Source: Candidatus Hadarchaeota archaeon
GTDB lineage: Archaea > Hadarchaeota > Hadarchaeia > Hadarchaeales > WYZ-LMO6
Reading direction: 5' to 3'
Length of the DNA: 64,000 nt
Assembly: GCA_964509845.1 (NCBI GenBank)
Contig: CAZDZG010000001.1
Span: forward strand, 4,078-68,077
Positions 1 through 64,000 of the stretch are shown here, piece by piece. Position 1 is the first letter of the stretch; each line of letters begins with the position of its first letter. Below the pieces are notes generated by a model. That model worked only from the letters and a program-made list of their open reading frames with translations, did not search any database and was not told the origin of the DNA. The position numbers were made by a program, and so were the translations under genes.

Positions 1-526
1 CAGCGTCGAAGGGTATCCTGGCCCTGCCCTTCTCCATGTCTAGGGCATCCGCTATGCAGAGGATTCCGGCTTCTTTGGTCAGGCAGGCCCCCGAGTAGTG
101 GGAGGTTATGGCATGCAGCACCTCGGCCAGGATGACGGCCCTCTCCTCCGGGGGATAATCGTATAGGAGCTTCTGGACGAAGTGGACGGCCAGCATGGCG
201 CTGTATTTCTCATGCCCCTCCCGCTGGGCCACCATCCCGAGGTCGTGAAGGATGGCGGCCAGGAAGATCACGATTTCAGAGTCCTCCTTGGAAAGGTGGT
301 GATCCCTCACCACCCCGGGCTTCTCCACCCCCTCCAGCAGCTGGGCCAGGCGAAGGGCGGCGTTGGCCACGATTTTAACATGAACGGGGCCATGATCGGT
401 GAAGCCCAGCCGGTCTATGGCCATCACGTTGGCGCATCTCCACAGTTCTTCCAGCTCCCTGTCGTTTTCCACCCTCTGGATGAGCTTCTTAAGCTTTTCG
501 TTTTCCGTAGGTATGTTGAGCTTCAT
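1..526 (-). CDS. HD-domain phosphohydrolase, 5'-partial: the gene runs off the window start and the N-terminus begins at ATG 526
   Basis: Manual reverse-strand translation gives MKLNIPTENEKLKKLIQRVEND...HVKIVANAALRLAQLL...ILHDLGM...ITSHY...IADALDM, which carries HD-superfamily His/Asp motifs. It is absent from the ORF track because there is no stop inside the window. Confidence 0.6.
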   Translation of the reverse strand, partial: MKLNIPTENEKLKKLIQRVENDRELEELWRCANVMAIDRLGFTDHGPVHVKIVANAALRLAQLLEGVEKPGVVRDHHLSKEDSEIVIFLAAILHDLGMVAQREGHEKYSAMLAVHFVQKLLYDYPPEERAVILAEVLHAITSHYSGACLTKEAGILCIADALDMEKGRARIPFDA

Positions 527-679
527 CTTTATCCCTCGAGAGATCGCCGGGATTTAATCCTTCCTTCATCTCCTTTACTTTGTTGCGCTCCGAACCTCGC
601 TGGTCCGGATGGAACACCTGCATCGTGGAGGAGCTCAGGCTCAGCATGAAATCGGATAACGTCAAGATACATCTCTGAG

Positions 680-1729
680 TCAGAAGTACTCTCCCACCCT
701 CTCCAGAGCCCTGGCCACCAGCTCGCTGGCGGCCTTGAGGTCGGAAAGATCCAGCACTTCCACTCCGGAGTGGAGGTAGCGGGTGGGGATGCTTATCACC
801 CCCGTGGGGATTCCCGCCCTGGTGAGGGAGATGGCGGTGGCGTCGGTGGTTCCTCCCCTGGCCACGTCCAGCTGGTAGGGGATCCCGTGGGCCTCAGCGG
901 TTTCCGTGAGCCAGCGGAGCACCTTCTCCGAGACGATGATGCCCCTGCCACTGGCATCCGTGACGGTGAGGGAGGGGCCCTTCCCCAGCTCCAGCGAGGA
1001 GTCCTTCTTCTCCATGCCAGGATAATCCCCCGGTAGGGAGACATCCAGGGCTAGGGCTACGGAGGGCTGGAGGCCGAAGGCGGAGGTCCGGGCCCCTTTG
1101 AGCCCCACCTCTTCCTGCACCGTCCCCACCGCGTACAGGGTATGCCTGCTTTTGGTGTTTTTGATGGCCTCTATCATCACCGCCAGCCCCGCCCTGTTGT
1201 CAAAGGCCTTCCCCGTGATCCTTCCTCCGAGGAGGGGCCTCACCTGGCGGTCCAGGCAGGCCACGGACCCCACCCCTATGCCTGCCTCCCTCACCTCGGC
1301 CTCGCTTCTGGCCCCCACATCGATGAACATGTTCTCCACCTTCACCGGTTTCTTCCTTTCCTCCTCCTCCAGCAGGTGAGGGGGTTTGGAGCCTATCACC
1401 CCGTAGACGGGGCCCTTCTTCGTGCGGAAGACCACCCTTTCGTTCAGGAGGGTCTGATCGAACCATCCACCCAAGGGAACGAACCTTATGAAGCCCTTCT
1501 CGTCGATGTGCTTGACCATGAGTCCTATCTCGTCCATGTGTGCCGCTATCATGCAGGAAGGTTCGGAGCCCCTCCTCACGGCGATCAGGTTGCCCATGGT
1601 GTCTCTTCTTATCTCATCCACATATCCCTGCAGCTCCCCCCTTACCACCTCAGCCACCTCGTCCTCCCTTCCCGAAACCCCTACGGCATTGGAAAGCCTC
1701 TCCAGCAACTCTTCGATTCCGGCCATCAC
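680..1729 (-). CDS. M42-family metallo-aminopeptidase (TET/FrvX-like)
   Basis: 349-aa ORF with the conserved M42 pattern (HMDEIG...GKAFDNRAG...EEVGLKGA...GGTTDA). Confidence 0.8.
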   Translation of the reverse strand: MMAGIEELLERLSNAVGVSGREDEVAEVVRGELQGYVDEIRRDTMGNLIAVRRGSEPSCMIAAHMDEIGLMVKHIDEKGFIRFVPLGGWFDQTLLNERVVFRTKKGPVYGVIGSKPPHLLEEEERKKPVKVENMFIDVGARSEAEVREAGIGVGSVACLDRQVRPLLGGRITGKAFDNRAGLAVMIEAIKNTKSRHTLYAVGTVQEEVGLKGARTSAFGLQPSVALALDVSLPGDYPGMEKKDSSLELGKGPSLTVTDASGRGIIVSEKVLRWLTETAEAHGIPYQLDVARGGTTDATAISLTRAGIPTGVISIPTRYLHSGVEVLDLSDLKAASELVARALERVGEYF

Positions 1730-1784
1730 TCCCTTTCTCCGCCTCGCTCAAAAAGTTTTTTCCCGGGAAGGGAACAGAAGGGGG

Positions 1785-2528
1785 ATGAAGGTGGTTTACG
1801 ATGAGAGATTTCGCACCGTTTACTCCTCCGATCCGGCCTCGGCTCCGGGCAGGATGGAGGCCATCGTGAAGGAGCTCGGCGGCTTCGAGTTCGTGAAACC
1901 CGAGCCGGCCTCCGAGGAAGAGATTTTGCTGGTTCACTCCCCCTCCCATCTGGAGAGGGTGAAGGCCCTGCCCTCCGTCTACCCCCTGGCCCTCCTGGCA
2001 GCGGGAGGGGCCATAAAGGCCTCGGAGCTGGCGGTGAGAGGGGAGCCCTCCTTCGCCCTCATCCGGCCTCCAGGGCATCATGCGGGACCAAGCAGCTGCT
2101 GGGGCTTCTGCTACTTCAACAACCTGGCCATCTCCCTCCGCAGGCTGCTGAGGCTGGGAAGGATCAGGAAGGGGGCGGTGGTGGATTTTGATCTCCACTA
2201 CGGAGATGGTACGGCCTCCATCTTTTCTGGCTCCCGGGAGGTTTCCTATCATCATGCGGAAGGGACGAGGGAGGAGATCCTGGAGGGAATAGCCTCTTTC
2301 CTGGAGAAAGGGGACTACGAGGTAATAGCGGTCTCGGCCGGGTTTGACAACCACTTGGAGGACTGGGGAGGGACCCTCAGCACCGATGACTACAGGGAGA
2401 TAGGGGAGACGGTGAAGGAGTGGTCCCTGAGGAAGTGTGGGGGGAGGAGGTACGGGGTGCTGGAGGGCGGATACAACCTCTCCGTCCTGGGCCGGAACGT
2501 CAGGGCCTTCCTGGAGGGTTTCGGATGA
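1785..2528 (+). CDS. Compact histone-deacetylase/acetoin-utilisation (arginase-deacetylase fold) family protein
   Basis: RPPGHHA, DFDLHYGDGT and EGGY motifs are present. The start was moved to the internal ATG at 1785, which has a GAAGGGGG Shine-Dalgarno; the upstream part of the track ORF is antisense to the M42 gene. Confidence 0.7.
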   Translation: MKVVYDERFRTVYSSDPASAPGRMEAIVKELGGFEFVKPEPASEEEILLVHSPSHLERVKALPSVYPLALLAAGGAIKASELAVRGEPSFALIRPPGHHAGPSSCWGFCYFNNLAISLRRLLRLGRIRKGAVVDFDLHYGDGTASIFSGSREVSYHHAEGTREEILEGIASFLEKGDYEVIAVSAGFDNHLEDWGGTLSTDDYREIGETVKEWSLRKCGGRRYGVLEGGYNLSVLGRNVRAFLEGFG

Positions 2529-3586
2529 GGGAAGGGGAGGAACTCAGGGCTTTCCGCCACGAGGTCGGACCCATCCGTCCCCCCTCGGAGGGAGGAAACA
2601 GCTCGTTGCTCCTCAGGGTGACCAGAAACTGTCCTTGGTCTCTCTGCAAGTTCTGCTACGGTAAGCCCTACGGAAGGGGGAGGTTCTCAATCAGGGGGGT
2701 GGAGGAGGTGAAGGAGGAGGTGAGGAGGCTGGGCAGGGCCGTGGAGGTTCTGGAGCGGATGGGGGAGAGGGCCTGGGAGTTCCTTTTCAGCCTGCCCGAG
2801 GAGGAGAGGGGGGGCCTTCACAACCTCTTCTCCTGGTTCTTTTCGGGGAGGAAGACGGTTTTCCTGCAGGATGCCGACACCCTCCTGGTACCCACCCCCA
2901 GGCTGGTGGAGATCCTGGAGGAGGTGAGAAGGAGGCTGGGGGAGATGGAGAGAATCACCTGTTATGCCAGGGGCAGGTCGCTCTTCAGGAAACCTGAGCG
3001 GGAGCTCAGGCAACTCAGGGAAGCGGGGCTCTCCAGACTCCACGTGGGCCTAGAAAGCGGGGACGAGGAGGTGCTGAGGAGGATGAACAAGGGCCTAACC
3101 CCCACCGAGGTGGTGGAGGGAGGGAGGAGGGCTAGGGAGGCGGGCTTGCAGCTCTCCCTTTACTACATCTTGGGGCTCGGTGGGGAGGAAAGGTGGGAGG
3201 AGCACGCCAGGGAAACGGCGAGGGTCATCAACGAGGTGGATCCGGAGTTCGTAAGGGTGAGGAGGCTTGTCCCGTTAAGGGGGACCCCGCTCTTCAGGGA
3301 GGTGGAGGAGGGAATCTTCAGACTGCAGAGCCCCCACGGGGAGCTGAGGGAGCTGAAACTGCTGGTGGAAGAGCTGGAATTCTCGGGAAGGCTCTGCTTC
3401 GACCACTTTGCCAATCCTTTCTACCTCACCCCGCGGGGACCAAGATGGCTGCTGAAGCAGGATTACGACGGCTATCTTTTCCCCCGGGAGAAGGAGGAGG
3501 TCCTGAAAAGAATAGAGGAGGGATTGGAGATAGAGGAAACTCTCTACGTTAGCTCGGCGGACCTCTCCTCCCTGGAGATCCTCTGA
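2525..3586 (+). CDS. Radical SAM enzyme with a non-canonical Cx4Cx2C cluster motif (Elp3-related, stand-alone, no GNAT domain)
   Basis: Motif NCPWSLCKFCYG followed by a radical-SAM core (FLQDADT...HVGLESGDEEVL...ILGLGGE). Its start overlaps the HDAC stop as ATGA. Confidence 0.65.
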   Translation: MREGEELRAFRHEVGPIRPPSEGGNSSLLLRVTRNCPWSLCKFCYGKPYGRGRFSIRGVEEVKEEVRRLGRAVEVLERMGERAWEFLFSLPEEERGGLHNLFSWFFSGRKTVFLQDADTLLVPTPRLVEILEEVRRRLGEMERITCYARGRSLFRKPERELRQLREAGLSRLHVGLESGDEEVLRRMNKGLTPTEVVEGGRRAREAGLQLSLYYILGLGGEERWEEHARETARVINEVDPEFVRVRRLVPLRGTPLFREVEEGIFRLQSPHGELRELKLLVEELEFSGRLCFDHFANPFYLTPRGPRWLLKQDYDGYLFPREKEEVLKRIEEGLEIEETLYVSSADLSSLEIL

Positions 3587-3588
3587 GC

Positions 3589-3768
3589 TCACTCGGGGAA
3601 GGTTATGGCGCCGGTGGTGCAGACGGCCTCGCAGGCCCTGCAGTCCACGCACTCGTCGGGCTTCGTCACCCTGGCCTTCTTGTTATTCAGCTCTATCACG
3701 CTGACGGGACAGGCGTTCACACACTCCCCACAACCCGAGCATTTCTCCTGATCTATCTTGGGTGGCAT
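3589..3768 (-). CDS. 2x[4Fe-4S] ferredoxin, 59 aa (not in the ORF track)
   Basis: Manual translation gives MPPKIDQEKCSGCGECVNACPVSVIELNNKKARVTKPDECVDCRACEAVCTTGAITFPE, with two CxxCxxCxxxCP motifs. Confidence 0.75.
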   Translation of the reverse strand: MPPKIDQEKCSGCGECVNACPVSVIELNNKKARVTKPDECVDCRACEAVCTTGAITFPE

Positions 3769-3789
3769 CCTCTCAGTAATCCGGAAAGG

Positions 3790-3797
3790 TATTTAAA
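3790..3797 (-). promoter_or_regulatory. TATA-like element (TTTAAATA on the minus strand) about 25 nt upstream of the ferredoxin start
   Basis: Archaeal TATA consensus in the 55-nt gap between feoB and the ferredoxin gene. Confidence 0.3.
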
Positions 3798-3823
3798 GGT
3801 TATCTAAGGTGGCGGTCCCGACC

Positions 3824-5734
3824 CTAGCTCAGACCGGCCAGGGTGAGGACCCTGAACATCACCCCTCCCAGCCAGAGGGCGAAGAGGCTCTCCGAAAGGG
3901 CTATGAGCAGGGATCTCTTCCAGCCCACCTCCTTCACCAGGGCCGCCAGCGTGGCCACGCAGGGGAAGTAAAACATGGTCACGGTGGCAAAGACGATCAT
4001 CTGGGCCTTGGTGAGGTGCAGGGTGAGGTCGGATCCCAGGAGGAGAGTGAGCATGATGAGGGTCAGTTCCTTCCTGAGCACGCCGAAGAGAAGGACCGCC
4101 CCCGCCACCGCCGGCAGGCCCAGCCAGCCCGCGGTGACGGGACTCAGGGAATCGGAGAGGGAGTCCAGGAGCCCCGTCACCCTCAGGGCCGTGAGGAGAA
4201 GGCTTCCACCTAGGATGAAGGGAAGGGCCAGGTAAAGGAAGTCTTTGGTTCTCTCCCAGCTACCCCTGAGCACCGTGGGAAGGTGGGGGCGGCGGTAGGG
4301 GGGGATCTCCAGGATGAGACCCATGGGCTCCCCCGGAAGCACCTTGTAGGCCAGCCTTCCCAGAAGCAGGATCACGAGCAGATCCAGCAGGTAGAGGCCC
4401 AGCGCCCAGCCTATTCCCACGAACCTTCCCACCAGCCCCAGGATCACCACGGTGCGGGCGGCACAGGGCACCAGCGTGGAAAGGAAGATGGAGAGGGTCC
4501 TCTCCCTCTCCGTTTCCATGATCCTGCAGCTCAGGCAGGCGGGGACGTTGCAGCCGTATCCCAGCAGGAGGGGAATGAAGGCCTTCCCGTGCACCCCCAT
4601 CTTGTGCATCAGCCCGTCCATCAGGAAAGCCGCCCGGGCCAGGTATCCCGTGTCCTCCAGCAGGGTCAGGAGCACGTAGAAGGGGAGGACGAAGGGAAGG
4701 GCAATGGTCAGGCCCGCCAGGATGCCCCCCAGCACCCCCTCCCCCACCAGCTCCCCTAGCCTCTGCGAGGTGGCCCTCACCAGCGGATCGGTTATCTCCT
4801 CCAGGACCCCCCCTACCCTTGAGCCTACCCAGAAGACCAGGAGGAAGAGGGACAAGAAAACGGTGGCCAAAATGGGATAGCCCAGGACGGGATGGGTGGT
4901 GAGGGCATCGAGCTTCTCCTCCGGGAGGGGATGCGGGGAGAGCTCCTGGCACCTCCTCGCTATCCTGCTGGCCCACTGGTATCGGTGGGAGGTGAGGAGG
5001 AGCTGGATCCCCTCCCCGTACAACCTCTCCAGCTCGCGGGCGTACAGGTCAGCCAGTTCTACCGCTTCGGGTGAGCTCCTTCTGACCAGTCTCCTCACCT
5101 CCTCGTCCCCCTCGAGGAGCCTCAGGGCCACCCACCTGGGGGGATACCTGAGCTTCCCCCTCAGGAGGGGAAGGAGGTGGGAGACCCTCCTCTCGATCTC
5201 CCTTCCGTACCGGAACTCCCTGGGCCTCGCCCTCCTCCCCTCGGCCACCTCTAGGGCCTTCTCCAGCAGGGCCTGGATTCCCCTTCCCCTGATGGCCACG
5301 GTGGGGACGACGGGGACCCCCAGCAGCTTCTCCAGCTCCTTAGGGTCCACCCTTATGCCTTTCCTCCGGGCCACATCCATCTGGTTCAGGGCTATCACCA
5401 TCTTGGGCCCCAGCTCCAGCAACTGCAGGGTGAAGAAGAGGTTCCTCTCCAGCGCAGAAGCGTCCACCACGTTGATCACCACGTCCGGTCTCTCCTCGGC
5501 GATGTACTCCCTGGAGATCCTCTCCTCCAGCGAGAAGGAGGAGAGGGAGTAGACGCCAGGAAGATCCACCACGTCTATGAACCTACCCCGGAAGTACAGG
5601 CTCCCCTCCCTCTTCTCCACCGTCTTCCCTGGCCAGTTCCCCACGTGCTGGTGGAGTCCAGTTAGATGGTTGAAGATCACCGACTTTCCCACGTTGGCGT
5701 TGCCTGCCAGGGCTATCCGGAGCTTGGGTTTCAT
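3824..5734 (-). CDS. feoB: Ferrous iron transporter FeoB (N-terminal G-domain plus membrane domain)
   Basis: GNANVGKS G1 motif followed by a long polytopic membrane region; 636 aa. Confidence 0.9.
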   Translation of the reverse strand: MKPKLRIALAGNANVGKSVIFNHLTGLHQHVGNWPGKTVEKREGSLYFRGRFIDVVDLPGVYSLSSFSLEERISREYIAEERPDVVINVVDASALERNLFFTLQLLELGPKMVIALNQMDVARRKGIRVDPKELEKLLGVPVVPTVAIRGRGIQALLEKALEVAEGRRARPREFRYGREIERRVSHLLPLLRGKLRYPPRWVALRLLEGDEEVRRLVRRSSPEAVELADLYARELERLYGEGIQLLLTSHRYQWASRIARRCQELSPHPLPEEKLDALTTHPVLGYPILATVFLSLFLLVFWVGSRVGGVLEEITDPLVRATSQRLGELVGEGVLGGILAGLTIALPFVLPFYVLLTLLEDTGYLARAAFLMDGLMHKMGVHGKAFIPLLLGYGCNVPACLSCRIMETERERTLSIFLSTLVPCAARTVVILGLVGRFVGIGWALGLYLLDLLVILLLGRLAYKVLPGEPMGLILEIPPYRRPHLPTVLRGSWERTKDFLYLALPFILGGSLLLTALRVTGLLDSLSDSLSPVTAGWLGLPAVAGAVLLFGVLRKELTLIMLTLLLGSDLTLHLTKAQMIVFATVTMFYFPCVATLAALVKEVGWKRSLLIALSESLFALWLGGVMFRVLTLAGLS

Positions 5735-5736
5735 CT

Positions 5737-6354
5737 CTACACCGAGGGCTTGACGAAGATTCTGGAGGCCAGGCCCTTTCCCACCGCCAGGGTGGTACCC
5801 CTGACCTTGAGCATCAGGGGACCCCGGAAGAGGGCGGATTTCAGCACCTCCACCTCCGTCCCCGGGAGGATCCCCAGCTCGGCCAGCCTGCGGCAGGAGG
5901 AGCCCCCTCCCAGCAGGAGGGAAACGGTTCCCTTCTGGCCCTCGAGCAGGGCCGTCAGGGGAAGGGAACCTTCGGGGACCCCCTCCGGGAGGTTCTGGCT
6001 CTCCACCTGGCGGTGAAGGGCCACCTCCACCTCATCAGGGATGTGGTGCTCCAGCTCGCAGGCCTTCCGATGGGCCTGCGAAGGGGAGAGACCCAGCGTG
6101 CTCAAGAACCTTTCCATCACCCTGTGTTTTCGCAGGATGTTCTTCCCCACCCTCTCCCCTTTTCGGGTGAGGACCACCCCCCGGTAGGGCTGGTGCCTAA
6201 GATAGCCCTCCCTAGCCAGCTTCTTCAGCATGGAGGTGGCGCTTGGGGGGGTAACTCCGAGCTCCTTGGCCACCCTTCCCGTGGTGATCCTCACCCCCCT
6301 CTCCTTCAGACGGTACAGGGCCTCCAGGTACTCCTCGGAGCTTTCGGTGACCAT
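5737..6354 (-). CDS. DtxR/MntR-family metal-dependent repressor fused to a C-terminal FeoA (SH3-like) domain
   Basis: N-terminal DtxR helix-turn-helix and metal-binding region, C-terminal FeoA-like GQKGTVSLL...GILPGTEVEV. Its stop lies 2 nt before the feoB start. Confidence 0.8.
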   Translation of the reverse strand: MVTESSEEYLEALYRLKERGVRITTGRVAKELGVTPPSATSMLKKLAREGYLRHQPYRGVVLTRKGERVGKNILRKHRVMERFLSTLGLSPSQAHRKACELEHHIPDEVEVALHRQVESQNLPEGVPEGSLPLTALLEGQKGTVSLLLGGGSSCRRLAELGILPGTEVEVLKSALFRGPLMLKVRGTTLAVGKGLASRIFVKPSV

Positions 6355-6358
6355 CTGA

Positions 6359-6380
6359 AAATTTAGATAAGTCTAAATTT
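6359..6380. promoter_or_regulatory. Perfect 22-bp palindrome AAATTTAGA-TAAG-TCTAAATTT, candidate DtxR operator overlapping the dtxR TATA
   Basis: 9-bp inverted arms with a 4-bp spacer, located 5-26 nt upstream of the dtxR start codon in the divergent intergenic region. Confidence 0.5.
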
Positions 6381-6449
6381 AAATTTATCCGCCGTGTTTC
6401 AACAACAGTAACGCTTATAACCGGCTCTCCCCATCCGTCTTGGGAGGGG

Positions 6450-7703
6450 ATGAAGATCCTTTACTTCTCCTTCGAGTATCCCCCCTTCCTGGTGGGGGGC
6501 CTGGGGACCTACGCCTATGAGATGGCCAGACGCATCGCCAGAAGAGGTCACAGCGTCACCGTCTTCGCCAAGAACCCCGGCAACCTTCCCACCTCGGACC
6601 TGGAGGAAGGGGTGGAGATCCACAGGCCCCTTACGGTGGATGCCACCGATCTCCTCCCCCTCATCGTTCCCGAGGACGTGAAACGCTGGCCCCCCTATGC
6701 CCAGACCTACTTCGCCGAGGTCTTCGTTTACAACATCCTCTCCTCCACCAAGGTCTGCAACCAGCTGGTGAGGGCGGAGCAAAGGAACTTCGACCTGATA
6801 GTGGCCCATGACTGGATCTCGGGGATGGCGGGGATCACCTGCAAAAAGGATCTGAAAAAGCCCTTCGTGTTCCACCTGCACTCCGTGGAGGAGGGAAGGG
6901 TGGGGGATGGCTCACCCACGGTCAAGAACCTGGAGAGGCTGACCGCCAAAACGGCGCAGGTGGTGATCACGGTGAGCTACGCCATGAGGGATCAGCTCAT
7001 CTCGCTGGGATACGAGGAGGGAAAGATCAGGGTGATCTACAACGGGGTGGACGAGAGGAAGTACGATCCCTCCACGGTGAAGGAGGAGGAGGTGATGGAG
7101 CTGAGGAAGAAGCTGGGCGTGGGGGAGGATCCCATGATACTCTTCATCGGGAGGCTATCGTGGGTGAAGGGGGCCGATGCGCTGGTGAGGGCCATGCCCC
7201 TCATCCTGGCGGAGGTTCCAAACGCCAAGCTGGTCATCCTCGGGAAAGGAGAACAGGAAAGGATGCTGAGGGACCTGATAAGGCAGCTGGGGGTGGAGAA
7301 AAACGTGATTACGGAGTTCCAATACGTGAGCGAGAGGGAGAGGATCCTGCATTACGCAGCGGCCGATGTGGCCGTGTTTCCCTCCAAGTACGAGCCCTTT
7401 GGGATCGTGGCCACGGAGGCCATGAGTATGGGCAAACCGGTGGTGGTGGGGGCGAAGGGGGTCTCCGGCCTCAGGGAACAGGTGATTTCCTCCGGGCCGG
7501 AGAGGTGCGGGGCCCACGTGGATCCGGACGACCCCCGCGATATAGCCAAGTTCACGGTGGAAATCCTGAAGGATGAAAAGCTCAGGAAAGAGCTGGGCAG
7601 GAATGCCAGAAAGAGGGTACTAGAGAGGTTCACCCTGGACCGTACCGCGGACAACACCCTGAGGGTATACGAAGAGGTCCTGCAGAACAACTCCGCCGGT
7701 TGA
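6450..7703 (+). CDS. GT4-family glycosyltransferase (glycogen/trehalose-synthase-like)
   Basis: N-terminal FEYPPFLVGGLG and a C-terminal GT1/GT4 EPFG motif. Confidence 0.75.
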   Translation: MKILYFSFEYPPFLVGGLGTYAYEMARRIARRGHSVTVFAKNPGNLPTSDLEEGVEIHRPLTVDATDLLPLIVPEDVKRWPPYAQTYFAEVFVYNILSSTKVCNQLVRAEQRNFDLIVAHDWISGMAGITCKKDLKKPFVFHLHSVEEGRVGDGSPTVKNLERLTAKTAQVVITVSYAMRDQLISLGYEEGKIRVIYNGVDERKYDPSTVKEEEVMELRKKLGVGEDPMILFIGRLSWVKGADALVRAMPLILAEVPNAKLVILGKGEQERMLRDLIRQLGVEKNVITEFQYVSERERILHYAAADVAVFPSKYEPFGIVATEAMSMGKPVVVGAKGVSGLREQVISSGPERCGAHVDPDDPRDIAKFTVEILKDEKLRKELGRNARKRVLERFTLDRTADNTLRVYEEVLQNNSAG

Positions 7704-7704
7704 T

Positions 7705-7740
7705 CCCTCGTGTCATGAGGGTGGGCGGGTCCGTCTGTTT
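7705..7740 (+). terminator. Hairpin CCCTC-gtgtcat-GAGGG followed by a T-rich tract, immediately after the GT4 stop
   Basis: Inverted repeat seen directly; archaeal terminators are oligo-T based, so this call is weak. Confidence 0.25.
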
Positions 7741-7849
7741 CGGGTGCCGGGGGAAGGTTTGGGTCACCTGGGGCCGGACTCCTAGAGGCGGGTTCACGGT
7801 AACCTGAACCTCAAGCTATTTTCCGAAGAATGTACAGAAATGGAAATGG

Positions 7850-9007
7850 ATGAGGGTGGCAATGCTGGCCTGGGAGTCCATGCACTCCATCTGGATAGGG
7901 GGACTGGGAGTGGTGGTCAGCAAGCTCTCGGAGGAGCTTGCCAGGAGGGGCCACGAGGTTCACCTCTTCACCAGGTGGGCGGAGGGGCAGGAGGAGCACC
8001 AGGAGGTGGGGGGAGTCCACTACCACCGATGCAAGTTCGACCCAGGCCACGACCTTCTCTCCTTCGCCCACAACATGTCCCATGCCATGGTAGCCGCCCT
8101 GAAGTGGGTGGAGGGGAGGGAGGGGAGGTTTGACCTCATCCACGGCCACGATTGGCACGTGGTGGAGGCCCTTCGCTTGCTCAAGCAGGAAGGAAGACCT
8201 CTGGTTTTCACCTATCACTCCACCGAGTACGGCAGGAACGGGAACAAGTTCGGGGAATGGCGGGAGTTCAGGGAGATCTCCGAGAGGGAGTGGTACGGGG
8301 GGTACCTGGCGGACAGGGTGACCACCGTCTCGGCCTACCTGAAGAGGGAGGTGTGCTGGCTTTACCGCCTGCCGGAGGAGAAGGTGGAGGTGGTGCCCAA
8401 CGCCGTGGTGGCGGAGGAGTTCAGGAGGGAGGTGGATCCCGAGAAGGTGAAGGGGGAGTATGGGCTCCCTTCCGGTCCCCTGGTAGTATTCCCGGGTCGC
8501 CTGGAGTACCAGAAGGGTCCCGATCTCCTGCTGGAGGCCATCCCCAGGGTGCTGGAGAGGAGGGAAGCGGGTTTCGCCTTCACGGGAACCGGAAGCATGA
8601 GGGGGGGACTGGAGCAGAGGGCGAGGGAGCTGGGAGTGGCGCACGTTGTCAGGTTCGTGGGCTTCCTCCCCTTCCAGAAGTACGTGGAGCTCCTCAACGC
8701 CTGCGACCTGGTCTGCATACCCAGCCGCAACGAGCCCTTCGGTATCGTGCTTCTCGAGGCCTGGGCGGCGGGAAAGCCGGTGGTGGCCACCGGGGTTGGG
8801 GGTCTGGACGAAAACCTGGAGAACATGGCGGAGGGGATAAAGGTCCCCCCCCAGCCCGACTCCCTGGCCTGGGCGATCAACTATCTCCTGGATTCCCCCT
8901 CCGAGAGGGAGAGGATGGCGGGGAACGCCAGGGAGAGGGTCAAAAAGTTCACCTGGTCGAGATCCGTGGATAAGCTTCTGGATGTTTACGGGAGCATCCT
9001 GAGCTGA
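7850..9007 (+). CDS. Second GT4-family glycosyltransferase (glycogen-synthase-like)
   Basis: IGGLGVVV near the N-terminus and EPFG...G in the C-terminal half. Confidence 0.75.
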   Translation: MRVAMLAWESMHSIWIGGLGVVVSKLSEELARRGHEVHLFTRWAEGQEEHQEVGGVHYHRCKFDPGHDLLSFAHNMSHAMVAALKWVEGREGRFDLIHGHDWHVVEALRLLKQEGRPLVFTYHSTEYGRNGNKFGEWREFREISEREWYGGYLADRVTTVSAYLKREVCWLYRLPEEKVEVVPNAVVAEEFRREVDPEKVKGEYGLPSGPLVVFPGRLEYQKGPDLLLEAIPRVLERREAGFAFTGTGSMRGGLEQRARELGVAHVVRFVGFLPFQKYVELLNACDLVCIPSRNEPFGIVLLEAWAAGKPVVATGVGGLDENLENMAEGIKVPPQPDSLAWAINYLLDSPSERERMAGNARERVKKFTWSRSVDKLLDVYGSILS

Positions 9008-9655
9008 TCAAAGGAAGTACTCCCTCACAAACTCGAAGTTCTTCCTTATTCTTTCCTCCCCCTTCACGATGTTTCCGTGCCCTGGGAGGAGGTACTGGAG
9101 CCTCAGGCTGGAGATCCTCTGGATGGAGCGTGCCAGCTCCTGCTCGCTTCCCCCTGGAAAATCCGTCCTTCCCACCCCTCCCTCGAAGACGAGGTCGCCG
9201 CAGAGCAGGACCCTCAGGCCCTCGTGATAAAGGCTCACGCTCCCCGGGGAGTGTCCTGGTGTGTGAAGGACCAGGAGTTCGGTCTCCCCCCTTCCCACCC
9301 TTTCCCCTAGGTAGGCATCCACCTCGAACCTGGGCACCTCCATACCGAAGTACCTTCCGAACTCCAGGCTGAACTTCAGGTGTTCCCTCTCTTCCCGGTG
9401 GATCAGGATTTTGGCCCCCGAGAGTTCCTGAAAGGGGCGGTTGGCCCCGCAGTGATCGGGATGGCTGTGGGTGTTTACGATGAGTTCCACCTCCCCCACC
9501 TCCACCCCATCCTCCTCCATCTCCTTCAGGCGCCCCCGCAGGTACCTGGGATTTCCCGGATCCACCAGGATGGTGGGATCCCCCTTCACCAGGTAGGTGT
9601 TGCAGTCGCCCGGCCCCCTTTCCGGGTACCAGTAAACGTTGCCCACCAGCCTCAT
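9008..9655 (-). CDS. MBL-fold metallo-hydrolase (~215 aa)
   Basis: HSHPDH motif. The start was trimmed to MRLVGN (ATG at 9655), which overlaps the upstream NUDIX stop as ATGA; the 106-aa N-terminal stretch of the track ORF is low-complexity and out of frame with NUDIX. Confidence 0.7.
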   Translation of the reverse strand: MRLVGNVYWYPERGPGDCNTYLVKGDPTILVDPGNPRYLRGRLKEMEEDGVEVGEVELIVNTHSHPDHCGANRPFQELSGAKILIHREEREHLKFSLEFGRYFGMEVPRFEVDAYLGERVGRGETELLVLHTPGHSPGSVSLYHEGLRVLLCGDLVFEGGVGRTDFPGGSEQELARSIQRISSLRLQYLLPGHGNIVKGEERIRKNFEFVREYFL

Positions 9656-10068
9656 TCCAGCATTCCCTCCTCCCTCAGCACCCTGGCCGTCACCCTGCTG
9701 AGCTCCCTTCCTTTGAGCTCCTCTTTGCTGAACCACCTCGCCTCCAGCACCTCCCCCCCCTTCCTTACCCTGGTAAAAAGGGACTTCCCCCTGAAGCAGA
9801 CTGTCACGTAGTGGTACCTCAGCCTCCCCCTGCTGTCCCTCTCTATGAGGTCGTAAACCCCCAGCAGTCCCCGCAACCTCACCCTTATTCCCGTTTCTTC
9901 TTCCACCTCCCTCACCGCCGCCTCTTCCACCCTTTCCCCAGGCTTCACCAGCCCTCCCGGCAGGGCCCACTTCCCCTTTCCCGGCTCGGATCCCCTCCTC
10001 ACCAGCAACACCTTTTTCCCTTCCCTCACCAGCACGGAGGCCCCCAGCCTAGGAAAGTTCCCCTTCAC
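9652..10068 (-). CDS. NUDIX hydrolase
   Basis: NUDIX box GGLVKPGERVEEAAVREVEEETG. Confidence 0.8.
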   Translation of the reverse strand: MKGNFPRLGASVLVREGKKVLLVRRGSEPGKGKWALPGGLVKPGERVEEAAVREVEEETGIRVRLRGLLGVYDLIERDSRGRLRYHYVTVCFRGKSLFTRVRKGGEVLEARWFSKEELKGRELSRVTARVLREEGMLE

Positions 10069-10849
10069 CCATCCTCTCCTCCAGGACCCTACTCAGCTCC
10101 AGCATCTTGGAAAAGAACTCCCTTCCCTCCTCCAGATCGAAGACGGATTCACCCCTCATCTCGGCCCTTTCCACCGCCGGATCGTGGGGTAACACCGCCA
10201 GCACGGGAAGGCCCTCCCCTTCCAGCCTGCTCACCACTCCTTCCGCTCCTTCCTTGAACTTGTTCACCACGGCAAAGATCCTGCTTATCCCCAGGTCCTC
10301 TCCCAGCTTTTTTATCTGCTTGGCGGTCTCCAGGGCCTTCAGGCTGGGCTCCACCACCACCAGCATTCCCTCTGCCCCCTTGGTGGTTCCCCTCCCCAGA
10401 TGCTCCACCCCCGCCTCCATGTCCAGGATGAGGACCTCAGCCACCCTGGAGAGGTGGTCCACCAGCCTCCTGGCCAGGGCGCTGGCGGGACAGAAGCACC
10501 CCTGTCCCCCTTTCCCTATCCTCCCCACCACCAGCAGCCAGACCCCATCCCTGCACCTGATGCCGAACCTGTCCAAAAGGTCATCCACCTTCGGGTTGAG
10601 CTTGAAGACCAGCCCGTATCCCCCTGGGTAAGCCCCCGTCCTTTCCTCTATGAGGGAGGCCCTTTCCATCAGGGGCACCAGCTTCTCCGGGGGCACCTCT
10701 TCCTCCGTCCCCAGCGTAAGGAGGAGGTTGGGGGAGGGATCCAGGTCCAGCGCCACCACCCTCCTTCCCCTCCTGCTGAAGCCCCTGGCGAGCCCGGCCG
10801 CCAGCGTGGTCTTTCCCACTCCCCCCTTTCCCGTCACCGCTATCTTCAA
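10049..10849 (-). CDS. cooC: CooC/AcsF-type P-loop NTPase (nickel-insertion accessory protein family)
   Basis: GKGGVGKTT Walker A plus a CxC (GCFCP) metal motif. Confidence 0.7.
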   Translation of the reverse strand: MKIAVTGKGGVGKTTLAAGLARGFSRRGRRVVALDLDPSPNLLLTLGTEEEVPPEKLVPLMERASLIEERTGAYPGGYGLVFKLNPKVDDLLDRFGIRCRDGVWLLVVGRIGKGGQGCFCPASALARRLVDHLSRVAEVLILDMEAGVEHLGRGTTKGAEGMLVVVEPSLKALETAKQIKKLGEDLGISRIFAVVNKFKEGAEGVVSRLEGEGLPVLAVLPHDPAVERAEMRGESVFDLEEGREFFSKMLELSRVLEERMGEGELS

Positions 10850-10898
10850 GCGGATACCCTCTGAGTCGCTAAGGTTAAAGCCGCTCCGGGTTTAAAAA

Positions 10899-11312
10899 TT
10901 GGGGATGGAGAAAATCACCCGCATTAGCATTACCCTCCCAGAGGACCTTCTCCGGGAGCTTGACCGCTCCCTGAAAGCCCAAGGGTACGCCAGCCGATCC
11001 GAGGCCATCAGGGATGCCGTTAGGGACTTCCTGACCACCCATCGTTGGCGCAGCCAGCTGGAGGGGGAGCTGCTTGGAGTGGTGGTGGTGGTTTACGATC
11101 ACGAGGTCAGGGGACTGCTGGAGAAGATCACGGAGATACAGCACGAGAGCGAGGGATTGGTAAGGTCATCCCAGCACCTCCACCTGGACGAGAGGAACTG
11201 TCTGGAGGCCCTGCTGGTGAAGGGGTCTGCGGGGGGGATCAAGAAGCTGGTGGACAGGCTGGAAGCCCTGAGGGGGGTCAAGCAGGTGAAGTTGGTGGTG
11301 GTCGGCACCTGA
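10899..11312 (+). CDS. nikR: Nickel-responsive regulator NikR (ribbon-helix-helix plus C-terminal metal-binding domain)
   Basis: N-terminal RHH (ISITLPEDLLRELD) and C-terminal His/Cys cluster (HE...HLHLDERNC). Confidence 0.7.
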   Translation: MGMEKITRISITLPEDLLRELDRSLKAQGYASRSEAIRDAVRDFLTTHRWRSQLEGELLGVVVVVYDHEVRGLLEKITEIQHESEGLVRSSQHLHLDERNCLEALLVKGSAGGIKKLVDRLEALRGVKQVKLVVVGT

Positions 11313-11315
11313 GGC

Positions 11316-11438
11316 TTACCTGCCCCTCTTCTTGGCCACCTTCTTAAATTCCTCCCACTCCTTGAGGCTCTCCGACTTCTTCTTGAGGTCCTTCTCCTCC
11401 TCCAGGACGGCCTGAACTTCCGCTCCCCCGCAGGCCAT
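11316..11438 (-). CDS. Candidate 40-aa Lys/Glu-rich small protein (hypothetical)
   Basis: Manual translation MACGGAEVQAVLEEEKDLKKKSESLKEWEEFKKVAKKRGR; a GGAGAG motif lies about 15 nt upstream and the ORF is co-oriented downstream of the DUF2148-like gene. Confidence 0.2.
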   Translation of the reverse strand: MACGGAEVQAVLEEEKDLKKKSESLKEWEEFKKVAKKRGR

Positions 11439-11476
11439 GGTCTCTTTTCTTTCTCTCCGGAGCCTAAAAAATTCCT

Positions 11477-12019
11477 CTATTCCTTCCTGTCAAAGAAAGG
11501 GCTCTTCCCCGTGCCGGAGAGGGGGATGGCGATCACCACATCCGCCTCCATCATCCCGGCCCTCCTGGCCGCCACCCCGGCCGAGAACATCATCCGGTTG
11601 TCGGCGTTCAGAAGGGAGGCGGTCTTGGCCGCCGAGCCCAGCGCTATTCCCAGGTTCAGGGCGTCCATCACGCATACCGGACCGGCATATCCCTTTCCCT
11701 CCTTCTTTCCCTCCCTTCTCAGCTCCGCGCAGTTCCTCCCGCAGGCCCCGCACTCCAGGTCCAGGGGCTCCCCCACCAACCCCACCAGCAGGACTACTCC
11801 CGCCTCTCTGATGCTTCTGGCATCCCTGCGGAAGAACGCATACTCCCCGGCCATCTCCTCCATCTTCTCCGCCAGCCTTTCCTTTTCCTCCCCGCTGAGC
11901 ACCCTGATCCTCAGGTGATCCCTTCCCCTGGCCTTAGGCGCGGTCCTGGCGGAGAGGGCCATCAGCCTGGCCACCTCAAGAAGGGCCTCCCCTTCCACCA
12001 TCTTCCTTCTCGGGGACAA
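11477..12019 (-). CDS. Uncharacterised Cys-motif (CGACG...C) protein, DUF2148/COG4887-like
   Basis: LECGACGRNC...C cysteine pattern; family assignment is from memory. Confidence 0.35.
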   Translation of the reverse strand: MSPRRKMVEGEALLEVARLMALSARTAPKARGRDHLRIRVLSGEEKERLAEKMEEMAGEYAFFRRDARSIREAGVVLLVGLVGEPLDLECGACGRNCAELRREGKKEGKGYAGPVCVMDALNLGIALGSAAKTASLLNADNRMMFSAGVAARRAGMMEADVVIAIPLSGTGKSPFFDRKE

Positions 12020-12067
12020 GGAGGGTATAAACGATGCCTTTTTTCTTCTTGCGGCCGAGGGGAGGAG

Positions 12068-12904
12068 ATGAGGGCGGCGGCGATCCTTTTGCTCCTCTTC
12101 CTGACCGTTCAGATGTTGGGCCTTCTGGCCGGGAACAGGTACCTCAGCCTAGTGAGCTCCGGGGAGGCGAAGCCTCTTTTCTCAGATCCGCAGAGCCCCT
12201 GGAACTCCCTCTATCTCTTCGCCGCTCTCCTTCCCCTCACCCTTCTCGTGATCCTCCTCCTCAGGTTCAGGAGGAACTGGTTCAGGGCCTTCGAACTCCT
12301 GGTGACCTTCTTCTGTTGCTGGCTCACGCTCGACCTGCTGGCTGGAATGCAGGTGGGCTGGCTCTCCTCCGGCTTCCTGCTCAGCCTGCTGCTGGCGGGA
12401 TGGAGGGTGGCCAGGCCCACGCCCCTGAACCAGGATTTGGTGCTCATCCTCTCGGCCAGCGGGGTAGGGGCGGTGCTGGGGGCCTCCCTCGGGGTGGTCC
12501 CCAGCCTCCTCCTCCTGGCCCTCTTTTCGGTTTACGACTGCGTGTCGGTCTTCGTTACCAGACACATGGTCTTCATGGCCAAGAGGCTCCTTCCCTCCTC
12601 CAGCTCCCTTTTCCTGTCCGTTCCCTCCGAGCTCAGGGCCTTCGTGCGGGGGGGAAGGTGGAAGGGGAGGGGGAAGGGGGTCCTGCATCTGGGCGGAGGG
12701 GACCTGCTCCTCCCCCTGGTCTTCTCGGTCTCGGTTCTGGAGGCCGAGGGACTCCGTTCGGCCCTCCTCGTTTCCCTTTCCTCCTCCCTCTTCCTGTTCC
12801 TCCTCTTCCTCCTTCTCCTCCGCAGGCCGGGAACGATCCTGCCCGGTCTCCCCCTTCTTTCCCTGGGTTCCTTGCTGGGCTTCTTCCTGTCCCGTCTCCT
12901 CTGA
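12068..12904 (+). CDS. Presenilin/signal-peptide-peptidase-like intramembrane aspartyl protease (A22 family)
   Basis: Polytopic membrane protein with a YD motif (SVYDCVS), GxGD (LGGGDLL) and a PAL-like PGL motif. Confidence 0.55.
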   Translation: MRAAAILLLLFLTVQMLGLLAGNRYLSLVSSGEAKPLFSDPQSPWNSLYLFAALLPLTLLVILLLRFRRNWFRAFELLVTFFCCWLTLDLLAGMQVGWLSSGFLLSLLLAGWRVARPTPLNQDLVLILSASGVGAVLGASLGVVPSLLLLALFSVYDCVSVFVTRHMVFMAKRLLPSSSSLFLSVPSELRAFVRGGRWKGRGKGVLHLGGGDLLLPLVFSVSVLEAEGLRSALLVSLSSSLFLFLLFLLLLRRPGTILPGLPLLSLGSLLGFFLSRLL

Positions 12905-12942
12905 GGAAAACGGATAAGGCCCCCCTTTCCCAGTTCTCAGGT

Positions 12943-13665
12943 ATGAGGCTCATCTACGAGCCCCGGGAGGGGAGGAAGATGAAGGTGCTGGTCCTTTTCT
13001 CCGGCGGGGCCAGCGCCCTACCCTTCATGGTGGGTGGGGAAAGGCATGAGGTGATAGGGGGAATCTCCTCCAGCAAGAGGGCGAGGGGGATCGACAGGTT
13101 CAGGTCGCTGGGAATTCCCGTGGAGGTGGTGGATATCCACGAGTTCTACGCGGGACGACCCATCACCGACATGCAGGTGAGGAGGGAGTATGAGAAGAAG
13201 CTCCTCTCGGTGATGGAGGAGAGGGGATGGGAGCCGGACGTGGTGGCCTGCTCCGGTTACATGTACATCCTTACCCCCCTCTTCCTCAGCAGGTTCCCGT
13301 ACAGGGTCCTGAACGTCCATCCCGCCGACCTCTCCCTTGAGGAGGGTGGGAGGAGGAAGTACACGGGGCTGGGAGCCGTGAGGGCACAGCTGGAGGCGGG
13401 GGAGAAGTTCACCCGCTCCACGGTACACCTGATGACCGAAGAGCCAGATCAGGGCCCCATCCTGGTGATTTCCCCTCCCCTCCCCGTGGATGACAGGACA
13501 CCGGAGGAGCAGCAGGAGCTGATGAAGGTAAAGTGTGACGGTCCGGCGTACAGGGAGGCCCTTCGCCTTCTTTCGGAGGGGAGGTTCGCCCTGGACGAGA
13601 GGGGAAGGGTTTATGTGAGGATCGATGGAGAATGGAGGGAAGGCTACGTGAGGATGGAGGGATGA
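12943..13665 (+). CDS. purN: PurN-type formyltransferase (GAR transformylase-like) with a C-terminal extension
   Basis: NVHPADL and HLMTEEPDQGPIL match the PurN catalytic Asn/His/Asp region. Start set at ATG 12943; the upstream part of the track ORF overlaps the presenilin gene out of frame. Confidence 0.65.
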   Translation: MRLIYEPREGRKMKVLVLFSGGASALPFMVGGERHEVIGGISSSKRARGIDRFRSLGIPVEVVDIHEFYAGRPITDMQVRREYEKKLLSVMEERGWEPDVVACSGYMYILTPLFLSRFPYRVLNVHPADLSLEEGGRRKYTGLGAVRAQLEAGEKFTRSTVHLMTEEPDQGPILVISPPLPVDDRTPEEQQELMKVKCDGPAYREALRLLSEGRFALDERGRVYVRIDGEWREGYVRMEG

Positions 13666-13666
13666 G

Positions 13667-15061
13667 GTGGTCGTAGGAGTGCTTGGGGTGAGCTATGGAA
13701 GCAGGTTCGCCTGTTTGGCCGATACCCTGTGCCGCAGCTGGCACGCGGTGAGGCTTTTCATAGCGGACAGGCAGAGGAACCCCTTCAACCTGAGGAAGGC
13801 CCAGGAGACGAGGGGAGAGCATGTGGTGATTCCCGATCTGGACGTCGGGGAGATAGTGAGGTTTGCGAGGAGGCATGCCGGGGAGATCTCCTTCGGAATC
13901 CTGGGGCCCGAGGGGCCTGGGATGCAGGGGATAAGGGATCTCCTCGAGAGGGAGACGGGCATAACGATGATCTGTCCCAGTCTGGAGTACTTCTTGGAGA
14001 AGAGCAAGGTCAGGCAGAGGAGGCTTTTGGAGGAGGTGGCGCCCGAGGCCAATCCCAGGTTCAGGGTCTTCGATCCATCCGAGATTCCCAAGGAAAGGGT
14101 AAGGGAGGAGGTTTATCGGTGGCTGGATGAGGTGGGGGAAAGGGTGGCCGTCAAGCCCGACGCCCCGGCCACGGGCAAGGGGGTGGGAGTCTGGGGAGAT
14201 CATTTTCGAACGCGGGAGGAGATGTTTCACGAGTACTTCCTACCCGCTTTCTCCAGGGGACCGGTCATCGTGGAGGAGAAGCTGGAGGGGGAGGAGTTTT
14301 CCCTGCAGTTCCTTTCAGATGGGGAACACCTGATTCCCACCCCCTGCGTTAGGGATTACAAGAGGGCCTTCGACTGGGACCAGGGGCCCAACACGGGGGG
14401 TATGGGATCCTACAAGGACGTGGGGGAGCTCCTGCCTTTCATGGAGAAGAGGGACTGGGAGGAGGCGGTGAGAATCGCGGAGCGCCTCCACCGGAGGCTG
14501 AAGGGGGAGGGGAGGAATCCGGGACTCATGGGAGTGATGTACGTGGGATACATCCTCACCGCAGAGGGGGTGAAGGTGCTGGAGATCAACAGCAGGTGGG
14601 GGGATCCCGAGGTGATGAACCTGATGCCCCTGCTGGAGGACGACTTCGTGGAGGTCTGCTTCAAGTGCCTGGACGGTGAGCTGCGGGGGCTGAGGTTCAG
14701 GGAAAGGGCCAGCGTGGTGATATACGCCGTCCCGCTGGACTATGGAGGCTACAGGAAATACTCCGGTCCCCGGAGGGTCAGGCTGGAGGAGGCGGAGGAG
14801 CTGAGGAAGAAGTATGGGGAGGACCTGAGGCTCTATCCGGGCTCGCTGGAGGTGAGGGAAAACGGGGAGCTCTGGGCCCTGGGCTCCAGGACGGTGGCGG
14901 CGGTGGGGCTGGCGGAGGATCTGGATGGGGCCAGGGAGATAGCGCTTGAGGCGGTGAGGAGGATCGACGGGCCCCTCAGGCACCGGGAGGACATAGCCCT
15001 GAGGGAGCACGTGGAGAGGAGCGTGAGCCACATGAGGGCCCTTAGGTCCTCAGCCCCCTGA
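13667..15061 (+). CDS. purD: Phosphoribosylamine-glycine ligase (PurD, ATP-grasp)
   Basis: VIVEEKLEGEEFS...DQGPNTGGMGSY...LEINSRWGDPE are strong PurD signatures; GTG start 2 nt after the purN stop. Confidence 0.8.
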   Translation: MVVGVLGVSYGSRFACLADTLCRSWHAVRLFIADRQRNPFNLRKAQETRGEHVVIPDLDVGEIVRFARRHAGEISFGILGPEGPGMQGIRDLLERETGITMICPSLEYFLEKSKVRQRRLLEEVAPEANPRFRVFDPSEIPKERVREEVYRWLDEVGERVAVKPDAPATGKGVGVWGDHFRTREEMFHEYFLPAFSRGPVIVEEKLEGEEFSLQFLSDGEHLIPTPCVRDYKRAFDWDQGPNTGGMGSYKDVGELLPFMEKRDWEEAVRIAERLHRRLKGEGRNPGLMGVMYVGYILTAEGVKVLEINSRWGDPEVMNLMPLLEDDFVEVCFKCLDGELRGLRFRERASVVIYAVPLDYGGYRKYSGPRRVRLEEAEELRKKYGEDLRLYPGSLEVRENGELWALGSRTVAAVGLAEDLDGAREIALEAVRRIDGPLRHREDIALREHVERSVSHMRALRSSAP

Positions 15062-15761
15062 GGCACCTAAGCTGGGCCTCCTTCGCCAGCTCGAAGTTGC
15101 GCTCCGAGTCCTCCACCCAGCTCCTTTCTATCAGCCTTTTGGACTCCCGGAGGGGCAGAGGGGATCTGGAGAGAATCATGTTCACGTAGAGCCTCACCCC
15201 CTCCTCCAGATCGGGAAAGATCCCGTTCACCAGCCCCAGCCTTTCCCCCTCTTCCGCCGTTATCCTCCTTCCGGTGAAGATGAGGTCCCTGGCCACTCCG
15301 TCCCCCACCATCCTGGGCAGCAGGTGGAGGGCACCCATGTCGGGTAGGATGCCGAACTCGGGCTCCCTTAGAAAGAAGAGGGTCCCGGGGGTGGCCAGCC
15401 TGAGGTCGGCGGCCAAGGCCAGCTGCATCCCTCCCCCTATGGCGTATCTCCGGCAGGCCGCTATCACCGGGCAATCCATATTTCTGATTTTCTTTATCAC
15501 GCGCTGGGCCAGCTCTATGACGGGCAGGAGCCTCTCCTCCTCCCAGGTGGCCAGCTCCGCCAGCACGGAGGTGTCCATGCCGGAGCAGAAGGTGTCACCC
15601 TTTCCTCCCAGCACCAGCACCCTTGGCCCCCCTTTCCTCACCTCGTCCAGGGCCCTGTCCAGCTCTTCCAGCATCTGAAGGTCCAAGGCGTTTTTCTTCT
15701 CCGGTCGGTTGAGCTCGATGCTGGAGACCTCACCCAGCCGAAGCTCCACCTTCTGGAACAC
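15042..15761 (-). CDS. Enoyl-CoA hydratase/isomerase (crotonase) family protein
   Basis: Crotonase fold motifs (FCSGMD...AIGGGMQLALAAD). Confidence 0.75.
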   Translation of the reverse strand: MFQKVELRLGEVSSIELNRPEKKNALDLQMLEELDRALDEVRKGGPRVLVLGGKGDTFCSGMDTSVLAELATWEEERLLPVIELAQRVIKKIRNMDCPVIAACRRYAIGGGMQLALAADLRLATPGTLFFLREPEFGILPDMGALHLLPRMVGDGVARDLIFTGRRITAEEGERLGLVNGIFPDLEEGVRLYVNMILSRSPLPLRESKRLIERSWVEDSERNFELAKEAQLRCLRGLRT

Positions 15762-15780
15762 CCCTTCCCTCCACGACGGT

Positions 15781-16347
15781 CTACCTGAGCCTGGCCCCCA
15801 GGTGGGCCAGCGTGGCCTTCCTCACCTCCTCCGCCTTCTTCCTTCCCCCCAGCAGCCTGAGGAGTTCGAGGGCGAAGGCGAAGGCGGTGGCGGGGCCTTT
15901 GCTGGTCACCACCTTACCATCCACCACCACCAGTCCTTTGCCGGGCTTTGCTCCCCCCTTCTTCAGCTCGCCCTCCATCCCCGGGTAAATGGTGGCCCTT
16001 TTGCCTTTCAGCACTCCCGCCTCCGCCAGCACGGCGGGGGCTCCGCAGATGGCACCCACCACCTTCCCGCTCTCCGCGGCCTTCCTCACCATTTCCAGCA
16101 CCTTTGGATTCTTTCTCAGGTTCTCGTAACCCGGATACCCTCCGGGACATATCAGGGCCTCAAAGTCCTCCACCCTTACCTCCTCCAGCTTCCGATCGGG
16201 GAGGACCTTCACCCCGTGGGAGCCCTCCACCGGATCCTCCAGTCCCGCCGTGACCACTTCCACCCCTCCCCTGCGCAGCACGTCCACGATGGTGAGGGCC
16301 TCTATCTCCTCGAAGCCCGGGGCCAGCAGAACCAGAGCTTTCGCCAT
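15781..16347 (-). CDS. DJ-1/PfpI-family protein
   Basis: AICGAP nucleophile-elbow motif; 188 aa. Confidence 0.8.
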   Translation of the reverse strand: MAKALVLLAPGFEEIEALTIVDVLRRGGVEVVTAGLEDPVEGSHGVKVLPDRKLEEVRVEDFEALICPGGYPGYENLRKNPKVLEMVRKAAESGKVVGAICGAPAVLAEAGVLKGKRATIYPGMEGELKKGGAKPGKGLVVVDGKVVTSKGPATAFAFALELLRLLGGRKKAEEVRKATLAHLGARLR

Positions 16348-16399
16348 CCACCTCTCTTTCTACTGTCCGCTTTTAAAGCCTGAAGGGAAGGAAGAAGGG

Positions 16400-17125
16400 A
16401 TGGAGCCGGTGGGGATGATCCTGTGCGGGGGATATGGGAAGAGGCTCTTTCCCCTGACCAGGGAACTCCCCAAGGTGCTGCTGGAACTCAGGAAGGGCTA
16501 TACCCTGCTGGACCACCAGCTCTCCCTTTACCGGAGGGCGGGGATAAAGAGGGTCTATCTGCTGGCGGGCTACCGGGCGGAGGAGATAAGGAAGAGATAT
16601 GGGGGGGAGCACGAGGGGATGGAGCTGAGGTACGTGGTGGAGGAGGAGCCCCTGGGCACCCTGAACGCCCTCAAGCTGGGGATGAGGGAGGCCAAGACGG
16701 GGGCGGTGGCGAGCAATGGGGATGTGGTGATGGAGGTAGACCTGAGGAAAATGTGGGAGGACTTCCGCAGGTCGGAGGCACTGGCCTCCCTGCTGGCGGT
16801 GAAGATGAGGAGCCCGTATGGCATCCTCAGGCTGAGGGGGAAGAGGGTGATCTCCTTCGTGGAGAAGCCCCTGCTCCCCCACTACATCAACGGGGGGGTC
16901 TACTGCCTTAGCCCCCGCCTGCTTCCCCTGATGGAGAGGTTCGGTACCGGGGATGTGGAGCGGACCCTTTTTCCGGAGCTTGCCAGAAGGGGGAAGCTGA
17001 GGTGCTACAGGGCTGAGCCACCCCTCTGGATCTCCGTGGATACCCTCAAGGACCTGGAGGAGGCCAGGAAGAAACTGGAGGAGCTGGGGAAAGGCCGATC
17101 TCCGGATTCCGGTGCCGCATCCTGA
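16400..17125 (+). CDS. Sugar-phosphate nucleotidyltransferase (NTP_transferase family)
   Basis: MILCGGYGKRLFPLT...VLLEL N-terminal signature; start at ATG 16400 with a GGAAGGAAGAAGGG Shine-Dalgarno. Confidence 0.7.
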   Translation: MEPVGMILCGGYGKRLFPLTRELPKVLLELRKGYTLLDHQLSLYRRAGIKRVYLLAGYRAEEIRKRYGGEHEGMELRYVVEEEPLGTLNALKLGMREAKTGAVASNGDVVMEVDLRKMWEDFRRSEALASLLAVKMRSPYGILRLRGKRVISFVEKPLLPHYINGGVYCLSPRLLPLMERFGTGDVERTLFPELARRGKLRCYRAEPPLWISVDTLKDLEEARKKLEELGKGRSPDSGAAS

Positions 17126-17194
17126 GCATCTCGCCCACGAGGTCCAGCGGTGACTCGTCTTGTGCCATCAGCTTTCCAGGTCCCTACCCCTGGG

Positions 17195-17899
17195 CTACGG
17201 TCCCGGGGGCCTGAGGTTTTCGGGAAGAAACTGCAGGAATCCGCGGACCTCCCCCTTTTCTCCCTTCCCCAGCAACAGGAGGAGGATGGTCGCCTCCCTC
17301 CTCCAGATCATCCCGTCTATCCCCTCCCTTTCCAGATAAAAGTGCCCCTGCTGGGGGAGGCGCTCCTGGAGCAGGTCACCCAGCTTGTTCATCGTTTCTC
17401 CGAGTCTGGCCTCCGCCAGCTCGGAGGAAGGGAAGAAGAGGGCGTAAAGGGCGAGCCTCCTTCCCTCTTTCTCCCATATCCTGAAAAGGCCCGTGGCTTG
17501 CCTTTCGCCCCCTCCCAAGACGGTCTCTTCATCCGCCCTTCCCTCCCCCACCAGCTTCCAGCCGGGGGGTGAGGGGACGAGGTCGGACGGGAGCTCGGGT
17601 CCTGGCCCTTCTACCCTTTCCTTCTCCTCCACCCCCTCTTCCAGGGCTTCCCGGAGCCTGGGGATAATCCCCTCTTTTTCCTCCGCCTTTGCTTTTTCGC
17701 GAACCTCTTCGGCAACCTCCCCCACAAATTCCTCTTCCGGAACCTCCAGCACGGGAAGGGATAGAAGAAGGAGAAGAACGAAGGAAACCCCCGCGGCTAT
17801 CACGAAGGAAAGTTCAGGAGAAGGGGAAAAGAGGAAGAGAAGAACGGCAGCCGCAGTGGTGCCGAGGGAAGCCAACGCCAGGGCCCTTGCCAGCCTCAT
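17195..17899 (-). CDS. Hypothetical membrane-anchored protein (two N-terminal TM helices and a Glu-rich linker)
   Basis: ORF with hydrophobic N-terminus; start chosen at MRLARALA, which is uncertain. Confidence 0.3.
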   Translation of the reverse strand: MRLARALALASLGTTAAAVLLFLFSPSPELSFVIAAGVSFVLLLLLSLPVLEVPEEEFVGEVAEEVREKAKAEEKEGIIPRLREALEEGVEEKERVEGPGPELPSDLVPSPPGWKLVGEGRADEETVLGGGERQATGLFRIWEKEGRRLALYALFFPSSELAEARLGETMNKLGDLLQERLPQQGHFYLEREGIDGMIWRREATILLLLLGKGEKGEVRGFLQFLPENLRPPGP

Positions 17900-17987
17900 G
17901 TTCTTCTCTCTTGGTGGATAGCCCTTATAGACCTGTGGGAGATCGAGCCCAGAACTTCTTTTAAACCCCAATTTTTAGAAGGAATAG

Positions 17988-18908
17988 ATGGCCATCAACC
18001 CCACCAGGTTCATCTGGATGGACGGAAAATTGGTGCCTTGGGAGGAGGCCAAGGTTCACCTTCTCACCCACACCCTCCACTACGGTTATGGGGTCTTCGA
18101 GGGGATCAGGTGCTACCGGACCAAAAACGGGCCCGCCATCTTCAGGCTCAGGGATCATATGCTCAGGTTGCAGCGCTCGGCGGAGATAGTGGGCATGGAG
18201 CTGCCCTATTCCGTGGAGGAACTCATGGAGGCCGCAAAGCTGACGGTGAGGGAGAACGGGCTGGAGGAGTGCTACATAAGACCCATCGCCTACTGCGGCT
18301 ACGGAGTGATGGGCCTGAACCCCACCGGGGCCCCCGTCAGGGTGGCCGTGGCCGCCTGGGAGTGGGGAACCTATCTGGGGGAAAGGGGGCTGAGGGAGGG
18401 GGTGAGGGTAAAGATCTCCTCCTATCGCAGAATCCATCCCTCCATCCTTCCCCCGCAGGCTAAGCTCGTGGCGAACTATGCCAACTCCATCCTGGCCAAG
18501 CTTGAAGCGGTGAGGAGCGGTTACGATGAGGCCCTCATGCTCAACCTCTCGGGAAATGTCTCGGAGGGACCCGGGGAGAACCTGTTTATCGTGGAAGGGG
18601 GGGTTCTGATAACCCCTCCCGTTTCGGAGTGCGCCCTTCCAGGCATAACCAGGGATTCCGTCATGGAGATAGCCCGGAGGGAGGGCATGTCAGTCAGGGA
18701 GGAGCCCGTTCCCCTGGACAGGCTCTACCGGGCTGAGGAGGCCTTCTTCACCGGAACGGCCGCGGAGATAACTCCTATCAGGGAGGTGGACGGTCGCCCG
18801 ATAGGGGAGGGGAAGAGGGGAAGGATCACGGCCAGGCTGCAGGAGCTTTACTTCAGGGTGGTGAGGGGGGAGGAAAAGGGATACGAGCACTGGTTGGATC
18901 CCGTCTAG
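17988..18908 (+). CDS. ilvE: Branched-chain amino acid aminotransferase
   Basis: Class IV aminotransferase signature (GYGVFEGIRCY...EAFFTGTAAEITPI). Confidence 0.85.
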   Translation: MAINPTRFIWMDGKLVPWEEAKVHLLTHTLHYGYGVFEGIRCYRTKNGPAIFRLRDHMLRLQRSAEIVGMELPYSVEELMEAAKLTVRENGLEECYIRPIAYCGYGVMGLNPTGAPVRVAVAAWEWGTYLGERGLREGVRVKISSYRRIHPSILPPQAKLVANYANSILAKLEAVRSGYDEALMLNLSGNVSEGPGENLFIVEGGVLITPPVSECALPGITRDSVMEIARREGMSVREEPVPLDRLYRAEEAFFTGTAAEITPIREVDGRPIGEGKRGRITARLQELYFRVVRGEEKGYEHWLDPV

Positions 18909-19891
18909 CTAGGCCTGATCAGTACCTTCTCCAGCTGGCCCAGGAGGAACCTCTTGACCTCCCTCAGGCTGCCCTTCCCGGAGGAGCTGGCCGCCCCTGG
19001 GTGCCCTCCCCCGGAACCCCCGAAGGCCTTCCCCACCTCCTGCATCAGGGAGCCGAGGTGAAGGCCCGTGGCTTCGCAGAGCTCCTGGGTGGCCCTCCCC
19101 GAGATCCTGAACTCACCCTTCTCCTCTGAACCCACGAAACTCAGGTCCGCCCCCAGCTTCAGCAGCATGGAGGCGGCGTCGGCCTCGAAGGCCCCGAGCT
19201 CGGAGAAGACCACCACGTAGTCCCCCACCGTCCTTATCTCCATCCGCTGGGCGGCCTTGAGCATGGCGAGGCGCTTGGAACGGTCCTCGGGAACCCTGAG
19301 GGCGCTCAGGGCCTCCCTGTAGCTGGCCCCGCAGTCCAGCAGCTCGCAGACGGTTCTGAGGGTGGAGTCCTGGGCCAGCTTCAGCCCCGCCGTGTCCGTG
19401 AGGATGCCGGCCAGCAGGAGCTGGGCCTGATCGGGAGAGGGCCTTTCGCCCATCTCCTTCAGGAGGCGCAACACCATCTCGGCCGAGGAGGTGCACCCCT
19501 CCTCCACCCAGCAGGCCTCCACCTCCTTCTCCATCCCCTCCACCCGCAGGTGGTGATCCACCAGCAGCACCTCCTTCCCCCTGATCTTCTCCCCCATTTT
19601 CCCCAGCTGTTCGAAGCTGGAGGTGTCGATCATCACGACGAGGTCGGGCTCGAAGGAAGGGGAGGCCTCCACCCTCCTTCCGTGCCTCTCCAGGAGGAGC
19701 TGGGAGAGCTTGTTCATGCCCTCCGGCATCACCACCTCCGTCCTCGCCCCCAGCCTTTCCAGGACCTCCGAGAGCACCAGAGCACTTCCCACCCCGTCCG
19801 GATCCGCCTGCTGGTGGGAGAGGAGGAGGATGCGCTCCCTCCTCCTGGCACCCTCCAGGAGCCTCTCCGCAACCTTTCTCAGGGGAGTCAA
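18905..19891 (-). CDS. DHH/DHHA1 phosphoesterase (NrnA-like)
   Basis: DHH motif (VDHHL) and DHHA1 GGGH motif. Confidence 0.7.
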   Translation of the reverse strand: MTPLRKVAERLLEGARRRERILLLSHQQADPDGVGSALVLSEVLERLGARTEVVMPEGMNKLSQLLLERHGRRVEASPSFEPDLVVMIDTSSFEQLGKMGEKIRGKEVLLVDHHLRVEGMEKEVEACWVEEGCTSSAEMVLRLLKEMGERPSPDQAQLLLAGILTDTAGLKLAQDSTLRTVCELLDCGASYREALSALRVPEDRSKRLAMLKAAQRMEIRTVGDYVVVFSELGAFEADAASMLLKLGADLSFVGSEEKGEFRISGRATQELCEATGLHLGSLMQEVGKAFGGSGGGHPGAASSSGKGSLREVKRFLLGQLEKVLIRPS

Positions 19892-20244
19892 GCTTCGGGC
19901 TTCCTTCTCTTCAGGAGTTCCTCCAACTTTTGCTCCAGCTCCCTGAGCCTCTCCGTCACCCTCTCCTCCTGCCTCTCCAGCGTCTTTATCCTGATCTCCA
20001 GGGTTTCCCTCTCCTCCTCCAGTTCCTTCCGCAGCTCCTCCCTGTTGGCCCTGAGCAGCAGGGGGCCCACGGTGCGGTAGACGGCGGCCTCCTGCGGGGT
20101 TTTGTCCAGGGCCTCCAGGGCCTTCTGGGTCTCCAGCCTCAGAAGCTCCAGCTGCTTCCTCTGACTGGCCAGGGCCTGGGCATGCTGCTGCGCCTGCTGG
20201 TACTGGGCCACCATGTGCTTCAGCTGGGGGGGGAGCTCCTCCAT
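19888..20244 (-). CDS. pfdB: Prefoldin beta subunit
   Basis: Coiled-coil protein with the QYQQAQQ...VYRTVGPLLL prefoldin-beta pattern. Confidence 0.85.
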   Translation of the reverse strand: MEELPPQLKHMVAQYQQAQQHAQALASQRKQLELLRLETQKALEALDKTPQEAAVYRTVGPLLLRANREELRKELEEERETLEIRIKTLERQEERVTERLRELEQKLEELLKRRKPEA

Positions 20245-20245
20245 C

Positions 20246-20497
20246 CTATCCCTCCTTCAGCTCCATCATGTCCCGCACCACCGCCACCAGCCTGAGGAAG
20301 GAGTTCAGGGCCGCCCTCAGGGAAGGGGTGTCCCTGGCCCTGATCCTCAGAAGGAGCCTCCTGCCCCTCACCGACAGCTTAACCATGCTCCTTCCTCCGG
20401 GCTGATCCTCCTCGGGTTTGAGGGCCTCCACGGCCTTCCTGGCCAGTTCCTCGCTAGGGAAGGAGAATTCCACCTCCGCTTCGGAACGGAAGGTCAT
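20246..20497 (-). CDS. pcc1: KEOPS complex subunit Pcc1-like (COG2892)
   Basis: 83-aa protein sitting in the conserved position between rpoP and prefoldin beta; LRAALNSFLRLV C-terminal pattern. Confidence 0.55.
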   Translation of the reverse strand: MTFRSEAEVEFSFPSEELARKAVEALKPEEDQPGGRSMVKLSVRGRRLLLRIRARDTPSLRAALNSFLRLVAVVRDMMELKEG

Positions 20498-20507
20498 GCC
20501 CCTCCCC

Positions 20508-20642
20508 CTAAATGGCTTTTATCCTCTTCACCACGGGCTGTCTCACCTTATAGAAGATTCTGAACCCGCAGTGGGGACACACCACCCTCTCCAGCTTCTG
20601 GAGATCCTTTATTACCTCCCCGCACTGGTAGCACTTGTACAT
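20508..20642 (-). CDS. rpoP: DNA-directed RNA polymerase subunit P (Rpb12 homologue), 44 aa, not in the ORF track
   Basis: Manual translation MYKCYQCGEVIKDLQKLERVVCPHCGFRIFYKVRQPVVKRIKAI, a zinc ribbon with CxxC...CxxC. Confidence 0.8.
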   Translation of the reverse strand: MYKCYQCGEVIKDLQKLERVVCPHCGFRIFYKVRQPVVKRIKAI

Positions 20643-20643
20643 G

Positions 20644-20877
20644 TTATCCCTCCCTCACCACGGAGGGCGGCCGATAGGCCTGGCCCGCAAACTTGCTGCC
20701 GCACTTGAAGCACCTCCAGATCCCCGTGTCCGTCCTCTTCATGGCCTTGAAGCCGCAGGAGGGGCACTTCTTCCTGCCCACCTTCCCCGCCTCGATCTCG
20801 GCCGCCAACCTGCGCACTCTGAGTCCATACCTGGGGCCGTACTTGCCCGCTATCCCAACCTTTTTGGTCCTGCCCAT
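20644..20877 (-). CDS. rpl37ae: Ribosomal protein L37ae (eL43)
   Basis: CPSCG...CFKCG zinc ribbon with a basic N-terminus. Confidence 0.9.
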   Translation of the reverse strand: MGRTKKVGIAGKYGPRYGLRVRRLAAEIEAGKVGRKKCPSCGFKAMKRTDTGIWRCFKCGSKFAGQAYRPPSVVREG

Positions 20878-20881
20878 GCTT

Positions 20882-21643
20882 TCACAGTTTCTTCCTCAGT
20901 TCCTCCCCGCACCTGAGGGCCAGCTCATATGCCCTCTCCACCTCATCCCTGCTGAAGAAGCCGCTCCCCCCCTTCTGGATGGCGCAGATGTTTCCGTTTT
21001 CGGTGGTGGAGATGGTGAGGCGGGCTTCCGCCACGTTTTCCTCCTCCAGCTTGGCATCCACCATCAGCACCCCGTTCAGCTTTACCACCGTGACGGCCAC
21101 GGGCTTGGCCCTCAGGGGGAAGCCGGGAAGGGTCCAGTCCGGTACGGCCGGAGGCTTCACATCGTAGAGAGCGGCCACGCTGGCCAGCACGGAGGCATCT
21201 ATGAGGTTTCCGTCGTGGTCCAGAACGTAGATGTCAACGAAGACGGCCCATACCTCCTCCCCCTCCTTGAGGCAGAGTTTTTCTAGGTCTATCATCTCGG
21301 ATTCCCTGATGACCCTGTCCACCACCCTCGCCAGCTCGATGGCATCCTCGTTGGGGGGCCCGGGCTCGAAGGTGGGGGAGGCCAGCGGGAGCAACTCGGC
21401 GTTAACCACCAGGATGCCGGAGCGGGGGGAGTCCTTGAAGGGCTCACCCTTCTCCAGCTTTACCCCCACCATCACCTGCGTGTTTCCCAGCTTCACCAGC
21501 GCGGAGCCCTGGGCGGTCCCTATCACCCCCCTTTCTATGGTGATTTCCCTGTACTGGTCCAGCGCCCTGTCGTCTATCCTCTTCCCCCTCACGGCCAGGT
21601 CCAGGATGTAGTCCCTCTTGACGGTGGAGATGAGCTCCTTCAT
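20882..21643 (-). CDS. rrp42: Exosome complex component Rrp42 (inactive RNase PH-like)
   Basis: Position in the superoperon plus RNase PH fold motifs. Confidence 0.85.
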
Positions 21644-22374
21644 CTTTCCTCCTCCAGCGAGGGGAGGTACTTCTCCCTCAGGGCCTCCTTCTGGGCCTCG
21701 TAAAGGAGCTCCACCCCCTTGAAGGCCAGATCGAAAGCCTGCCTGAACTCCTCGGGGGTGAAGTTGCCGTCCATCTGCAGGAGGGTGATGAGCTTTTTCC
21801 TGGGCATCACGGCTATGGGCATGTCCGCCTCACCCCACTGGTCCTCCTCCTTCATGAGATCCAGCACCACCGTCCCATCCACCTTTCCCGCCGAGATGCC
21901 GGTGACCAGGTCCCTCATGGGGATGCCAGCATCGGCCAGGGCCACCGAGGCGGCCGTGATCCCGGCCGTTCTGGTTCCGGCATCCGCCTGCAGGACCTCG
22001 ATGAAGACGTCTATCACGGCCCTGGGATAGAGGTGGAGGAAGAGGACGGGTTCAAGGGCCTCCCTTATCACCTTGGAGATCTCCATGGACCTGCGGTCGG
22101 GTCCGGGCCTCTTCCTTTCCTCCACGGAGAAGGGTGCCATGTTGTACCTGCAGCGCAGAACGGCCACGTCCGATTGCTGCAGGTGCCTGGGATGCATCTC
22201 CTTGGGACCGTAGACGGCCACCAAGATCTTGTTCTTTCCCAGTTCCATGTAGGCGGACCCGTCCGCCCTCTTCAGCACGCCGGCCTTGATGCGGAAGGGT
22301 CTCAGCTCGTCGGGCCTTCTTCCGTCCAGCCTTCTTCCGTCCACGATGAGCTTGGGCCTCTCCATGGACCTCAC
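21640..22374 (-). CDS. rrp41: Exosome complex exonuclease Rrp41 (RNase PH)
   Basis: RNase PH signature (RxDGRxxxExR, GTRTAGI). Confidence 0.9.
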
Positions 22375-23048
22375 CTCAACTTCTCCAGCTTGGCTTTTAT
22401 CCTATCGGTCAATCCAGATAGGTGGGCCTCCTTCTCTATTAATAGGATGGCCTCCACCACCGCGTTGACCTTGTCCGGGTCCCTCCCCTTCACCAGAATC
22501 CTTCCGTTGATTCCCACCTCCAGCCTGCATCCGGTGGTTTCTTGAAGGACCCTCAGCATGGATCCCCTCCTTCCTATCACCCGCGGCACCTTGGCTGGGC
22601 TTATCTCCACCAGCCTCCCTTCCTTGATCCTTCCCCGCTGGAGGGGTGAGAGAAAAACCCTCCATCGGTCATCCACCTCCCTCACCTCGGCCAGCACGGC
22701 ATCCCCCATCCGCAGGAGCTTGCTGAGGTCCTCCTTGAAGATGTCTATTCTCCTCCCTACCAGCTCGGAGGCCAGCAGGTTTCCCGTATAGGGGGAGTTC
22801 AGGTCGAGGATCCATCCGTAGGGATGGGTATCCACCACGATTCCTATCACCTTATCCCCCCTCCTGGGAATGTACCTCCCCTGTAGGCTGATCACGCTCA
22901 CGCTTCTCTCCCTTATTTCCGTCAGCCCCACCACGGAGGAGAAGATCTTTCCGTCCTCCACGAAGGCCCCCTCCCCGGCCACGTAGTTCCCCTCCGCAAG
23001 CAGCTTGCCAGGCACCACCAGCTCCCGGTTGCTGACGAAAAGCATCAC
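22371..23048 (-). CDS. rrp4: Exosome RNA-binding subunit Rrp4 (S1 plus KH domains)
   Basis: S1 and KH domain architecture; its start overlaps the Rrp41 start region. Confidence 0.85.
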
Positions 23049-23737
23049 AACACCTTGATCTGGGCCTCTCCCCTCGTCAGCTCGTTGATTTTGTCAAAGA
23101 ACTCCGGCTGAAGACCGGCCGGGATTTCCACCAGCATGGCGAGGGAACCATCCTGGAGCCACTCCTCCTTCTTCACCTCCGCCATGCTTTTGATCACGTG
23201 CATGGACCTTCCGGCATAGGAGGGGGGGATCTTCAGGGCTATCCTCCTCGTTTCGAACTTCAGGGGAAGGATGGACTGGAGGGCCTTCAGGACGAGGGGG
23301 AGCTGCTCCTCCGCCGTCTTGAACTCGTCTATTCCCACCTTGGCCCTCCTCAGGGCCTCCTCCACCCTTGCCGGGGGGTGGGGAAGGCCTGTCTGGGGAT
23401 TGATGGCCCTCCTGGAGATGAGGGCGACGAGCTGCTTCAGCCTCTCCTCCCTCATCCTCTTCCTCTGTTCGGTGGTCAGCTGGATCCTCCCCTTCCTTAG
23501 GATCTGCTCCACCACCTTCTCCAGCTCGTCGGTCCCGAAAACCTTCACCAGGGAATCCCTGGAGGCCACTTCCCCCTTTCCGGCGTCCTTGAAGACCTTC
23601 TCCACGGCGAGAAGGTCCCTCATCTCCACCCTCTTTCCCTCTCTGAAGGCCATGGCCAGCTCTGGATCCACCAGGATCTCAAAATCCATGCCTTGGGAGG
23701 AGAATCTCGCTATGACGGCATCCTCCAGCTTTACCAT
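23045..23737 (-). CDS. Ribosome maturation protein SBDS homologue
   Basis: SBDS N-terminal FYSH domain pattern; 230 aa. Confidence 0.85.
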   Translation of the reverse strand: MVKLEDAVIARFSSQGMDFEILVDPELAMAFREGKRVEMRDLLAVEKVFKDAGKGEVASRDSLVKVFGTDELEKVVEQILRKGRIQLTTEQRKRMREERLKQLVALISRRAINPQTGLPHPPARVEEALRRAKVGIDEFKTAEEQLPLVLKALQSILPLKFETRRIALKIPPSYAGRSMHVIKSMAEVKKEEWLQDGSLAMLVEIPAGLQPEFFDKINELTRGEAQIKVL

Positions 23738-23744
23738 TTTCTCC

Positions 23745-24476
23745 CTACTTCAGCTTGGAGAGGTGGCTGGCTATTTCTTCCGCGGTAAGCTTCTGGAACC
23801 TCCTGGTCTTCACGGGAACCACCGCCACCTCCAGCTTGTTTGGCTCCAGCTCCCCCTCTATCACCAGCTTCAGGGCCCTGAAGGCCAGGAGGATGGCTTC
23901 CTCCAGGCTCATCTTTTCGGAGTACTCCTTCTCCAGGAACTCCACAACCACAGGGGCCCCTCCCCCTATGGCCTGGGCCTTGTAGGCCGCCACCACCCCG
24001 CTCGGATCGGTTTCGAAAAGCTGGGGGCCATTCCTGTCCACTCCACCCACCAGCAGCCTCACGCCGAAGGGCCTGACTCCCCCATGCTGGGTATAGAGCT
24101 GTTTCAGGTCCCCGATGTGTCTGGCTATGGATTGCACGCTGGCGGGCTCGTCATACCTGAGGCGGTTGATCTGGGCCTCTATCCTGGCATTCTCGATCAG
24201 GATCCTGGCATCGGCTATCAGGCCGGAGGCCGCCGCCCCTATGTGCTCGTCTATCTGGAAGATCTTCTCGATGGAGTAATCCTCGGCCAGTCTGCTCCTG
24301 AGCCTCTTCTCGGCGGAGAAGACCACGCCGTCCTTGGTCTTTATGCCCAGGGCCGTCAGACCTTTCTTTACGGCCTCCTGGGCGTACTGAACCTGAAACA
24401 ACTTTCCGTCTGGGCTGAAGACCGTAATGGCTCTATCGTATCCGGCGCCGGGTGGAGCAAAGACCATATGAACCAA
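23745..24476 (-). CDS. psmA: Proteasome alpha subunit
   Basis: YDRAITVFSPDG...QVQYA alpha-subunit signature. Confidence 0.9.
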   Translation of the reverse strand: MVHMVFAPPGAGYDRAITVFSPDGKLFQVQYAQEAVKKGLTALGIKTKDGVVFSAEKRLRSRLAEDYSIEKIFQIDEHIGAAASGLIADARILIENARIEAQINRLRYDEPASVQSIARHIGDLKQLYTQHGGVRPFGVRLLVGGVDRNGPQLFETDPSGVVAAYKAQAIGGGAPVVVEFLEKEYSEKMSLEEAILLAFRALKLVIEGELEPNKLEVAVVPVKTRRFQKLTAEEIASHLSKLK

Positions 24477-24522
24477 CTTATTGGGGGTAGGTTTATATTT
24501 AATCCCATCGGCCGTGAGACCC

Positions 24523-24816
24523 TCAGGGCCCCTTCAGAGATCCCATCTTCCTTTCCACCATCCGCTTGGCTCCCTTTATGGTCCCGGAGACCCCCACCAC
24601 CTTGAGTTTTCCCTCAAGCTCCAGCGGACCCAGCTTCCCTTTGAGCTCCCCCACCTGGAGGTGTCCGCACCGTAGGAGGACCAAGCGGGGGCTGAGGGGA
24701 ATCAGCTTCAGGCCGGATCCGGAGTGGTCTACTCCCGCCTCCCTGAGCAAGGCCTCGTGGTTTTCGCCTTCCCTCAGCTCCAAAATCAGATACCTCCTCC
24801 TTATTTTTTCCCTCAT
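24523..24816 (-). CDS. RNase P protein component Pop5/Rnp2-like
   Basis: 97-aa basic protein with an RRYLILEL N-terminus, in the conserved position next to psmA. Confidence 0.5.
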   Translation of the reverse strand: MREKIRRRYLILELREGENHEALLREAGVDHSGSGLKLIPLSPRLVLLRCGHLQVGELKGKLGPLELEGKLKVVGVSGTIKGAKRMVERKMGSLKGP

Positions 24817-25232
24817 TCCCCCTCCCCGCGGAAGAACTCGGCGATCTTCCTCTCCGGGGCCTTCGGCTTCAGGGTGAGGTGTATCACCTCATCCCCCCTC
24901 CCCAGCACCCATCTCCCCTTACAGGCCTCCTGCTTGTCCAACCTGAGGTACAGGTTTCCCCTCTTGTCCATGAACTCCTTCAGCCTGGAGGCCAGCTCTT
25001 CCCTCCCCTCCAGCCTGGGCAGGAGGTTGGAGAGGAAACCCTCTATCTCCCCGCTCTTCTTAAGCCTGGCCTCAGCCCAGACCAGGAGGTTTCCGTAGTG
25101 TCCCTCCAGCTCCGTCCTCTTCACCTCCACCCCTGCCGGGAGGAGGGACTTCAGGAGCCCCAGCAGCCTCTCCTCATCCTCCGTGGCGTGTATGAACATC
25201 CTTATCCTGATCTCCCTGAAGGGGGCCTTCAC
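24813..25232 (-). CDS. Conserved archaeal protein of the exosome superoperon (COG1325-like), function unknown
   Basis: 139 aa, between Pop5 and L15e; N-terminal IRIRMFIHATEDEERLL beta-alpha pattern. The family assignment is tentative. Confidence 0.3.
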   Translation of the reverse strand: MKAPFREIRIRMFIHATEDEERLLGLLKSLLPAGVEVKRTELEGHYGNLLVWAEARLKKSGEIEGFLSNLLPRLEGREELASRLKEFMDKRGNLYLRLDKQEACKGRWVLGRGDEVIHLTLKPKAPERKIAEFFRGEGE

Positions 25233-25261
25233 GTTCTAAGTTGGGGAACCGGGGAAAAAGC

Positions 25262-25693
25262 TTAGGCTCGGAGCCCCCTGGCCTTCTTTCCCGCCGAGGT
25301 CAAGCCCCTGAACACCCTCCCCTTGGCCTTTATCTGGGAAAGCTGGGGATCGCTCTTGATCACCGGGTGATGGGGATCGATCATTATCACCTCGTAGTAC
25401 TCGTACCTGCCGTCGGAGGCCACCCAGTAGGAGTTCAAGACCTCCAGGTTGGGATACTTCCTGGCGGCCCTCTCCTCCGCCATCCACTGGAGGCTCTTGC
25501 CGGGGGTAAACTTCAGGACCCCCATCCTCTTGGGCTTCCTCCCCCTGGAGGGTCTCGGCTTCCTCCTCCCCCCCTTCCTGACCCTCACCCTCACCACCAC
25601 CACCCCCTGCTTGGCCTTGTAACCCAGTCTCCTGGCCCTCGCCAGCTTGGTGGGCTTGGGAATCCTCACCACCGAGGGCTCCTCGGCCTTCAT
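25262..25693 (-). CDS. rpl15e: Ribosomal protein L15e (appears N-terminally short)
   Basis: [14 protein letters not shown]...LNSYWV...IMIDPHHP core conserved; there is no room for the usual first ~35 residues. Confidence 0.85.
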
Positions 25694-26610
25694 CTTCCCC
25701 CCTCTTCCTGCAGCTCTTTTACCTTTTCCGCGAGGATGAGGGAAATGTTCCTCTGGGCCTCCACGGTGGAGGCGCCCAGATGGGGGGTGGGTATGACCCG
25801 ATCCATCAGCACGAGTTCCCAGTTTTCGGGAGGCTCTTTCTCGAAGACATCGAGACAGGCACCCCCTATCCTCCCCTCCTTGAGGGCTCTGAGGAGGGCC
25901 TTTTCGTCCACGATCTTCCCCCTGGAGGTGTTTATCAGAACCGCGGTGGGCTTCATCATGCTGAGTTCCCTCTCCCCTATCATCCTCTCGGTCTGTGGGG
26001 TGAGGGGAAGGTGAAGGGAGACGAAGTCAGACTCCCGAAGGAGGGTGGGAAGGTCCACGTACCTCACCCCCGCCCTTTCCATTTCCTCCCTCTTCACGAG
26101 ATCGTGGCCCAGGACCCTCATCCCCAGGGCCAAAGCCTTCAGGGCCACCTCCCCCCCTGTCCTTCCCACCCCCACCACGCCCAGGGTCTTCCCCTTCAGC
26201 TCCGTCCCCATGAACTTTTCCTTCTCCCACCTGCCGCTCTTGAGCTCCTGATAAGCCTGGGGTATCTTCCTGGCCCAGCAGATCATAAGCCCCAGCACCA
26301 GCTCCGCCACCGCCGTCTTGGAAGCCTCGGGAGCATAGACCACCTTTATTCCCCTCTCCTCCGCGGCCTTCACGTCTATGTTGTCTATGCCCACGCCCGC
26401 CCTGGCGATCATCTTCAGCCTCTTTCCAGCCTCGATCACCTTCCTGGTCACCTGGGTGGAGCTCCTGACGATCAGGACCTCGAAGTCCCCTATCTCCCTG
26501 CACAGCTCCTCCTCCGAGAGGTGGGGCTTCACCACCACTTCCCCCAGCCTCTCCAGCTCCCCGATAAACTCCGGGGAGACGGGATCGGTTATGAGGATCC
26601 TCAGGACCAT
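25690..26610 (-). CDS. D-isomer-specific 2-hydroxyacid dehydrogenase (phosphoglycerate-dehydrogenase-like short form, no ACT domain)
   Basis: [12 protein letters not shown]-binding motif and the catalytic His/Glu/Arg region. Confidence 0.75.
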
Positions 26611-26611
26611 T

Positions 26612-27790
26612 TCAGAGGCCCCTCTCCCCGAAGATCTGGTAGGGAAGGGTGAACAACCTGACCATTCCCTCCGCTTCCCTCTGGTCCAGGCCTTTCTGCT
26701 TCACCGATCTCAGTTGCGGGAGGAAAAGGGAGGAGGGGGACTCCCTCTTCACGATCCTCATGCTCCCCTTGTACAGCTCCACCTCCACCGTACCGTTCAC
26801 GACCTTCTGGGTGGAGTCTATGAAGGCATCCAGGTCCTTTCTCAGGGGGTGCAGCCAGGAGGCGTGATAGACCAGGTCGGCCCAGAGCTTGTCTATCTCC
26901 CTCTTCACGCGCAGCTGCTCCTTGGTCAGGGTGAGGTGCTCCAGGTCGGCATGGGCGTAGAGGAGGATGGTGGCGGCGGGGGCCTCGTAGAGCTCCCTGG
27001 ATTTGAGCCCCAGCATGCCATCCTCCAGGATGTCGATAAGCCCCACCCCATTCCTTCCCCCCACCTCATTCAGGTAAAAGATCATCTCCACGGGGTCCTT
27101 TATTCCGTCCACTTCCACCGGTACTCCCTTCTCGAAGGTTATGCTGACCACGGTGGGCTTGTCCGGGGCCTTTTCTGGAGGAGTGATCCAGAGGTAGTCC
27201 TCCGGGAACTGGGAGACCAGGTCTTCCACCTGTCCGCTGCCTATGGAGTGCGACCACATGTTTATGTCCCCTCCCAGCTTTCCCTTGGGCCTCTTGGGCT
27301 CCACCCCCCTTTGCCTCAGCATCTCCTCCTCCTCCGCCCTGGTAAGGTTCAGCTCCCTCACCGGCGCGATGATCCTCACGTTGGGGAGGTAGTACCTGAA
27401 AACGGACTCCACCCTGAACTGGTCGTTCCCCTTCCCGGTGCACCCGTGGGCCACCGCTTCCGCCCCCTCCTCCTTGGCCACCTCCACCACCTTCGTGGCT
27501 ATCAGCACCCGGCTCATGGAGGTTCCCACCGGATATCCCTCGTAGCTCCCGTTGGCCTTGATGCAACGATGAATGTACTCGGTCACGAACTCCCTCTTGC
27601 CGTCTATGAACCTTACCTCGGCACCCAGCTTCTCCGCCCTCTCAAAACCCAGCTCTATTTCCTCCTTTCCCTGCCCCACATCCACCATGACGGGTATGAC
27701 CTCCTCGTATCCATACCTTTCCCTGAGGAGGGGGATCAGCAGGGTGGAATCCAGTCCTCCCGAGTATGCCAGAGCTACCTTACCGGGCAT
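26612..27790 (-). CDS. argG: Argininosuccinate synthase (copy 1)
   Basis: AYSGGLDS, AHGCTGKGNDQ and DxxEDxxLGxKSRExYE motifs. Confidence 0.9.
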   Translation of the reverse strand: MPGKVALAYSGGLDSTLLIPLLRERYGYEEVIPVMVDVGQGKEEIELGFERAEKLGAEVRFIDGKREFVTEYIHRCIKANGSYEGYPVGTSMSRVLIATKVVEVAKEEGAEAVAHGCTGKGNDQFRVESVFRYYLPNVRIIAPVRELNLTRAEEEEMLRQRGVEPKRPKGKLGGDINMWSHSIGSGQVEDLVSQFPEDYLWITPPEKAPDKPTVVSITFEKGVPVEVDGIKDPVEMIFYLNEVGGRNGVGLIDILEDGMLGLKSRELYEAPAATILLYAHADLEHLTLTKEQLRVKREIDKLWADLVYHASWLHPLRKDLDAFIDSTQKVVNGTVEVELYKGSMRIVKRESPSSLFLPQLRSVKQKGLDQREAEGMVRLFTLPYQIFGERGL

Positions 27791-29303
27791 TCTCTCCTTT
27801 CCCCTGCCCCGATATATAAGCTTTCACTGTTCTTTCCAGTTCGGCCAGGGCCCTCTCCTCCTTCTTCCGCCTCCTCTCCAGCCTGATCCTCTTCTTCCTC
27901 AGCTCCGCCCACCTCCGCCTCAGCATCCTCCTAACCTCGCCGGGAGAGGGACTACCCAGGGTCCTCCTCTGCCTCAGGGAAGAGAGGGGGTCCAGACATC
28001 CCAGGATCTCCTCCCCCACCTTAACCTTCTTTCCCAGTTCCTCCCTTGCCGCCTTCTCCAGCAGCTCCACCGAGAGATCCCTGACGGTGAGGCCCGAGGC
28101 CAGCGCCTCCCTCACCGCCCTCCCCACCAGCGCATGGGCCTCCCTGAAGGAGAGCCCCACCTTCCTGACCAGGGCCTCCGCGAGGTCCCAGGCGAGGGCC
28201 CAGCTGAGGGAGGAGGAGGAGCTGAGCCTTTCCCTCCTGATCTTCAGCGTTTCCACCACCCCTTTCATGATCGCCAGGCTCTCCCTGGTCTCGTCCACGC
28301 ACCTCCAAAGGGGAGGCTTCACCTGTTGCAGATCCCTGTTGTAGCCCGTGGGTATGCCCTTCAGGAGGGTGAGGAGGGAGAACAGGGCCCCGTAGACCTC
28401 TCCGGTCTTCCCCCTTATGAGCTCCAGCGTGCAGGGATTCTTCTTCTGGGGCATGGCGCTGGAGGTGGAGGAGTACTCATCGGAGAGCTCCACGTACCCA
28501 AACTCCGGCGTGGACCAGAGGATGAGGTCCTCCGCCATCCGGCTCAGGTGGCACATGATCAGGCTCATGCAAGCGGCCGCCTCCACCAGCACGTCCCTTG
28601 AGCTGACGGCATCCAGCGAGTTCTCCACCAGTCCCTCGAACCCCAGCAGGGAGGCCGTCCTCCTCCGGTTCAGGGGGAGGCTGGAGCCCCCCACGGCCCC
28701 CCCACCCAGGGGGCAGAGGTTCACTCTGCGGTAGCAATCCTCCAGCCTGTCGAAGTCCCGGAGGAAAAGGTCGACCTGGGCTAGGAAGTAATGGCCCACC
28801 GTCCCTATCTGGGCGTGCTGCGTGTGGGTCAGGAGGATGAGGGGGGTTTCCAGGTTCTCCTCCGCTCGTTCGAGCAGGGCCTCCACCAGCTCCAGCAGGG
28901 AGGAGGAGAGGTCGTTCAGGTCCCTCCTCAGCCTCATCCTGAGGTCCAGGGCCACCTGATCGTTCCTCGACCTTCCCGTGTGCAGCTTCCCCCCCACCTC
29001 CACTCCCACCTCGGCTATCACCCTTGACTCCAGGAACTCGTGCACGTCCTCGAATTTCCCCTCCAGCCTGAGCCTGCCCTCCCTGTATTCCTTCCTCATC
29101 CTCTCCAGCGAGGACAGGATTCTCCTCAGTTCCTCCCGGGAGAGGATCCCCTGCTCGTACAGCATGATCTCGTGGGCCTCCGTCCCGTACAGGTCCTCCT
29201 CCACTATCCTCTCATCTTCCCTCAGGGAGGAAACGAACTTCAGCACCCTCTCCTCCGGTCCCTTCGAGACCCTCGCCCTGTAGATTCCCTTCTCAGCGTC
29301 CAT
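27780..29303 (-). CDS. argH: Argininosuccinate lyase with a ~50-aa Arg/Lys-rich C-terminal extension
   Basis: Fumarate-lyase signature SSAMPQKKNP; overlaps argG by 11 nt. Confidence 0.9.
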   Translation of the reverse strand: MDAEKGIYRARVSKGPEERVLKFVSSLREDERIVEEDLYGTEAHEIMLYEQGILSREELRRILSSLERMRKEYREGRLRLEGKFEDVHEFLESRVIAEVGVEVGGKLHTGRSRNDQVALDLRMRLRRDLNDLSSSLLELVEALLERAEENLETPLILLTHTQHAQIGTVGHYFLAQVDLFLRDFDRLEDCYRRVNLCPLGGGAVGGSSLPLNRRRTASLLGFEGLVENSLDAVSSRDVLVEAAACMSLIMCHLSRMAEDLILWSTPEFGYVELSDEYSSTSSAMPQKKNPCTLELIRGKTGEVYGALFSLLTLLKGIPTGYNRDLQQVKPPLWRCVDETRESLAIMKGVVETLKIRRERLSSSSSLSWALAWDLAEALVRKVGLSFREAHALVGRAVREALASGLTVRDLSVELLEKAAREELGKKVKVGEEILGCLDPLSSLRQRRTLGSPSPGEVRRMLRRRWAELRKKRIRLERRRKKEERALAELERTVKAYISGQGKGENAR

Positions 29304-30426
29304 GGAGCTCCCTCAGCTTCCTCACCACCGCATCCCCCACCTCCTGGGTCCTGCAGTTTCCCCCCAGATCACGCGTGAGGTACCGGCCCTCCCTGAGCAC
29401 CTCCTTCACGGCCCTTTCCACGGCCTCGGCAGCCTCCCTCTCCCCCAGCTCCTCCAGCATCATCTTGCCGGCCAGGATGGTGGCCATGGGATTGGCAATT
29501 CCCTTCCCCGCGTGCTTGGGGGCGGAGCCGTGGATGGGTTCAAACATGCTCACCCCCTCGGGGTTCAGGTTCCCGCCGGGGGCCATGCCCATCCCACCCT
29601 GCAGCATGGCTCCGAGATCGGTCAGGATGTCCCCGAACATGTTGGGGGTGACCACCACCTCGTAGTGCTCGGGGTTCTTCACCATCCACATGGCTACGGC
29701 ATCCACGAAGGCGAATTCCGCCTCCACCCCCGCATAATCCCTGGCCACCTCCTGGAAGACCTCCCTCCACATCCCGTAAAGGTGGGTGAGGACGTTGGCC
29801 TTGTCCACCGCCGTCACCCTCTTCCTCCCCTCCCTCCTGGCCAGCTCGAAGGCGTACCTTATCACCCGCTCGGCCCCCCTCCTGCTCATCACCCCCACCT
29901 GGTAGGCTATCTCTTCCCCTTCCGTTTCCAGGTCCAATCCGAGCTTCAGCTGGTACAGCTTCCTTAGCACCTCGTGCTCCTCCCTCCACCTTCCCCTCCC
30001 CCTCCCCCCCAGCCCCACGTAGAAGTCCTCCGTGTTCTCCCTCACCACGTAGAAGTTGATGTCCTCGGGTCGCTTGTCCTTCAGGGGACAGGGGACCCCC
30101 GGATAAAGCTTGACGGGACGCAGGTTCACGTACTGGTCGAAGTAAAAGCGCAGGGTGAGGAGAATGCCCTTCTCCAGCACGCCGGTGGGTACCCTGGGAT
30201 CCCCCACCGCCCCCAGGTATATGGCATCGAACTTGGACAGCTCCTTCAGATCCTCCTCCTCCAGCAGGCGCCCCGTTCTCAGGTAATACTCCCCCCCGTA
30301 CGGGAACTCCTCGAACTGAAACTCCACCCCCATCAGCTCGGAGACGGCCCAGAGCACCTTCATTCCTTCCCTGATGACCTCCGGTCCCACGCCGTCCCCC
30401 GGAATGACCGCGATCTTGTGAACCAT
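29293..30426 (-). CDS. leuB: 3-isopropylmalate dehydrogenase (isocitrate/homoisocitrate dehydrogenase family)
   Basis: Beta-decarboxylating dehydrogenase motifs; sits next to leuCD. Confidence 0.75.
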   Translation of the reverse strand: MVHKIAVIPGDGVGPEVIREGMKVLWAVSELMGVEFQFEEFPYGGEYYLRTGRLLEEEDLKELSKFDAIYLGAVGDPRVPTGVLEKGILLTLRFYFDQYVNLRPVKLYPGVPCPLKDKRPEDINFYVVRENTEDFYVGLGGRGRGRWREEHEVLRKLYQLKLGLDLETEGEEIAYQVGVMSRRGAERVIRYAFELARREGRKRVTAVDKANVLTHLYGMWREVFQEVARDYAGVEAEFAFVDAVAMWMVKNPEHYEVVVTPNMFGDILTDLGAMLQGGMGMAPGGNLNPEGVSMFEPIHGSAPKHAGKGIANPMATILAGKMMLEELGEREAAEAVERAVKEVLREGRYLTRDLGGNCRTQEVGDAVVRKLRELHGR

Positions 30427-30452
30427 ATCCCAACCACTTCCCGGAACCCGGA

Positions 30453-30944
30453 TTATAACCTATCTCTCCTCTTCGCCTTGAGGTAGGGAATCAGGCCCCC
30501 CGCCCGCAGGATGGAAAGGAGGAAGTCGGGAAGGGGTTCGGCCCTCAGCTCGATTCCCCGGCTGACGTTGATCACCACCCCTTTCCCCAAGTCGTACTCC
30601 ACCTCCTCCCCCTGGGAGAAGGAGGAGCTCACCCCTTTGCAGATGAGCACCGGAAGCCCCTGGTTGATGGCATTCCTGAAGAAGATCCGGGCAAAGGACT
30701 CGGCTATGACTGCCCCCACCCCGGCCCCCTTGAGGGCTAGGGGGGCCTGTTCCCTGCTGGATCCGCAGCCGAAGTTCCTTCCCGCCACGATCACGTCCCC
30801 CTTCCTTACCCGGGAGGAAAAGTCTGGCAGCAAGTTCTCAAAGACATGCTTTCCCAGCTCCTCCGGGTCCCTCTTCACCAGGTACCTGCCCGGGATGATG
30901 TCATCGGTGGAAACGTTGTCCCCCAGCACCCACACCCTGGCCAT
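30453..30944 (-). CDS. leuD: 3-isopropylmalate dehydratase small subunit
   Basis: MARVWVLGDNVSTDDIIPGRYL start; the ATG overlaps the leuC stop as ATGA, and the upstream 44 codons of the track ORF were rejected. Confidence 0.8.
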   Translation of the reverse strand: MARVWVLGDNVSTDDIIPGRYLVKRDPEELGKHVFENLLPDFSSRVRKGDVIVAGRNFGCGSSREQAPLALKGAGVGAVIAESFARIFFRNAINQGLPVLICKGVSSSFSQGEEVEYDLGKGVVINVSRGIELRAEPLPDFLLSILRAGGLIPYLKAKRRDRL

Positions 30945-32185
30945 CACACATCCCTCGGGTCGGTGAGCCTTCCGGTGAGGGCGGAGGCGGCCACCGTGGC
31001 GGGGGAGGCCAGGTAGATCTCGGCCTCGGGACTCCCCATCCTCCCCCTGAAGTTCCGGTTGGAGGAGGAAACGCATACCTCCCCGGGTGCGAGCACCCCT
31101 ATGTAGCTACCCATGCAGGCCCCGCAGCCTGGGGGACCGAGGATGGCCCCCGCCTTCAGGAGCTTCTCCAGGATGCCCAGCCTCGCCGCCTCCAGGTAGG
31201 TCTCCCTGGAGGAAGGGACCACCAGCATCCTGACGCGGGGATGGATCTTCCTCCCCTTGAGAATTCTGGCGGCCTCCAGCAGGTCCTCCGTCCTGCCGTT
31301 GGTGCAGCTCCCCAGGAAGGCCTGGTCTATTTCCTTTCCCTCCACCTCCCTCACGGGCCTGACCCGGTCCACCCTGGGCGGGCAGGCGACCATGGGCTCC
31401 AGCCCCTCCAGCGAGTACTCCCTCTCCTCGGCGTACTCCGCCTCCTGGTCCGGCCGTACCACCCGGAAGGGGAACCTGGCCCTACCCCTGACGTATCGAA
31501 GGGTCTTGGCATCGGGGGGGACGAGGGCGGTCTTGGCACCCATTTCCACTCCCATGTTGCAGAGGGTCATCCTGCCTCCCACGCTCATCTCCCTCACCAC
31601 CTCTCCGTGAAACTCCAGGGCCCGGTAGGTGGCCCCATCCTCCCCTATCTCCCCCACCAGGTAGAGGATCACGTCCTTGGGATAGACCCTCCTTCCCAGC
31701 CTTCCCCTCAGCACGATCTTCACGCTCTCCGGCACCCTTAACCAGAGCTTCCCCTCCGCCATGGCGGCGGCCAGGTCGCTGGAACCTATCCCGGTGGCGA
31801 AGCAGCCAAAGGCCCCCTGCGTACAGGTGTGGGAATCTGCCCCCAGGATCAGCAGGCCGGGTAGGGCGAAGCCCTTCTCCGCCAGCACCTGGTGGCACAC
31901 CCCCTCCGCGAAGAGGTTTTCGATCCCTTGTTCCCTGGCGAAGTTCCTCATCATGGCGTGATCCCGGGCTATCTCGATGGAGTTGGCGGGCATCTGGTGA
32001 TCCAGCACCATCACCACCCTGGAGGGGTCCCAGACCTTCTCCGCTATCTCCCTGAAGCTTTCGATGGCCAAGGGGCCGGTGAGATCGTTCATCATCACCA
32101 CATCCACCTCAAACTCCAGGATCTCGCCGGGCTCCACCCTCTCCCTTCCAGCCTTCCCGGCCAGGATCTTCTCCGCCAGGTTCAA
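30944..32185 (-). CDS. leuC: 3-isopropylmalate dehydratase large subunit (aconitase family)
   Basis: Aconitase-family Cys ligands and overall pattern. Confidence 0.8.
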   Translation of the reverse strand: MNLAEKILAGKAGRERVEPGEILEFEVDVVMMNDLTGPLAIESFREIAEKVWDPSRVVMVLDHQMPANSIEIARDHAMMRNFAREQGIENLFAEGVCHQVLAEKGFALPGLLILGADSHTCTQGAFGCFATGIGSSDLAAAMAEGKLWLRVPESVKIVLRGRLGRRVYPKDVILYLVGEIGEDGATYRALEFHGEVVREMSVGGRMTLCNMGVEMGAKTALVPPDAKTLRYVRGRARFPFRVVRPDQEAEYAEEREYSLEGLEPMVACPPRVDRVRPVREVEGKEIDQAFLGSCTNGRTEDLLEAARILKGRKIHPRVRMLVVPSSRETYLEAARLGILEKLLKAGAILGPPGCGACMGSYIGVLAPGEVCVSSSNRNFRGRMGSPEAEIYLASPATVAASALTGRLTDPRDV

Positions 32186-32189
32186 GGGC

Positions 32190-33839
32190 TCACTTCCTCA
32201 CGGCACCCTCGGCGGCTGAGCTGGCGTGCTCGGCGTAGAACTTCAGGTAACCCCTGAGGCTCCTCTTCCTCGGCCTGAAGTGCCTTTTCCTCTCCTCCAG
32301 CTCTTTCTCCTCCACCAGCAGATCAAGCCTCCCTCGCTTGGCATCGATGAGGATCTCATCCCCGTCCCTCACCAGGGCTATCGGTCCCCCCTCCTCCGCC
32401 TCCGGGGAGACGTGCCCCACGCATATTCCCCTGGTCCCTCCGGAGAACCTGCCATCCGTCACCAGCGCCACCTCCCGGAGCAGGTTCATTCCGGCCAGCA
32501 TGGAGGTAACGGAGAGCATCTCCCTCATCCCCGGTCCCCCCTTGGGTCCCTCGTACCTTATCACCATCACCTCTCCCTTCCTTATTTCCTTCCCCTGCAG
32601 AGCCCTCACGGCCTCCTCCTCGCCATCGAACACCCTGGCCTTCCCCGAGAACCTAAGGGTCTCGAGACCCGCCGTTTTCAGGACGGCCCCCTGGGGGGCC
32701 AGCGTGCCGAAGAGGATGGCTATTCCCCCCCTCTTCTGATAGGGTTTGGAGAGGGGTCTTATGACTTCACCGTTTTTCACCCTCCAGCCTTTAAGATTGG
32801 AGGCAACGGTCTTGCCGGTGACCGTCAGGGGCGTGCCCTTGATGAGCCTGCCGAGCTGCTTCATCAGAGCCGGCACCCCTCCCGCCTCGTGCAGGTCCAC
32901 CATCATGTGTTCCCCTCCCGGTCTGAGGCTGCAGAGCTGAGGTACCCTCTTGCTCAGCCTGTCGAAGACCTCCAGGGGCAGGTTGATCCCCACCTCCCTG
33001 GCTATGGCCGGAAGATGCAGAACCGTGTTGGTGGATCCGCCCAGGGCCATGTCCACCGTGATGGCATTTTCGAAGGCACTTCTGGTCAGGATCATGCTGG
33101 GCCTTATTCCCCTCCTCAGAAGCTCCACCACCTTCTTTCCCGTCTGGTGAGCCAGCCTAAGCTTTTCCGAGCTCACGGCCGGACAGGTGGCCACCCCGGG
33201 CAGGGACATGCCGAGGGCCTCGATCAGGCAGGCCATGGTATTGGCGGTGAACATGCCGGCGCAGGAACCCGGGGTAGGACAGCACCTGTCCTCCATCTCC
33301 AGACCCTCCTCCTCCTTCATCCTGCCGCTCCTGATCTCCCCTATGGCCTCGAAGGCCGAGATCACATCCACCCTCCTTCCCCTCCACTCCCCGGGCAGCA
33401 TGGGACCGCCCGTGAGCATGATGGAGGGTATGTCCACGCGGGCCAGACCCATGAGCATGCCAGGCTCTATCTTGTCGCAGCTGGCTATGGCCACCGCCGC
33501 GTCAAAGCGATGGGCCTCCAACACCGCCTCGAGGCTGTCGGCGATTATCTCCCTGGAGGGCAGGGAATAGCGCATCCCCTCGGTTCCCATGCAGATTCCA
33601 TCGCAGATGGCGATGGTGTTGAACTCCATCGGGGTTCCCCCGGCCTCCCTCACCCCCTCGGCCACGGCTTCGGCCAGGGTCCTCAGGTGAACATGGCCTG
33701 GCACCGCCTGGCTCCAGGAATTGATGATGGCCACGAGCGGTTTTCGCAGATCCTCATCCGTGTAACCGCAGGCCTTGAGAAGGGCCCTTTTGGGCAGACC
33801 CTCTATCCCCCCCACCACCTCCCGGCTCCTTAGTTTCAT
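32190..33839 (-). CDS. ilvD: Dihydroxy-acid dehydratase
   Basis: IlvD/EDD family signature ([10 protein letters not shown]...SGGT). Confidence 0.9.
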
Positions 33840-33878
33840 CGAGGTCCAAAAAACTTCATCCGCTGTCTTAAAGCCCTT

Positions 33879-34868
33879 TCAGGACCTCTCTATTCCCGCC
33901 CACTTCCTGAGCTCCCTTCCCACCTTCTCTATCAGATGTTCTCTTCCTTCCTCCCTCATCCTCCTCAGGGCCGGCAGGCCTTTCCTGTTCTCCTCCAGCC
34001 ACTCCCTTGCGAAGTCCCCGCTCTGGATTTCCCTCAGCAGCTCCCTCATCATCCTCCTGGCCTCCCCCCCTATGATCCTGGGTCCCCTCGTCCTTCCCCC
34101 GTACTCGGCGGTGTTGCTAACCGCGGCCATCATCCCTTCTATCCCCCGCTCGTAGATGAGATCCACGATGAGCTTCAGCTCATGGAGGCACTCGAAGTAG
34201 GCGTTCTCCGGCTGGTAGCCCGCTTCCACCAGCGTTTCGAAGCCGGCCTTGATGAGCTCCGAAACTCCCCCCACCAGAACCGCCTGCTCTCCGAACAGGT
34301 CGGTTTCGGTCTCCTCCTTGAAGGTGGTCTGCAGGACCCCTATCCTGGTAAGCCCTATTCCCTTGGCCATGGCAAGGGCCGTTTTGAGGGCCCCTCCCGA
34401 GGCATCCTGAAAGACCGCCACCAGACCAGGAACCCCCGATCCCTGCAGGTACATCTTCCTCACCATGCTTCCGGGGGCCTTGGGGGCCACGAGGATGACG
34501 TCCACCTGAGGAGGAGGAACGATCTGCCTGAAGTGAATGTTGAAGCCGTGGCTGAACCCCAGCGTTTTCCCCTCCCTCAGGTGAGGGGAGATGGCCTCGC
34601 GGTAAAGGTCAGGCTGCTGCTCGTCCGGCACCAGCAGGTGGATGATGTCGGCCCTCTCAGCGGCTTCCCCCACGGAATAGACCCTGAAGCCATCCTCCTC
34701 CGCCCTCTCCCAGCTCTTCCCCTTCCTGGCCCCCACGATGACCTCACAGCCGGAGTCCCTCAGGTTTTGGGCCTGGGCGTGTCCCTGATTCCCGTACCCT
34801 ATCACCGCTATGGTCCTGTTCCTTATCCAGCTCAGGTCCGCATCCTCGTCCAGGTAAAGCTTGGGCAT
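33879..34868 (-). CDS. ilvC: Ketol-acid reductoisomerase
   Basis: [22 protein letters not shown]-binding motif. Confidence 0.9.
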
Positions 34869-34902
34869 CTTCCCCCCTTGGGAACACGGCTATAAAAAGG
34901 GC

Positions 34903-35391
34903 TCAGGGGGAGCTACCGTTCCTGGATAGGTAGACCTGCCCCGACCGGGCCACCTCCTCCAGCCTGTGGGGCCCCAGCGAGGAAAGGAGCCTCTCCACCT
35001 CCTCGTGGCTTCCCCCCACCTCCCCTATGAGGGCCCCTTCCCTTATCTCCAGCACCTTTCCCCCCATGGACTGGATGAGCCTTATGGCCTCCGACATCTC
35101 CCCCTCTTCCAGCCTCTTGGTCCTGAAGAGGCATATCTCCCTGGCTATGCTGTTCTCGGGATCCAGCACCCTTACCTCCAGGATGGGCTCCAGCCTCATG
35201 AGGACCCTCTGCATGAAGGAGGTCATCTTGTCGTCGGCCTTGAAGAGAATGATGATCCTGGCCAGGCCGGACGGCTCTATCCCCACGGTGATGGAGTCCA
35301 TGTTGATCTGCCTGCGGGTGAAGCATCTGGACACCCTCATCATGACCCCCGCCACGTTCTCGCAGAGCACGGAGAAGATCCTGGTCCTCAC
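34903..35391 (-). CDS. ilvN: Acetolactate synthase small (regulatory) subunit
   Basis: ACT-domain protein immediately downstream of ilvB. Confidence 0.85.
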   Translation of the reverse strand: MRTRIFSVLCENVAGVMMRVSRCFTRRQINMDSITVGIEPSGLARIIILFKADDKMTSFMQRVLMRLEPILEVRVLDPENSIAREICLFRTKRLEEGEMSEAIRLIQSMGGKVLEIREGALIGEVGGSHEEVERLLSSLGPHRLEEVARSGQVYLSRNGSSP

Positions 35392-35392
35392 C

Positions 35393-37090
35393 TCAATCCC
35401 CCAACAGCATCTGATCCAGTCTTCCCCCCGCCGGAACCATGGGGAGGACGTGCTCGTCGGGGTCTATAACGACGTCCAGGACGGCGGGCTTTCCGCACTC
35501 CAGCGCCTCCTTCAGCTTCTCCTTCATCTCCCCGGGTCTGGTCACCCTATCCCCCCAGGCCCCGTAGGCCTCGGCCAGTTTGACGAAGTCCGGGCTCTTT
35601 CCGAGGTAGGTCTGGGACCTCCTCCCCCCGTAGAAGAGGTCCTGCCACTGCTTCACCATCCCCAGGTAGGAATTGTTGAAGATGCAGCAGACCACCTCTA
35701 TTCCGTTCTCCACGGCCGTGGCCAGCTCCTGGGAGTTCATCAGGAAGCTCCCGTCACCCGCTATGTCCACCACCTTTTTCTCGGGGAGGGCGGTCTTCAC
35801 CCCCAGGGAAGCGGGGAAGCCGAAGCCCATGGTTCCAAGGCCCCCGGAAGAGATGAACCTTCTGGGCCCGCGAACGGTGAGGTAGTGAGCCGCCCACATC
35901 TGGCACTGTCCCACCTCCGTGACCACCACGGAATCATCGTCGAGCACCTCCATGATCTCCTTTATCACCCGCTGGGGCTTGAGGGGTATCTCGTCGTAAT
36001 CCATCCTCGGAAGGAACTCCCTCTTCATCCTCTTCACCCTCTCCGTCCACTCCGACCTGATCCCCCTCCTTCCCCTCTCCCTCAGGGCCCTCAGGATCTC
36101 CGCCAGCACGCGCTTGGCGTCCCCCACCACCGCCAGATCCGTCCTGACCAGCTTCCCGATCTCCACCGGGTCTATGTCTATGTGAACGATCTTGGCCTTC
36201 GGGGCGAAGTACCTGACGTCTCCCGTGGAGCGGTCGCTGAACCTCACTCCCACCCCTATGAGGAGGTCGCACTCCGTCACGGCCAGGTTCGCCGCCTTCC
36301 TCCCATGCATTCCCACCATTCCCAGCGAAAGGGGGTGATCCTCGGGTATGCTCCCCTTCCCCATCAGGGAGGTCACCACCGGGGCCCCCAGGAGCTCCGC
36401 CAGCTCCACCAGCTCGGGGGTGGCCCCCGACCATATCACCCCGCCGCCGGCCAGGATCAGGGGGCGCTCGGCCTCCTCTATGAGCCTCACCGCCTCCGCC
36501 ACCCGGTGGGGGTCGGGCTCGTACCTGACCTTCGCCCTCACCGTCACCTCCGCCGGTATCCTCACCCGGGCCTTCGCCGTCTGCACGTCCCTGGGGAGGT
36601 CGATGTGCACGGGTCCCGGCCTCCCGCTCATGGCTATCCTGAAGGCCTTGGCAACGGCCTCCACCAGCTCCTCCACGCTTCGCACCAGGAAGTTGTGCTT
36701 GGTGATGGGAAGCATGAGGCTTAGGATGTCAGCCTCCTGAAAGGCATCGGTCCCTAGGAGATGGGTGGGGACCTGTCCGGTGATGGCTATAACGGGTGAG
36801 CTGTCCATGTAGGCGTTCAGGATTCCCGTGAGGAGGTTGCAGGCCCCCGGACCGGAGGTCGCCATGCAGACTCCCGGTCTCCCCAGCGCTCTGGCGTATC
36901 CGTCTGCGGCGTGGGCGGCGGCCTGCTCGTGCCTCACCAGGATGTGCCTGATGGAGGGCTCTTCATACAGGACATCGTAAACGGGAAGGATGGCTCCGCC
37001 TGGTATCCCGAAGATGTGTTTTACCCCTTCGCTCTTCAGGGCGGCTATAAGGGCGGCGGCACCGGTGATCTCTTCCATGGTTTCCCTCAA
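35393..37090 (-). CDS. ilvB: Acetolactate synthase large subunit (TPP enzyme)
   Basis: TPP-binding GDG...N motif and FAD-domain pattern. Confidence 0.9.
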   Translation of the reverse strand: MRETMEEITGAAALIAALKSEGVKHIFGIPGGAILPVYDVLYEEPSIRHILVRHEQAAAHAADGYARALGRPGVCMATSGPGACNLLTGILNAYMDSSPVIAITGQVPTHLLGTDAFQEADILSLMLPITKHNFLVRSVEELVEAVAKAFRIAMSGRPGPVHIDLPRDVQTAKARVRIPAEVTVRAKVRYEPDPHRVAEAVRLIEEAERPLILAGGGVIWSGATPELVELAELLGAPVVTSLMGKGSIPEDHPLSLGMVGMHGRKAANLAVTECDLLIGVGVRFSDRSTGDVRYFAPKAKIVHIDIDPVEIGKLVRTDLAVVGDAKRVLAEILRALRERGRRGIRSEWTERVKRMKREFLPRMDYDEIPLKPQRVIKEIMEVLDDDSVVVTEVGQCQMWAAHYLTVRGPRRFISSGGLGTMGFGFPASLGVKTALPEKKVVDIAGDGSFLMNSQELATAVENGIEVVCCIFNNSYLGMVKQWQDLFYGGRRSQTYLGKSPDFVKLAEAYGAWGDRVTRPGEMKEKLKEALECGKPAVLDVVIDPDEHVLPMVPAGGRLDQMLLGD

Positions 37091-37108
37091 CCGGTAAGTT
37101 CTTTCGAA

Positions 37109-37399
37109 TCAGAGCCTTACGAACTGGGCGTGAGGTACCCCCTCCACCCTCAGAACGCGGGAGGGATCTATCAGACCCTCCCTGACGGCAACTTCCACGA
37201 TGGATCCCACCAGGTTTCCTATGGTGGCCTCCCTCATGGCCTTCAGGCATTCGGAGACGCTCGCCTCCCTTCCGCGGTAGAACTCCTCGCTCACCTTCAG
37301 CCTCACCTCACCCTCTCTAAATTCTTTTCCTATCAGCTCCGCGTCGCACACTGAAACCACCACCTCTCCACCCACCCTCCTTATCCTCAGCTCCGGCAT
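37109..37399 (-). CDS. Small conserved archaeal protein (DUF424-like), ~97 aa
   Basis: Start chosen at MPELRIRRVGGEVVV, an ATGA overlap with the aIF2-beta stop; the track ORF upstream extension was rejected. Confidence 0.3.
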   Translation of the reverse strand: MPELRIRRVGGEVVVSVCDAELIGKEFREGEVRLKVSEEFYRGREASVSECLKAMREATIGNLVGSIVEVAVREGLIDPSRVLRVEGVPHAQFVRL

Positions 37400-37809
37400 T
37401 AAATATTCCTCACCGAGGTTCTGGCCCCGCAGGCCTCGCACTTCATGAAATAAATCCTCCCCTGCTTGATGAGCCTCGTGTCCGGCCGATGACAGCTCCT
37501 GCACTTCACGAACTCCTCAATATATCTCTCTATCCTTCCTTTTATTATGGATGGGGTGAACTTTCCCTGAAACAGGGCCTGGGTGCCGTCCGAGCTCCCG
37601 GCGGCCCCCAGCTCCCTCAGGAGGTACTTCATGAGGTGCTGGGGATCCCGGTTGAGGGCGGAAGCTATCACCCGCAGGTTTTTCAGCACGGTGCGGGTAC
37701 CGGCGGTCACCACCTCCGGCTCCGGCACCTTAAGCCTCTCCCTGTCCGACTCCATCTTGGGAAGGCCCTGAAGGGCCCTGTCCAGCCATTCCTCATACCG
37801 CTCCATCAT
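37399..37809 (-). CDS. Translation initiation factor aIF-2 beta subunit
   Basis: C-terminal C4 zinc ribbon (CRSC...CEAC) and a typical aIF2-beta core. Confidence 0.85.
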   Translation of the reverse strand: MMERYEEWLDRALQGLPKMESDRERLKVPEPEVVTAGTRTVLKNLRVIASALNRDPQHLMKYLLRELGAAGSSDGTQALFQGKFTPSIIKGRIERYIEEFVKCRSCHRPDTRLIKQGRIYFMKCEACGARTSVRNI

Positions 37810-38480
37810 CCCACCCTTTTGTACCTCCCCGTCCTCACCTCAAAGATCTCCCCCTCATCCAGCAGGGCCAGCAGCAGGTCCTCCAGTTCCTTCCTGTCTA
37901 TGCCCAGCTCCCTCCTTAGTTCTTCCTCCCCCACTCCCTCCCCCCTGTCCAGCCTGTCCAGGACCTCCAGGGCCCTCCTCTTCAGCTCCTCCGGAACCTG
38001 GGGGAGCTCGAACCCCTCCACCTCCTCCACCTCAACTTCCTCAGGGGGCTTCGCGGGGAGCCTCCTGGGCCTTATTCCCTTCTCCAGGGCCTTCCTCCTG
38101 GACAGCAGGATCTCCAGCTCCCTCACCACCTCCCAGTTGGGATCCTTGACCCTGAGCAAGAGGTGCGGTACCAGGTACCTCTCCCCCAGGTACTCCTTCA
38201 CCCTCCCGATCACATCCACCAGCTCCCCCACCCTCAGCTCCGCCAGCTCCTTGGCCCCCTCCCCCCAGCCCCTCAGGGCGATCACTCCCGTCCCATCGTC
38301 CAGGTAAACGGTGCAGTACTCCCCATCCTCCCTCAACCACCTCTCCACCACCGTTCCCATCACCCTGACCCTCGAGACCTTCCTCCCCCAGGGCGTGAGC
38401 AGGTAGGGAAGCCCCTCCTCCGAGACAACGTACTCACCCTGCAGCAGCTCTTCCACCTTCACCTTGTAAGCCGAGGTCAC
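37806..38480 (-). CDS. OB-fold nucleic-acid-binding protein with a C-terminal winged-helix-like domain (RPA2-like, tentative)
   Basis: OB-fold-like RVRVMGTVVE...VDVIGRV pattern and an acidic/basic C-terminal domain. Confidence 0.3.
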   Translation of the reverse strand: MTSAYKVKVEELLQGEYVVSEEGLPYLLTPWGRKVSRVRVMGTVVERWLREDGEYCTVYLDDGTGVIALRGWGEGAKELAELRVGELVDVIGRVKEYLGERYLVPHLLLRVKDPNWEVVRELEILLSRRKALEKGIRPRRLPAKPPEEVEVEEVEGFELPQVPEELKRRALEVLDRLDRGEGVGEEELRRELGIDRKELEDLLLALLDEGEIFEVRTGRYKRVG

Positions 38481-38518
38481 CGTAAAGTATAGGGTCGGCC
38501 TTTATTTGATACTTTTGT

Positions 38519-39067
38519 ATGGGATCCTTTTTCCAGCTGCCTGAGCTGGGGAAGTGGGTGGGCCTGGCCGGGGGCAGGAGGAAGCCGGGACCGGTGGAGG
38601 AGGTGCTGGAGAAACTCAGGGTGGCGGACGGCAGGTGGGGGACTACCACCCAGGCCTTCGATGCCCGCAGGGTGGCGGGGAGAGTGCACCTGGCCCACGC
38701 CGCCAGGCTGGCCCTTCTTTTCCATTCCAGGGGCTCGGGCTTCGCCGATTCGCTGGCGGCGGAACTCGTTTGCTGGACGGCGGCGGACAGGCAGATAAGG
38801 AGGGCCCTGGAGCGGGTGGGACTGAGGGAGGACTCAAGGACGGTGGCCCTCGTTTCGGTGGGTGAGAGGAGGGAGAGCGTGGAGGGGGCGCTGGGGGAGA
38901 TCTTCGGGACGGGGGTGGTGAGGAGGGAGGACGGGGTGATGGAACTCTCCCCCTCCAAGCGAAAGGCCCTCCTCGAAGCCTTCTCCCTCTCACCCTCGCT
39001 GGTCAGGAAGATGGGACTTGAGAGGCTGGTGCTGGAGAAGGTGGCCCTTCTCGCTCTGGAGCGATAG
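38519..39067 (+). CDS. cgi121: KEOPS subunit Cgi121-like
   Basis: FDARRVAGRVHLAHAARLAL...RQI matches the Cgi121 core pattern, recalled from memory. Confidence 0.5.
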   Translation: MGSFFQLPELGKWVGLAGGRRKPGPVEEVLEKLRVADGRWGTTTQAFDARRVAGRVHLAHAARLALLFHSRGSGFADSLAAELVCWTAADRQIRRALERVGLREDSRTVALVSVGERRESVEGALGEIFGTGVVRREDGVMELSPSKRKALLEAFSLSPSLVRKMGLERLVLEKVALLALER

Positions 39068-40223
39068 CCTTCCTGCACATCTCCGCAAACCTCTGGAGGG
39101 CCCGGTAGGTGCCCCTGACCACCAGCAGGTCCCCGGCCCTCAGCCTCTCCCCCAGCTTGGGCTCGAAGAGATACCTGTTCTTCCTCTCTATCGCCATCAC
39201 ATCCACACCCACGCTGGTTTCCAGGTTCAGCTGTCTCAGGGCCTTTCCCACCAGCGGGGAGCCCTCCTCCACCCTCATCCTCGCCACCTGTTCGTCCGCC
39301 CTGGAGAGGGCCTCCGCAAAGACGGGATGGAGCTTCTCCCCCCTGAGCACCACGTCGGCTATGCCATCCGCCGCATCCGAGATCTTCTCCAGGCACTTCA
39401 CCACCTGCAGAAGGCTGTTTATGCCCCTCAGATCCTGTTCCCTCCTGCAGCTCTTCAGGGCCTCGAGCCAGAGGTGGTAGTTGAACTGATCGAACCTCTC
39501 CTCCAATCTTCGAACCTCCTCCGCCAGTTCCCTAGAGGTGAAGAGAACGGAGGAGTAGGCCAGGTCCACCATCATACTGCTGAGATCGTACATCCTGGCC
39601 AGCCACCACTCCAGTCTCGAAGGTCTCTCCGTTTTCGTCCATTCCTTCTTGGAGCCGCCCAGCTTGAAGAAGACGGAGAGCCCCGCCTTCGGTCCCCTGG
39701 CCACCAACAGGTCCCCGGCCTTCAGCTCCATGTCCGGGGAAGGGGGAATGAACCACTCTTTGCCCCTCTTCAGGGAAAGGATCCTGACCCCTATTCTGGA
39801 GGGAAGCTCCAGCTCCTCCAGCTTCTTGTGGAGCAGGGCTGAGCCCTCCCCCACCTCCAGCTGTTGGATTTTCTCCTCACAGAGGAGGAGGGCCCTTTTG
39901 AGGGAGGGATGAATGTCCATTCCCCTGAGGACCAGATCCACCATATCATCCGTCGCGTTGGAGATGGTCTCAGCCGAGCTGGCTATCTGCAACACCCCGG
40001 CGATCTTCCTGGCATCCTCCGGATTGCGGGCTGCCAGCACCGCCATCGTTCGAATCTCGTACATCAGCCCGTCCATTCTAACCTCCAGCTCCCTGACTCT
40101 CTCAGCCAGTTCCCGGTTCTCGAACAAGAGGGAGGCCTTGGCTAAATCCATCATCCAGTCGGAGGTATTTTTCATCTCCGTAAGCAGCACGCGTACGCTA
40201 CGTGGTTCCTCCCTTTCTGCCAT
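39003..40223 (-). CDS. Tandem PhoU-like / TrkA-C (RCK C-terminal) domain protein (COG3273-like)
   Basis: Two repeats of a helical PhoU-like segment followed by a TrkA-C-like beta domain (GDLLVARG, GDLLVVRG). Confidence 0.45.
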   Translation of the reverse strand: MAEREEPRSVRVLLTEMKNTSDWMMDLAKASLLFENRELAERVRELEVRMDGLMYEIRTMAVLAARNPEDARKIAGVLQIASSAETISNATDDMVDLVLRGMDIHPSLKRALLLCEEKIQQLEVGEGSALLHKKLEELELPSRIGVRILSLKRGKEWFIPPSPDMELKAGDLLVARGPKAGLSVFFKLGGSKKEWTKTERPSRLEWWLARMYDLSSMMVDLAYSSVLFTSRELAEEVRRLEERFDQFNYHLWLEALKSCRREQDLRGINSLLQVVKCLEKISDAADGIADVVLRGEKLHPVFAEALSRADEQVARMRVEEGSPLVGKALRQLNLETSVGVDVMAIERKNRYLFEPKLGERLRAGDLLVVRGTYRALQRFAEMCRKAIAPEREGPPSPAPASQVPSS

Positions 40224-40272
40224 ACCCCTTCTTCACCTTTTTCCTGAAACCCGGGAAATAAAGGCTTTGGGC

Positions 40273-41394
40273 TCAGGTCTCCAGGTTCAGTCCCAGCCTC
40301 CTGGCCTCCTCCACCGCCCTTTCGAATTCCTCGGCGGTGATGGGACGGTTTATCTCGGGATACTGGCTTGCTTTGTAACAGGGGCGGTACTGGGCCATCA
40401 CGTTGACCCTCACCCTGTCCCCCAGCTTCTCCGCTATCCACCTCAGAACCGGAAAGGTGCAGCACTCCAGGTGCCCGGGCATCACCAGGTGCCTTATGAG
40501 GACCTCGGCATCGAGGAAGGCCGTCAGGTGATTTCTGGTCACCGTCTCCCAGTACCTGGGAATTCCGGAATACTTTTTGGCGCACCGGTCGTTCCCCCAC
40601 TTGAAGTCGGTCAGGTAGATGTCCTGGGTTCCCTTCAGGAGCTCCGCACTTTCGGAGCTGTAGTAGAGGTTGGAGTTCCAGACCGAACTAAGGGGGGTCT
40701 CGCACTCCCTTAGGGTTTCCAGGATGAGGAGGAGGTGCGGATCGGGGTTTCCCCCCACGAAGTTCACGTTCCTGGCACCCTCCCTGGCCGCCTTGGCTAT
40801 GAGGGTGGAGAGCTCCTTGGGCGAGAGTTCGGTCCCCTCCTCCGGATACTGGGAGATGTCCCAGTTCTGGCAGAAGCAGCAGCGAAAGGAACATCCGGAG
40901 AAGAAGATGGTATAGGAGGGCACGAGCTCGCTCTCCTCCCCGTAATGCATGAACTCGGAAGCCACCCTGGACCTCGTGACCCCGCAGAATCCCCTTTCCC
41001 CCTCGAGGCGGTTGACACCGCAGCGGTGCTCGCACAGCCTGCAGGAGGAGAGGAGGCGGCGGCAGAGCTCCACCTTGAGGTCCAGCAGGGAGGGGGTGGG
41101 CCTGGGCAGGTCCTCCAGCCCTATCTTTCCCCCGTCCAGGAGGGCCAGCTTTTCCCTGAACTCCTCCAGGCATTCCCGGTGCAGCTCCCAGAGCTTTTCC
41201 TCCTCCCATGAGGCCCGGAAGGGGGCGGGGATCCTCTTGCATAGGAGGAAGCGCGGGGGGAGCTCCCTCCTCATCACCCTGAAGTACCTGGGAAAGGCCC
41301 GCTTGGCCCCCTCATCCCTCAAGACGGAGAGGGCATCCGGCCTGAGGATCTTCCACACCATCCCTCCTCCCCTAAAACTTATAAAAGCCCTCAA
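40273..41394 (-). CDS. PflX-type radical SAM protein (pyruvate formate-lyase activating enzyme homologue, COG1313)
   Basis: CSFRCCFCQN radical SAM motif plus additional Cys clusters. Confidence 0.7.
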   Translation of the reverse strand: MRAFISFRGGGMVWKILRPDALSVLRDEGAKRAFPRYFRVMRRELPPRFLLCKRIPAPFRASWEEEKLWELHRECLEEFREKLALLDGGKIGLEDLPRPTPSLLDLKVELCRRLLSSCRLCEHRCGVNRLEGERGFCGVTRSRVASEFMHYGEESELVPSYTIFFSGCSFRCCFCQNWDISQYPEEGTELSPKELSTLIAKAAREGARNVNFVGGNPDPHLLLILETLRECETPLSSVWNSNLYYSSESAELLKGTQDIYLTDFKWGNDRCAKKYSGIPRYWETVTRNHLTAFLDAEVLIRHLVMPGHLECCTFPVLRWIAEKLGDRVRVNVMAQYRPCYKASQYPEINRPITAEEFERAVEEARRLGLNLET

Positions 41395-41415
41395 AAAAGG
41401 AAAACTTCGGTAAGG

Positions 41416-42303
41416 ATGATAGTGGTGGGGGGAAGGGCCTCGCAGAAGCTTTCCTGGGAGATAGCCAGGGAGCTGAACTGCCGGTTCTCCCAGCCCGAAG
41501 TTAAATCGTTTCCGGATGGGGAGCTTTACGTGAGAATACCGGACGATCTCTCAGGGGAGGAGGTGATCGTGGTCCAGTCCACCCCTCCCCCCCAGAACGA
41601 AAACCTGATGGAGCTCTTCCTCCTTCTGGAGGCCGCCTCGGAGCAGGGGCCCCGTTCCCTCAAGGCCGTGGTGCCCTATCTCGCTTACGCTCGGCAGGAC
41701 AAGATCTTCAAGAAGGGTGAGGCCCTCAGCCTCAAGCTGATCTCCAGCTTCATCGAGAAGGCGGGGGCCCAGGAAGTGGTGGTGGTGGACATTCACGAGA
41801 GGGAATCCCTCTCCTACTTCTCCGTTCCCGTGAAGAACCTGACGGCGGCGCCCGCTCTCGGCAGGTACTTCAGGGGTATGAACCTCAAGGACCCCCTCTT
41901 CCTGGGTCCCGACGAGAAGGCGGCGAAGCAGGCGAGCCTGGCGGCCAGGGAGCTGGGGGCTTCCTACGATTCCTTGGAGAAGGAACGGCTCAGTCCAGAG
42001 CTGGTGGTCACCTCGGAGAAGAGACTCCAGGTCAAGGACAGGGATGCCGTGATCATCGATGACATCATAAGCACGGGTGGAACCATCGTGGAGGCGGCCA
42101 AGATTCTGAAGAAAAGTGGGGCCCGCAGGATCTTCGCAGCCTGTACCCACCCCGTGCTCTCGGCCAACGCCCTGGAGAGGATGAGGGCGGCGGGCGTGGA
42201 GGCGGTGGTGGGCACCAACACCATCGAGAACTCCCACAGCCTGGTGTCGGTGGCACCCATCATAGCGGAGGGGCTGAGGCAGAGCTCTCTGGAGGTTTAT
42301 TAG
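41416..42303 (+). CDS. prs: Ribose-phosphate pyrophosphokinase
   Basis: PRPP-synthetase pattern (FPDGE...DDIISTGGT). Confidence 0.9.
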   Translation: MIVVGGRASQKLSWEIARELNCRFSQPEVKSFPDGELYVRIPDDLSGEEVIVVQSTPPPQNENLMELFLLLEAASEQGPRSLKAVVPYLAYARQDKIFKKGEALSLKLISSFIEKAGAQEVVVVDIHERESLSYFSVPVKNLTAAPALGRYFRGMNLKDPLFLGPDEKAAKQASLAARELGASYDSLEKERLSPELVVTSEKRLQVKDRDAVIIDDIISTGGTIVEAAKILKKSGARRIFAACTHPVLSANALERMRAAGVEAVVGTNTIENSHSLVSVAPIIAEGLRQSSLEVY

Positions 42304-42325
42304 TTCCCTCCCCCAGGGGTGAAGG

Positions 42326-43348
42326 GTGAGGCTGGTTTTCCTTCTCTCCGGTGAGCACCGGGAGCTACCTAGCGCCGAGGTCATGGCCGCCCTTCAGGCG
42401 GAGGGGGTTGCGGCCAGGGTGCTGGAAAGGTGGGACCAGGTTCTGGTGGTGGAGGCGGAAAACCCCGATCCCTTCGTCCTGGCCTCCAGACTGGGGATGT
42501 CGCACGAAGTCTGGATGCACCTATGCACCGCGCCCGCAGGGGAGCTGCTGGAAGCGGTCTCAAGCACGGATGTGGTGGACCTCCTCCCCCACGGCAAGAG
42601 CCTGGCGGTGAGGGTGCGGAGGGTGAAGGGGGCCTCCCCCCAGCTCAGGAGCGAGGGCCTCGCCAGGCAGTTGGCTGAGCTGATAGGGAGGGAGGTGAAG
42701 TTCAAGGTGGACCTGAAGAGACCCGAGAAGGAGGTGGGGGTGGTACTCACGGAGGGGGTGGGGGTGGTGGGGATAAAGCTGGCAAATACGGCCAGGGGGG
42801 AGATGTGGAGAAGGAGACCGAAACACAGGAAGGCCTTCCATCCCAGCACCCTATCCCCTTCCCTGGCCAGGTGCCTGGTCAACCTGGCCAGGGCACCCAG
42901 GCATGGCACCCTGCTGGACCCTTTCTGCGGGGTGGGGGGGATCCTGATAGAGGCCGGCCTCATGGGAATGAGGGTGATAGGAGTGGATCTGAATCCCGAA
43001 ATGGTGGAGAAGGCCAGGCTTAACCTGGAGAGCTACGGGATAAAGGAGTTCAGGGTGGAGGTGGGAGATGCCTGCCAGTGGAGGGGGGAGAAGGTGGAGG
43101 CGGTGGCCACGGATCCCCCTTACGGAAGGCAGGCGAGCACGGGGGGGAAGAAACTGGAGGAGCTCTATCCGATGGCCCTCCAGGCCATGGCGGACGTGCT
43201 GAAGAGGGGCAGGTACCTCTGCCTCACCTCTCCCTCCCATCTGGAGCTGGGGGAGATGGCCCTGAAAGCGGGCCTGAAGGAAAAGGAAAGGTATGAGCAG
43301 AGGGTGCACCGGAGCCTCACCAGGAGAATCTACGTCTTCAGGAGGTGA
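42326..43348 (+). CDS. tRNA (guanine10-N2)-methyltransferase (Trm11/Trm-G10 homologue; THUMP plus SAM methyltransferase)
   Basis: DPFCGVGG SAM motif and DPPYG catalytic motif, with an N-terminal THUMP-like region. Confidence 0.65.
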   Translation: MRLVFLLSGEHRELPSAEVMAALQAEGVAARVLERWDQVLVVEAENPDPFVLASRLGMSHEVWMHLCTAPAGELLEAVSSTDVVDLLPHGKSLAVRVRRVKGASPQLRSEGLARQLAELIGREVKFKVDLKRPEKEVGVVLTEGVGVVGIKLANTARGEMWRRRPKHRKAFHPSTLSPSLARCLVNLARAPRHGTLLDPFCGVGGILIEAGLMGMRVIGVDLNPEMVEKARLNLESYGIKEFRVEVGDACQWRGEKVEAVATDPPYGRQASTGGKKLEELYPMALQAMADVLKRGRYLCLTSPSHLELGEMALKAGLKEKERYEQRVHRSLTRRIYVFRR

Positions 43349-43351
43349 AGG

Positions 43352-44269
43352 GTGAACCTGACCCTGATCTTCCTGGGAACGGGGGGGAGTCTCCCCTCCT
43401 CCCGGGCCCTTCCCAGTCTTGCCCTCAAGAGAGGGGGAGAGCTCCTCCTCTTCGACTGCGGGGAGGGAACGCAGGCGCAGATGCTCAAGGCGGGCCTAAG
43501 CCCCCTGAAGGTGGGCTCGATCTTCATCTCCCACCTCCACGGGGACCACTTCCTGGGCCTCGCCGGTTTGGTCCAGACCATGTCCCTGCTGGGAAGGGAG
43601 GAGCCATTGACCATCTACGTCCCCAGCGGGGAGGGGGAGAGGGTGGAAACTCTCCTCAGGCTCCCCCGCTACACCCCCACCTTTGAGCTGGAGGTGAGGG
43701 AGCTGGCGGGAGGGGAGGAGGTGAGGAGGGAAGGTTACCGGATCCTCACCTCTTCCACCGTACACGGGGTGGAGGGCCTGGCCTTTTCCCTGGAGGAGTT
43801 CCCCAGACCGGGAAGGCTGGATCCCAAGAGGGCCGTGGAGCTGGGCCTGAGCCCAGGACCGGTCTTTTCCCAGCTAAAGGCTGGGAAGCCCGTCCACCTT
43901 CCGGGCGGGAGGGAGATAAGGCCCGAGGAGGTGGTGGGCCCTCCCCTGCCCGGCAGAAAGGTGGTCTACGCCGTCGACACCAGGCCCTGCGAGGAGGTGG
44001 TGGCCCTGGCCAGGGGTGCGGATGTGCTGGTGCACGACGCCATGTTCGAGGAGGAGCAGGGAGAAAAAGCGAAGGAAAGGGGGCACTCCACCTCGGCCGA
44101 GGCGGCCTGGGTGGCCAGGGAGGCGGGGGTCAAGCTGCTCGTCCTCACCCACATAAGCCCCCGGTACAGGGAGAGCTCTCGCCTTTTGGAGCAGGCGAGA
44201 AGGATTTTCCCCAACACGGTGGTGGCGGAGGACCTCATGGTGCTGGAGGTCCCGCTGGCGGGCGGTTGA
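43352..44269 (+). CDS. rnz: Ribonuclease Z (tRNA 3'-processing endonuclease)
   Basis: HxHxDH motif (HLHGDH); GTG start. Confidence 0.85.
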   Translation: MNLTLIFLGTGGSLPSSRALPSLALKRGGELLLFDCGEGTQAQMLKAGLSPLKVGSIFISHLHGDHFLGLAGLVQTMSLLGREEPLTIYVPSGEGERVETLLRLPRYTPTFELEVRELAGGEEVRREGYRILTSSTVHGVEGLAFSLEEFPRPGRLDPKRAVELGLSPGPVFSQLKAGKPVHLPGGREIRPEEVVGPPLPGRKVVYAVDTRPCEEVVALARGADVLVHDAMFEEEQGEKAKERGHSTSAEAAWVAREAGVKLLVLTHISPRYRESSRLLEQARRIFPNTVVAEDLMVLEVPLAGG

Positions 44270-44270
44270 G

Positions 44271-44666
44271 GTGTCCCCAGGAAAGGGTCCCTCCCTCAAA
44301 CTTCTCCTCTGGTTCCTCCCGGTGGTCGACCTCTTCACCCTTCCCCGCATCCTCGGGTACTACGCCGCGAGGGGCATCCGCGTTCCCAGACCCCATGCCT
44401 TACTGGCCATGGTCGAGCGGTGGGCGGGTTACCTCCCGTTGGGCCTCCTGCTGGGACGCTGGCTCGGCCCCCTCCCCTCCCTCCTTCTTTTCCTGGCCGG
44501 GATGGGCCTGGGAGGACCGCTGGAGCTCCTCCTCATGCGGAGGGGGAGGACCCCCTGGGGCTTCCTGAGGGGAAAGGAGGGGACCCTGTTGCTGAGGGTC
44601 TTCCTGCTGGAGGGCTACAATGCACTGGGTTACTTCTCGCTGGGCCTCCTCCTCTCCCTGCTATAA
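44271..44666 (+). CDS. Hypothetical small membrane protein
   Basis: Hydrophobic ORF contiguous with rnz; weak support. Confidence 0.25.
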   Translation: MSPGKGPSLKLLLWFLPVVDLFTLPRILGYYAARGIRVPRPHALLAMVERWAGYLPLGLLLGRWLGPLPSLLLFLAGMGLGGPLELLLMRRGRTPWGFLRGKEGTLLLRVFLLEGYNALGYFSLGLLLSLL

Positions 44667-45080
44667 CCCCCTGAGCTCCTCCAGCGAGACCTCCCTCTGC
44701 TCCTTGCTGGTGGTGCTCGGTGCCAGGTAGTCCACCACCAGCCCGGGATCCGAGGCCTCTATGACCACCTTGATGGGGCCCAGTGGGGTCTCCCCCTCCG
44801 TGAAGCTGACCCTCCCCACGAAGGCCGACTGCTTGTTGAGCCAGAACTCCAGCCTGCCCTCTCCCCTACCCCTCAGGAGGACGGCCCTGGAGGCATCCCT
44901 TATGGCCTGCAGGCGCAGGAGCTCCTTGAGGTGGGAGAGGACGGAGGGATCCTCCGAACCACCAACCACCTCCCCTTCCCTCCTCTCCAGGGGGAGGGAG
45001 GGGAAGAGGTTCTTGAGGGCCCTTTCCACCTTGGAGGGATCCTCGCTCGGCTTGACCTCAGCCCTGACCAGGATCCTCAT
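44661..45080 (-). CDS. UPF0201-family (DUF54-like) protein
   Basis: MRILVRAEVKPSEDPSKVERAL N-terminal pattern; adjacent to a UPF0200-type kinase as in other archaea (from memory). Confidence 0.4.
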   Translation of the reverse strand: MRILVRAEVKPSEDPSKVERALKNLFPSLPLERREGEVVGGSEDPSVLSHLKELLRLQAIRDASRAVLLRGRGEGRLEFWLNKQSAFVGRVSFTEGETPLGPIKVVIEASDPGLVVDYLAPSTTSKEQREVSLEELRGL

Positions 45081-45630
45081 GGGCCAGAAGCCCCCTGAAA
45101 AGCTCCAGGGCTTTTTCCCGCAGCTCCTCCAAGCTCCCCTCGTTCAGAAGGAGGTGGTCGGCGAGGGAGAGGACCTCCCCCACCCCCCACCTCAGCTCCC
45201 TCCTGTCCTTTTCCAGGAAGCTCTCATAGCTCCTAGCATCATCCTCCCTTCCCCTGGAGAGCACCCTGGAGTACCTCAGCCTGGGATTGGCCCAGACCGC
45301 CACCACCACCAACCCCTCCCCGAAGGCCTTCCTGAACTCCTCCACCTCCTCGGGGGATCTGAGACCGTCCACCACCACCACCCCCCTCTCCCCGAGCTTC
45401 TCCCTTATGAGGGGAAGGTTGAGCTTGGCCACCGCCCCCCTACCCATCCTCTCCCTGAGCAGGTCTGCCACCCTCCCCACGTTCTCCTCGTTCACCTGCA
45501 GTCCCCTCCTCCTGGTCTCCTCGATCACCGCCTCCCCCATCCGGATGCAGGGGATTCCCAGGGAAAGGGCCACGCGGGCCACCTCCGTCTTGCCCGCCCC
45601 CTGGAGACCCACCAGCCCCACCACCCTCAA
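45058..45630 (-). CDS. P-loop nucleotide kinase of the UPF0200 / dephospho-CoA-kinase-like family
   Basis: GLQGAGKTE Walker A; ~190 aa. Confidence 0.55.
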   Translation of the reverse strand: MRVVGLVGLQGAGKTEVARVALSLGIPCIRMGEAVIEETRRRGLQVNEENVGRVADLLRERMGRGAVAKLNLPLIREKLGERGVVVVDGLRSPEEVEEFRKAFGEGLVVVAVWANPRLRYSRVLSRGREDDARSYESFLEKDRRELRWGVGEVLSLADHLLLNEGSLEELREKALELFRGLLAHEDPGQG

Positions 45631-45643
45631 GGACTCCCCCCTT

Positions 45644-45946
45644 CTATGGAGTCCCCCGATCGGTCTCCTCCTGGGAGAGGGGGAGGATGGTGATCTCGTC
45701 CTTGTGCTTGAGCCTGGTGTGGATCCCCGGCAGGGGTCTCACGGGGCGGTTGTTGAGCAAAACCTGACAGCTGCTACTCAGCTCCCCCGTCGTGGGGTCC
45801 AGAACGCTCTCCACCACCGAGGGGTGCCTCCTGCCCAGTTTCATGAGGAGGGAGTCCAGGGTTTCCTCCTCGTCTATCGGTATCCTTATGTTTCCAGTTC
45901 CGGCTCTCTTGCTGAGCTCCCCCTGTAGGTTAACCACCACATACAT
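45644..45946 (-). CDS. MoaD/ThiS-like beta-grasp (ubiquitin-fold) protein lacking a C-terminal Gly-Gly
   Basis: VLLNNRPVRPLPGIHTRLKHKDEITILPLS resembles the MoaD C-terminal half but the protein ends ...SQEETDRGTP. Confidence 0.45.
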   Translation of the reverse strand: MYVVVNLQGELSKRAGTGNIRIPIDEEETLDSLLMKLGRRHPSVVESVLDPTTGELSSSCQVLLNNRPVRPLPGIHTRLKHKDEITILPLSQEETDRGTP

Positions 45947-45994
45947 CCTGTCGCCTGGGGTTTTGGGGCGCTTCTTCGTCCAGACACCCTCGGA

Positions 45995-46008
45995 TTTTTA
46001 ATTAAAAA
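45995..46008. promoter_or_regulatory. Perfect AT palindrome TTTTTAATTAAAAA in the divergent promoter region upstream of the arg cluster
   Basis: Seen directly; about 75-88 nt upstream of the argG2 ATG, with a TATA-like CCTATATG further downstream. Confidence 0.35.
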
Positions 46009-46082
46009 CGGTCTCTCCCGTTAAAAAACTTCCTTCTCAGCCCCAAAGCCTATATGCTGGGGAGTGGAAAAGGGGGGGTCAC

Positions 46083-47252
46083 ATGAAGGTGGTGCTGGGG
46101 TTCAGCGGGGGGCTGGATACCTGCGCCTGCCTGAAGCTGCTGCAGGAGAGGTACGGGGCCGAGGTGATCACCGTTACGGTGGATGTGGGTCAGAGGAGGG
46201 AGCTCTTCCAGCAGGCGGAGGAGAGGGCCAGGAAGCTGGGGGCGGTAAAGCACGTTTACGTCGACGCGAGGGAAGAATTCGTGAAGGACTATGTGTTCAG
46301 GAGCATAAAGGCCAACGGGTGCTATGAGGGATATCCCCTCTCCATCTCCCTCGCCCGCTATCCCACCGCTCTGTGGATGATCAGGGTGGCCCTGCAGGAG
46401 GGGGCGGAAGCGGTGGCCCACGGCTGTACGGGGAAGGGGAACGACCAGTTCAGGTTCGACCTCACCCTTTCCTCGCAGGCACCGGGTCTGCGCATTCTGG
46501 CCCCCATCAGGGAGCTCAACCTCACCAGGGACGAGGAGGTGAGGTACCTGGAAAAGTACGGCATGTCTTTCCCCTCCGTTCCCTTCACCGTGGACGAGAA
46601 CCTCTGGGGAAGGTCCATAGAAGGAGGGGAGCTGGAGGATCCCATGCAGTCCCCTCCGGAGGAGGCCTTTCAGCTCACACGACACCCCTCCAGGGCCCCC
46701 CGCGAGCCCACCCTCCTCTCGCTGGGCTTTGAAAAAGGGGTACCCGTTTCCCTCAACGGCAAGCGCATGGACGGGGTCGGGTTGATAGGGGAACTCAACC
46801 GGCTGGCCGGCGAGTACGGGGTGGGCAGGATAGACATGATGGAGGACAGGATCCTGGGCCTGAAGGCCAGGGAGGTGTACGAGGCCCCCGCCGCCACGGT
46901 AATCCTCCAAGCCCATGCCGCGCTGGAGGCCCTGGTGCTCACCGGTGAGGAGCTGGCCGTCAAGCGGGCCATAGACCAGAAGTGGAGCGAGATGGTCTAC
47001 CGGGGGAGATGGTTTGATCCCCTCCGGGAGGACCTGGAAGCCTTCATCGATGCCACCCAGGAGAGGGTCACGGGAGAGGTGAAGGTGGAGCTCGCTCCCG
47101 GCAGGGCACAGGTGGTGGGGAGATCCTCCCCCCACTCCCTCTACCGCCGGGACATCATTTCCTTCCACCTCCCGGGCTTCGACCAGCGGATGGCGGCCTC
47201 GGTAACCAAGTTCTACGGCCTCGACGGCAGGTTGCGGGGTTGGGGAAGATGA
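46083..47252 (+). CDS. argG: Argininosuccinate synthase paralogue (copy 2) heading the argCJBDF cluster
   Basis: FSGGLDTC, AHGCTGKGNDQFRF and MMEDRILGLKAREVYEAPAA motifs. Confidence 0.85.
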   Translation: MKVVLGFSGGLDTCACLKLLQERYGAEVITVTVDVGQRRELFQQAEERARKLGAVKHVYVDAREEFVKDYVFRSIKANGCYEGYPLSISLARYPTALWMIRVALQEGAEAVAHGCTGKGNDQFRFDLTLSSQAPGLRILAPIRELNLTRDEEVRYLEKYGMSFPSVPFTVDENLWGRSIEGGELEDPMQSPPEEAFQLTRHPSRAPREPTLLSLGFEKGVPVSLNGKRMDGVGLIGELNRLAGEYGVGRIDMMEDRILGLKAREVYEAPAATVILQAHAALEALVLTGEELAVKRAIDQKWSEMVYRGRWFDPLREDLEAFIDATQERVTGEVKVELAPGRAQVVGRSSPHSLYRRDIISFHLPGFDQRMAASVTKFYGLDGRLRGWGR

Positions 47253-48277
47253 TAAGGGTCTCGCTGGTGGGGGCAGCCGGCTACACGGGAGGGGAGCTTC
47301 TCAGGCTCCTCCTCAGGCATCCGGAGGTGCAGCTGGTGGGGGTTTACGGGGAGGAGCACGCGGGGGCCCCCCTGCGGAGCCTGCACCCCCACCTCTCCAA
47401 CCTGGTGGGCGAGCGAAGGGTGGAAAGGCCAGAGTACGACAGGGTGGGCTCGGAAGCCGAGCTGGTCTTCCTGGCCACCCCCAGCGGGGTGGCCATGAGG
47501 GTGGTACCCAAGCTGCTCGCCAAGGGGGCCAAGGTGGTGGATCTGAGCGCCGACTACCGCTTCGAGGACGTCAGGGTCTACGAGAGGTATTACGGGAAGC
47601 ACGAGAGCCCGGAGGTGAAGGGGGTGTACGGGCTACCCGAGCTTTACAGGGAAAGAATAAGGGAGGCCGACCTCATCGCCAATCCAGGCTGCTATCCCAC
47701 GGCGGCCATCCTCTCCCTCGCCCCCCTTTTCGCGGAGAGGCTGGCGGACCCGGCGAGGGTGGTGGTGGATGCCATAAGCGGGACCTCAGGGGCGGGGAGG
47801 GGACTGAGGGAGGACCTGCACCATCCCATATGCGGGGAGAACCTCAGCGCTTACTCCGCAACCCGCCACCGGCACCTGCCCGAGATTAAGAAGGAACTGG
47901 AGAGGCTGGCGGGGGAGGAGGTGGGCCTGAGCTTCACCCCCCACCTGGCGCCCGTGGTTAGGGGCATCCTCTCCACCTCCCATGTCCTCCTGAGGAGAAG
48001 GAGCTCGAAGGAGGAACTGCTGGACCTTTACCGGAGGTTCTACGAGGGGGAGCCCTTCGTGAGGGTGAGGGAGGAACTTCCGGAGCTCAAGTACGTGGTG
48101 GGCTCAAACTACTGCGACATAGGGCTGGAGGTGGCCGAGGACGGGAGGTGGGTGGTGGTGGTTTCGGCCATCGACAACCTGCTCAAGGGGGGGTCGGGTC
48201 AGGCCGTGCAGAACATGAACATAAGGTTCGGACTCAGGGAAACGGAGGGTCTGGAAGTCCTTCCCATGAGGCCGTGA
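47240..48277 (+). CDS. argC: N-acetyl-gamma-glutamyl-phosphate reductase
   Basis: GAAGYTGGEL NAD motif and a catalytic Cys (GCYPT). Confidence 0.9.
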   Translation: MGKMIRVSLVGAAGYTGGELLRLLLRHPEVQLVGVYGEEHAGAPLRSLHPHLSNLVGERRVERPEYDRVGSEAELVFLATPSGVAMRVVPKLLAKGAKVVDLSADYRFEDVRVYERYYGKHESPEVKGVYGLPELYRERIREADLIANPGCYPTAAILSLAPLFAERLADPARVVVDAISGTSGAGRGLREDLHHPICGENLSAYSATRHRHLPEIKKELERLAGEEVGLSFTPHLAPVVRGILSTSHVLLRRRSSKEELLDLYRRFYEGEPFVRVREELPELKYVVGSNYCDIGLEVAEDGRWVVVVSAIDNLLKGGSGQAVQNMNIRFGLRETEGLEVLPMRP

Positions 48278-48281
48278 GGGT

Positions 48282-49514
48282 ATGGAAGTCAAAAGGCTGA
48301 AAGGGGGCGTGACGGAGGCGGAGGGCTTCCTGGCCGCGGGGGTGAGGGCGGGAATCCGCCCCCGGGGCCTGGACCTCGCCCTCCTGTGCTGTGAGGATGG
48401 GGCTGTTCCTTCGGCGGGGGCCTTCACCACCAGCCTGACCAGGGCAGCCCCGGTCATCCTCACCGCCAAGCACCTCCGCAGGGAGCGCAGGCTCGGGGCC
48501 ATCGTGGCCAACTCGGGCTGCGCCAATTCCTTCACGGCCGAGAGGGGGATGGAGGATGCGAGAAGGATGGCGGAGCTCACGGCCGAGCTCCTAGGCCTGA
48601 AGGTCCACCAGGTGGGGGTGGCCTCCACGGGGATGATAGGAAAGTACCTTCCCATGGAAAAGGTGGAGAGGGGGATCAGGGAGGCCGTGACCAAACTCTC
48701 CTCCTCCCGCAGGGCCTCCCGGGAGGCGGCCAGGGCCATCCTCACCACCGACCGGTCCCCCAAGGAGGTGGCGGTCAGCGTCGAGACGGAGGATGGGACC
48801 GCCGTGACCATAGCGGGGATGGCCAAGGGAGCCGGCATGATCCGTCCCAGGCTGAAAACTGCCACCATGCTGGTCTTCCTGACCACGGATGCCAGGGCGG
48901 ATCCCCTCTTCCTGCGCTCCTGCCTCCAGGAGTCCCTGGACCGAAGCCTGAACATGATAACCGTGGACAACGACACCAGCACCAACGATATGGTCCTCAT
49001 GATGGCCAGCGGGAGGGCGGGAAACAGGGAGCTGAGGCAGAGGGATGAGGGGTTCCAGCGGGGGCTGGACTTCGTCCTTACCGAGCTGGCCAAGATGATC
49101 GTCAGGGGGGCGGAGGGGGCCACCAGGATGATGGAGATCAGGGTGAAAAACGCCAGGAGAGGGGAGGCCAGGAAAGCCGCCCTGACCGTGGCCGGCTCCA
49201 ATCTCCTCAAGGCCGCCCTCTTCGGAGGGGACCCCAACTGGGGCAGGATAGTGGCCGCCCTAGGGTACTCGGGCGCCAGGTTCGACCCGAGGAAGCTAAC
49301 GCTGAAGGTGAAAAGCAGGAGAGGGGAGGTGGTGCTGGTGGAAAAGGGAAGACCCGTGGGAGGGCCGGAGCTGCCGGAGGCCGTGGAGGTGATGAGGGAG
49401 AAGGAGGTGGTTTTTGAGATAGACCTGGGAGAGGAAGGGGGGGAGGAGGCCACGGCCTGGGGATGCGATCTCTCCTACGATTACGTGAAGATCAACTCCA
49501 GGTACCGGAGCTAG
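48282..49514 (+). CDS. argJ: Glutamate N-acetyltransferase / ornithine acetyltransferase
   Basis: ArgJ autoproteolysis site (ATMLVFLTTDA). Confidence 0.9.
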   Translation: MEVKRLKGGVTEAEGFLAAGVRAGIRPRGLDLALLCCEDGAVPSAGAFTTSLTRAAPVILTAKHLRRERRLGAIVANSGCANSFTAERGMEDARRMAELTAELLGLKVHQVGVASTGMIGKYLPMEKVERGIREAVTKLSSSRRASREAARAILTTDRSPKEVAVSVETEDGTAVTIAGMAKGAGMIRPRLKTATMLVFLTTDARADPLFLRSCLQESLDRSLNMITVDNDTSTNDMVLMMASGRAGNRELRQRDEGFQRGLDFVLTELAKMIVRGAEGATRMMEIRVKNARRGEARKAALTVAGSNLLKAALFGGDPNWGRIVAALGYSGARFDPRKLTLKVKSRRGEVVLVEKGRPVGGPELPEAVEVMREKEVVFEIDLGEEGGEEATAWGCDLSYDYVKINSRYRS

Positions 49515-49555
49515 CCGGTAGGATTTAAAAAAGGAAAAGAAAGAGGAAAGCGGGT

Positions 49556-50443
49556 GTGCCGTTGCAGGAGCCGGCAAGCGTTTTGCTGGAGGCCCTTCCC
49601 TACATCAGAAGCTTTCACGGACAGACCATGGTGATAAAGCTGGGAGGGGAGGTGATAGAGAAGAAGAGGACCCTGGACTCCCTCCTTCAGGACATAGTCC
49701 TCCTGCACTACGTGGGGATGAAGCCCGTGGTGGTCCATGGGGGAGGACCCGAGATAACCAGGGAGATGAAAAGGCTGGGGAAGGAACCGGAGTTCGTGGC
49801 GGGGCTGAGGGTCACGGACAAGGAGACCATAGAGATCCTGCACAAGTATCTGGTGGGAAAGCTGAACACGGAGATCGTGCTGGGAATAAACAGGCACGGG
49901 GGAAAGGGGGTGGGGATCTCGGGGATGGATGGCAAGATGATCCTGGCCAGGAAGATCAGGGAGGTCACCACCCCGGAGGGGGAAAGGGTGCAGGTGGATC
50001 TGGGCTTCGTGGGGGAGATAGAGAGGATAGATCCCCACATGGTGAGCTTCCTGCTGGCCAACGGCTACATCCCCGTCCTCTCCCCCCTGGGCGTGGATGA
50101 GGAGGGGAGGAGCCTGAACCTGAACGCGGATACGGTGGCGGCGGAGCTGGCCATCGTGATGGGTGCGAAGAAGCTCATCCTCCTCACCAACGTGAAGGGT
50201 GTTCTAAGGGATCCCAAGGACGAGAGCACCCTCATCTCCCGGCTGACGGTGGAGGAGGCCAAGGCCCTGCTTGCCTCGGGGGTGGTGACGGGGGGAATGA
50301 TTCCCAAGCTCAAGGCCTGTATCAGGGCGGTGGAGGGGGGGGTGGAGAGGGCCCACATCCTCCAGGGGACGATGCCCCATGCCCTGCTCCTGGAGCTCCT
50401 GACGGACAAGGGAGCCGGAACGATGATAGAAAAGGGAAGCTAG
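49556..50443 (+). CDS. argB: Acetylglutamate kinase
   Basis: AAK-family pattern (VIKLGGEV...VVHGGGP); GTG start. Confidence 0.9.
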   Translation: MPLQEPASVLLEALPYIRSFHGQTMVIKLGGEVIEKKRTLDSLLQDIVLLHYVGMKPVVVHGGGPEITREMKRLGKEPEFVAGLRVTDKETIEILHKYLVGKLNTEIVLGINRHGGKGVGISGMDGKMILARKIREVTTPEGERVQVDLGFVGEIERIDPHMVSFLLANGYIPVLSPLGVDEEGRSLNLNADTVAAELAIVMGAKKLILLTNVKGVLRDPKDESTLISRLTVEEAKALLASGVVTGGMIPKLKACIRAVEGGVERAHILQGTMPHALLLELLTDKGAGTMIEKGS

Positions 50444-51631
50444 ATGAGAAGGTTCTTTGAGCTGGATCGAAGGTACCTGGCCCAGACCTACAAGCGAATG
50501 CCGGTGGTTTTCGAAAGGGGAAGGGGCATTTTCCTCTGGGACCTGAACGGCAAAAGGTACCTCGACTTCGTCTCAGGAGTTTCCGTGAGCCTGCTTGGCC
50601 ACGCCGACCCCGAGCTATGCCTTGCGCTATGCCGGCAGGCAAGGAGGCTCATCCACATGACCAACCTGGTTTACATAAGGGAGCAGGCGGAGCTGGGGAG
50701 GGAGCTGGCCAGGATAGCCCCGGGGAGGATTGACAAGTTTTTCTTCTGCAACTCCGGGGCGGAGAGTGTGGAAACGGCGCTGAAGCTGTCGGTGAAGCAC
50801 ACGGGCAGGAGAAAGATCGTGGTGATGGAGAATTCCTTCCACGGGAGGACGCTCGGGGCCCTCTCCGCCACCTGGAAGCCCTCGTACCGGCAGCCCTTCG
50901 AACCCCTCCTACTCCCCAACTTTCAGTTCATACCCTTCAACGACCTCTCCGCGGCCGAGCGAGCGGTGGATGAGGAGACGGCCGCGGTGCTGGTGGAGCC
51001 CATCCAGGGGGAGGGGGGGGTGAGGGTGGCCTCCCCTGAGTTCCTGCCAGGTCTGAGGAAGCTGTGCGACGAGAGGGGGGCCCTCCTCATCCTGGATGAG
51101 GTGCAGACCGGGATGGGCAGAACGGGTAGGTGGTTCGCCTGCGAGCACTGGAGGGTGGAGCCCGACATCCTAACGCTGGCCAAGGGGCTGGGCGGGGGGG
51201 TTCCCATAGGATGCACGGGGGCCAGGAGCGAGGTAATGGCCAGCTTTTCCCCCGGGGATCACGGGAGCACCTTCGGGGGGAATCCCCTGGCCTGCACGGC
51301 CGCCCTAACCGTAATAAGGATACTGAAGAGGAGGAAACTGGTCAGGAGGGCGGACAGAATGGGGAGATACTTCCTGAGGGGCCTGCAGGAGCTGGAGGAG
51401 GACCATCCCTCGGTGCGGGAGGTCAGGGGGAAGGGACTGATGCTGGGGATGGAGCTGGATAAGGAGGAAAGGGCGGAGGAGGTGGTCATGGGGGCTCTGA
51501 AAAAGGGTTTCCTCCTGAACGTCACGGCTGGCAGGGTCCTGAGGTTCCTCCCTCCGCTGGTGGTGGAGCGCTCCCACATCGATGCCCTCCTCTCCCTCCT
51601 CGACGAGCTGCTCAGGGGGTCGGGGGGATGA
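50444..51631 (+). CDS. argD: Acetylornithine aminotransferase
   Basis: Class III PLP aminotransferase (DEVQTGMGRTG). Confidence 0.9.
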   Translation: MRRFFELDRRYLAQTYKRMPVVFERGRGIFLWDLNGKRYLDFVSGVSVSLLGHADPELCLALCRQARRLIHMTNLVYIREQAELGRELARIAPGRIDKFFFCNSGAESVETALKLSVKHTGRRKIVVMENSFHGRTLGALSATWKPSYRQPFEPLLLPNFQFIPFNDLSAAERAVDEETAAVLVEPIQGEGGVRVASPEFLPGLRKLCDERGALLILDEVQTGMGRTGRWFACEHWRVEPDILTLAKGLGGGVPIGCTGARSEVMASFSPGDHGSTFGGNPLACTAALTVIRILKRRKLVRRADRMGRYFLRGLQELEEDHPSVREVRGKGLMLGMELDKEERAEEVVMGALKKGFLLNVTAGRVLRFLPPLVVERSHIDALLSLLDELLRGSGG

Positions 51632-52566
51632 AGAGGGACCTGCTGGGCATGGAGGACCTGAGCAGGGAGGAGGTGGAGGAGCTCCTCAGGCTGGCCTCGG
51701 TTTACAAGGAGCGGAGGGGTAGGCACGATCAGGACCTGCGGGGGAAAAGCGTGGCCCTGCTTTTCGAGAGGCCCTCCACCCGAACCAGGGTGTCCTTCGA
51801 GGTGGCCATTTACGAAATGGGGGGCAATCCCCTTTTCCTGAGCTCCCAGGAGCTCCAGCTGAGCAGGGGGGAGACGATAGCCGACACCGCCAGAACCCTC
51901 AGCCGCTACGTTCACGGCATCGTGGCCAGGGTCTCCTCCCACTCCCACCTGGTGGAGCTGGCCAAGCACAGCACGGTTCCCGTGATCAACGCCCTGAGCC
52001 CCCTCCAGCATCCCTGCCAGGCCCTGGCCGATCTGCTCACCATGCTGGAGCACAAAGGGAGGCTGGAGGGGCTAAAGGTGGCCTGGGTGGGGGACGGGAA
52101 CAACGTCTGCACCTCCCTCATGCTGGGGTGCTCCACCATGGGATGCCACTTCTCCGCCGCCATACCCCAGGGATATGAGCCTCCCCAGGAGTTGGTGGAG
52201 GAGGCGCACCGCAGGGCCGAGAGGAGCGGGGGAAGCGTCAGGATCCTCCACCGCCCTGCGGAGGCCGTTTCGGGGGCGGACGTGGTGTACACCGACGTCT
52301 TCATCTCCATGGGGAAAGAACATGAAAGGGAGAGGAGGGAGAGGGACTTCCGGGGCTTCCAGGTCAACTCGGAGCTCCTCTCCCTGGCCGATCCGCGGGT
52401 GATCTTCATGCACTGCCTCCCCGCCCACCGGGGTGAGGAGGTCACCGACGAGGTCCTGGACGGACCACACTCGGTGGTCTTCGACCAGGCTGAAAACAGG
52501 CTCCACGTTCAGAAGGCCGTCCTCTTCAAGTTCCTGCAGGGGTCAGGGCTCCCCGGAGCATCCTGA
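51628..52566 (+). CDS. argF: Ornithine carbamoyltransferase
   Basis: STRTR and HCLP motifs. Confidence 0.9.
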   Translation: MKRDLLGMEDLSREEVEELLRLASVYKERRGRHDQDLRGKSVALLFERPSTRTRVSFEVAIYEMGGNPLFLSSQELQLSRGETIADTARTLSRYVHGIVARVSSHSHLVELAKHSTVPVINALSPLQHPCQALADLLTMLEHKGRLEGLKVAWVGDGNNVCTSLMLGCSTMGCHFSAAIPQGYEPPQELVEEAHRRAERSGGSVRILHRPAEAVSGADVVYTDVFISMGKEHERERRERDFRGFQVNSELLSLADPRVIFMHCLPAHRGEEVTDEVLDGPHSVVFDQAENRLHVQKAVLFKFLQGSGLPGAS

Positions 52567-53686
52567 CCAGGGCTCCGGGTCCCAGGCCGGAGAGGAGGAG
52601 GGGAAGGTTCAGGAGAAGGGGGCCCAGCAGGGTGGAGTGCCGATCGAAGTCGGCCGCACGCAGGATCTCCTCCTTCACCTCCCGTAGGATCCTGACCAGG
52701 AGGTCCAGCTCCCGATCCGACAGGGGGATCAGAAGCCTCCTGAGCATCCTCCCTATCCTGAGCTCCCTTCCAAAGCATCTTTCCACCTCCCTGGGGTAGA
52801 GTTTCAGCTGTTCCTTCCCCCTCTCCAGCGAGAGGGAAAGGGCGCGGGAGGCCAGGAGGGAACAGGAAAGTCCCAGGTAGAGCCCCCCTCCGGTCAGGGG
52901 CTTCACCTGACAGGCCGCGTCCCCCACCAGCAGGATGGATCCCCTGAGGATGGTGCGGGGGGGATCGTAGGGGATGAGGCCGAAGGAGGTTTTCCCCGGC
53001 TTCCCCCTGAGGCGGGGGGAGAGGAGCCGGAGGAGGGAACGGAGGACCTCACCAGGATCCCCGCGCAGGGTTCCCACCCCTACCCTCACCCTCTCCCCCG
53101 CCGGAACCAGCCAGCCGAAGAGCCCCACGGTGCGGCTGCTCAGGTAGACCTCGGCGGTGTCGGGTTCGGCCTCCCCCCTCACCTCCACCTGCGCACACCT
53201 CAGGTACCTCCTCCTCCCCACCATTCCACTTCTCCTGGCCACGAGGGAAGCGGCCCCATCCGCCCCCACCAGCACCTTCCCCTCCACCTCCTCCCCCCCC
53301 TGAAGCCTCACGGTTCCCCCCCTTACGTCCAGGCACCTCGTCCCCAGCCGCAGCTCCGCCCCCGCCTCCTGCGCCCTCTCCGCCAGGTGGCGATCGAAGG
53401 CCTCCCTGTCCAGCACCAGCGCCTCCACCCTTCCCCTGTCCAGCTCCAGCACCTCACCGGAGGGGGAGCGGATCAGGCCCCTCCTCAGCCCGCTCAGGGC
53501 GAACCTCTCCACCCTCAACCCCAGCCTCCTCATTCCCTCCCTCCCCACCACCCCCGTGCAGCGCACCGGCCTACCCACGGCCCCGTGCTCCTCCAGGATC
53601 AGGACATCAAAACCCTCCCTCGCCACCTTCTCGGCCAGAAAGCAGCCGGAGGGTCCTCCTCCCACCACCAGCACTTCCCTCTCCAA
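52526..53686 (-). CDS. Geranylgeranyl reductase-family FAD-dependent oxidoreductase
   Basis: VVGGGPSG FAD motif and a GDAA motif; overlaps the argF 3' end convergently. Confidence 0.75.
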   Translation of the reverse strand: MEREVLVVGGGPSGCFLAEKVAREGFDVLILEEHGAVGRPVRCTGVVGREGMRRLGLRVERFALSGLRRGLIRSPSGEVLELDRGRVEALVLDREAFDRHLAERAQEAGAELRLGTRCLDVRGGTVRLQGGEEVEGKVLVGADGAASLVARRSGMVGRRRYLRCAQVEVRGEAEPDTAEVYLSSRTVGLFGWLVPAGERVRVGVGTLRGDPGEVLRSLLRLLSPRLRGKPGKTSFGLIPYDPPRTILRGSILLVGDAACQVKPLTGGGLYLGLSCSLLASRALSLSLERGKEQLKLYPREVERCFGRELRIGRMLRRLLIPLSDRELDLLVRILREVKEEILRAADFDRHSTLLGPLLLNLPLLLSGLGPGALVRMLRGALTPAGT

Positions 53687-53721
53687 CTTCTCTCAAGCCT
53701 TAAGAGGGAGGGGGATAAAGG

Positions 53722-54036
53722 ATGAAGATGAAGGCTGTTTTTTACGCCCTGGCGGGCGCGCTCCTTCTCCTCCTTCCCGGTTTCCTCCTGAGCCTGGTGG
53801 CCTACCCTGAGAAGGACCGGTTGAGCCTCCCCCTGAGGATGGCCGTCAGCCTGGGACTGGGGGTCCTCCTCAACGTCTACCTGGGCATCTTGCTGGGAAG
53901 GCTGGGCCTCCTGCGGACCTCCCCCTTTCTCCTCTCCAACCTCCTCCTCTGCGCCGGGCTGGCCGTCGCGGCCTTCGCCAGGGGGGCCTATCCCTTTCAC
54001 CAGCTCCGGAGGGTGAGGGGTCAGGAGGGAAAATGA
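53722..54036 (+). CDS. Hypothetical small membrane protein (3 predicted TM segments)
   Basis: Hydrophobic ORF; first gene of a tightly packed operon. Confidence 0.4.
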   Translation: MKMKAVFYALAGALLLLLPGFLLSLVAYPEKDRLSLPLRMAVSLGLGVLLNVYLGILLGRLGLLRTSPFLLSNLLLCAGLAVAAFARGAYPFHQLRRVRGQEGK

Positions 54037-54213
54037 ATGGGCATCCCGGAGAGCTACCGCAGCCACTACATCTACCAGATCCTGCAGGGGTGGAGGTTCT
54101 CCAGGTTCCTGAGGGAGAGGTACCAGCTGACCATGGAGGATTATGAGAAGCTTGAGGAGTCCAAGAGGAAGGAAATCTGGGAGGAGTTCCTGAGGTACTG
54201 CGGAAGGAACTGA
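54037..54213 (+). CDS. Candidate 58-aa protein (not in the ORF track)
   Basis: Manual translation MGIPESYRSHYIYQILQGWRFSRFLRERYQLTMEDYEKLEESKRKEIWEEFLRYCGRN. Composition is not low-complexity, and the ORF is flush with the neighbouring stop and start codons. Confidence 0.35.
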   Translation: MGIPESYRSHYIYQILQGWRFSRFLRERYQLTMEDYEKLEESKRKEIWEEFLRYCGRN

Positions 54214-54215
54214 AC

Positions 54216-55148
54216 ATGAGAAGGGTCCTGCTGGACATGGATCCGGGGATAGACGATGCCCTGGCCCTTCTCCTGGCCCTGCGCTCCCCGGAGCTGGAGG
54301 TGGAGGCCATCACGACGGTCGCCGGAAACGTGGAGGTGGAGAAGACCACGCGGAACGCCCTTAGGCTCCTGGAGGCCCTGGCCCTGCGCTCCCCGCCTGT
54401 GGCCGGGGGATGCTCAGGGCCCCTGATTCGTCCCCTTCTTACGGCCAAGCACGTTCACGGAGAGGATGGGCTGGGGGGAGTGGCCCTCCCCGAACCCAGT
54501 CTGTCCCCCCTGCCCAGGCACGCGGTGCAGGTGATGGCGGAGGTCGTGGGGAGGGGGGCCAGCGTGGTCTGCACGGGTCCCCTCACCAACCTGGCCCTCG
54601 CCCTCCTCCTCCACCCGCGGGAGCTGAGAGGGGCAAGGGAGGTGGTGGTGATGGGAGGGGCTTACGGCCTCTCCCCCTTCGGCCACGGGAATGTCACGCC
54701 GGTGGCGGAGTACAACGTGTACGTGGATCCGGAGGCGGCCGAGCTGGTCTTCGGCTCCGGCCTCCCCCTGCTGGCGGTCGGCCTGGACGTCACCATGGAC
54801 CCCTCGGCCATGCTCTCGCGCCGGGAATACGTTAAGCTGAAGAGGGCCGGGACCAGGGAAGCTGAGCTGGCGGCCAGGCTCCTCCGTCCCCTGCTGGAGA
54901 GGTTCGACAGGGTGGCCCTCCACGATCCCATGGCGGTCGCCGCCCTCCTGGATCCATCCCTCTTCCGGGTGGGGAGGTACGAGGTGAGGGTGGAAACCAG
55001 GGGGGAGCTCACGAGGGGACAGACGGTGGTGGATAGGAGGGGATTCTCCCTTCCGGGGGAGGAATGGAGGGGTCACAGGATAAAGATCTGCGAGGAGGTG
55101 GACGGAGAGGGTTTCCGCCAGCTCTTCCTGGAGAGGTTGATGGGTTGA
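54216..55148 (+). CDS. Inosine-uridine-preferring nucleoside hydrolase family protein
   Basis: DMDPGIDDALAL N-terminal aspartate cluster. Confidence 0.85.
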   Translation: MRRVLLDMDPGIDDALALLLALRSPELEVEAITTVAGNVEVEKTTRNALRLLEALALRSPPVAGGCSGPLIRPLLTAKHVHGEDGLGGVALPEPSLSPLPRHAVQVMAEVVGRGASVVCTGPLTNLALALLLHPRELRGAREVVVMGGAYGLSPFGHGNVTPVAEYNVYVDPEAAELVFGSGLPLLAVGLDVTMDPSAMLSRREYVKLKRAGTREAELAARLLRPLLERFDRVALHDPMAVAALLDPSLFRVGRYEVRVETRGELTRGQTVVDRRGFSLPGEEWRGHRIKICEEVDGEGFRQLFLERLMG

Positions 55149-56068
55149 TCCCCCGGCTGGTGGTGGTGGGAAGCCTGCACGTGGATCTGGTGCTTAGGGT
55201 GAGCAGGCTTCCCAAGGCGGGGGAAACCGTGCTGGGGGAGGAACTGAGGGTGGGAATGGGCGGGAAGGGGGCCAACCAGGCGGTGGCGGCGGCCAGGCTG
55301 GGGGCCAGGGTCTGGATGGTGGGAAAGGTGGGAAGGGATGAGGAGGGGAGGAGGATGGTGGAGGAGCTGCGCAGGGAGGGGGTGGACGTCTCTCACGTGA
55401 GGGAGGACCGGAGACCCTCGGGAAGGGCCCTCATCCTGGTGGAGAGAGGGGGGGAGAACATGATAGGAGTTTACCCCGGCGCGGATCTGGGGTGCGGGAG
55501 GAGGGAGGTGGAGGAGGCCGGGGATCTCATCAGGGGGGCGGATCTCCTCCTCACCCAGTTGGAGATACCGCTCCCGGCCGTGAGGAGGGCGTTGGAGCTG
55601 GCGGGGGGAAGGAGCCTCCTCAACCTGGCCCCCTACCGCCCCTTGCCCGAGGAGGTTTGGAAAAGGGCGGGAGTGGTGGTGGCCAACAGGGTGGAGGCGG
55701 GGCAGGCGGTGGGAGGGGGGAGGGTGGAGGAGGTGGCCAGGAGGCTCCTGGAGAAGGGGCCGAAGGGAGTGGTGATAACCCTGGGGGAGAGGGGCGCCTA
55801 CTTCCTGACGGAGGAGGAGGGGGGAAGGGTTCCGGGGGTAAGGGTGAGGGTCAGGGATAGCACGGGGGCGGGGGATGCGTTCTGCGGGGCCCTGGCCGTG
55901 GCGCTGGCTTCGGGCAGGCCCTTGGAGGAAGCCGTGTGGTGGGCCAACTGCGCCGGGGCCCTGGCCACCACCAGGATGGGCGCCCGGGAAGCCCTCCCCT
56001 TCCGCGAGGAGGTGGAACGCCTCTTCCGGAGGGCGAAGAATTTAAGGGTGAGAGAAAGAAGAAGGGTT

Positions 56069-56083
<15 letters not shown>
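55145..56083 (+). CDS. rbsK: Ribokinase (PfkB family)
   Basis: GGKGANQA and GAGDAF motifs. Probable TTG start overlapping the hydrolase stop; the earlier part of the track ORF is in another frame over the hydrolase gene. Confidence 0.75.
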
Positions 56084-56144
<61 letters not shown>

Positions 56145-56222
56145 CAGTCCCCTTTTGAAACCCCAGCGCCCGGAGCTACGGATGCTGGAGGGAAAAGAGG
56201 GGAGGGAGGAACCATCGCAGAG

Positions 56223-56777
56223 CTAGCCCAGAGGAAAAACCCTGAGATCCTCGTAGATGGGGCCCTCGGATGTAAGCGTGCTCTTCTTCAGGTGGACCTC
56301 CCTCACCTCCACCCTTCCGAACTCCTCCTTCCTTCCCCTTTCCACCGCCCGCAGAAGGGTTTCCCTGCTCTCCACCTTCTTCACCCTGGCCAGCGTGAGG
56401 TGGGGGACGAACTCTGTGTCCCTGGGAAAACCCAGCTTGGCCAGCTCCCTGTCCAGACTCCTCTGCAGGGAGGAGAGGGCCTCCCACCCCTCCCCCACCC
56501 CGGCCCAGATCACCCTCACGTACTGCGGGCTGGGAAAGACCCCCGTCCCCTTCACCTCCATGACGAAGGGGGAAAACCCTCTCACCCCCCTCCTCAGGGC
56601 TTCCTCCACCTCCCCCAGCCTTCCCTCCTCCACCTCCCCCAGGAACTTCAGGGTGAGGTGAAGGTTCTCGGGCTCCACCAGCTTCAGGGTGGCCCCCGCC
56701 TGCAGGAGCTGGTGCTGGAACCTCACCAGCCTGTCCCGCATCTCCTCGCTTATCTCCACGGCTACGAAGGACCTCAT
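56223..56777 (-). CDS. RNA 2',3'-cyclic phosphodiesterase (LigT/ThpR, 2H phosphoesterase)
   Basis: Two HxTx motifs (HLTLKF and HLTLAR). Confidence 0.85.
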   Translation of the reverse strand: MRSFVAVEISEEMRDRLVRFQHQLLQAGATLKLVEPENLHLTLKFLGEVEEGRLGEVEEALRRGVRGFSPFVMEVKGTGVFPSPQYVRVIWAGVGEGWEALSSLQRSLDRELAKLGFPRDTEFVPHLTLARVKKVESRETLLRAVERGRKEEFGRVEVREVHLKKSTLTSEGPIYEDLRVFPLG

Positions 56778-56781
56778 CCCC

Positions 56782-59700
56782 TCAGTAGAAAATTCTGGGT
56801 GCGGTTTCCTTTTTGAGCTCGCTCTTGGTGCGGGTGAGGAAGGAGCGGTAGATCTCCTCGGCTTCCGGGGTGAGGGAGGGCTTGACCTTCTTCATGGCCT
56901 CCCGGAAGTGCCTCACGGTCACCTCCTTAGCCTGAAGGTTCTCCCTTAGGGCCAGCATGGCGGCTTCCCTGCAGAGGGCGGCCAGATCGGAGCCCGAGTA
57001 GTGCTCGGTCTCCTTGGCCAGCTGCTCCAGGTCCACATCCTTGGCCAGGGGCATCTTTCGGGTGTGGATCTTCAGGATCTCCAGCCTGGCCTTCTCGTCC
57101 GGAGGAGGCACGTACACCAGCCTGTCGAACCTTCCCGGACGAAGAAGGGCGGGATCGATGAGGTCGGGGCGGTTGGTAGCCCCTATCACCACCACGTTCT
57201 CCAGCTTCTCCAGCCCGTCCAGCTCCGTGAGGAGCTGGCTTATCACGCGCTCCGTCACGTGGGCATCCCCGAAGCCCGACCCCCTCCTGGGCACCAGGGC
57301 ATCCAGCTCGTCAAAAAAGATGATGGCGGGGGCGGCTGTCTTGGCCCTTCGGAAGACTTCCCTGACCCCACGCTCGGAGTTGTGCACCAGCACGTTGCCG
57401 AAGCCCGCGAGGAACCTCTCCGTGGGGTTTATGCTTATGTCGTACACGAAGGGATGGCTGTATGGCTCCCGCCTCTTGGAAACAACGAGATCCCAGTAAA
57501 CATCCCCATCGAAATGTCTCTCGGGGGCCTTCAGCTTTCTGTGCAGTTTCATGTCAGAAAGGTATTTGCGAATCTTCTGCGTCTTTTTCGGATCCATGAA
57601 GCCGATCTCCTCGACAAAGGTGCGCAGGAAGCCCGACCACAGGAACCTGATGCGGTAGCTGATTGCCCCGGTTCGCTCTTTCTTTGGATGGCAGTGCGCA
57701 ACGATGCCGAAGTACTGGAGAAGAAGCAGGAGGTCGTTAGCCAATCGTCTGCTCGTTGAGGAGACCTCCACATACTTTCCGCTGAAGTAGCCGTTCCCGC
57801 TGATGTAACCCCTCAAAAAGGCCGCTACCACGGGCTTCCTTGCCGAAAGGATGGCCGCGGGCACGCTCTTGTGCCTGGCCCCTCCTTTGAGCCCGAGAAC
57901 GTGCTCCATGAAAGCCCTGAGCGGCGGAGAGGAGATTATGACGTCCCTCCCCCTCGAATTCGGTTTTCTGTAGATCTGGACCTTGCCGAAGAGCTTCCTG
58001 CAGAGTCTCGCTATCCTCCCAGCCTCTTTGTCAGACGTGCTCACCCTTACTCCGTATTTCATGTAGGAACCCTCCGCCACCCACAGTCCTAGGAAAAGGG
58101 CAAGATCCTCATCCAGTGGCAACACCCCTGGCAGTTTGTGTTTCCTGTATCTGGAGGTGATCTCCAGCGTACGGGGATCGTACTGGAGGTCAGCGGCCTT
58201 CATGAGCGAGACGAAGGCGTCGAGCTGCATGGCTGCCCTCTTGGTGTACGCGTGGAGGTTCTTCTTGGCTTTTCCCAGGATTTGGGCCACCTTCTCCGCA
58301 CCGAGTTTCTCCACGGCTTTTGCCACAAGGGATTGACCGTTGCTTACGTACAGCTTCAGACCCTTTCCATAGAATCCCTCTATCAGGTTAAACTCCTTCA
58401 CGGACTCAACCGGTTTTATGAACCTTGCCACGGCTATCCTAGACTGATAGGGAACGACCCTATCGGCAGTCACCTCCTCAAAGCCTCCGTTTCTCTTGAC
58501 GAACACGCTGTGTCCACCCGTTACTCGCACCTCTCTCCCAGTTTCGGTTACGAGCACATCTATGTAGGGGGGAGCAGGATGCCTGATGAAATCCACTATT
58601 TTCGAATACTTCATTTGGTAGTCATCCGTGACGGTGGGCGCGTAGAGGTCTCCGTCGTTCTCCTTCTCCACCAGCTCCCCGATCTTCTTCCTCTCCAGCA
58701 CACCATTCCTCAGAACCAGCACTTCCTCGTCGTAAGGCAATGATTCTCCCACCCATTTGGACAGGAGCTCGGGCCCCTTGACGGAGATGAAGTTGGCCTC
58801 GCTCTCCGTGGCCACCGCCCTGGCCAGAAGGGTCTTGCCCGTTCCAGGCGGGCCGAAGAGAAGGATGCCCTTGGGGGGCTCTATGCCCATGCGCTTGAAG
58901 GCGTCGGGATACTTCAGGGGCCACTCCACGGCCTCCCTCAGCTCCATCTTGGCCTCTTCCAGCCCTCCTATGTCCGACCAGTGCACATCGGGTATCTCCA
59001 GCATCACCTCTCTCATGGCGGAGGGCTCCACCACCTTGAGCCCGTTCTCAAAGTCTTCCTTGGTCACCTGCAGCTCCTCCAGGATCTCGGGAGGGATGGT
59101 CTTCTCCTCCAGGTTTATCTTGGGAAGGATCCTGCGGAGGGCGCTCATGGCCGCCTCCTTGCAGAGGGCCTCCAGGTCCGCCCCCACGAAGCCGTGGGTT
59201 ATGTCCGCCAGCCAGTCCAGATCGACGTCCTTGGCGAGGGGCATACCCCGGGTGTGGATCTGCAGAATTTCCTTCCTCCCCTCCCTGTCCGGCACCCCTA
59301 TCTCTATCTCCCTGTCGAACCTACCGGGCCTCCTTATCGCCGGATCCAGGGCGTTGGGGCGGTTGGTGGCCCCTATCACGATCACCTTTCCCCTCGACTT
59401 CAGGCCGTCCAGGACGGTACACAGGGTCGCCACCACCCTCCTCTCCACCTCCCCCGTTACCTCCTCCCTTTTGGGAGCTATGGCGTCCAGCTCATCTATG
59501 AAGACTATGGAGGGGGCGTTCTTCTCCGCATCCTCGAAGATCTTCCTGAGACGTGCCTCGGACTCCCCGTACCACTTGCTCATCACCTCCGGTCCGTTGA
59601 TGGCGAAGAAGTTGGCCCCCGACTCATTGGCCACCGCCTTAGCTATGAGGGTCTTCCCCGTTCCGGGGGGACCGTAAAGCAGCACCCCTTTGGGAGGCTC

Positions 59701-60405
59701 TATGCCTAGCCTGTCGAAGAGTTCCGGGTGCTTGAGGGGAAGCTCTATCATCTCCCTCACCCTTTTCAGCTCCTCCTTCAGTCCCCCTATGTCCTCGTAG
59801 GTCACCGCCGGGACCTTCGCCTCCTTGACCGCCACGGCTTCGGGCAGCACCTCGATCTCCGTGGAGTCCACCACCAGCACGATTCCCGGAGGAAGGGTGG
59901 AGACCACGATGAACCTCATCTCCCCCAGCCCCAGCGGGGTCTCCTCCAAGAAGGAACCGAAGATCTGCTCGATAAGCGGCTCTCCGAACCCCCTCCTGAG
60001 GGAAGCGGTGGTGATGAGGTCCCCCCTGGTAAGGGGCCTGCCCAGCAGGTTCCTCCTCATCACCTCCCCCGGAACCGAAATCCTCACCCCCGGGCTGGCG
60101 GGGGCGAGGGTTACCTTCTTGGCCTCCCTGACCTCCGCCTTCCTCACCAGTACCTTCTCCCCGATGGAAGTTCCGGCGTTGTGTCTGATGAGGCCGTCAA
60201 TCCTTATGATGTCAAGCCCCCTGTCCTCGGAGAACCCCTTCATGGCGATGACTCCCGTGACCTTGCTCCCCTGTATCTCAAGGATATCCCCCGGGTTTAT
60301 CCCGAGCCTTTCGGCGATGTGGTCAGGGATCCTGGCCAGCCCCCTCCCCACGTCGGGCTGGTGGGAGTTCTCGGCCACCGTCAGCCTGACTTCTTTCTCC
60401 GGCAT
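56782..60405 (-). CDS. cdc48: CDC48/VCP-type AAA+ ATPase (N domain, D1, D2) interrupted by an intein in D2
   Basis: Two Walker A/B modules (GPPGTGKT twice). D1 is intact, and D2 reads ...SKWVGE[intein]SERGVREVF...IIFFDELD. Confidence 0.9.
57379..58743 (-). mobile_element. 455-aa intein with a LAGLIDADG homing-endonuclease domain inside cdc48
   Basis: Starts with Ser ([14 protein letters not shown], block A) and ends ...VLVHN followed by +1 Ser. Two LAGLIDADG-like motifs ([13 protein letters not shown] and [14 protein letters not shown]). Locally lower GC and different codon usage. Confidence 0.8.
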
Positions 60406-60441
60406 CTTTTCATCTTCCCCTCTCTCGAATAAAATCCTTAC

Positions 60442-61443
60442 TTACTTAAGGAGCCAGGAAAAGTCAGGATAGCTCTCCCTTCTCCTCACCCTTTCGTTCA
60501 GGTAGTGGGAAAGAAGGGGAAGGGCGATGGTGGCATCGCAGTAGCAGGTTACGTTTTTGCCCTCGGGCGAGATCTTCCCCCAGCTTATGGCCTCCTTCAG
60601 GGTGCATCCGCTCAGGCCCCCCCACACCGGTTGGTCGGTGGTGATCTGAAGGGCGTACTTGTGGGGATAGGGCTTCTCCCCCCCTCGATCGAGGTCCACC
60701 GCCACCGAGAGGAGCTGCACGAAATCCTTGGGAACCCCCCCTCCTATGTAGATGACTCCTCTGTCCTCGTACCTCCTTCCTATCTCCAGCATCTCTCTGA
60801 AATCCTTCCCCTGATCCAGGCATACCTTCTTCTTGGCCTCGAGGAGGGCTATGCCGTATCCGCTGTCGACTATGGCGGGGCAGAAGATGGGAACCTTCTT
60901 CCTGTAGGCCGTGGAGACGATGCACTTTATTCCCCTGGCGTGCAGCCACTTCCCGAACTCCCACAGGAATTCCCTGGAGGAGTAGGGGCGCCCCTCTTCC
61001 AAGGTCTCCATGAAATCTCTTATCAGCCGCTCCATCTTCCGGTACTCCAGCTCATCCGCGTAAACGTCGTAGAAGCGGTCAATTCGGTATCTCAGGAGAT
61101 CTGCATCGTCAACGAAATCCGTCCCCCTCCAGTAGGTCCCCCCCATGGCTTCGAGGATGTCCTCCGAAATGTTGGCCCCCGTCGAAACCAGCACATCAAT
61201 AAACCTTTTCTCTATCAGCCAGCAAACGATTTTCCACATTCCCGTGGTGCTCATGGAGCCCGCGTATCCCAAGAAGATGGTCAGGCCCTTCTTCTTCAGC
61301 ATTTCCTCCCACAGAAGGGCCGCTTCTCCCAGCTTCCTGCCCTGGAAACCCGTCTTGGCCATCTCCTGAAGCAGCTGGGAGAGGCTCTTCTTCCTCACCT
61401 CAATCGTCTCAAGTTTCTCCTTGAAGTAGGGAGTTTTGCGCAT
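60442..61443 (-). CDS. dys: Deoxyhypusine synthase(-like)
   Basis: LVSTGANISEDILE and IGGGVPKDF motifs of the DHS family. Confidence 0.7.
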   Translation of the reverse strand: MRKTPYFKEKLETIEVRKKSLSQLLQEMAKTGFQGRKLGEAALLWEEMLKKKGLTIFLGYAGSMSTTGMWKIVCWLIEKRFIDVLVSTGANISEDILEAMGGTYWRGTDFVDDADLLRYRIDRFYDVYADELEYRKMERLIRDFMETLEEGRPYSSREFLWEFGKWLHARGIKCIVSTAYRKKVPIFCPAIVDSGYGIALLEAKKKVCLDQGKDFREMLEIGRRYEDRGVIYIGGGVPKDFVQLLSVAVDLDRGGEKPYPHKYALQITTDQPVWGGLSGCTLKEAISWGKISPEGKNVTCYCDATIALPLLSHYLNERVRRRESYPDFSWLLK

Positions 61444-61714
61444 CGCCCTTTTTCACGGCAAAACATAAAAAAATTTGTCGGTCCCCGCCAGTTCACCTCC
61501 CGTTACGGCAGCTGGGAAGCGGGGAACCCCGAAAAGGAACGCCAAGTTCGGGAAACGAAGGCGTCGAAAGCCGGAAGGTGAGCGCTTCGCGATTGCCCTC
61601 ATGATCGTCCAGGGAGGAATACGCGTGCCGGAGTGAATGCTCGAGAAGGAAAAGACAGAAAGCGAGAACTGGTCTGTGTCCCCTTTTATTCCCACTTTCC
61701 CCCAAGACCTCTCG

Positions 61715-62134
61715 ATGAAGGGACTCCTAGTCCTCCCCCTGCTCTTTCTCTTATTCCTTCCCTTCGTGCTGGGAGGGAGGGGAGGGGCCACCTTCCACTT
61801 CACGGCAGAGGTGGTGAAGGTGATAGATGGGGATACGCTGGAGGTGAGAATCCTAGAGAGCCGGGGTTGGCCCCCGCCTGGAAAGGTGGAAAAGCTGAGG
61901 CTGGCCGGCGTGGATGCCTTCGAGCTTTCCGAGGCCAGAGGGGTCCTAGCCAAGGCCCTGGTGGACTCCCTGTGCCCTTCTGGGACAAAGGTTTACTGCA
62001 GGCTGGAGCCGGGGAAGGCCAAGGACCCTTATGGAAGGATCCTAGCCCGCGTTTACCTCGAGGGGAAAGAAGGGTGGGTGGAGCTGGGAAGGGAACTGCT
62101 CAGGAGGGAACTGGCCAGAAGGTGGAAAGGCTAG
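61715..62134 (+). CDS. Secreted thermonuclease (staphylococcal-nuclease/SNase-like) with a signal peptide
   Basis: MKGLLVLPLLFLLFLPFVLG signal sequence, then VIDGDTLEV...LRLAGVDAFE SNase motifs; start set at the internal ATG. Confidence 0.75.
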   Translation: MKGLLVLPLLFLLFLPFVLGGRGGATFHFTAEVVKVIDGDTLEVRILESRGWPPPGKVEKLRLAGVDAFELSEARGVLAKALVDSLCPSGTKVYCRLEPGKAKDPYGRILARVYLEGKEGWVELGRELLRRELARRWKG

Positions 62135-62334
62135 CTGCGCCTGCTGGCCAGGCGGATGTCCTCATCGCGCACCGTCCTCCTCCCGGCGTGCTCCGCCAGC
62201 TTGACGGCCTCCGATGCCACAGCCAAGGCATACTCCTCCAGCACTTCCGCCAGCGCCTTGGCGGCATCCTCGCTTACCCGCTTGGCTCCCGCCTTCCTTA
62301 TCAGCCTATCCGCCGTGGCCAGGGGAATTTCCAT
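62131..62334 (-). CDS. Archaeal histone (HMf family), 67 aa
   Basis: MEIPLATADRLIRKAGAKRVSEDAAKALAEVLEEYALAVASEAVKLAEHAGRRTVRDEDIRLA is a histone fold; the upstream part of the track ORF was rejected. Confidence 0.85.
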   Translation of the reverse strand: MEIPLATADRLIRKAGAKRVSEDAAKALAEVLEEYALAVASEAVKLAEHAGRRTVRDEDIRLASRRS

Positions 62335-62401
62335 CCTCGCCACTCCCTTTTTCTTTCTTTTGCCTCTTATTAAGGCTTCTTTTCCTGGGAGACCCCCTTT
62401 T

Positions 62402-63241
62402 TCAACCCTTTGGGCGCAAAAGGAGGTCCAGCACCACGTGATAGATGCCGGGGCCGTAGGATCGCACCAGGCGTCTTCCGGTGACCTCCAGTTTCCATCC
62501 CCTCCTGCCCACCTCCTCCTCCAAGAACCGCAGGGAAGGCGAAAAGGGATCGGGATCGCTGCCCACATCATAGAAGTGAACGATCCCCCCCTCTTCCTTT
62601 AGGGCTTCCAGGGAAGCCCCTATGAAGTTCCTGGCGGCCTCGGGAAGGGGCATGAGCACCCTGTCAGCCCTCCCAGCGAGCTCGGATACCACCTGGGCCG
62701 CATCCCCTAGGAAGGGAAGGACCCTGTCCCCCACCCTGTTGATCCTGATGTTCTCACACATCAACCTGTAAGCCTCCGGGTTCTTGTCTATGGAGTATAT
62801 CCTCCTGGCTCGGGAGTGCCTGGCTATGATGATGGAATAGCACCCCACCCCGGCAAACATGTTCACCACCTCTTCCCCCTCCCGGACAAGCCTGGCTATC
62901 CTCATCCTCTCGTGTGCCAGCCTGGGGGAGAAGTACACCTTGGCCAGGTCCACCTTGAAGATACACCCACTCTCCCGGTGGAGGGTCTCCGTCCTCGGCT
63001 CCCCGGCCACCACCTCCAGCTCCCTGGTCCTGAACTCCCCCTTCACGGGCGAGACTTGGAGGAGCACCGTCTTGAGGTGGCGGTGAACCCTCATCAGGGC
63101 CTCCCCTATTTCCTTCCTCTTAGGCAGGAGCTCGGGGGGAAGCCTGAGTACCCCTATGTCTCCCACCAGGTCGAAGGCCCTGAGCTTTGCCAGCTCCTGC
63201 TCGGTGAGGATTCCCTTCAGCTCCTCCCTCAGGCTTCCCAT
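62402..63241 (-). CDS. Trm5/Taw2-family (Met-10-like) tRNA methyltransferase
   Basis: Class I methyltransferase motifs (VVNMFAGVGCYSI...IYSIDKNP); start chosen at MGSLREEL. Confidence 0.65.
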   Translation of the reverse strand: MGSLREELKGILTEQELAKLRAFDLVGDIGVLRLPPELLPKRKEIGEALMRVHRHLKTVLLQVSPVKGEFRTRELEVVAGEPRTETLHRESGCIFKVDLAKVYFSPRLAHERMRIARLVREGEEVVNMFAGVGCYSIIIARHSRARRIYSIDKNPEAYRLMCENIRINRVGDRVLPFLGDAAQVVSELAGRADRVLMPLPEAARNFIGASLEALKEEGGIVHFYDVGSDPDPFSPSLRFLEEEVGRRGWKLEVTGRRLVRSYGPGIYHVVLDLLLRPKG

Positions 63242-63287
63242 CCAGGAAAGGTGCCGGTCCAAGGCTAAATAGGTGGACCGGAAGAGG

Positions 63288-64000
63288 ATGAAGATGAGAA
63301 GGGTACCCTGGGACCCGGCCCAGCTGCGGAGGGTGAAGGAGCACCCTTGCTTCGATCCCAGGGCCCTCCACCTCTTCGGGAGGATCCACCTTCCGGTGGC
63401 CCCTAGGTGCAACCTCGAGTGCAATTACTGTCTAAGGAAGTTCGACTGCGTGAACGAGTCCAGGCCCGGGGTGACCAGCAGGGTGCTCTCCCCCAGGGAG
63501 GCCCTCAAGAGGCTGGAGGAGGTGATGAAGAGGCATCCCTGGATAAAGGTGGTGGCGGTGGCGGGACCGGGGGAGCCCCTCTTCAACGAGGAGACCTTCG
63601 AGACCTTCAGGCTGGTGAGGAAGAGCTTCCCCCGCCTGCACCGGTGCCTGAGCACCAACGGCCTGCTCCTGCCCGACAGGATAGAGGATCTGGAGGAGGT
63701 GGGGATAGGAACCCTGACGGTGACCATCAACGCGGTGGATCCGAAGGTGGGGGAGAAGATCTACTCTTCCGTTCTTTACCGGGGAAGGACCTATTCGGGG
63801 AGGGAGGGTGCGGAACTTCTGATAAGGAACCAGCTCAGGGGCACGGAGGAGGCCGTGAAAAGAGGAATGGTGGTGAAGGTGAACACGGTGATCATCCCCA
63901 CCATCAACGACGGGCACGTGGTGGAGGTGGCCAAGAAGGTGGGAAGGATGGGGGTTTACAGGCAGAACCTCATCCCCCTCATCCCCCAGTTCAAGTTCTC
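63288..64000 (+). CDS. NifB-type radical SAM protein, 3'-partial: the gene runs off the window end
   Basis: HPCFDPRALHLFGRIHLPVAPRCNLECNYCLRKFDCVNESRPGVTSRVLSPREAL is the hallmark NifB/MoaA-like N-terminal signature. Absent from the ORF track because there is no stop in the window. Confidence 0.7.
   Translation, partial: MKMRRVPWDPAQLRRVKEHPCFDPRALHLFGRIHLPVAPRCNLECNYCLRKFDCVNESRPGVTSRVLSPREALKRLEEVMKRHPWIKVVAVAGPGEPLFNEETFETFRLVRKSFPRLHRCLSTNGLLLPDRIEDLEEVGIGTLTVTINAVDPKVGEKIYSSVLYRGRTYSGREGAELLIRNQLRGTEEAVKRGMVVKVNTVIIPTINDGHVVEVAKKVGRMGVYRQNLIPLIPQFKF

Follow-up and report, generated by a model that had tools for sequence, protein, structure and literature searches.

A compact HDAC-family gene overlaps the gene of an uncharacterised CX4CX2C radical SAM protein in a Hadarchaeales archaeon

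Closest described systems and layout of the locus

Classical zinc-dependent deacylases rely on a tandem His-His pair, Asp-His-Asp metal ligands and the Tyr of an EGGY motif, as established by HDAC enzymology. The class II-like members used here for comparison were HDAC6, HDAC10, HdaH/ApaH, the Burkholderia protein of PDB entry 5ji5 and the lysine deacylase 5zmp. Among radical SAM (rSAM) proteins, Elp3 of M. infernus (PDB 6ia8/6iad) has a cluster loop, AKCPHGKCIFCPG, with CX4CX2C spacing, which is also on record in OxsB as well as in a separate megacluster of RadicalSAM.org. The class B cores HpnJ, PhpK, MgmA (9ccb) and OxsB carry an N-terminal B12-binding domain, and MnmL/YtqA (TIGR01212) and RaSEA (TIGR01210) are stand-alone, GNAT-less proteins with non-canonical cluster loops. 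No paper was found by literature search on the rSAM family described below, or on any connection of an HDAC-fold protein with an rSAM protein in archaea, and the term 'radical SAM' is nowhere mentioned in the main text of a survey of the classical deacylases.

Genes for both types of protein were found side by side in the window, a stretch of 64,000 nucleotides from a Candidatus Hadarchaeota archaeon. Nearest homologues of the two encoded proteins carry Hadarchaeales or Hadesarchaea names. The features of the locus, in window coordinates, are as follows.

680..1729, minus strand: divergent M42 aminopeptidase gene (PF05343, E 2e-106), found upstream also in loci L001, L081 and L091
1750..1761, no strand: AAAAAGTTTTTT palindrome, read from the sequence, within the 55-nt divergent intergenic region
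1785..2528, plus strand: HDAC-family gene (ATG 1785, TGA 2526-2528) for a compact classical Zn-dependent deacylase of 247 aa
2076..2081, plus strand: codons of the tandem catalytic His98-His99 in RPPGHHA, aligned to RPPGHHA of HDAC6 and invariant in 68 sequences
2184..2210, plus strand: DFDLHYGDG metal-site motif (D134, D136, H138), aligned to DWDVHHGNG of HDAC6 and invariant
2513..2518, plus strand: GGAGGG, a Shine-Dalgarno-like element read from the sequence, 6 nt 5' of the rSAM ATG and within the HDAC coding region
2525..2528, plus strand: ATGA start/stop overlap of the two genes (ATG 2525-2527 over TGA 2526-2528), read from the sequence
2525..3586, plus strand: rSAM gene (ATG 2525, TGA 3584-3586) for a stand-alone protein of 353 aa from an uncharacterised family
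2630..2656, plus strand: cluster loop CPWSLCKFC (C36-x4-C41-x2-C44), read from the sequence, invariant in 77 sequences and aligning with the archaeal Elp3 loop
2861..2878, plus strand: FLQDAD stretch (aa 113-118) past the second strand, with F113, Q115, D116 and A117 invariant; the HpnJ and PhpK matches begin here
3589..3768, minus strand: convergent ferredoxin gene (ORF and ferredoxin family matches; 59 aa, 2x[4Fe-4S]), ending 2 nt past the rSAM stop

The start codons of both genes were supported by comparison with homologues. ATG 1785 is backed by the N-termini of HDAC homologues (MK[IV]V[FY]), and ATG 2525 by 353-aa homologues of 82-99% identity together with the family alignment; longer open frames from 1488 and 2420 were rejected as gene starts, since the homologues begin at these two codons. 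Third-position GC is high in both ORFs (0.77-0.78). The GGAGGG element at 2513-2518 would serve as the ribosome-binding element of the rSAM gene, and the two genes are probably co-transcribed from a promoter in the short A/T-rich spacer of 55 nt that is common with the M42 gene. The centre of the AAAAAGTTTTTT palindrome in this spacer lies about 30 nt from the start codons of both the M42 peptidase and the HDAC gene, and it could possibly act as a shared TATA-like promoter element.

The first-pass annotation had described the HDAC stop as overlapping the rSAM start in an ATGA, and the coordinates bear this out. Overlaps of 4 nt between start and stop codons are, moreover, common across the window (62% GC), including between unrelated genes. 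Confirmed examples are provided by the exosome genes, by an aminotransferase/ornithine carbamoyltransferase pair and by the functionally unrelated genes of a 2-hydroxyacid dehydrogenase and ribosomal protein L15e. Because such overlaps are frequent in the window, that of the HDAC and rSAM genes is not unusual here; their translational coupling is a matter of genome compaction and is, alone, no sign of shared function. The pair had also been described as sitting alone and divergent from the M42 gene. The divergent M42 gene is where this account placed it, but the pair is not strictly alone, as the ferredoxin gene ends just past the rSAM stop. Its product is a plausible electron donor to the rSAM cluster.

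The compact HDAC-fold protein

The 247-aa product of the first gene matched PF00850 above the gathering threshold (E 5.7e-42) and has the HDAC/arginase fold; its solved-structure matches by sequence search were HDAC6, HDAC10, bacterial HDAH/APAH and lysine deacylases. Four motifs, IRPPGHHA (aa 93-100), DFDLHYGDG (aa 134-142), SAGFD (aa 184-188) and LEGGY (aa 226-230), show no variation in an alignment of 68 family members and match the corresponding motifs of HDAC6, such that the catalytic set H98/H99, D136/H138, D188 and Y230 is present. The description of this protein as a compact HDAC with intact motifs was thus borne out by the profile match and the family alignment.

Compared to HDAC6, the segment from the DxHxGDG motif to SAGFD spans 23 residues instead of 64 (query 155-178 vs chain 596-660), a difference of about 41 residues. 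It is mainly the shortness of this segment, between the metal-site and SAGFD strands, that makes the protein compact, and it also splits the PF00850 match, the first stretch of which stops at profile position 169 of 298. Consistent with the split match and the roughly 41 missing residues, the 247-aa protein does not have all of the rim loops from which the acyl-lysine channel is built. Compact homologues are 242-263 aa in length and about 60% identical, and none of the NCBIfam models covers this family. Its members were found in Hadarchaeales, Thermoprotei, Aigarchaeota, Bathyarchaeia, Thaumarchaeota, Archaeoglobus, Promethearchaeota, Nezhaarchaeota and Syntrophaceae.

Judged by its motifs, the first gene product is a minimal class II-like metal-dependent deacylase in which every catalytic residue has been kept. 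Its reaction would most likely be hydrolysis of an N-acyl amide, with a lysine, a polyamine or some small molecule as the acylated group. On the basis of established HDAC chemistry and the motifs present, a metal-activated water, assisted by the His-His pair and the Tyr, would attack the amide.

The stand-alone radical SAM protein

The 353-aa product of the second gene matched PF04055 above the gathering threshold (E 1.1e-20), and both the three-Cys cluster motif and a partial TIM-barrel core are present, the first strand of the core starting at residue 27 in an AF2 model. As the first-pass annotation had stated, the motif NCPWSLCKFC (aa 35-44) is of the form C-x4-C-x2-C, and C36, C41 and C44 are all invariant in 77 sequences of the family. 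Also invariant in these 77 homologues are an N-terminal GPIRPPSEGG, FLQDA and a C-terminal CFDH..N..Y module; an auxiliary Cys cluster is not conserved in the same alignment. By analogy with the D-A-N form of the 'GGE'-type SAM-binding motif described for TokK, the FLQDAD stretch probably corresponds to that motif. If the chemistry common to the superfamily applies, a single [4Fe-4S] cluster held by C36, C41 and C44 would cleave SAM reductively, and the resulting 5'-deoxyadenosyl radical would act on the substrate of the enzyme.

The protein had further been described as standing alone without a GNAT domain, and this proved correct: PF04055 was the only Pfam domain of the 353-aa protein and of its close homologues (332-387 aa), with no GNAT or acetyl-CoA-binding domain in either. 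Profile searches likewise left it outside every characterised family, as no curated NCBIfam model came near its cutoff for the window protein, and the same pattern was observed for all 77 members. The best partial matches were to class B cores, with 55.6 bits for HpnJ and 52.8 bits for PhpK; MnmL/YtqA scored 31.6 bits and Elp3 23.5 bits. The family is large, with at least 588 confirmed loci on one-genome-per-species contigs and at least 673 clusters at 50% identity (E<=1e-30). Archaeal members were found in Hadarchaeota, Nezhaarchaeota, Bathyarchaeia, Syntrophoarchaeum, Methanoliparum, Methanolliviera, Hydrothermarchaeota and Thermoplasmata, and bacterial members in Dehalococcoidia and many Desulfobacterota.

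Two readings of this protein were weighed against the profile and structure comparisons. According to one, it would be the GNAT-less Elp3 domain of a split Elp3-like system for tRNA wobble uridine, in which the HDAC-fold partner handles the acetyl group. The Elp3 spacing cited in the first-pass annotation is real for the archaeal enzymes: the M. infernus loop aligns with RnCPWskCkfCyg, with the same CX4CX2C spacing, and the archaeal Elp3 proteins and the rSAM family have a C-P-x-x-x-C-x-[FY]-C loop in common. When the family profile was compared to the PDB, archaeal Elp3 ranked first (E 2e-11, core positions 173-291), 76 of the 77 members matched the Elp3 model TIGR01211 weakly (best E 7.6e-13, far below the cutoff), and PF16199 (Radical_SAM_C) was found sub-threshold in three distant relatives (20.6-25.4 bits vs a cutoff of 31.9). 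PF16199 was not detected by Pfam in the window protein, and the TIGR01211 match of this protein (E 1.8e-5) covered residues 158-266 only, with its 23.5 bits set against a cutoff of 350. The alignments to Elp3 begin at residue 157-158 for the single protein and at profile position 140-173 for the family profile; those to HpnJ and PhpK, which outscore Elp3, extend back to residue 112-114 in FLQDAD. The resemblance is remote and non-exclusive, as OxsB and the separate megacluster also have CX4CX2C. The specific Elp3 relationship that had been proposed was therefore not upheld. From its sequence, the window protein has a real but remote resemblance to Elp3 and is not a member of that family, and a split Elp3-like system is very improbable.

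According to the other reading, the protein would be a trimmed relative of the class B enzymes that does without a B12 domain of its own, for example a non-methylating, C-H-activating enzyme unconnected to the HDAC. This agrees with the order of the NCBIfam scores and with the structure search made with the single window sequence, in which B12-dependent MgmA (9ccb) ranked first. The class B scores are, however, an order of magnitude under the family cutoffs, the family profile preferred Elp3 among solved structures, and the N-terminal B12-binding domain of the class B cores is absent, with no Pfam match to the B12-binding Rossmann domain PF02310, PF04055 as the sole domain and a core that begins at about residue 27. 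We consider this reading unlikely. MnmL/YtqA and RaSEA resemble the window protein in being stand-alone, GNAT-less, of similar size and non-canonical in the cluster loop, and weak matches within the family were seen for TIGR01212 (77 of 77) and TIGR01210 (62 of 77). The best score of the window protein to either was the 31.6 bits given above (cutoff 180), and no conserved partner of the MnmM or ArcS type was found near the rSAM family genes of 80 loci.

Distribution of the gene pair and its interpretation

Adjacency of the two genes was examined in related genomes and was found in three relatives. In L001, a Hadesarchaea MAG (rSAM 85% identity), the HDAC gene lies directly upstream of the rSAM gene. 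In L091/92, from Hadarchaeales (rSAM 75% identity), the 4-nt overlap is identical and the block is syntenic throughout, from M42 (minus), HDAC and rSAM to ferredoxin (minus), FeoB (minus), DtxR-FeoA (minus) and a glycosyltransferase. In the deeper relative L081/82 (rSAM 55%, HDAC 65%), genes for DUF6114 and M42 are still upstream and ferredoxin is downstream; a UbiE-like methyltransferase gene and a gene for a 263-aa rSAM protein are inserted before the HDAC, and the genes past the ferredoxin differ. As neither the window nor any other locus has these two inserted genes, they were rejected as part of a wider conserved cluster. The spacing of the HDAC and rSAM genes is tight throughout (overlapping by 4 nt both in the window and in L091, 0-15 nt in L081), and of all the neighbours ferredoxin alone remains beside the pair where the flanking genes differ (L001, L081/82, L091/92). 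That the HDAC-rSAM-ferredoxin trio is intact in L081 despite the insertions hints at selection for linkage within the lineage. Ferredoxin and the M42 peptidase were both rejected as general partners of the rSAM family, as they are found beside it only in loci of the Hadarchaeota type.

By contrast to this conservation within Hadarchaeota, no pairing was detected outside this lineage. When an HDAC was sought within about 6 kb in the best 80 of the 588 rSAM family loci, it was absent from 79, with L001 the sole exception. The loci that lack it include those of Nezhaarchaeota, Bathyarchaeia, Syntrophoarchaeum, Methanoliparum, Desulfobacterota and Dehalococcoidia. Conversely, this rSAM was absent from all nine contexts of the compact HDAC examined outside Hadarchaeota (other archaea and Syntrophaceae), in which the neighbours include CN-hydrolase, CofG/CofH, DUF169, DUF362/topoisomerase, AMP-ligase and TM1506. 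Two candidates for a second HDAC-rSAM pairing were rejected: the neighbours in L086 are CofG and CofH (BLASTP to the window rSAM, E 0.089), and L096 has an rSAM protein of the PA0069/Rv2578c type, for which hhalign gave a probability of 3%. Neither CofG nor the PA0069-like protein is homologous to the rSAM family of the window. Clustering of the ORFs from the 80 rSAM loci by all-against-all BLAST revealed no recurrent neighbour. The commonest cluster was present in 12 of the 80, differing in distance and orientation from locus to locus, and among the archaeal loci nothing recurred. No HDAC-rSAM fusions were present among the homologues listed, the top matches being single-domain proteins of 242-291 aa and 332-387 aa. 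Neither an HDAC nor a GNAT fusion was found in the three longest proteins scanned (452-617 aa) of the best 150 rSAM representatives, which carry extra N-terminal sequence, rSAM, Radical_SAM_C or metallo-beta-lactamase domains. The pairing is thus limited to a single lineage that comprises Hadarchaeales and a sister clade with the same synteny, and the HDAC and rSAM are two separately distributed, strongly conserved and uncharacterised families. Host taxa of the two families overlap in Bathyarchaeia, Nezhaarchaeota and Syntrophales, and cooperation in trans may be compatible with the missing adjacency elsewhere.

The pair had been proposed to form a two-component system linking (de)acetylation to radical modification. 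With 79 of 80 rSAM loci and nine of nine HDAC loci unpaired elsewhere and no fusions found, genome comparison gave this proposal no support outside the single lineage. Since the pair is found together only in Hadarchaeota, it looks like local operon packing, and its adjacency, syntenic within the lineage and absent outside it, is best read as one evolutionary event; the juxtaposition would have arisen once, in Hadarchaeota, and then have been inherited with the surrounding synteny. We therefore favour, with a probability of about 0.6, the reading that the two genes form a real bicistronic operon in this Hadarchaeales archaeon, but that the HDAC and rSAM proteins would be functionally independent and the gene order would reflect packing in a compact genome.

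A pathway specific to Hadarchaeota is the main alternative. In such a pathway, the deacylase would unmask or recycle an intermediate bearing an N-acetyl group, be it an amino sugar, a polyamine, an amino acid or a lysine of a protein; the rSAM enzyme would modify this intermediate before or after the deacylase step, and ferredoxin would reduce the cluster. Translational coupling with a Shine-Dalgarno-like element inside the first gene argues for it, as does the retention of the trio from 100% to 55% rSAM identity while the flanks were rearranged, and no known function contradicts it, as both families are uncharacterised. The adjacency has, however, a single origin in one syntenic lineage, unrelated genes overlap in the same window, and neither the loci surveyed elsewhere nor the search for fusions lent it support, so that we hold this pathway to be doubtful. 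A bolder reading, for which we see only a modest chance, would take the deacylase, the CX4CX2C rSAM protein and ferredoxin as a dedicated three-gene module, with the rSAM family forming a new GNAT-less, B12-less branch between the Elp3/YhcC-like and class B enzymes; the module would then modify a metabolite, a protein or RNA in a new kind of radical reaction coupled to deacetylation, and the chemistry of the rSAM family would be one not yet described. Operon packing of independent genes remains our preferred reading, and the claim of a coupled system should be kept out of annotation.

The interest of the locus lies in its two families, both of which are reasonable biochemical targets. One is a very large rSAM family of anaerobic archaea and bacteria with an invariant CX4CX2C motif and without an assigned function, whose hosts include several alkane- and methane-metabolising archaeal lineages as well as the cultured Desulfosarcina widdelii and Desulfobacter species. 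The other is a minimal HDAC of 245 aa, conserved at about 60% identity from one archaeal phylum to another, for which Archaeoglobus sulfaticallidus is a cultured host. If the pair were a true functional unit, it would represent a new way to combine amide hydrolysis with radical chemistry.

Gene neighborhood of the radical SAM family

The gene encoding the radical SAM (rSAM) protein of the pair, a member of an uncharacterised stand-alone family with a CX4CX2C loop, was found to be convergent to a small ferredoxin gene, which ends 2 nt past the rSAM stop codon.

3589-3768 (-), 59-aa 2x[4Fe-4S] ferredoxin

The rSAM gene retains this ferredoxin as its neighbor in the Hadarchaeota-type loci L001, L091/92 and L081/82, even when a different gene lies beyond the ferredoxin. 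In rSAM-family loci of other lineages, an adjoining ferredoxin was not found. L081, the deeper Hadarchaeota-like relative, also has a Lactamase_B/ODP gene adjoining the ferredoxin (8205-8849). Two genes are inserted immediately upstream of its HDAC gene (4484-5964): one encodes a UbiE-like methyltransferase, the other a radical SAM protein of 263 aa that weakly matches the families of tungsten-cofactor maturase, viperin and NrdG. Neither of these inserted genes was present in the window or in any other locus. P0361, a distant 617-aa relative of the rSAM family, was found to carry a fused N-terminal metallo-beta-lactamase domain.

Among the 80 best genome loci of the rSAM family (L001-L080), lineages noted for metabolizing alkanes or methane, or for syntrophy, were enriched (Syntrophoarchaeum, Methanoliparum, Methanolliviera, Nezha-, Bathy- and Hadarchaeota, Smithella and Desulfosarcina), and the family was also detected in Dehalococcoidia. 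No neighbor gene in these 80 loci accounts for this distribution.

Other neighbors of the compact HDAC

The compact HDAC, a minimal PF00850 deacylase, was detected beside other genes in other archaea. On Thermoprotei/Nezhaarchaeota-type contigs (L085, L089 and L096), a Sua5/YciO/YrdC-family gene lies downstream on the opposite strand, separated from the HDAC gene by an MFS transporter gene in L089 and followed by a geranylgeranyl-reductase-like flavoprotein gene in L085 and L089. In a different archaeal lineage (L086-L088, 5001-8077), the compact HDAC gene overlaps the F420 FO-synthase genes CofG and CofH by 14 nt, another tight HDAC-rSAM juxtaposition, with rSAM families unrelated to that of the window.

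Iron-uptake genes were identified just downstream of the HDAC-rSAM pair.

3824-6354 (-), FeoB and a DtxR-FeoA fusion

DtxR, FeoA and FeoB likewise adjoin the compact HDAC in distant Thermoprotei (L089/L090, 972-4033). The HDAC and iron-uptake genes may be recurrently associated.

Start-codon overlap and divergent spacer

Elsewhere in the window, the ATG of ribosomal protein L15e overlaps the stop codon of an unrelated 2-hydroxyacid dehydrogenase gene as ATGA.

25262-25693 (-), L15e ORF of only 143 aa, with its Pfam profile match starting at position 31

The spacer between the HDAC gene and the divergent M42 aminopeptidase gene contains a perfect palindrome centered about 30 nt from both start codons.

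1750-1761, AAAAAGTTTTTT palindrome

This palindrome may be a bidirectional TATA-like element shared by the M42 and HDAC genes, which would imply very short leaders.

Follow-up and report, generated by a model that had tools for sequence, protein, structure and literature searches.

The stretch of DNA that we analyzed (the window, 64,000 nucleotides of a contig from Candidatus Hadarchaeota archaeon) carries on the minus strand, at 56782..60405, a single open reading frame of 1207 aa that encodes the precursor of a CDC48/VAT-type double-ring AAA+ unfoldase together with a putative intein. In a profile search, the host protein scored 1121 bits against the CDC48 model TIGR01243 (cut-off 802.65), and CDC48_N (PF02359), CDC48_2 (PF02933), two AAA (PF00004) and two AAA_lid_3 (PF17862) domains were found. 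Being above the family cut-off, with an N domain followed by two AAA modules, the host is identified by its sequence as a type II AAA+ unfoldase of the CDC48/VAT/p97 family; CDC48 is an essential protein-unfolding ATPase. The open reading frame and an alignment with Thermoplasma VAT delimit two exteins, both on the minus strand. The N-extein (58744..60405, residues 1-554) comprises the N domain, D1 and the early part of D2, including the D2 Walker A motif (GPPGTGKT, residues 518-525) and D2 pore-loop-1 (K550-W-V-G-E554), and the C-extein (56782..57378) begins with the +1 serine (S1010) of SERGVREVF and contains Walker B (IIFFDELD), the remainder of D2 and the stop codon.

The intein itself occupies 57379..58743 on the minus strand (protein residues 555-1009), as delimited by translation, profile matches and a structural model. 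Its reverse complement reads as 455 codons with zero stops, from Ser1 to His454-Asn455, and ends in FGNVLVHN; these coordinates are exactly those given by an earlier note on this DNA, which had been made from the letters alone and to whose coordinates the minus strand has to be added. The two junctions read SKWVGE^SLPYDEE and VLVHN^SERGVREVF (^ marks a junction), and the insertion point lies between E554 and S555 within the D2 AAA+ module. The earlier note had placed the site just after the P-loop; in fact, 29 residues separate it from the upstream Walker A motif, and it follows W551-V552 of D2 pore-loop-1 by only 2 residues. In the alignment, W551/V552 correspond to VAT Trp541/Val542, which form pore loop 1 of NBD2 (bioRxiv 10.1101/105866). 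Removal of the intein leaves a host protein of 752 aa, whose sequence aligned to VAT (5g4f) with E=4e-258 and gap-free across the junction, and both its length and its junction sequence were identical to those of intein-free orthologues. Thus, the claim that excision restores a canonical D2 was borne out. At the DNA level, the reconstructed empty site of the window is CTCCTGTCCAAATGGGTGGGAGAA^TCCGAGCGTGGGGTCAGGGAAGTC.

The sequence motifs expected for protein splicing were present at both ends of the intein, on the minus strand. Block A (58705..58743) contains Ser1, the first nucleophile, and follows a pattern shared with relatives: in those with an N-terminal junction, S-L-P/x-x-D/E-E follows W/Y-V/Y-G-E/Q/D/A, and Ser1 occurred in every one, while one N-terminally truncated relative (P0148) starts with MAYDEP. 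Block B (58498..58539) contains T75-x-x-H78, here T75-G-G-H78; in the family alignment its His column was invariant, and T-x-x-H was missing only from P0148, where T-T-A-D-H stands in its place. Blocks F and G (57379..57456) provide D435, H454 and N455, the C-terminal splicing residues reading VYD435IS and VLVH454N455^S+1ERG. With rare exceptions, S1, T75, H78, D435, H454, N455 and S+1 were kept in about 28 relatives, in agreement with the Ser1, C-terminal His-Asn and +1 Ser that the earlier note had recognized. Both junction nucleophiles are serines (Ser1/Ser+1), and the splice junctions are without Cys.

Comparison with intein profiles, which the earlier note had named as a check, came out in favor of an intein in CDC48 D2. 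All curated thresholds were exceeded: Pfam Intein_splicing (PF14890) with 56.7 bits (cut-off 35.8, E=3e-15), LAGLIDADG_3 (PF14528) with 78.9 bits in two stretches (cut-off 22.5, E=4e-22), and NCBIfam TIGR01445 intein_Nterm with 35.2 bits (cut-off 24.5). Among solved inteins, PI-PkoII (E=4e-21), TliVMA (E=3e-13) and PI-PfuI were matched by sequence. The E values for Intein_splicing, LAGLIDADG_3 and PI-PkoII exclude a chance match. The AlphaFold model of the intein (pLDDT 93.4, pTM 0.93) was most similar in Foldseek to PI-PkoII (2cw7, E=3e-29, TMq 0.70), and the top structures (2cw7, 7qss, 7qst, 1dq3 and PI-SceI) were all endonuclease-bearing inteins. In the model, the beta-rich segments 1-106 and 415-453 lie at the two ends, and the N- and C-terminal segments (residues ~1-104 and ~405-455) together form a HINT fold; this part matched the mini-inteins 5o9i, 6rpp, 2lcj and 4e2t. 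Taken together, the sequence and the modeled fold support a genuine class-1 (standard four-step) intein that is predicted to self-splice. A tblastn search with the intein across the window returned only the self-match and no further intein.

Between the two HINT halves, the intein bears a LAGLIDADG endonuclease core (residues ~206-400, 57544..58128, minus strand), to which the two PF14528 stretches and Foldseek matches to I-DmoI and I-Tsp061I correspond. The two motif helices of the family alignment (58066..58110 and 57787..57837, both on the minus strand) appear in the model as helices 212-224 and 303-317, each followed by beta hairpins, and the model thus shows the double-motif alpha-beta-beta-alpha-beta-beta-alpha core fold. 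Both motifs and the endonuclease domain were already reported in the earlier note; what it missed is that the catalytic Asp of the second motif is Asn (N317, codon AAC at window positions 57793-57795). An acidic metal-binding residue is therefore present in the first helix (E224) but absent from the second, and we class the domain as a family homologue by sequence and fold rather than as a catalytically competent homing endonuclease. Asp was found at this position in 26 of the 26 aligned relatives that cover it and at all 20 genome loci readable by motif search (L011 and L015 returned no motif and lie outside these 20). Asn also occurs in a near-identical allele from a second sample (P0014/L003), so N317 cannot be put down to a read error. 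Double-strand cleavage by monomerised I-CreI and I-MsoI is abolished once the Asp of one half-site is replaced by Asn (PMC2655683), and PhoVMA is inactive without its active-site Asp residues and is rescued when they are restored (PMC8966425). By analogy with these other LAGLIDADG enzymes, the endonuclease can probably no longer cut both strands and is dead or nicking-only; within the homing cycle, the element would then have reached the fixed-and-decaying stage, with splicing retained. In the AlphaFold model, a helical accessory region (residues ~105-205, 58129..58431, minus strand) separates the N-terminal HINT half from the endonuclease core, with helices at 120-124, 137-147, 149-156, 160-168 and 174-183 (pLDDT >90). 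It had no match in Pfam and, like the accessory domains found in VMA inteins (PMC8966425), may play a role in DNA recognition.

The distribution of the intein was patchy. Orthologues with an empty site were found in close relatives, another check that the earlier note had proposed: these proteins are 752 aa long and 93-97% identical to the host, their junction is uninterrupted and the absence is precise at the DNA level, and they share the gene order DS-CDC48-LigT. Compared with an empty allele, the extein showed 97% protein identity versus 89.6% DNA identity, which indicates that it is under strong purifying selection. By contrast, the same site was filled in distant hosts. A hadarchaeal orthologue with only 75% identity (P0079), which retains the GDG motif, carried the same intein at the same site. 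The divergence was about equal for intein (73% identity) and extein (75%), which is compatible with a gain in the window lineage as well as with a loss in its close relatives. Members of the same intein clade were also observed in CDC48-D2 of the DPANN lineages Iainarchaeota, Micrarchaeota and Aenigmatarchaeota, and in bacterial FtsH-like AAA+Peptidase_M41 proteins of Planctomycetota and Myxococcota; a related Ser1 clade occupies the pore-loop-1 site in CDC48 D1, in D2 and in bacterial FtsH-like proteases. Empty sites in close relatives together with filled sites in distant hosts make homing, or at least lateral spread, well supported.

Near-identical hadarchaeal CDC48 genes occurred as filled, empty and filled-elsewhere alleles. 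The inteins at the three other hadarchaeal CDC48 sites that we compared (D2 ELL^C, D1 EIM^C and D1 sensor-1) were not close relatives of the one described here and showed at most weak similarity in the endonuclease core, one of them (P0092) being without significant similarity. The D2 sites ELL^SKW and VGE^SE are 6 codons (18 bp) apart, and none of the proteins examined here had both filled; at this spacing, the two sites may interfere with each other.

Two further features of the DNA were considered as possible marks of the insertion, and both were rejected. The earlier note had read the lower GC content and different codon usage of the intein as consistent with horizontal acquisition. The drop is real (GC 54.9% and GC3 71.6% in the intein versus 62.4% and 84.2% in the extein), but it is weak evidence: values almost as low occur in the adjoining gene, for deoxyhypusine synthase (GC 56.2%, GC3 77.2%), and intein and host prefer the same codons (AGG, ATA/ATC, GAG), albeit more weakly in the intein. 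Composition is therefore uninformative on foreign origin and was discarded as a sign of a recent one. Similarly, mismatches to an empty allele (L001) were enriched within 45 nt on either side of the junction (23% versus 10.4%, p=2e-4), as in a lineage-specific co-conversion tract; however, the same zone showed the same enrichment when L001 was compared with a further empty allele, L007 (14% versus 5.7%, p=1e-3), which indicates a local synonymous hot spot rather than a mark of the insertion event.

Following the established intein pathway, from which we infer the individual steps, we propose that the 1207-aa precursor is translated and that the two HINT halves (residues ~1-104 and ~405-455) co-fold. 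Ser1 would then undergo an N-to-O acyl shift at the Glu554-Ser555 bond, aided by T75 and H78, and the resulting ester would be attacked by Ser+1 (S1010), yielding a branched intermediate. Cyclisation of Asn455, aided by H454 and D435, would release the intein, and a final O-to-N shift would create the native WVGE-SERG bond of a functional 752-aa CDC48. Before splicing, the entrance to the D2 pore would carry an insert of ~52 kDa, and we therefore expect an inactive precursor. As for homing, an endonuclease made from a filled allele would cut the empty site ...TGGGTGGGAGAA^TCCGAG..., and repair would copy the intein in.

Some LAGLIDADG enzymes tolerate non-canonical residues or retain nicking that can still be recombinogenic. 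If Asn317 were tolerated in this way, or if the enzyme acted as such a nickase, the endonuclease would still be active and the intein would still be homing in the population. The presence of E224, the intact and well-conserved remainder of the domain and the pI of the intein (9.8), which is as expected for a DNA binder, are all compatible with this reading, and D22N monomerised I-MsoI retained detectable nicking (PMC2655683). In addition, the copy in the second sample differs by only 3 nt, so that any decay must be very recent. Against these points stand the Asp at this position in 26/26 aligned relatives and 20/20 readable loci, and the loss of double-strand cleavage that the equivalent substitution causes in I-CreI and I-MsoI; we thus regard an active endonuclease as possible but doubtful.

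Other readings concern what splicing does for the host. The intein might be no parasite but a domesticated regulator that acts after translation, a conditional-splicing switch that keeps CDC48 D2 inactive until a cue arrives. Its place at the D2 pore loop, where the precursor should be inactive, would suit such a role, the loss of an endonuclease residue beside intact splicing residues has the look of a retained, non-mobile intein, and conditional splicing is documented in other archaeal ATPase inteins, such as P. horikoshii RadA (PMC5790916, PMC5238726). Nevertheless, orthologues 93-97% identical lack the intein, which is therefore dispensable, the splice junctions have no Cys through which redox state could act, there is no direct evidence of any cue, and insertion at a conserved site is fully explained by the target choice of the endonuclease; such a switch is very unlikely. 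A wider version, in which a retained endonuclease-dead gate controls CDC48, possibly through mixed-hexamer assembly, within a clade moving repeatedly among AAA+ modules and domains of life, we likewise hold to be quite improbable. If it were true, a clade of pore-loop inteins would have moved among CDC48 D1, D2 and FtsH-like proteases, and between archaea and bacteria, by recognizing the coding sequence of the conserved W/Y-V/Y-G-E-S-E motif. Finally, the insert could be an in-frame domain that does not splice, or a splicing-dead relic, which would leave CDC48 permanently interrupted and probably non-functional. In favor of this, a block F position that is frequently His is Arg in this intein (..TERFLAG..); however, all members of the clade share an E/Q/H-R/N-F pattern in block F, where PI-PkoII reads ENF. 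Moreover, every essential splicing residue is present and conserved, the reading frame is unbroken over 1207 codons, the extein is under the purifying selection described above, and a conserved, syntenic CDC48 would not put up with a 52-kDa insert at the pore loop, which makes a non-splicing insert scarcely credible. As a whole, the locus is very probably best explained as a class-1 LAGLIDADG intein in CDC48 D2 of a hadarchaeon (Hadarchaeales/Hadesarchaea) that was spread by homing and whose endonuclease is probably decaying.

This class-1 intein is a well-supported yet ordinary case of a known selfish element, and it leaves the understanding of inteins unchanged. It provides a clean and well-documented example, from nature, of how the homing cycle runs in archaea that are uncultivated, with one catalytic residue of the endonuclease freshly replaced. 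A 'CDC48' annotated at 1207 aa is accounted for in this way, its true product being 752 aa, and a place of intein insertion beside pore-loop-1 of AAA+ unfoldases is defined; as judged from its residues, a thermophilic, cysteine-free (Ser1/Ser+1) splicing domain may also have potential as a tool. Our literature search on archaeal CDC48 inteins returned no paper that explicitly describes this insertion site, and CDC48 is absent from the text of the Novikova 2016 survey. One paper mentions in passing that Anaeramoeba has an intein in a CDC48 ATPase, weakly similar to bacterial or archaeal inteins at orthologous sites (PMC10710043).

Among known systems, the best match in both sequence and fold was PI-PkoII, intein 2 of the Thermococcus kodakarensis DNA polymerase (2cw7/2cw8). 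The two share the HINT fold, an accessory region and a double-motif LAGLIDADG core, and they are similar in blocks F and G and in block B (VTGGHSVF in the window intein and ITSGHSLF in PI-PkoII). However, PI-PkoII resides in a family-B DNA polymerase, is longer (537 aa) and only ~21% identical overall, and its second motif keeps the catalytic Asp (GYFIGDGD) that is Asn in the window intein. PI-PfuI (1dq3) and PI-SceI (1vde, 1lws), the textbook inteins that combine splicing with LAGLIDADG homing, matched by fold, and PI-PfuI also by sequence; they are nevertheless distant (13% identity in structural alignment), reside in RNR and yeast VMA1, and differ in the accessory/DNA-recognition region. 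With respect to occupancy, the Haloferacales inteins at MCM-a and at MCM-d are comparable in having an AAA+ host, close sites and differing occupancy in related genomes (Turgeman-Grott et al. 2023, PMC10643990), although their host is the MCM helicase rather than the CDC48 unfoldase. TliVMA and PhoVMA (7qss/7qsu/7qst), inteins of archaeal hyperthermophiles in a P-loop ATPase (V-ATPase subunit A), matched by sequence and fold and likewise combine a LAGLIDADG domain with variable accessory domains (Beyer and Iwai 2022, PMC8966425), but they differ in host and insertion site and have Cys1 in place of Ser1. PhoVMA is a documented case of endonuclease decay through loss of active-site Asp residues with splicing kept (PMC8966425), the state that we infer for the window intein; in PhoVMA, however, both acidic residues and DNA binding were lost, whereas in the window intein a single residue is changed and the pI is still 9.8.

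The earlier note had placed a LAGLIDADG-type intein at 57379-58743 in the D2 module of CDC48, and its coordinates and junctions proved exact when the minus strand was translated; the strand is to be added, for the element lies on the minus strand and a plus-strand reading of the segment meets stops throughout. The reverse complement consists of 455 sense codons, beginning with Ser1 and ending with FGNVLVHN, which lie in frame (residues 555-1009) within a single minus-strand ORF of 1207 aa (56782..60405), flanked by host sequence ending in WVGE on the N side and starting with SERG on the C side. Judged by its sequence, this ORF encodes a CDC48/VAT-type double-ring AAA+ ATPase, with 1121 bits against TIGR01243 (cut-off 802.65) and with CDC48_N, CDC48_2, two AAA and two AAA_lid_3 domains. 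Removal of the 455 residues restored the D2 sequence as had been claimed, and the resulting 752-aa product aligned with Thermoplasma VAT (5g4f, E=4e-258) ungapped over the junction. In this alignment, W551-V552 correspond to VAT Trp541-Val542, the conserved pore loop 1 residues of NBD2 (bioRxiv 10.1101/105866); thus, the insertion (W-V-G-E|S) lies two residues past the substrate-gripping loop of D2. The previous description of the site as just after the P-loop was correct in that it lies downstream of Walker A (GPPGTGKT, 518-525) and ahead of Walker B, but it was too loose, since the site is 29 residues away and adjoins pore loop 1. With the insert placed at the pore loop, the precursor is expected to be inactive before splicing. 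An efficient splicing reaction is thus required if the cell is to obtain functional protein from the CDC48 gene.

Profile searches, catalytic residues, predicted fold and empty sites all supported the interpretation of the insert as a LAGLIDADG intein. The segment exceeded the cut-offs of Pfam Intein_splicing (56.7 bits, cut-off 35.8) and LAGLIDADG_3 (78.9 bits, cut-off 22.5) and of NCBIfam intein_Nterm (35.2 bits, cut-off 24.5), and partial NCBIfam matches to intein-containing RNA polymerase A'', Tes, PolII, RFC, VMA and DnaB models all fell on it. Sequence matches in the PDB included PI-PkoII (E=4e-21), the T. litoralis VMA intein (E=3e-13), TFIIB mini-inteins and PI-PfuI. The Ser1, C-terminal His-Asn (H454-N455, block G) and Ser+1 reported previously were present together with T75-x-x-H78 (block B) and D435 (block F), which completes the set required for standard splicing, and these splicing residues were kept, with rare exceptions, across an alignment of about 28 relatives. 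The AlphaFold model built on this alignment (pLDDT 93.4, pTM 0.93) best matched the endonuclease-bearing inteins 2cw7 (E=3e-29, TMq 0.70), 7qss/7qsu, 7qst, 1dq3 and PI-SceI; its HINT part matched mini-inteins, and its endonuclease core matched I-DmoI. Between the N-terminal HINT half and this core, the model confidently placed a helical accessory region of ~100 residues and about five helices (intein residues ~105-205; 58129-58431, minus strand), for which a Pfam search gave no match. In relatives, this region contains a conserved A-x-I-L-G-x-x-x-K-Y-L stretch with a helix-turn-helix-like look. Following the established intein pathway, splicing would begin with an N-to-O acyl shift at Glu554-Ser555, proceed by trans-esterification by Ser1010 and cyclisation of Asn1009 (intein N455), and end with an O-to-N shift that would regenerate WVGE-SERG.

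The earlier note had called for a search for empty sites, and close syntenic relatives with a precise empty site were indeed found. A search with the spliced extein recovered a near-identical 1207-aa allele from another sample (P0014), eight intein-free relatives of 752-753 aa (P0015-P0022, 93-97% identity) and a further intein-free protein of 751 aa (P0024, 88% identity), several of them labelled Hadesarchaea or Hadarchaeales by their sources; all three intein-free sequences retrieved (P0015, P0016 and P0024) carried an unbroken SKWVGESE(R/K)G. The gene order deoxyhypusine synthase, CDC48 and LigT-like 2'-5' RNA ligase was common to the window and the intein-free contigs, indicating that these relatives are orthologues rather than paralogues. 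The empty allele L001 showed 89.6% DNA identity with the window extein and the exact junction GGGGAA|TCTGAA. Comparison of the window with alleles L001, L007, L008 and L009 revealed a hot spot of synonymous divergence in the 90 nt that surround the D2 intein sites (58699-58788 plus 57334-57378; extein DNA at most 45 nt on each side of the junction). A co-conversion tract marking the window insertion was rejected, as the local excess of synonymous differences, although significant, was also observed between two empty alleles (L001 vs L007, 14% vs 5.7% gene-wide, p=1e-3). Repeated gain and loss of inteins, accompanied by co-conversion, may have produced the hot spot, or selection against endonuclease recognition may account for it. 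Elsewhere on the L001 contig (8892-11144), LigT and PfkB are separated by three additional genes, which encode a response regulator with HTH_45, a PAS protein and a rhomboid. Neither the window (56084-56222) nor the hadarchaeal contig L004 has these genes, indicating a local indel difference among close relatives. A tRNA-Ile gene (anticodon GAU; 56068-56145, plus strand) lies between the LigT-like and PfkB-like kinase genes in the window, its 5' end reaching ~15 nt into the 3' end of the PfkB-like ORF (55064-56083).

Horizontal acquisition had been proposed from base composition, and the lower GC was true (intein 54.9%, GC3 71.6%; extein 62.4%, GC3 84.2%; window mean 62.1%). However, composition is not diagnostic of foreign origin, because values nearly as low (56.2% GC, GC3 77.2%) occur in the adjacent gene for deoxyhypusine synthase, and the codon preference of the intein is that of the host, only less pronounced. 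Lateral spread is instead backed by the distribution of the intein clade. The same intein occupied the same site in a hadarchaeal orthologue (P0079; extein 75% and intein 73% identical) and in P0001 (intein 65% identical), and a search of genomes, one per species, identified 22 close-clade loci (42-66% identity), all with the N-terminal junction WVGE|SLP and all but the truncated L029 with the C-terminal junction VHN|SE. The archaeal hosts were CDC48 proteins of Hadarchaeales, Iainarchaeota, Micrarchaeota and Aenigmatarchaeota, and the bacterial hosts were Planctomycetota and Myxococcota MAG proteins (L016-L030, e.g., L016 3001-4365; 42-49% identity) with the intein at the homologous SKWVGE|S..VHN|SEENLR site; the one bacterial host scanned, L016, was a soluble FtsH-like AAA plus Peptidase_M41 protein. 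These hosts imply that the intein clade has crossed between Archaea and Bacteria. An exhaustive representative search added remoter members at the equivalent D1 site of CDC48 (W/Y-Y-G-Q/E|S), as well as related inteins in other P-loop ATPases, hosts that were read as secretion/FlaI-type (e.g., GK|S..HN|T in Walker A) and RadA-like. Such patchiness over paralogues and domains is what a homing element would be expected to leave behind, and it argues for lateral spread far more strongly than base composition does. Two Aenigmatarchaeota CDC48 ORFs (L013 and L014) reach 1645 aa or more, of which no fewer than 1000 aa precede the close-clade intein; they probably contain one or more further inteins.

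LAGLIDADG enzymes contribute one metal-binding acid from each helix. The endonuclease domain claimed from two LAGLIDADG motifs was present, but its second motif lacked the catalytic Asp: the first helix ended in WVAE224G and the second in YISGN317G (codon AAC at 57793-57795). Position 317 was Asp in all 26 aligned relatives covering it and in 20 of 20 genome loci with a readable motif (L011 and L015 gave none), and the same Asn in the independent allele P0014/L003 indicates that the substitution is real. In monomerised I-CreI or I-MsoI, replacement of Asp by Asn in just one half-site abolishes double-strand cleavage, with some nicking left in I-MsoI (PMC2655683), and the PhoVMA intein is inactive for want of the same aspartates, whose restoration rescues it (PMC8966425). 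Thus, we infer that this copy would be unable to home efficiently and that its endonuclease, otherwise intact in a very basic intein (pI 9.8), is probably decaying. The intein of L014, in turn, has lost its first-motif acid (WVAKG).

A LAGLIDADG intein as such is a very well-known kind of element; the interest here lies in the clean population picture of filled and empty alleles, in an AAA+ pore-loop insertion site common to paralogues and domains, and in the apparently fresh endonuclease inactivation. Our literature search found no paper describing an archaeal CDC48 intein; a lone remark notes that an Anaeramoeba CDC48 intein weakly resembles prokaryotic inteins inserted at orthologous positions (PMC10710043).

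Hadarchaeal CDC48 orthologues, together with P0006 (source label Aminicenantia), carried inteins at no fewer than four additional sites: D2 ELL|C...HN|SKW (P0023/L004, P0088, P0090, P0105 and P0126), D1 EIM|C...HN|SKW (P0058, P0092, P0109 and P0127), D1 sensor-1 IGA|S...HN|TNR (P0028, P0085 and P0122) and D1 WYGQ|S (P0006). The P0006 intein was homologous to that of the window (37% identity), whereas those at the other three sites were not close relatives of it. Two further proteins differed in other ways: the CDC48 orthologue P0071 (942 aa) has a ~190-aa insertion without intein motifs after HTRGMPI of D1, which appears to be of a different kind, in the D1 lid region, and the CDC48-like P0025 (1007 aa, on a 3.7-kb contig) has an exactly duplicated D1 block and may represent a protein with three AAA modules or else an artefact of assembly. 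The D2 ELL|C site, filled in P0023 with an extein 95% identical to that of the window, lies 6 codons (18 bp) upstream of the window's site. With this spacing, filling one D2 site would be expected to abolish recognition of the other, and none of the proteins examined had both filled. In this respect, the paired D2 sites of hadarchaeal CDC48 resemble the neighbouring MCM inteins of Haloferax (PMC10643990).
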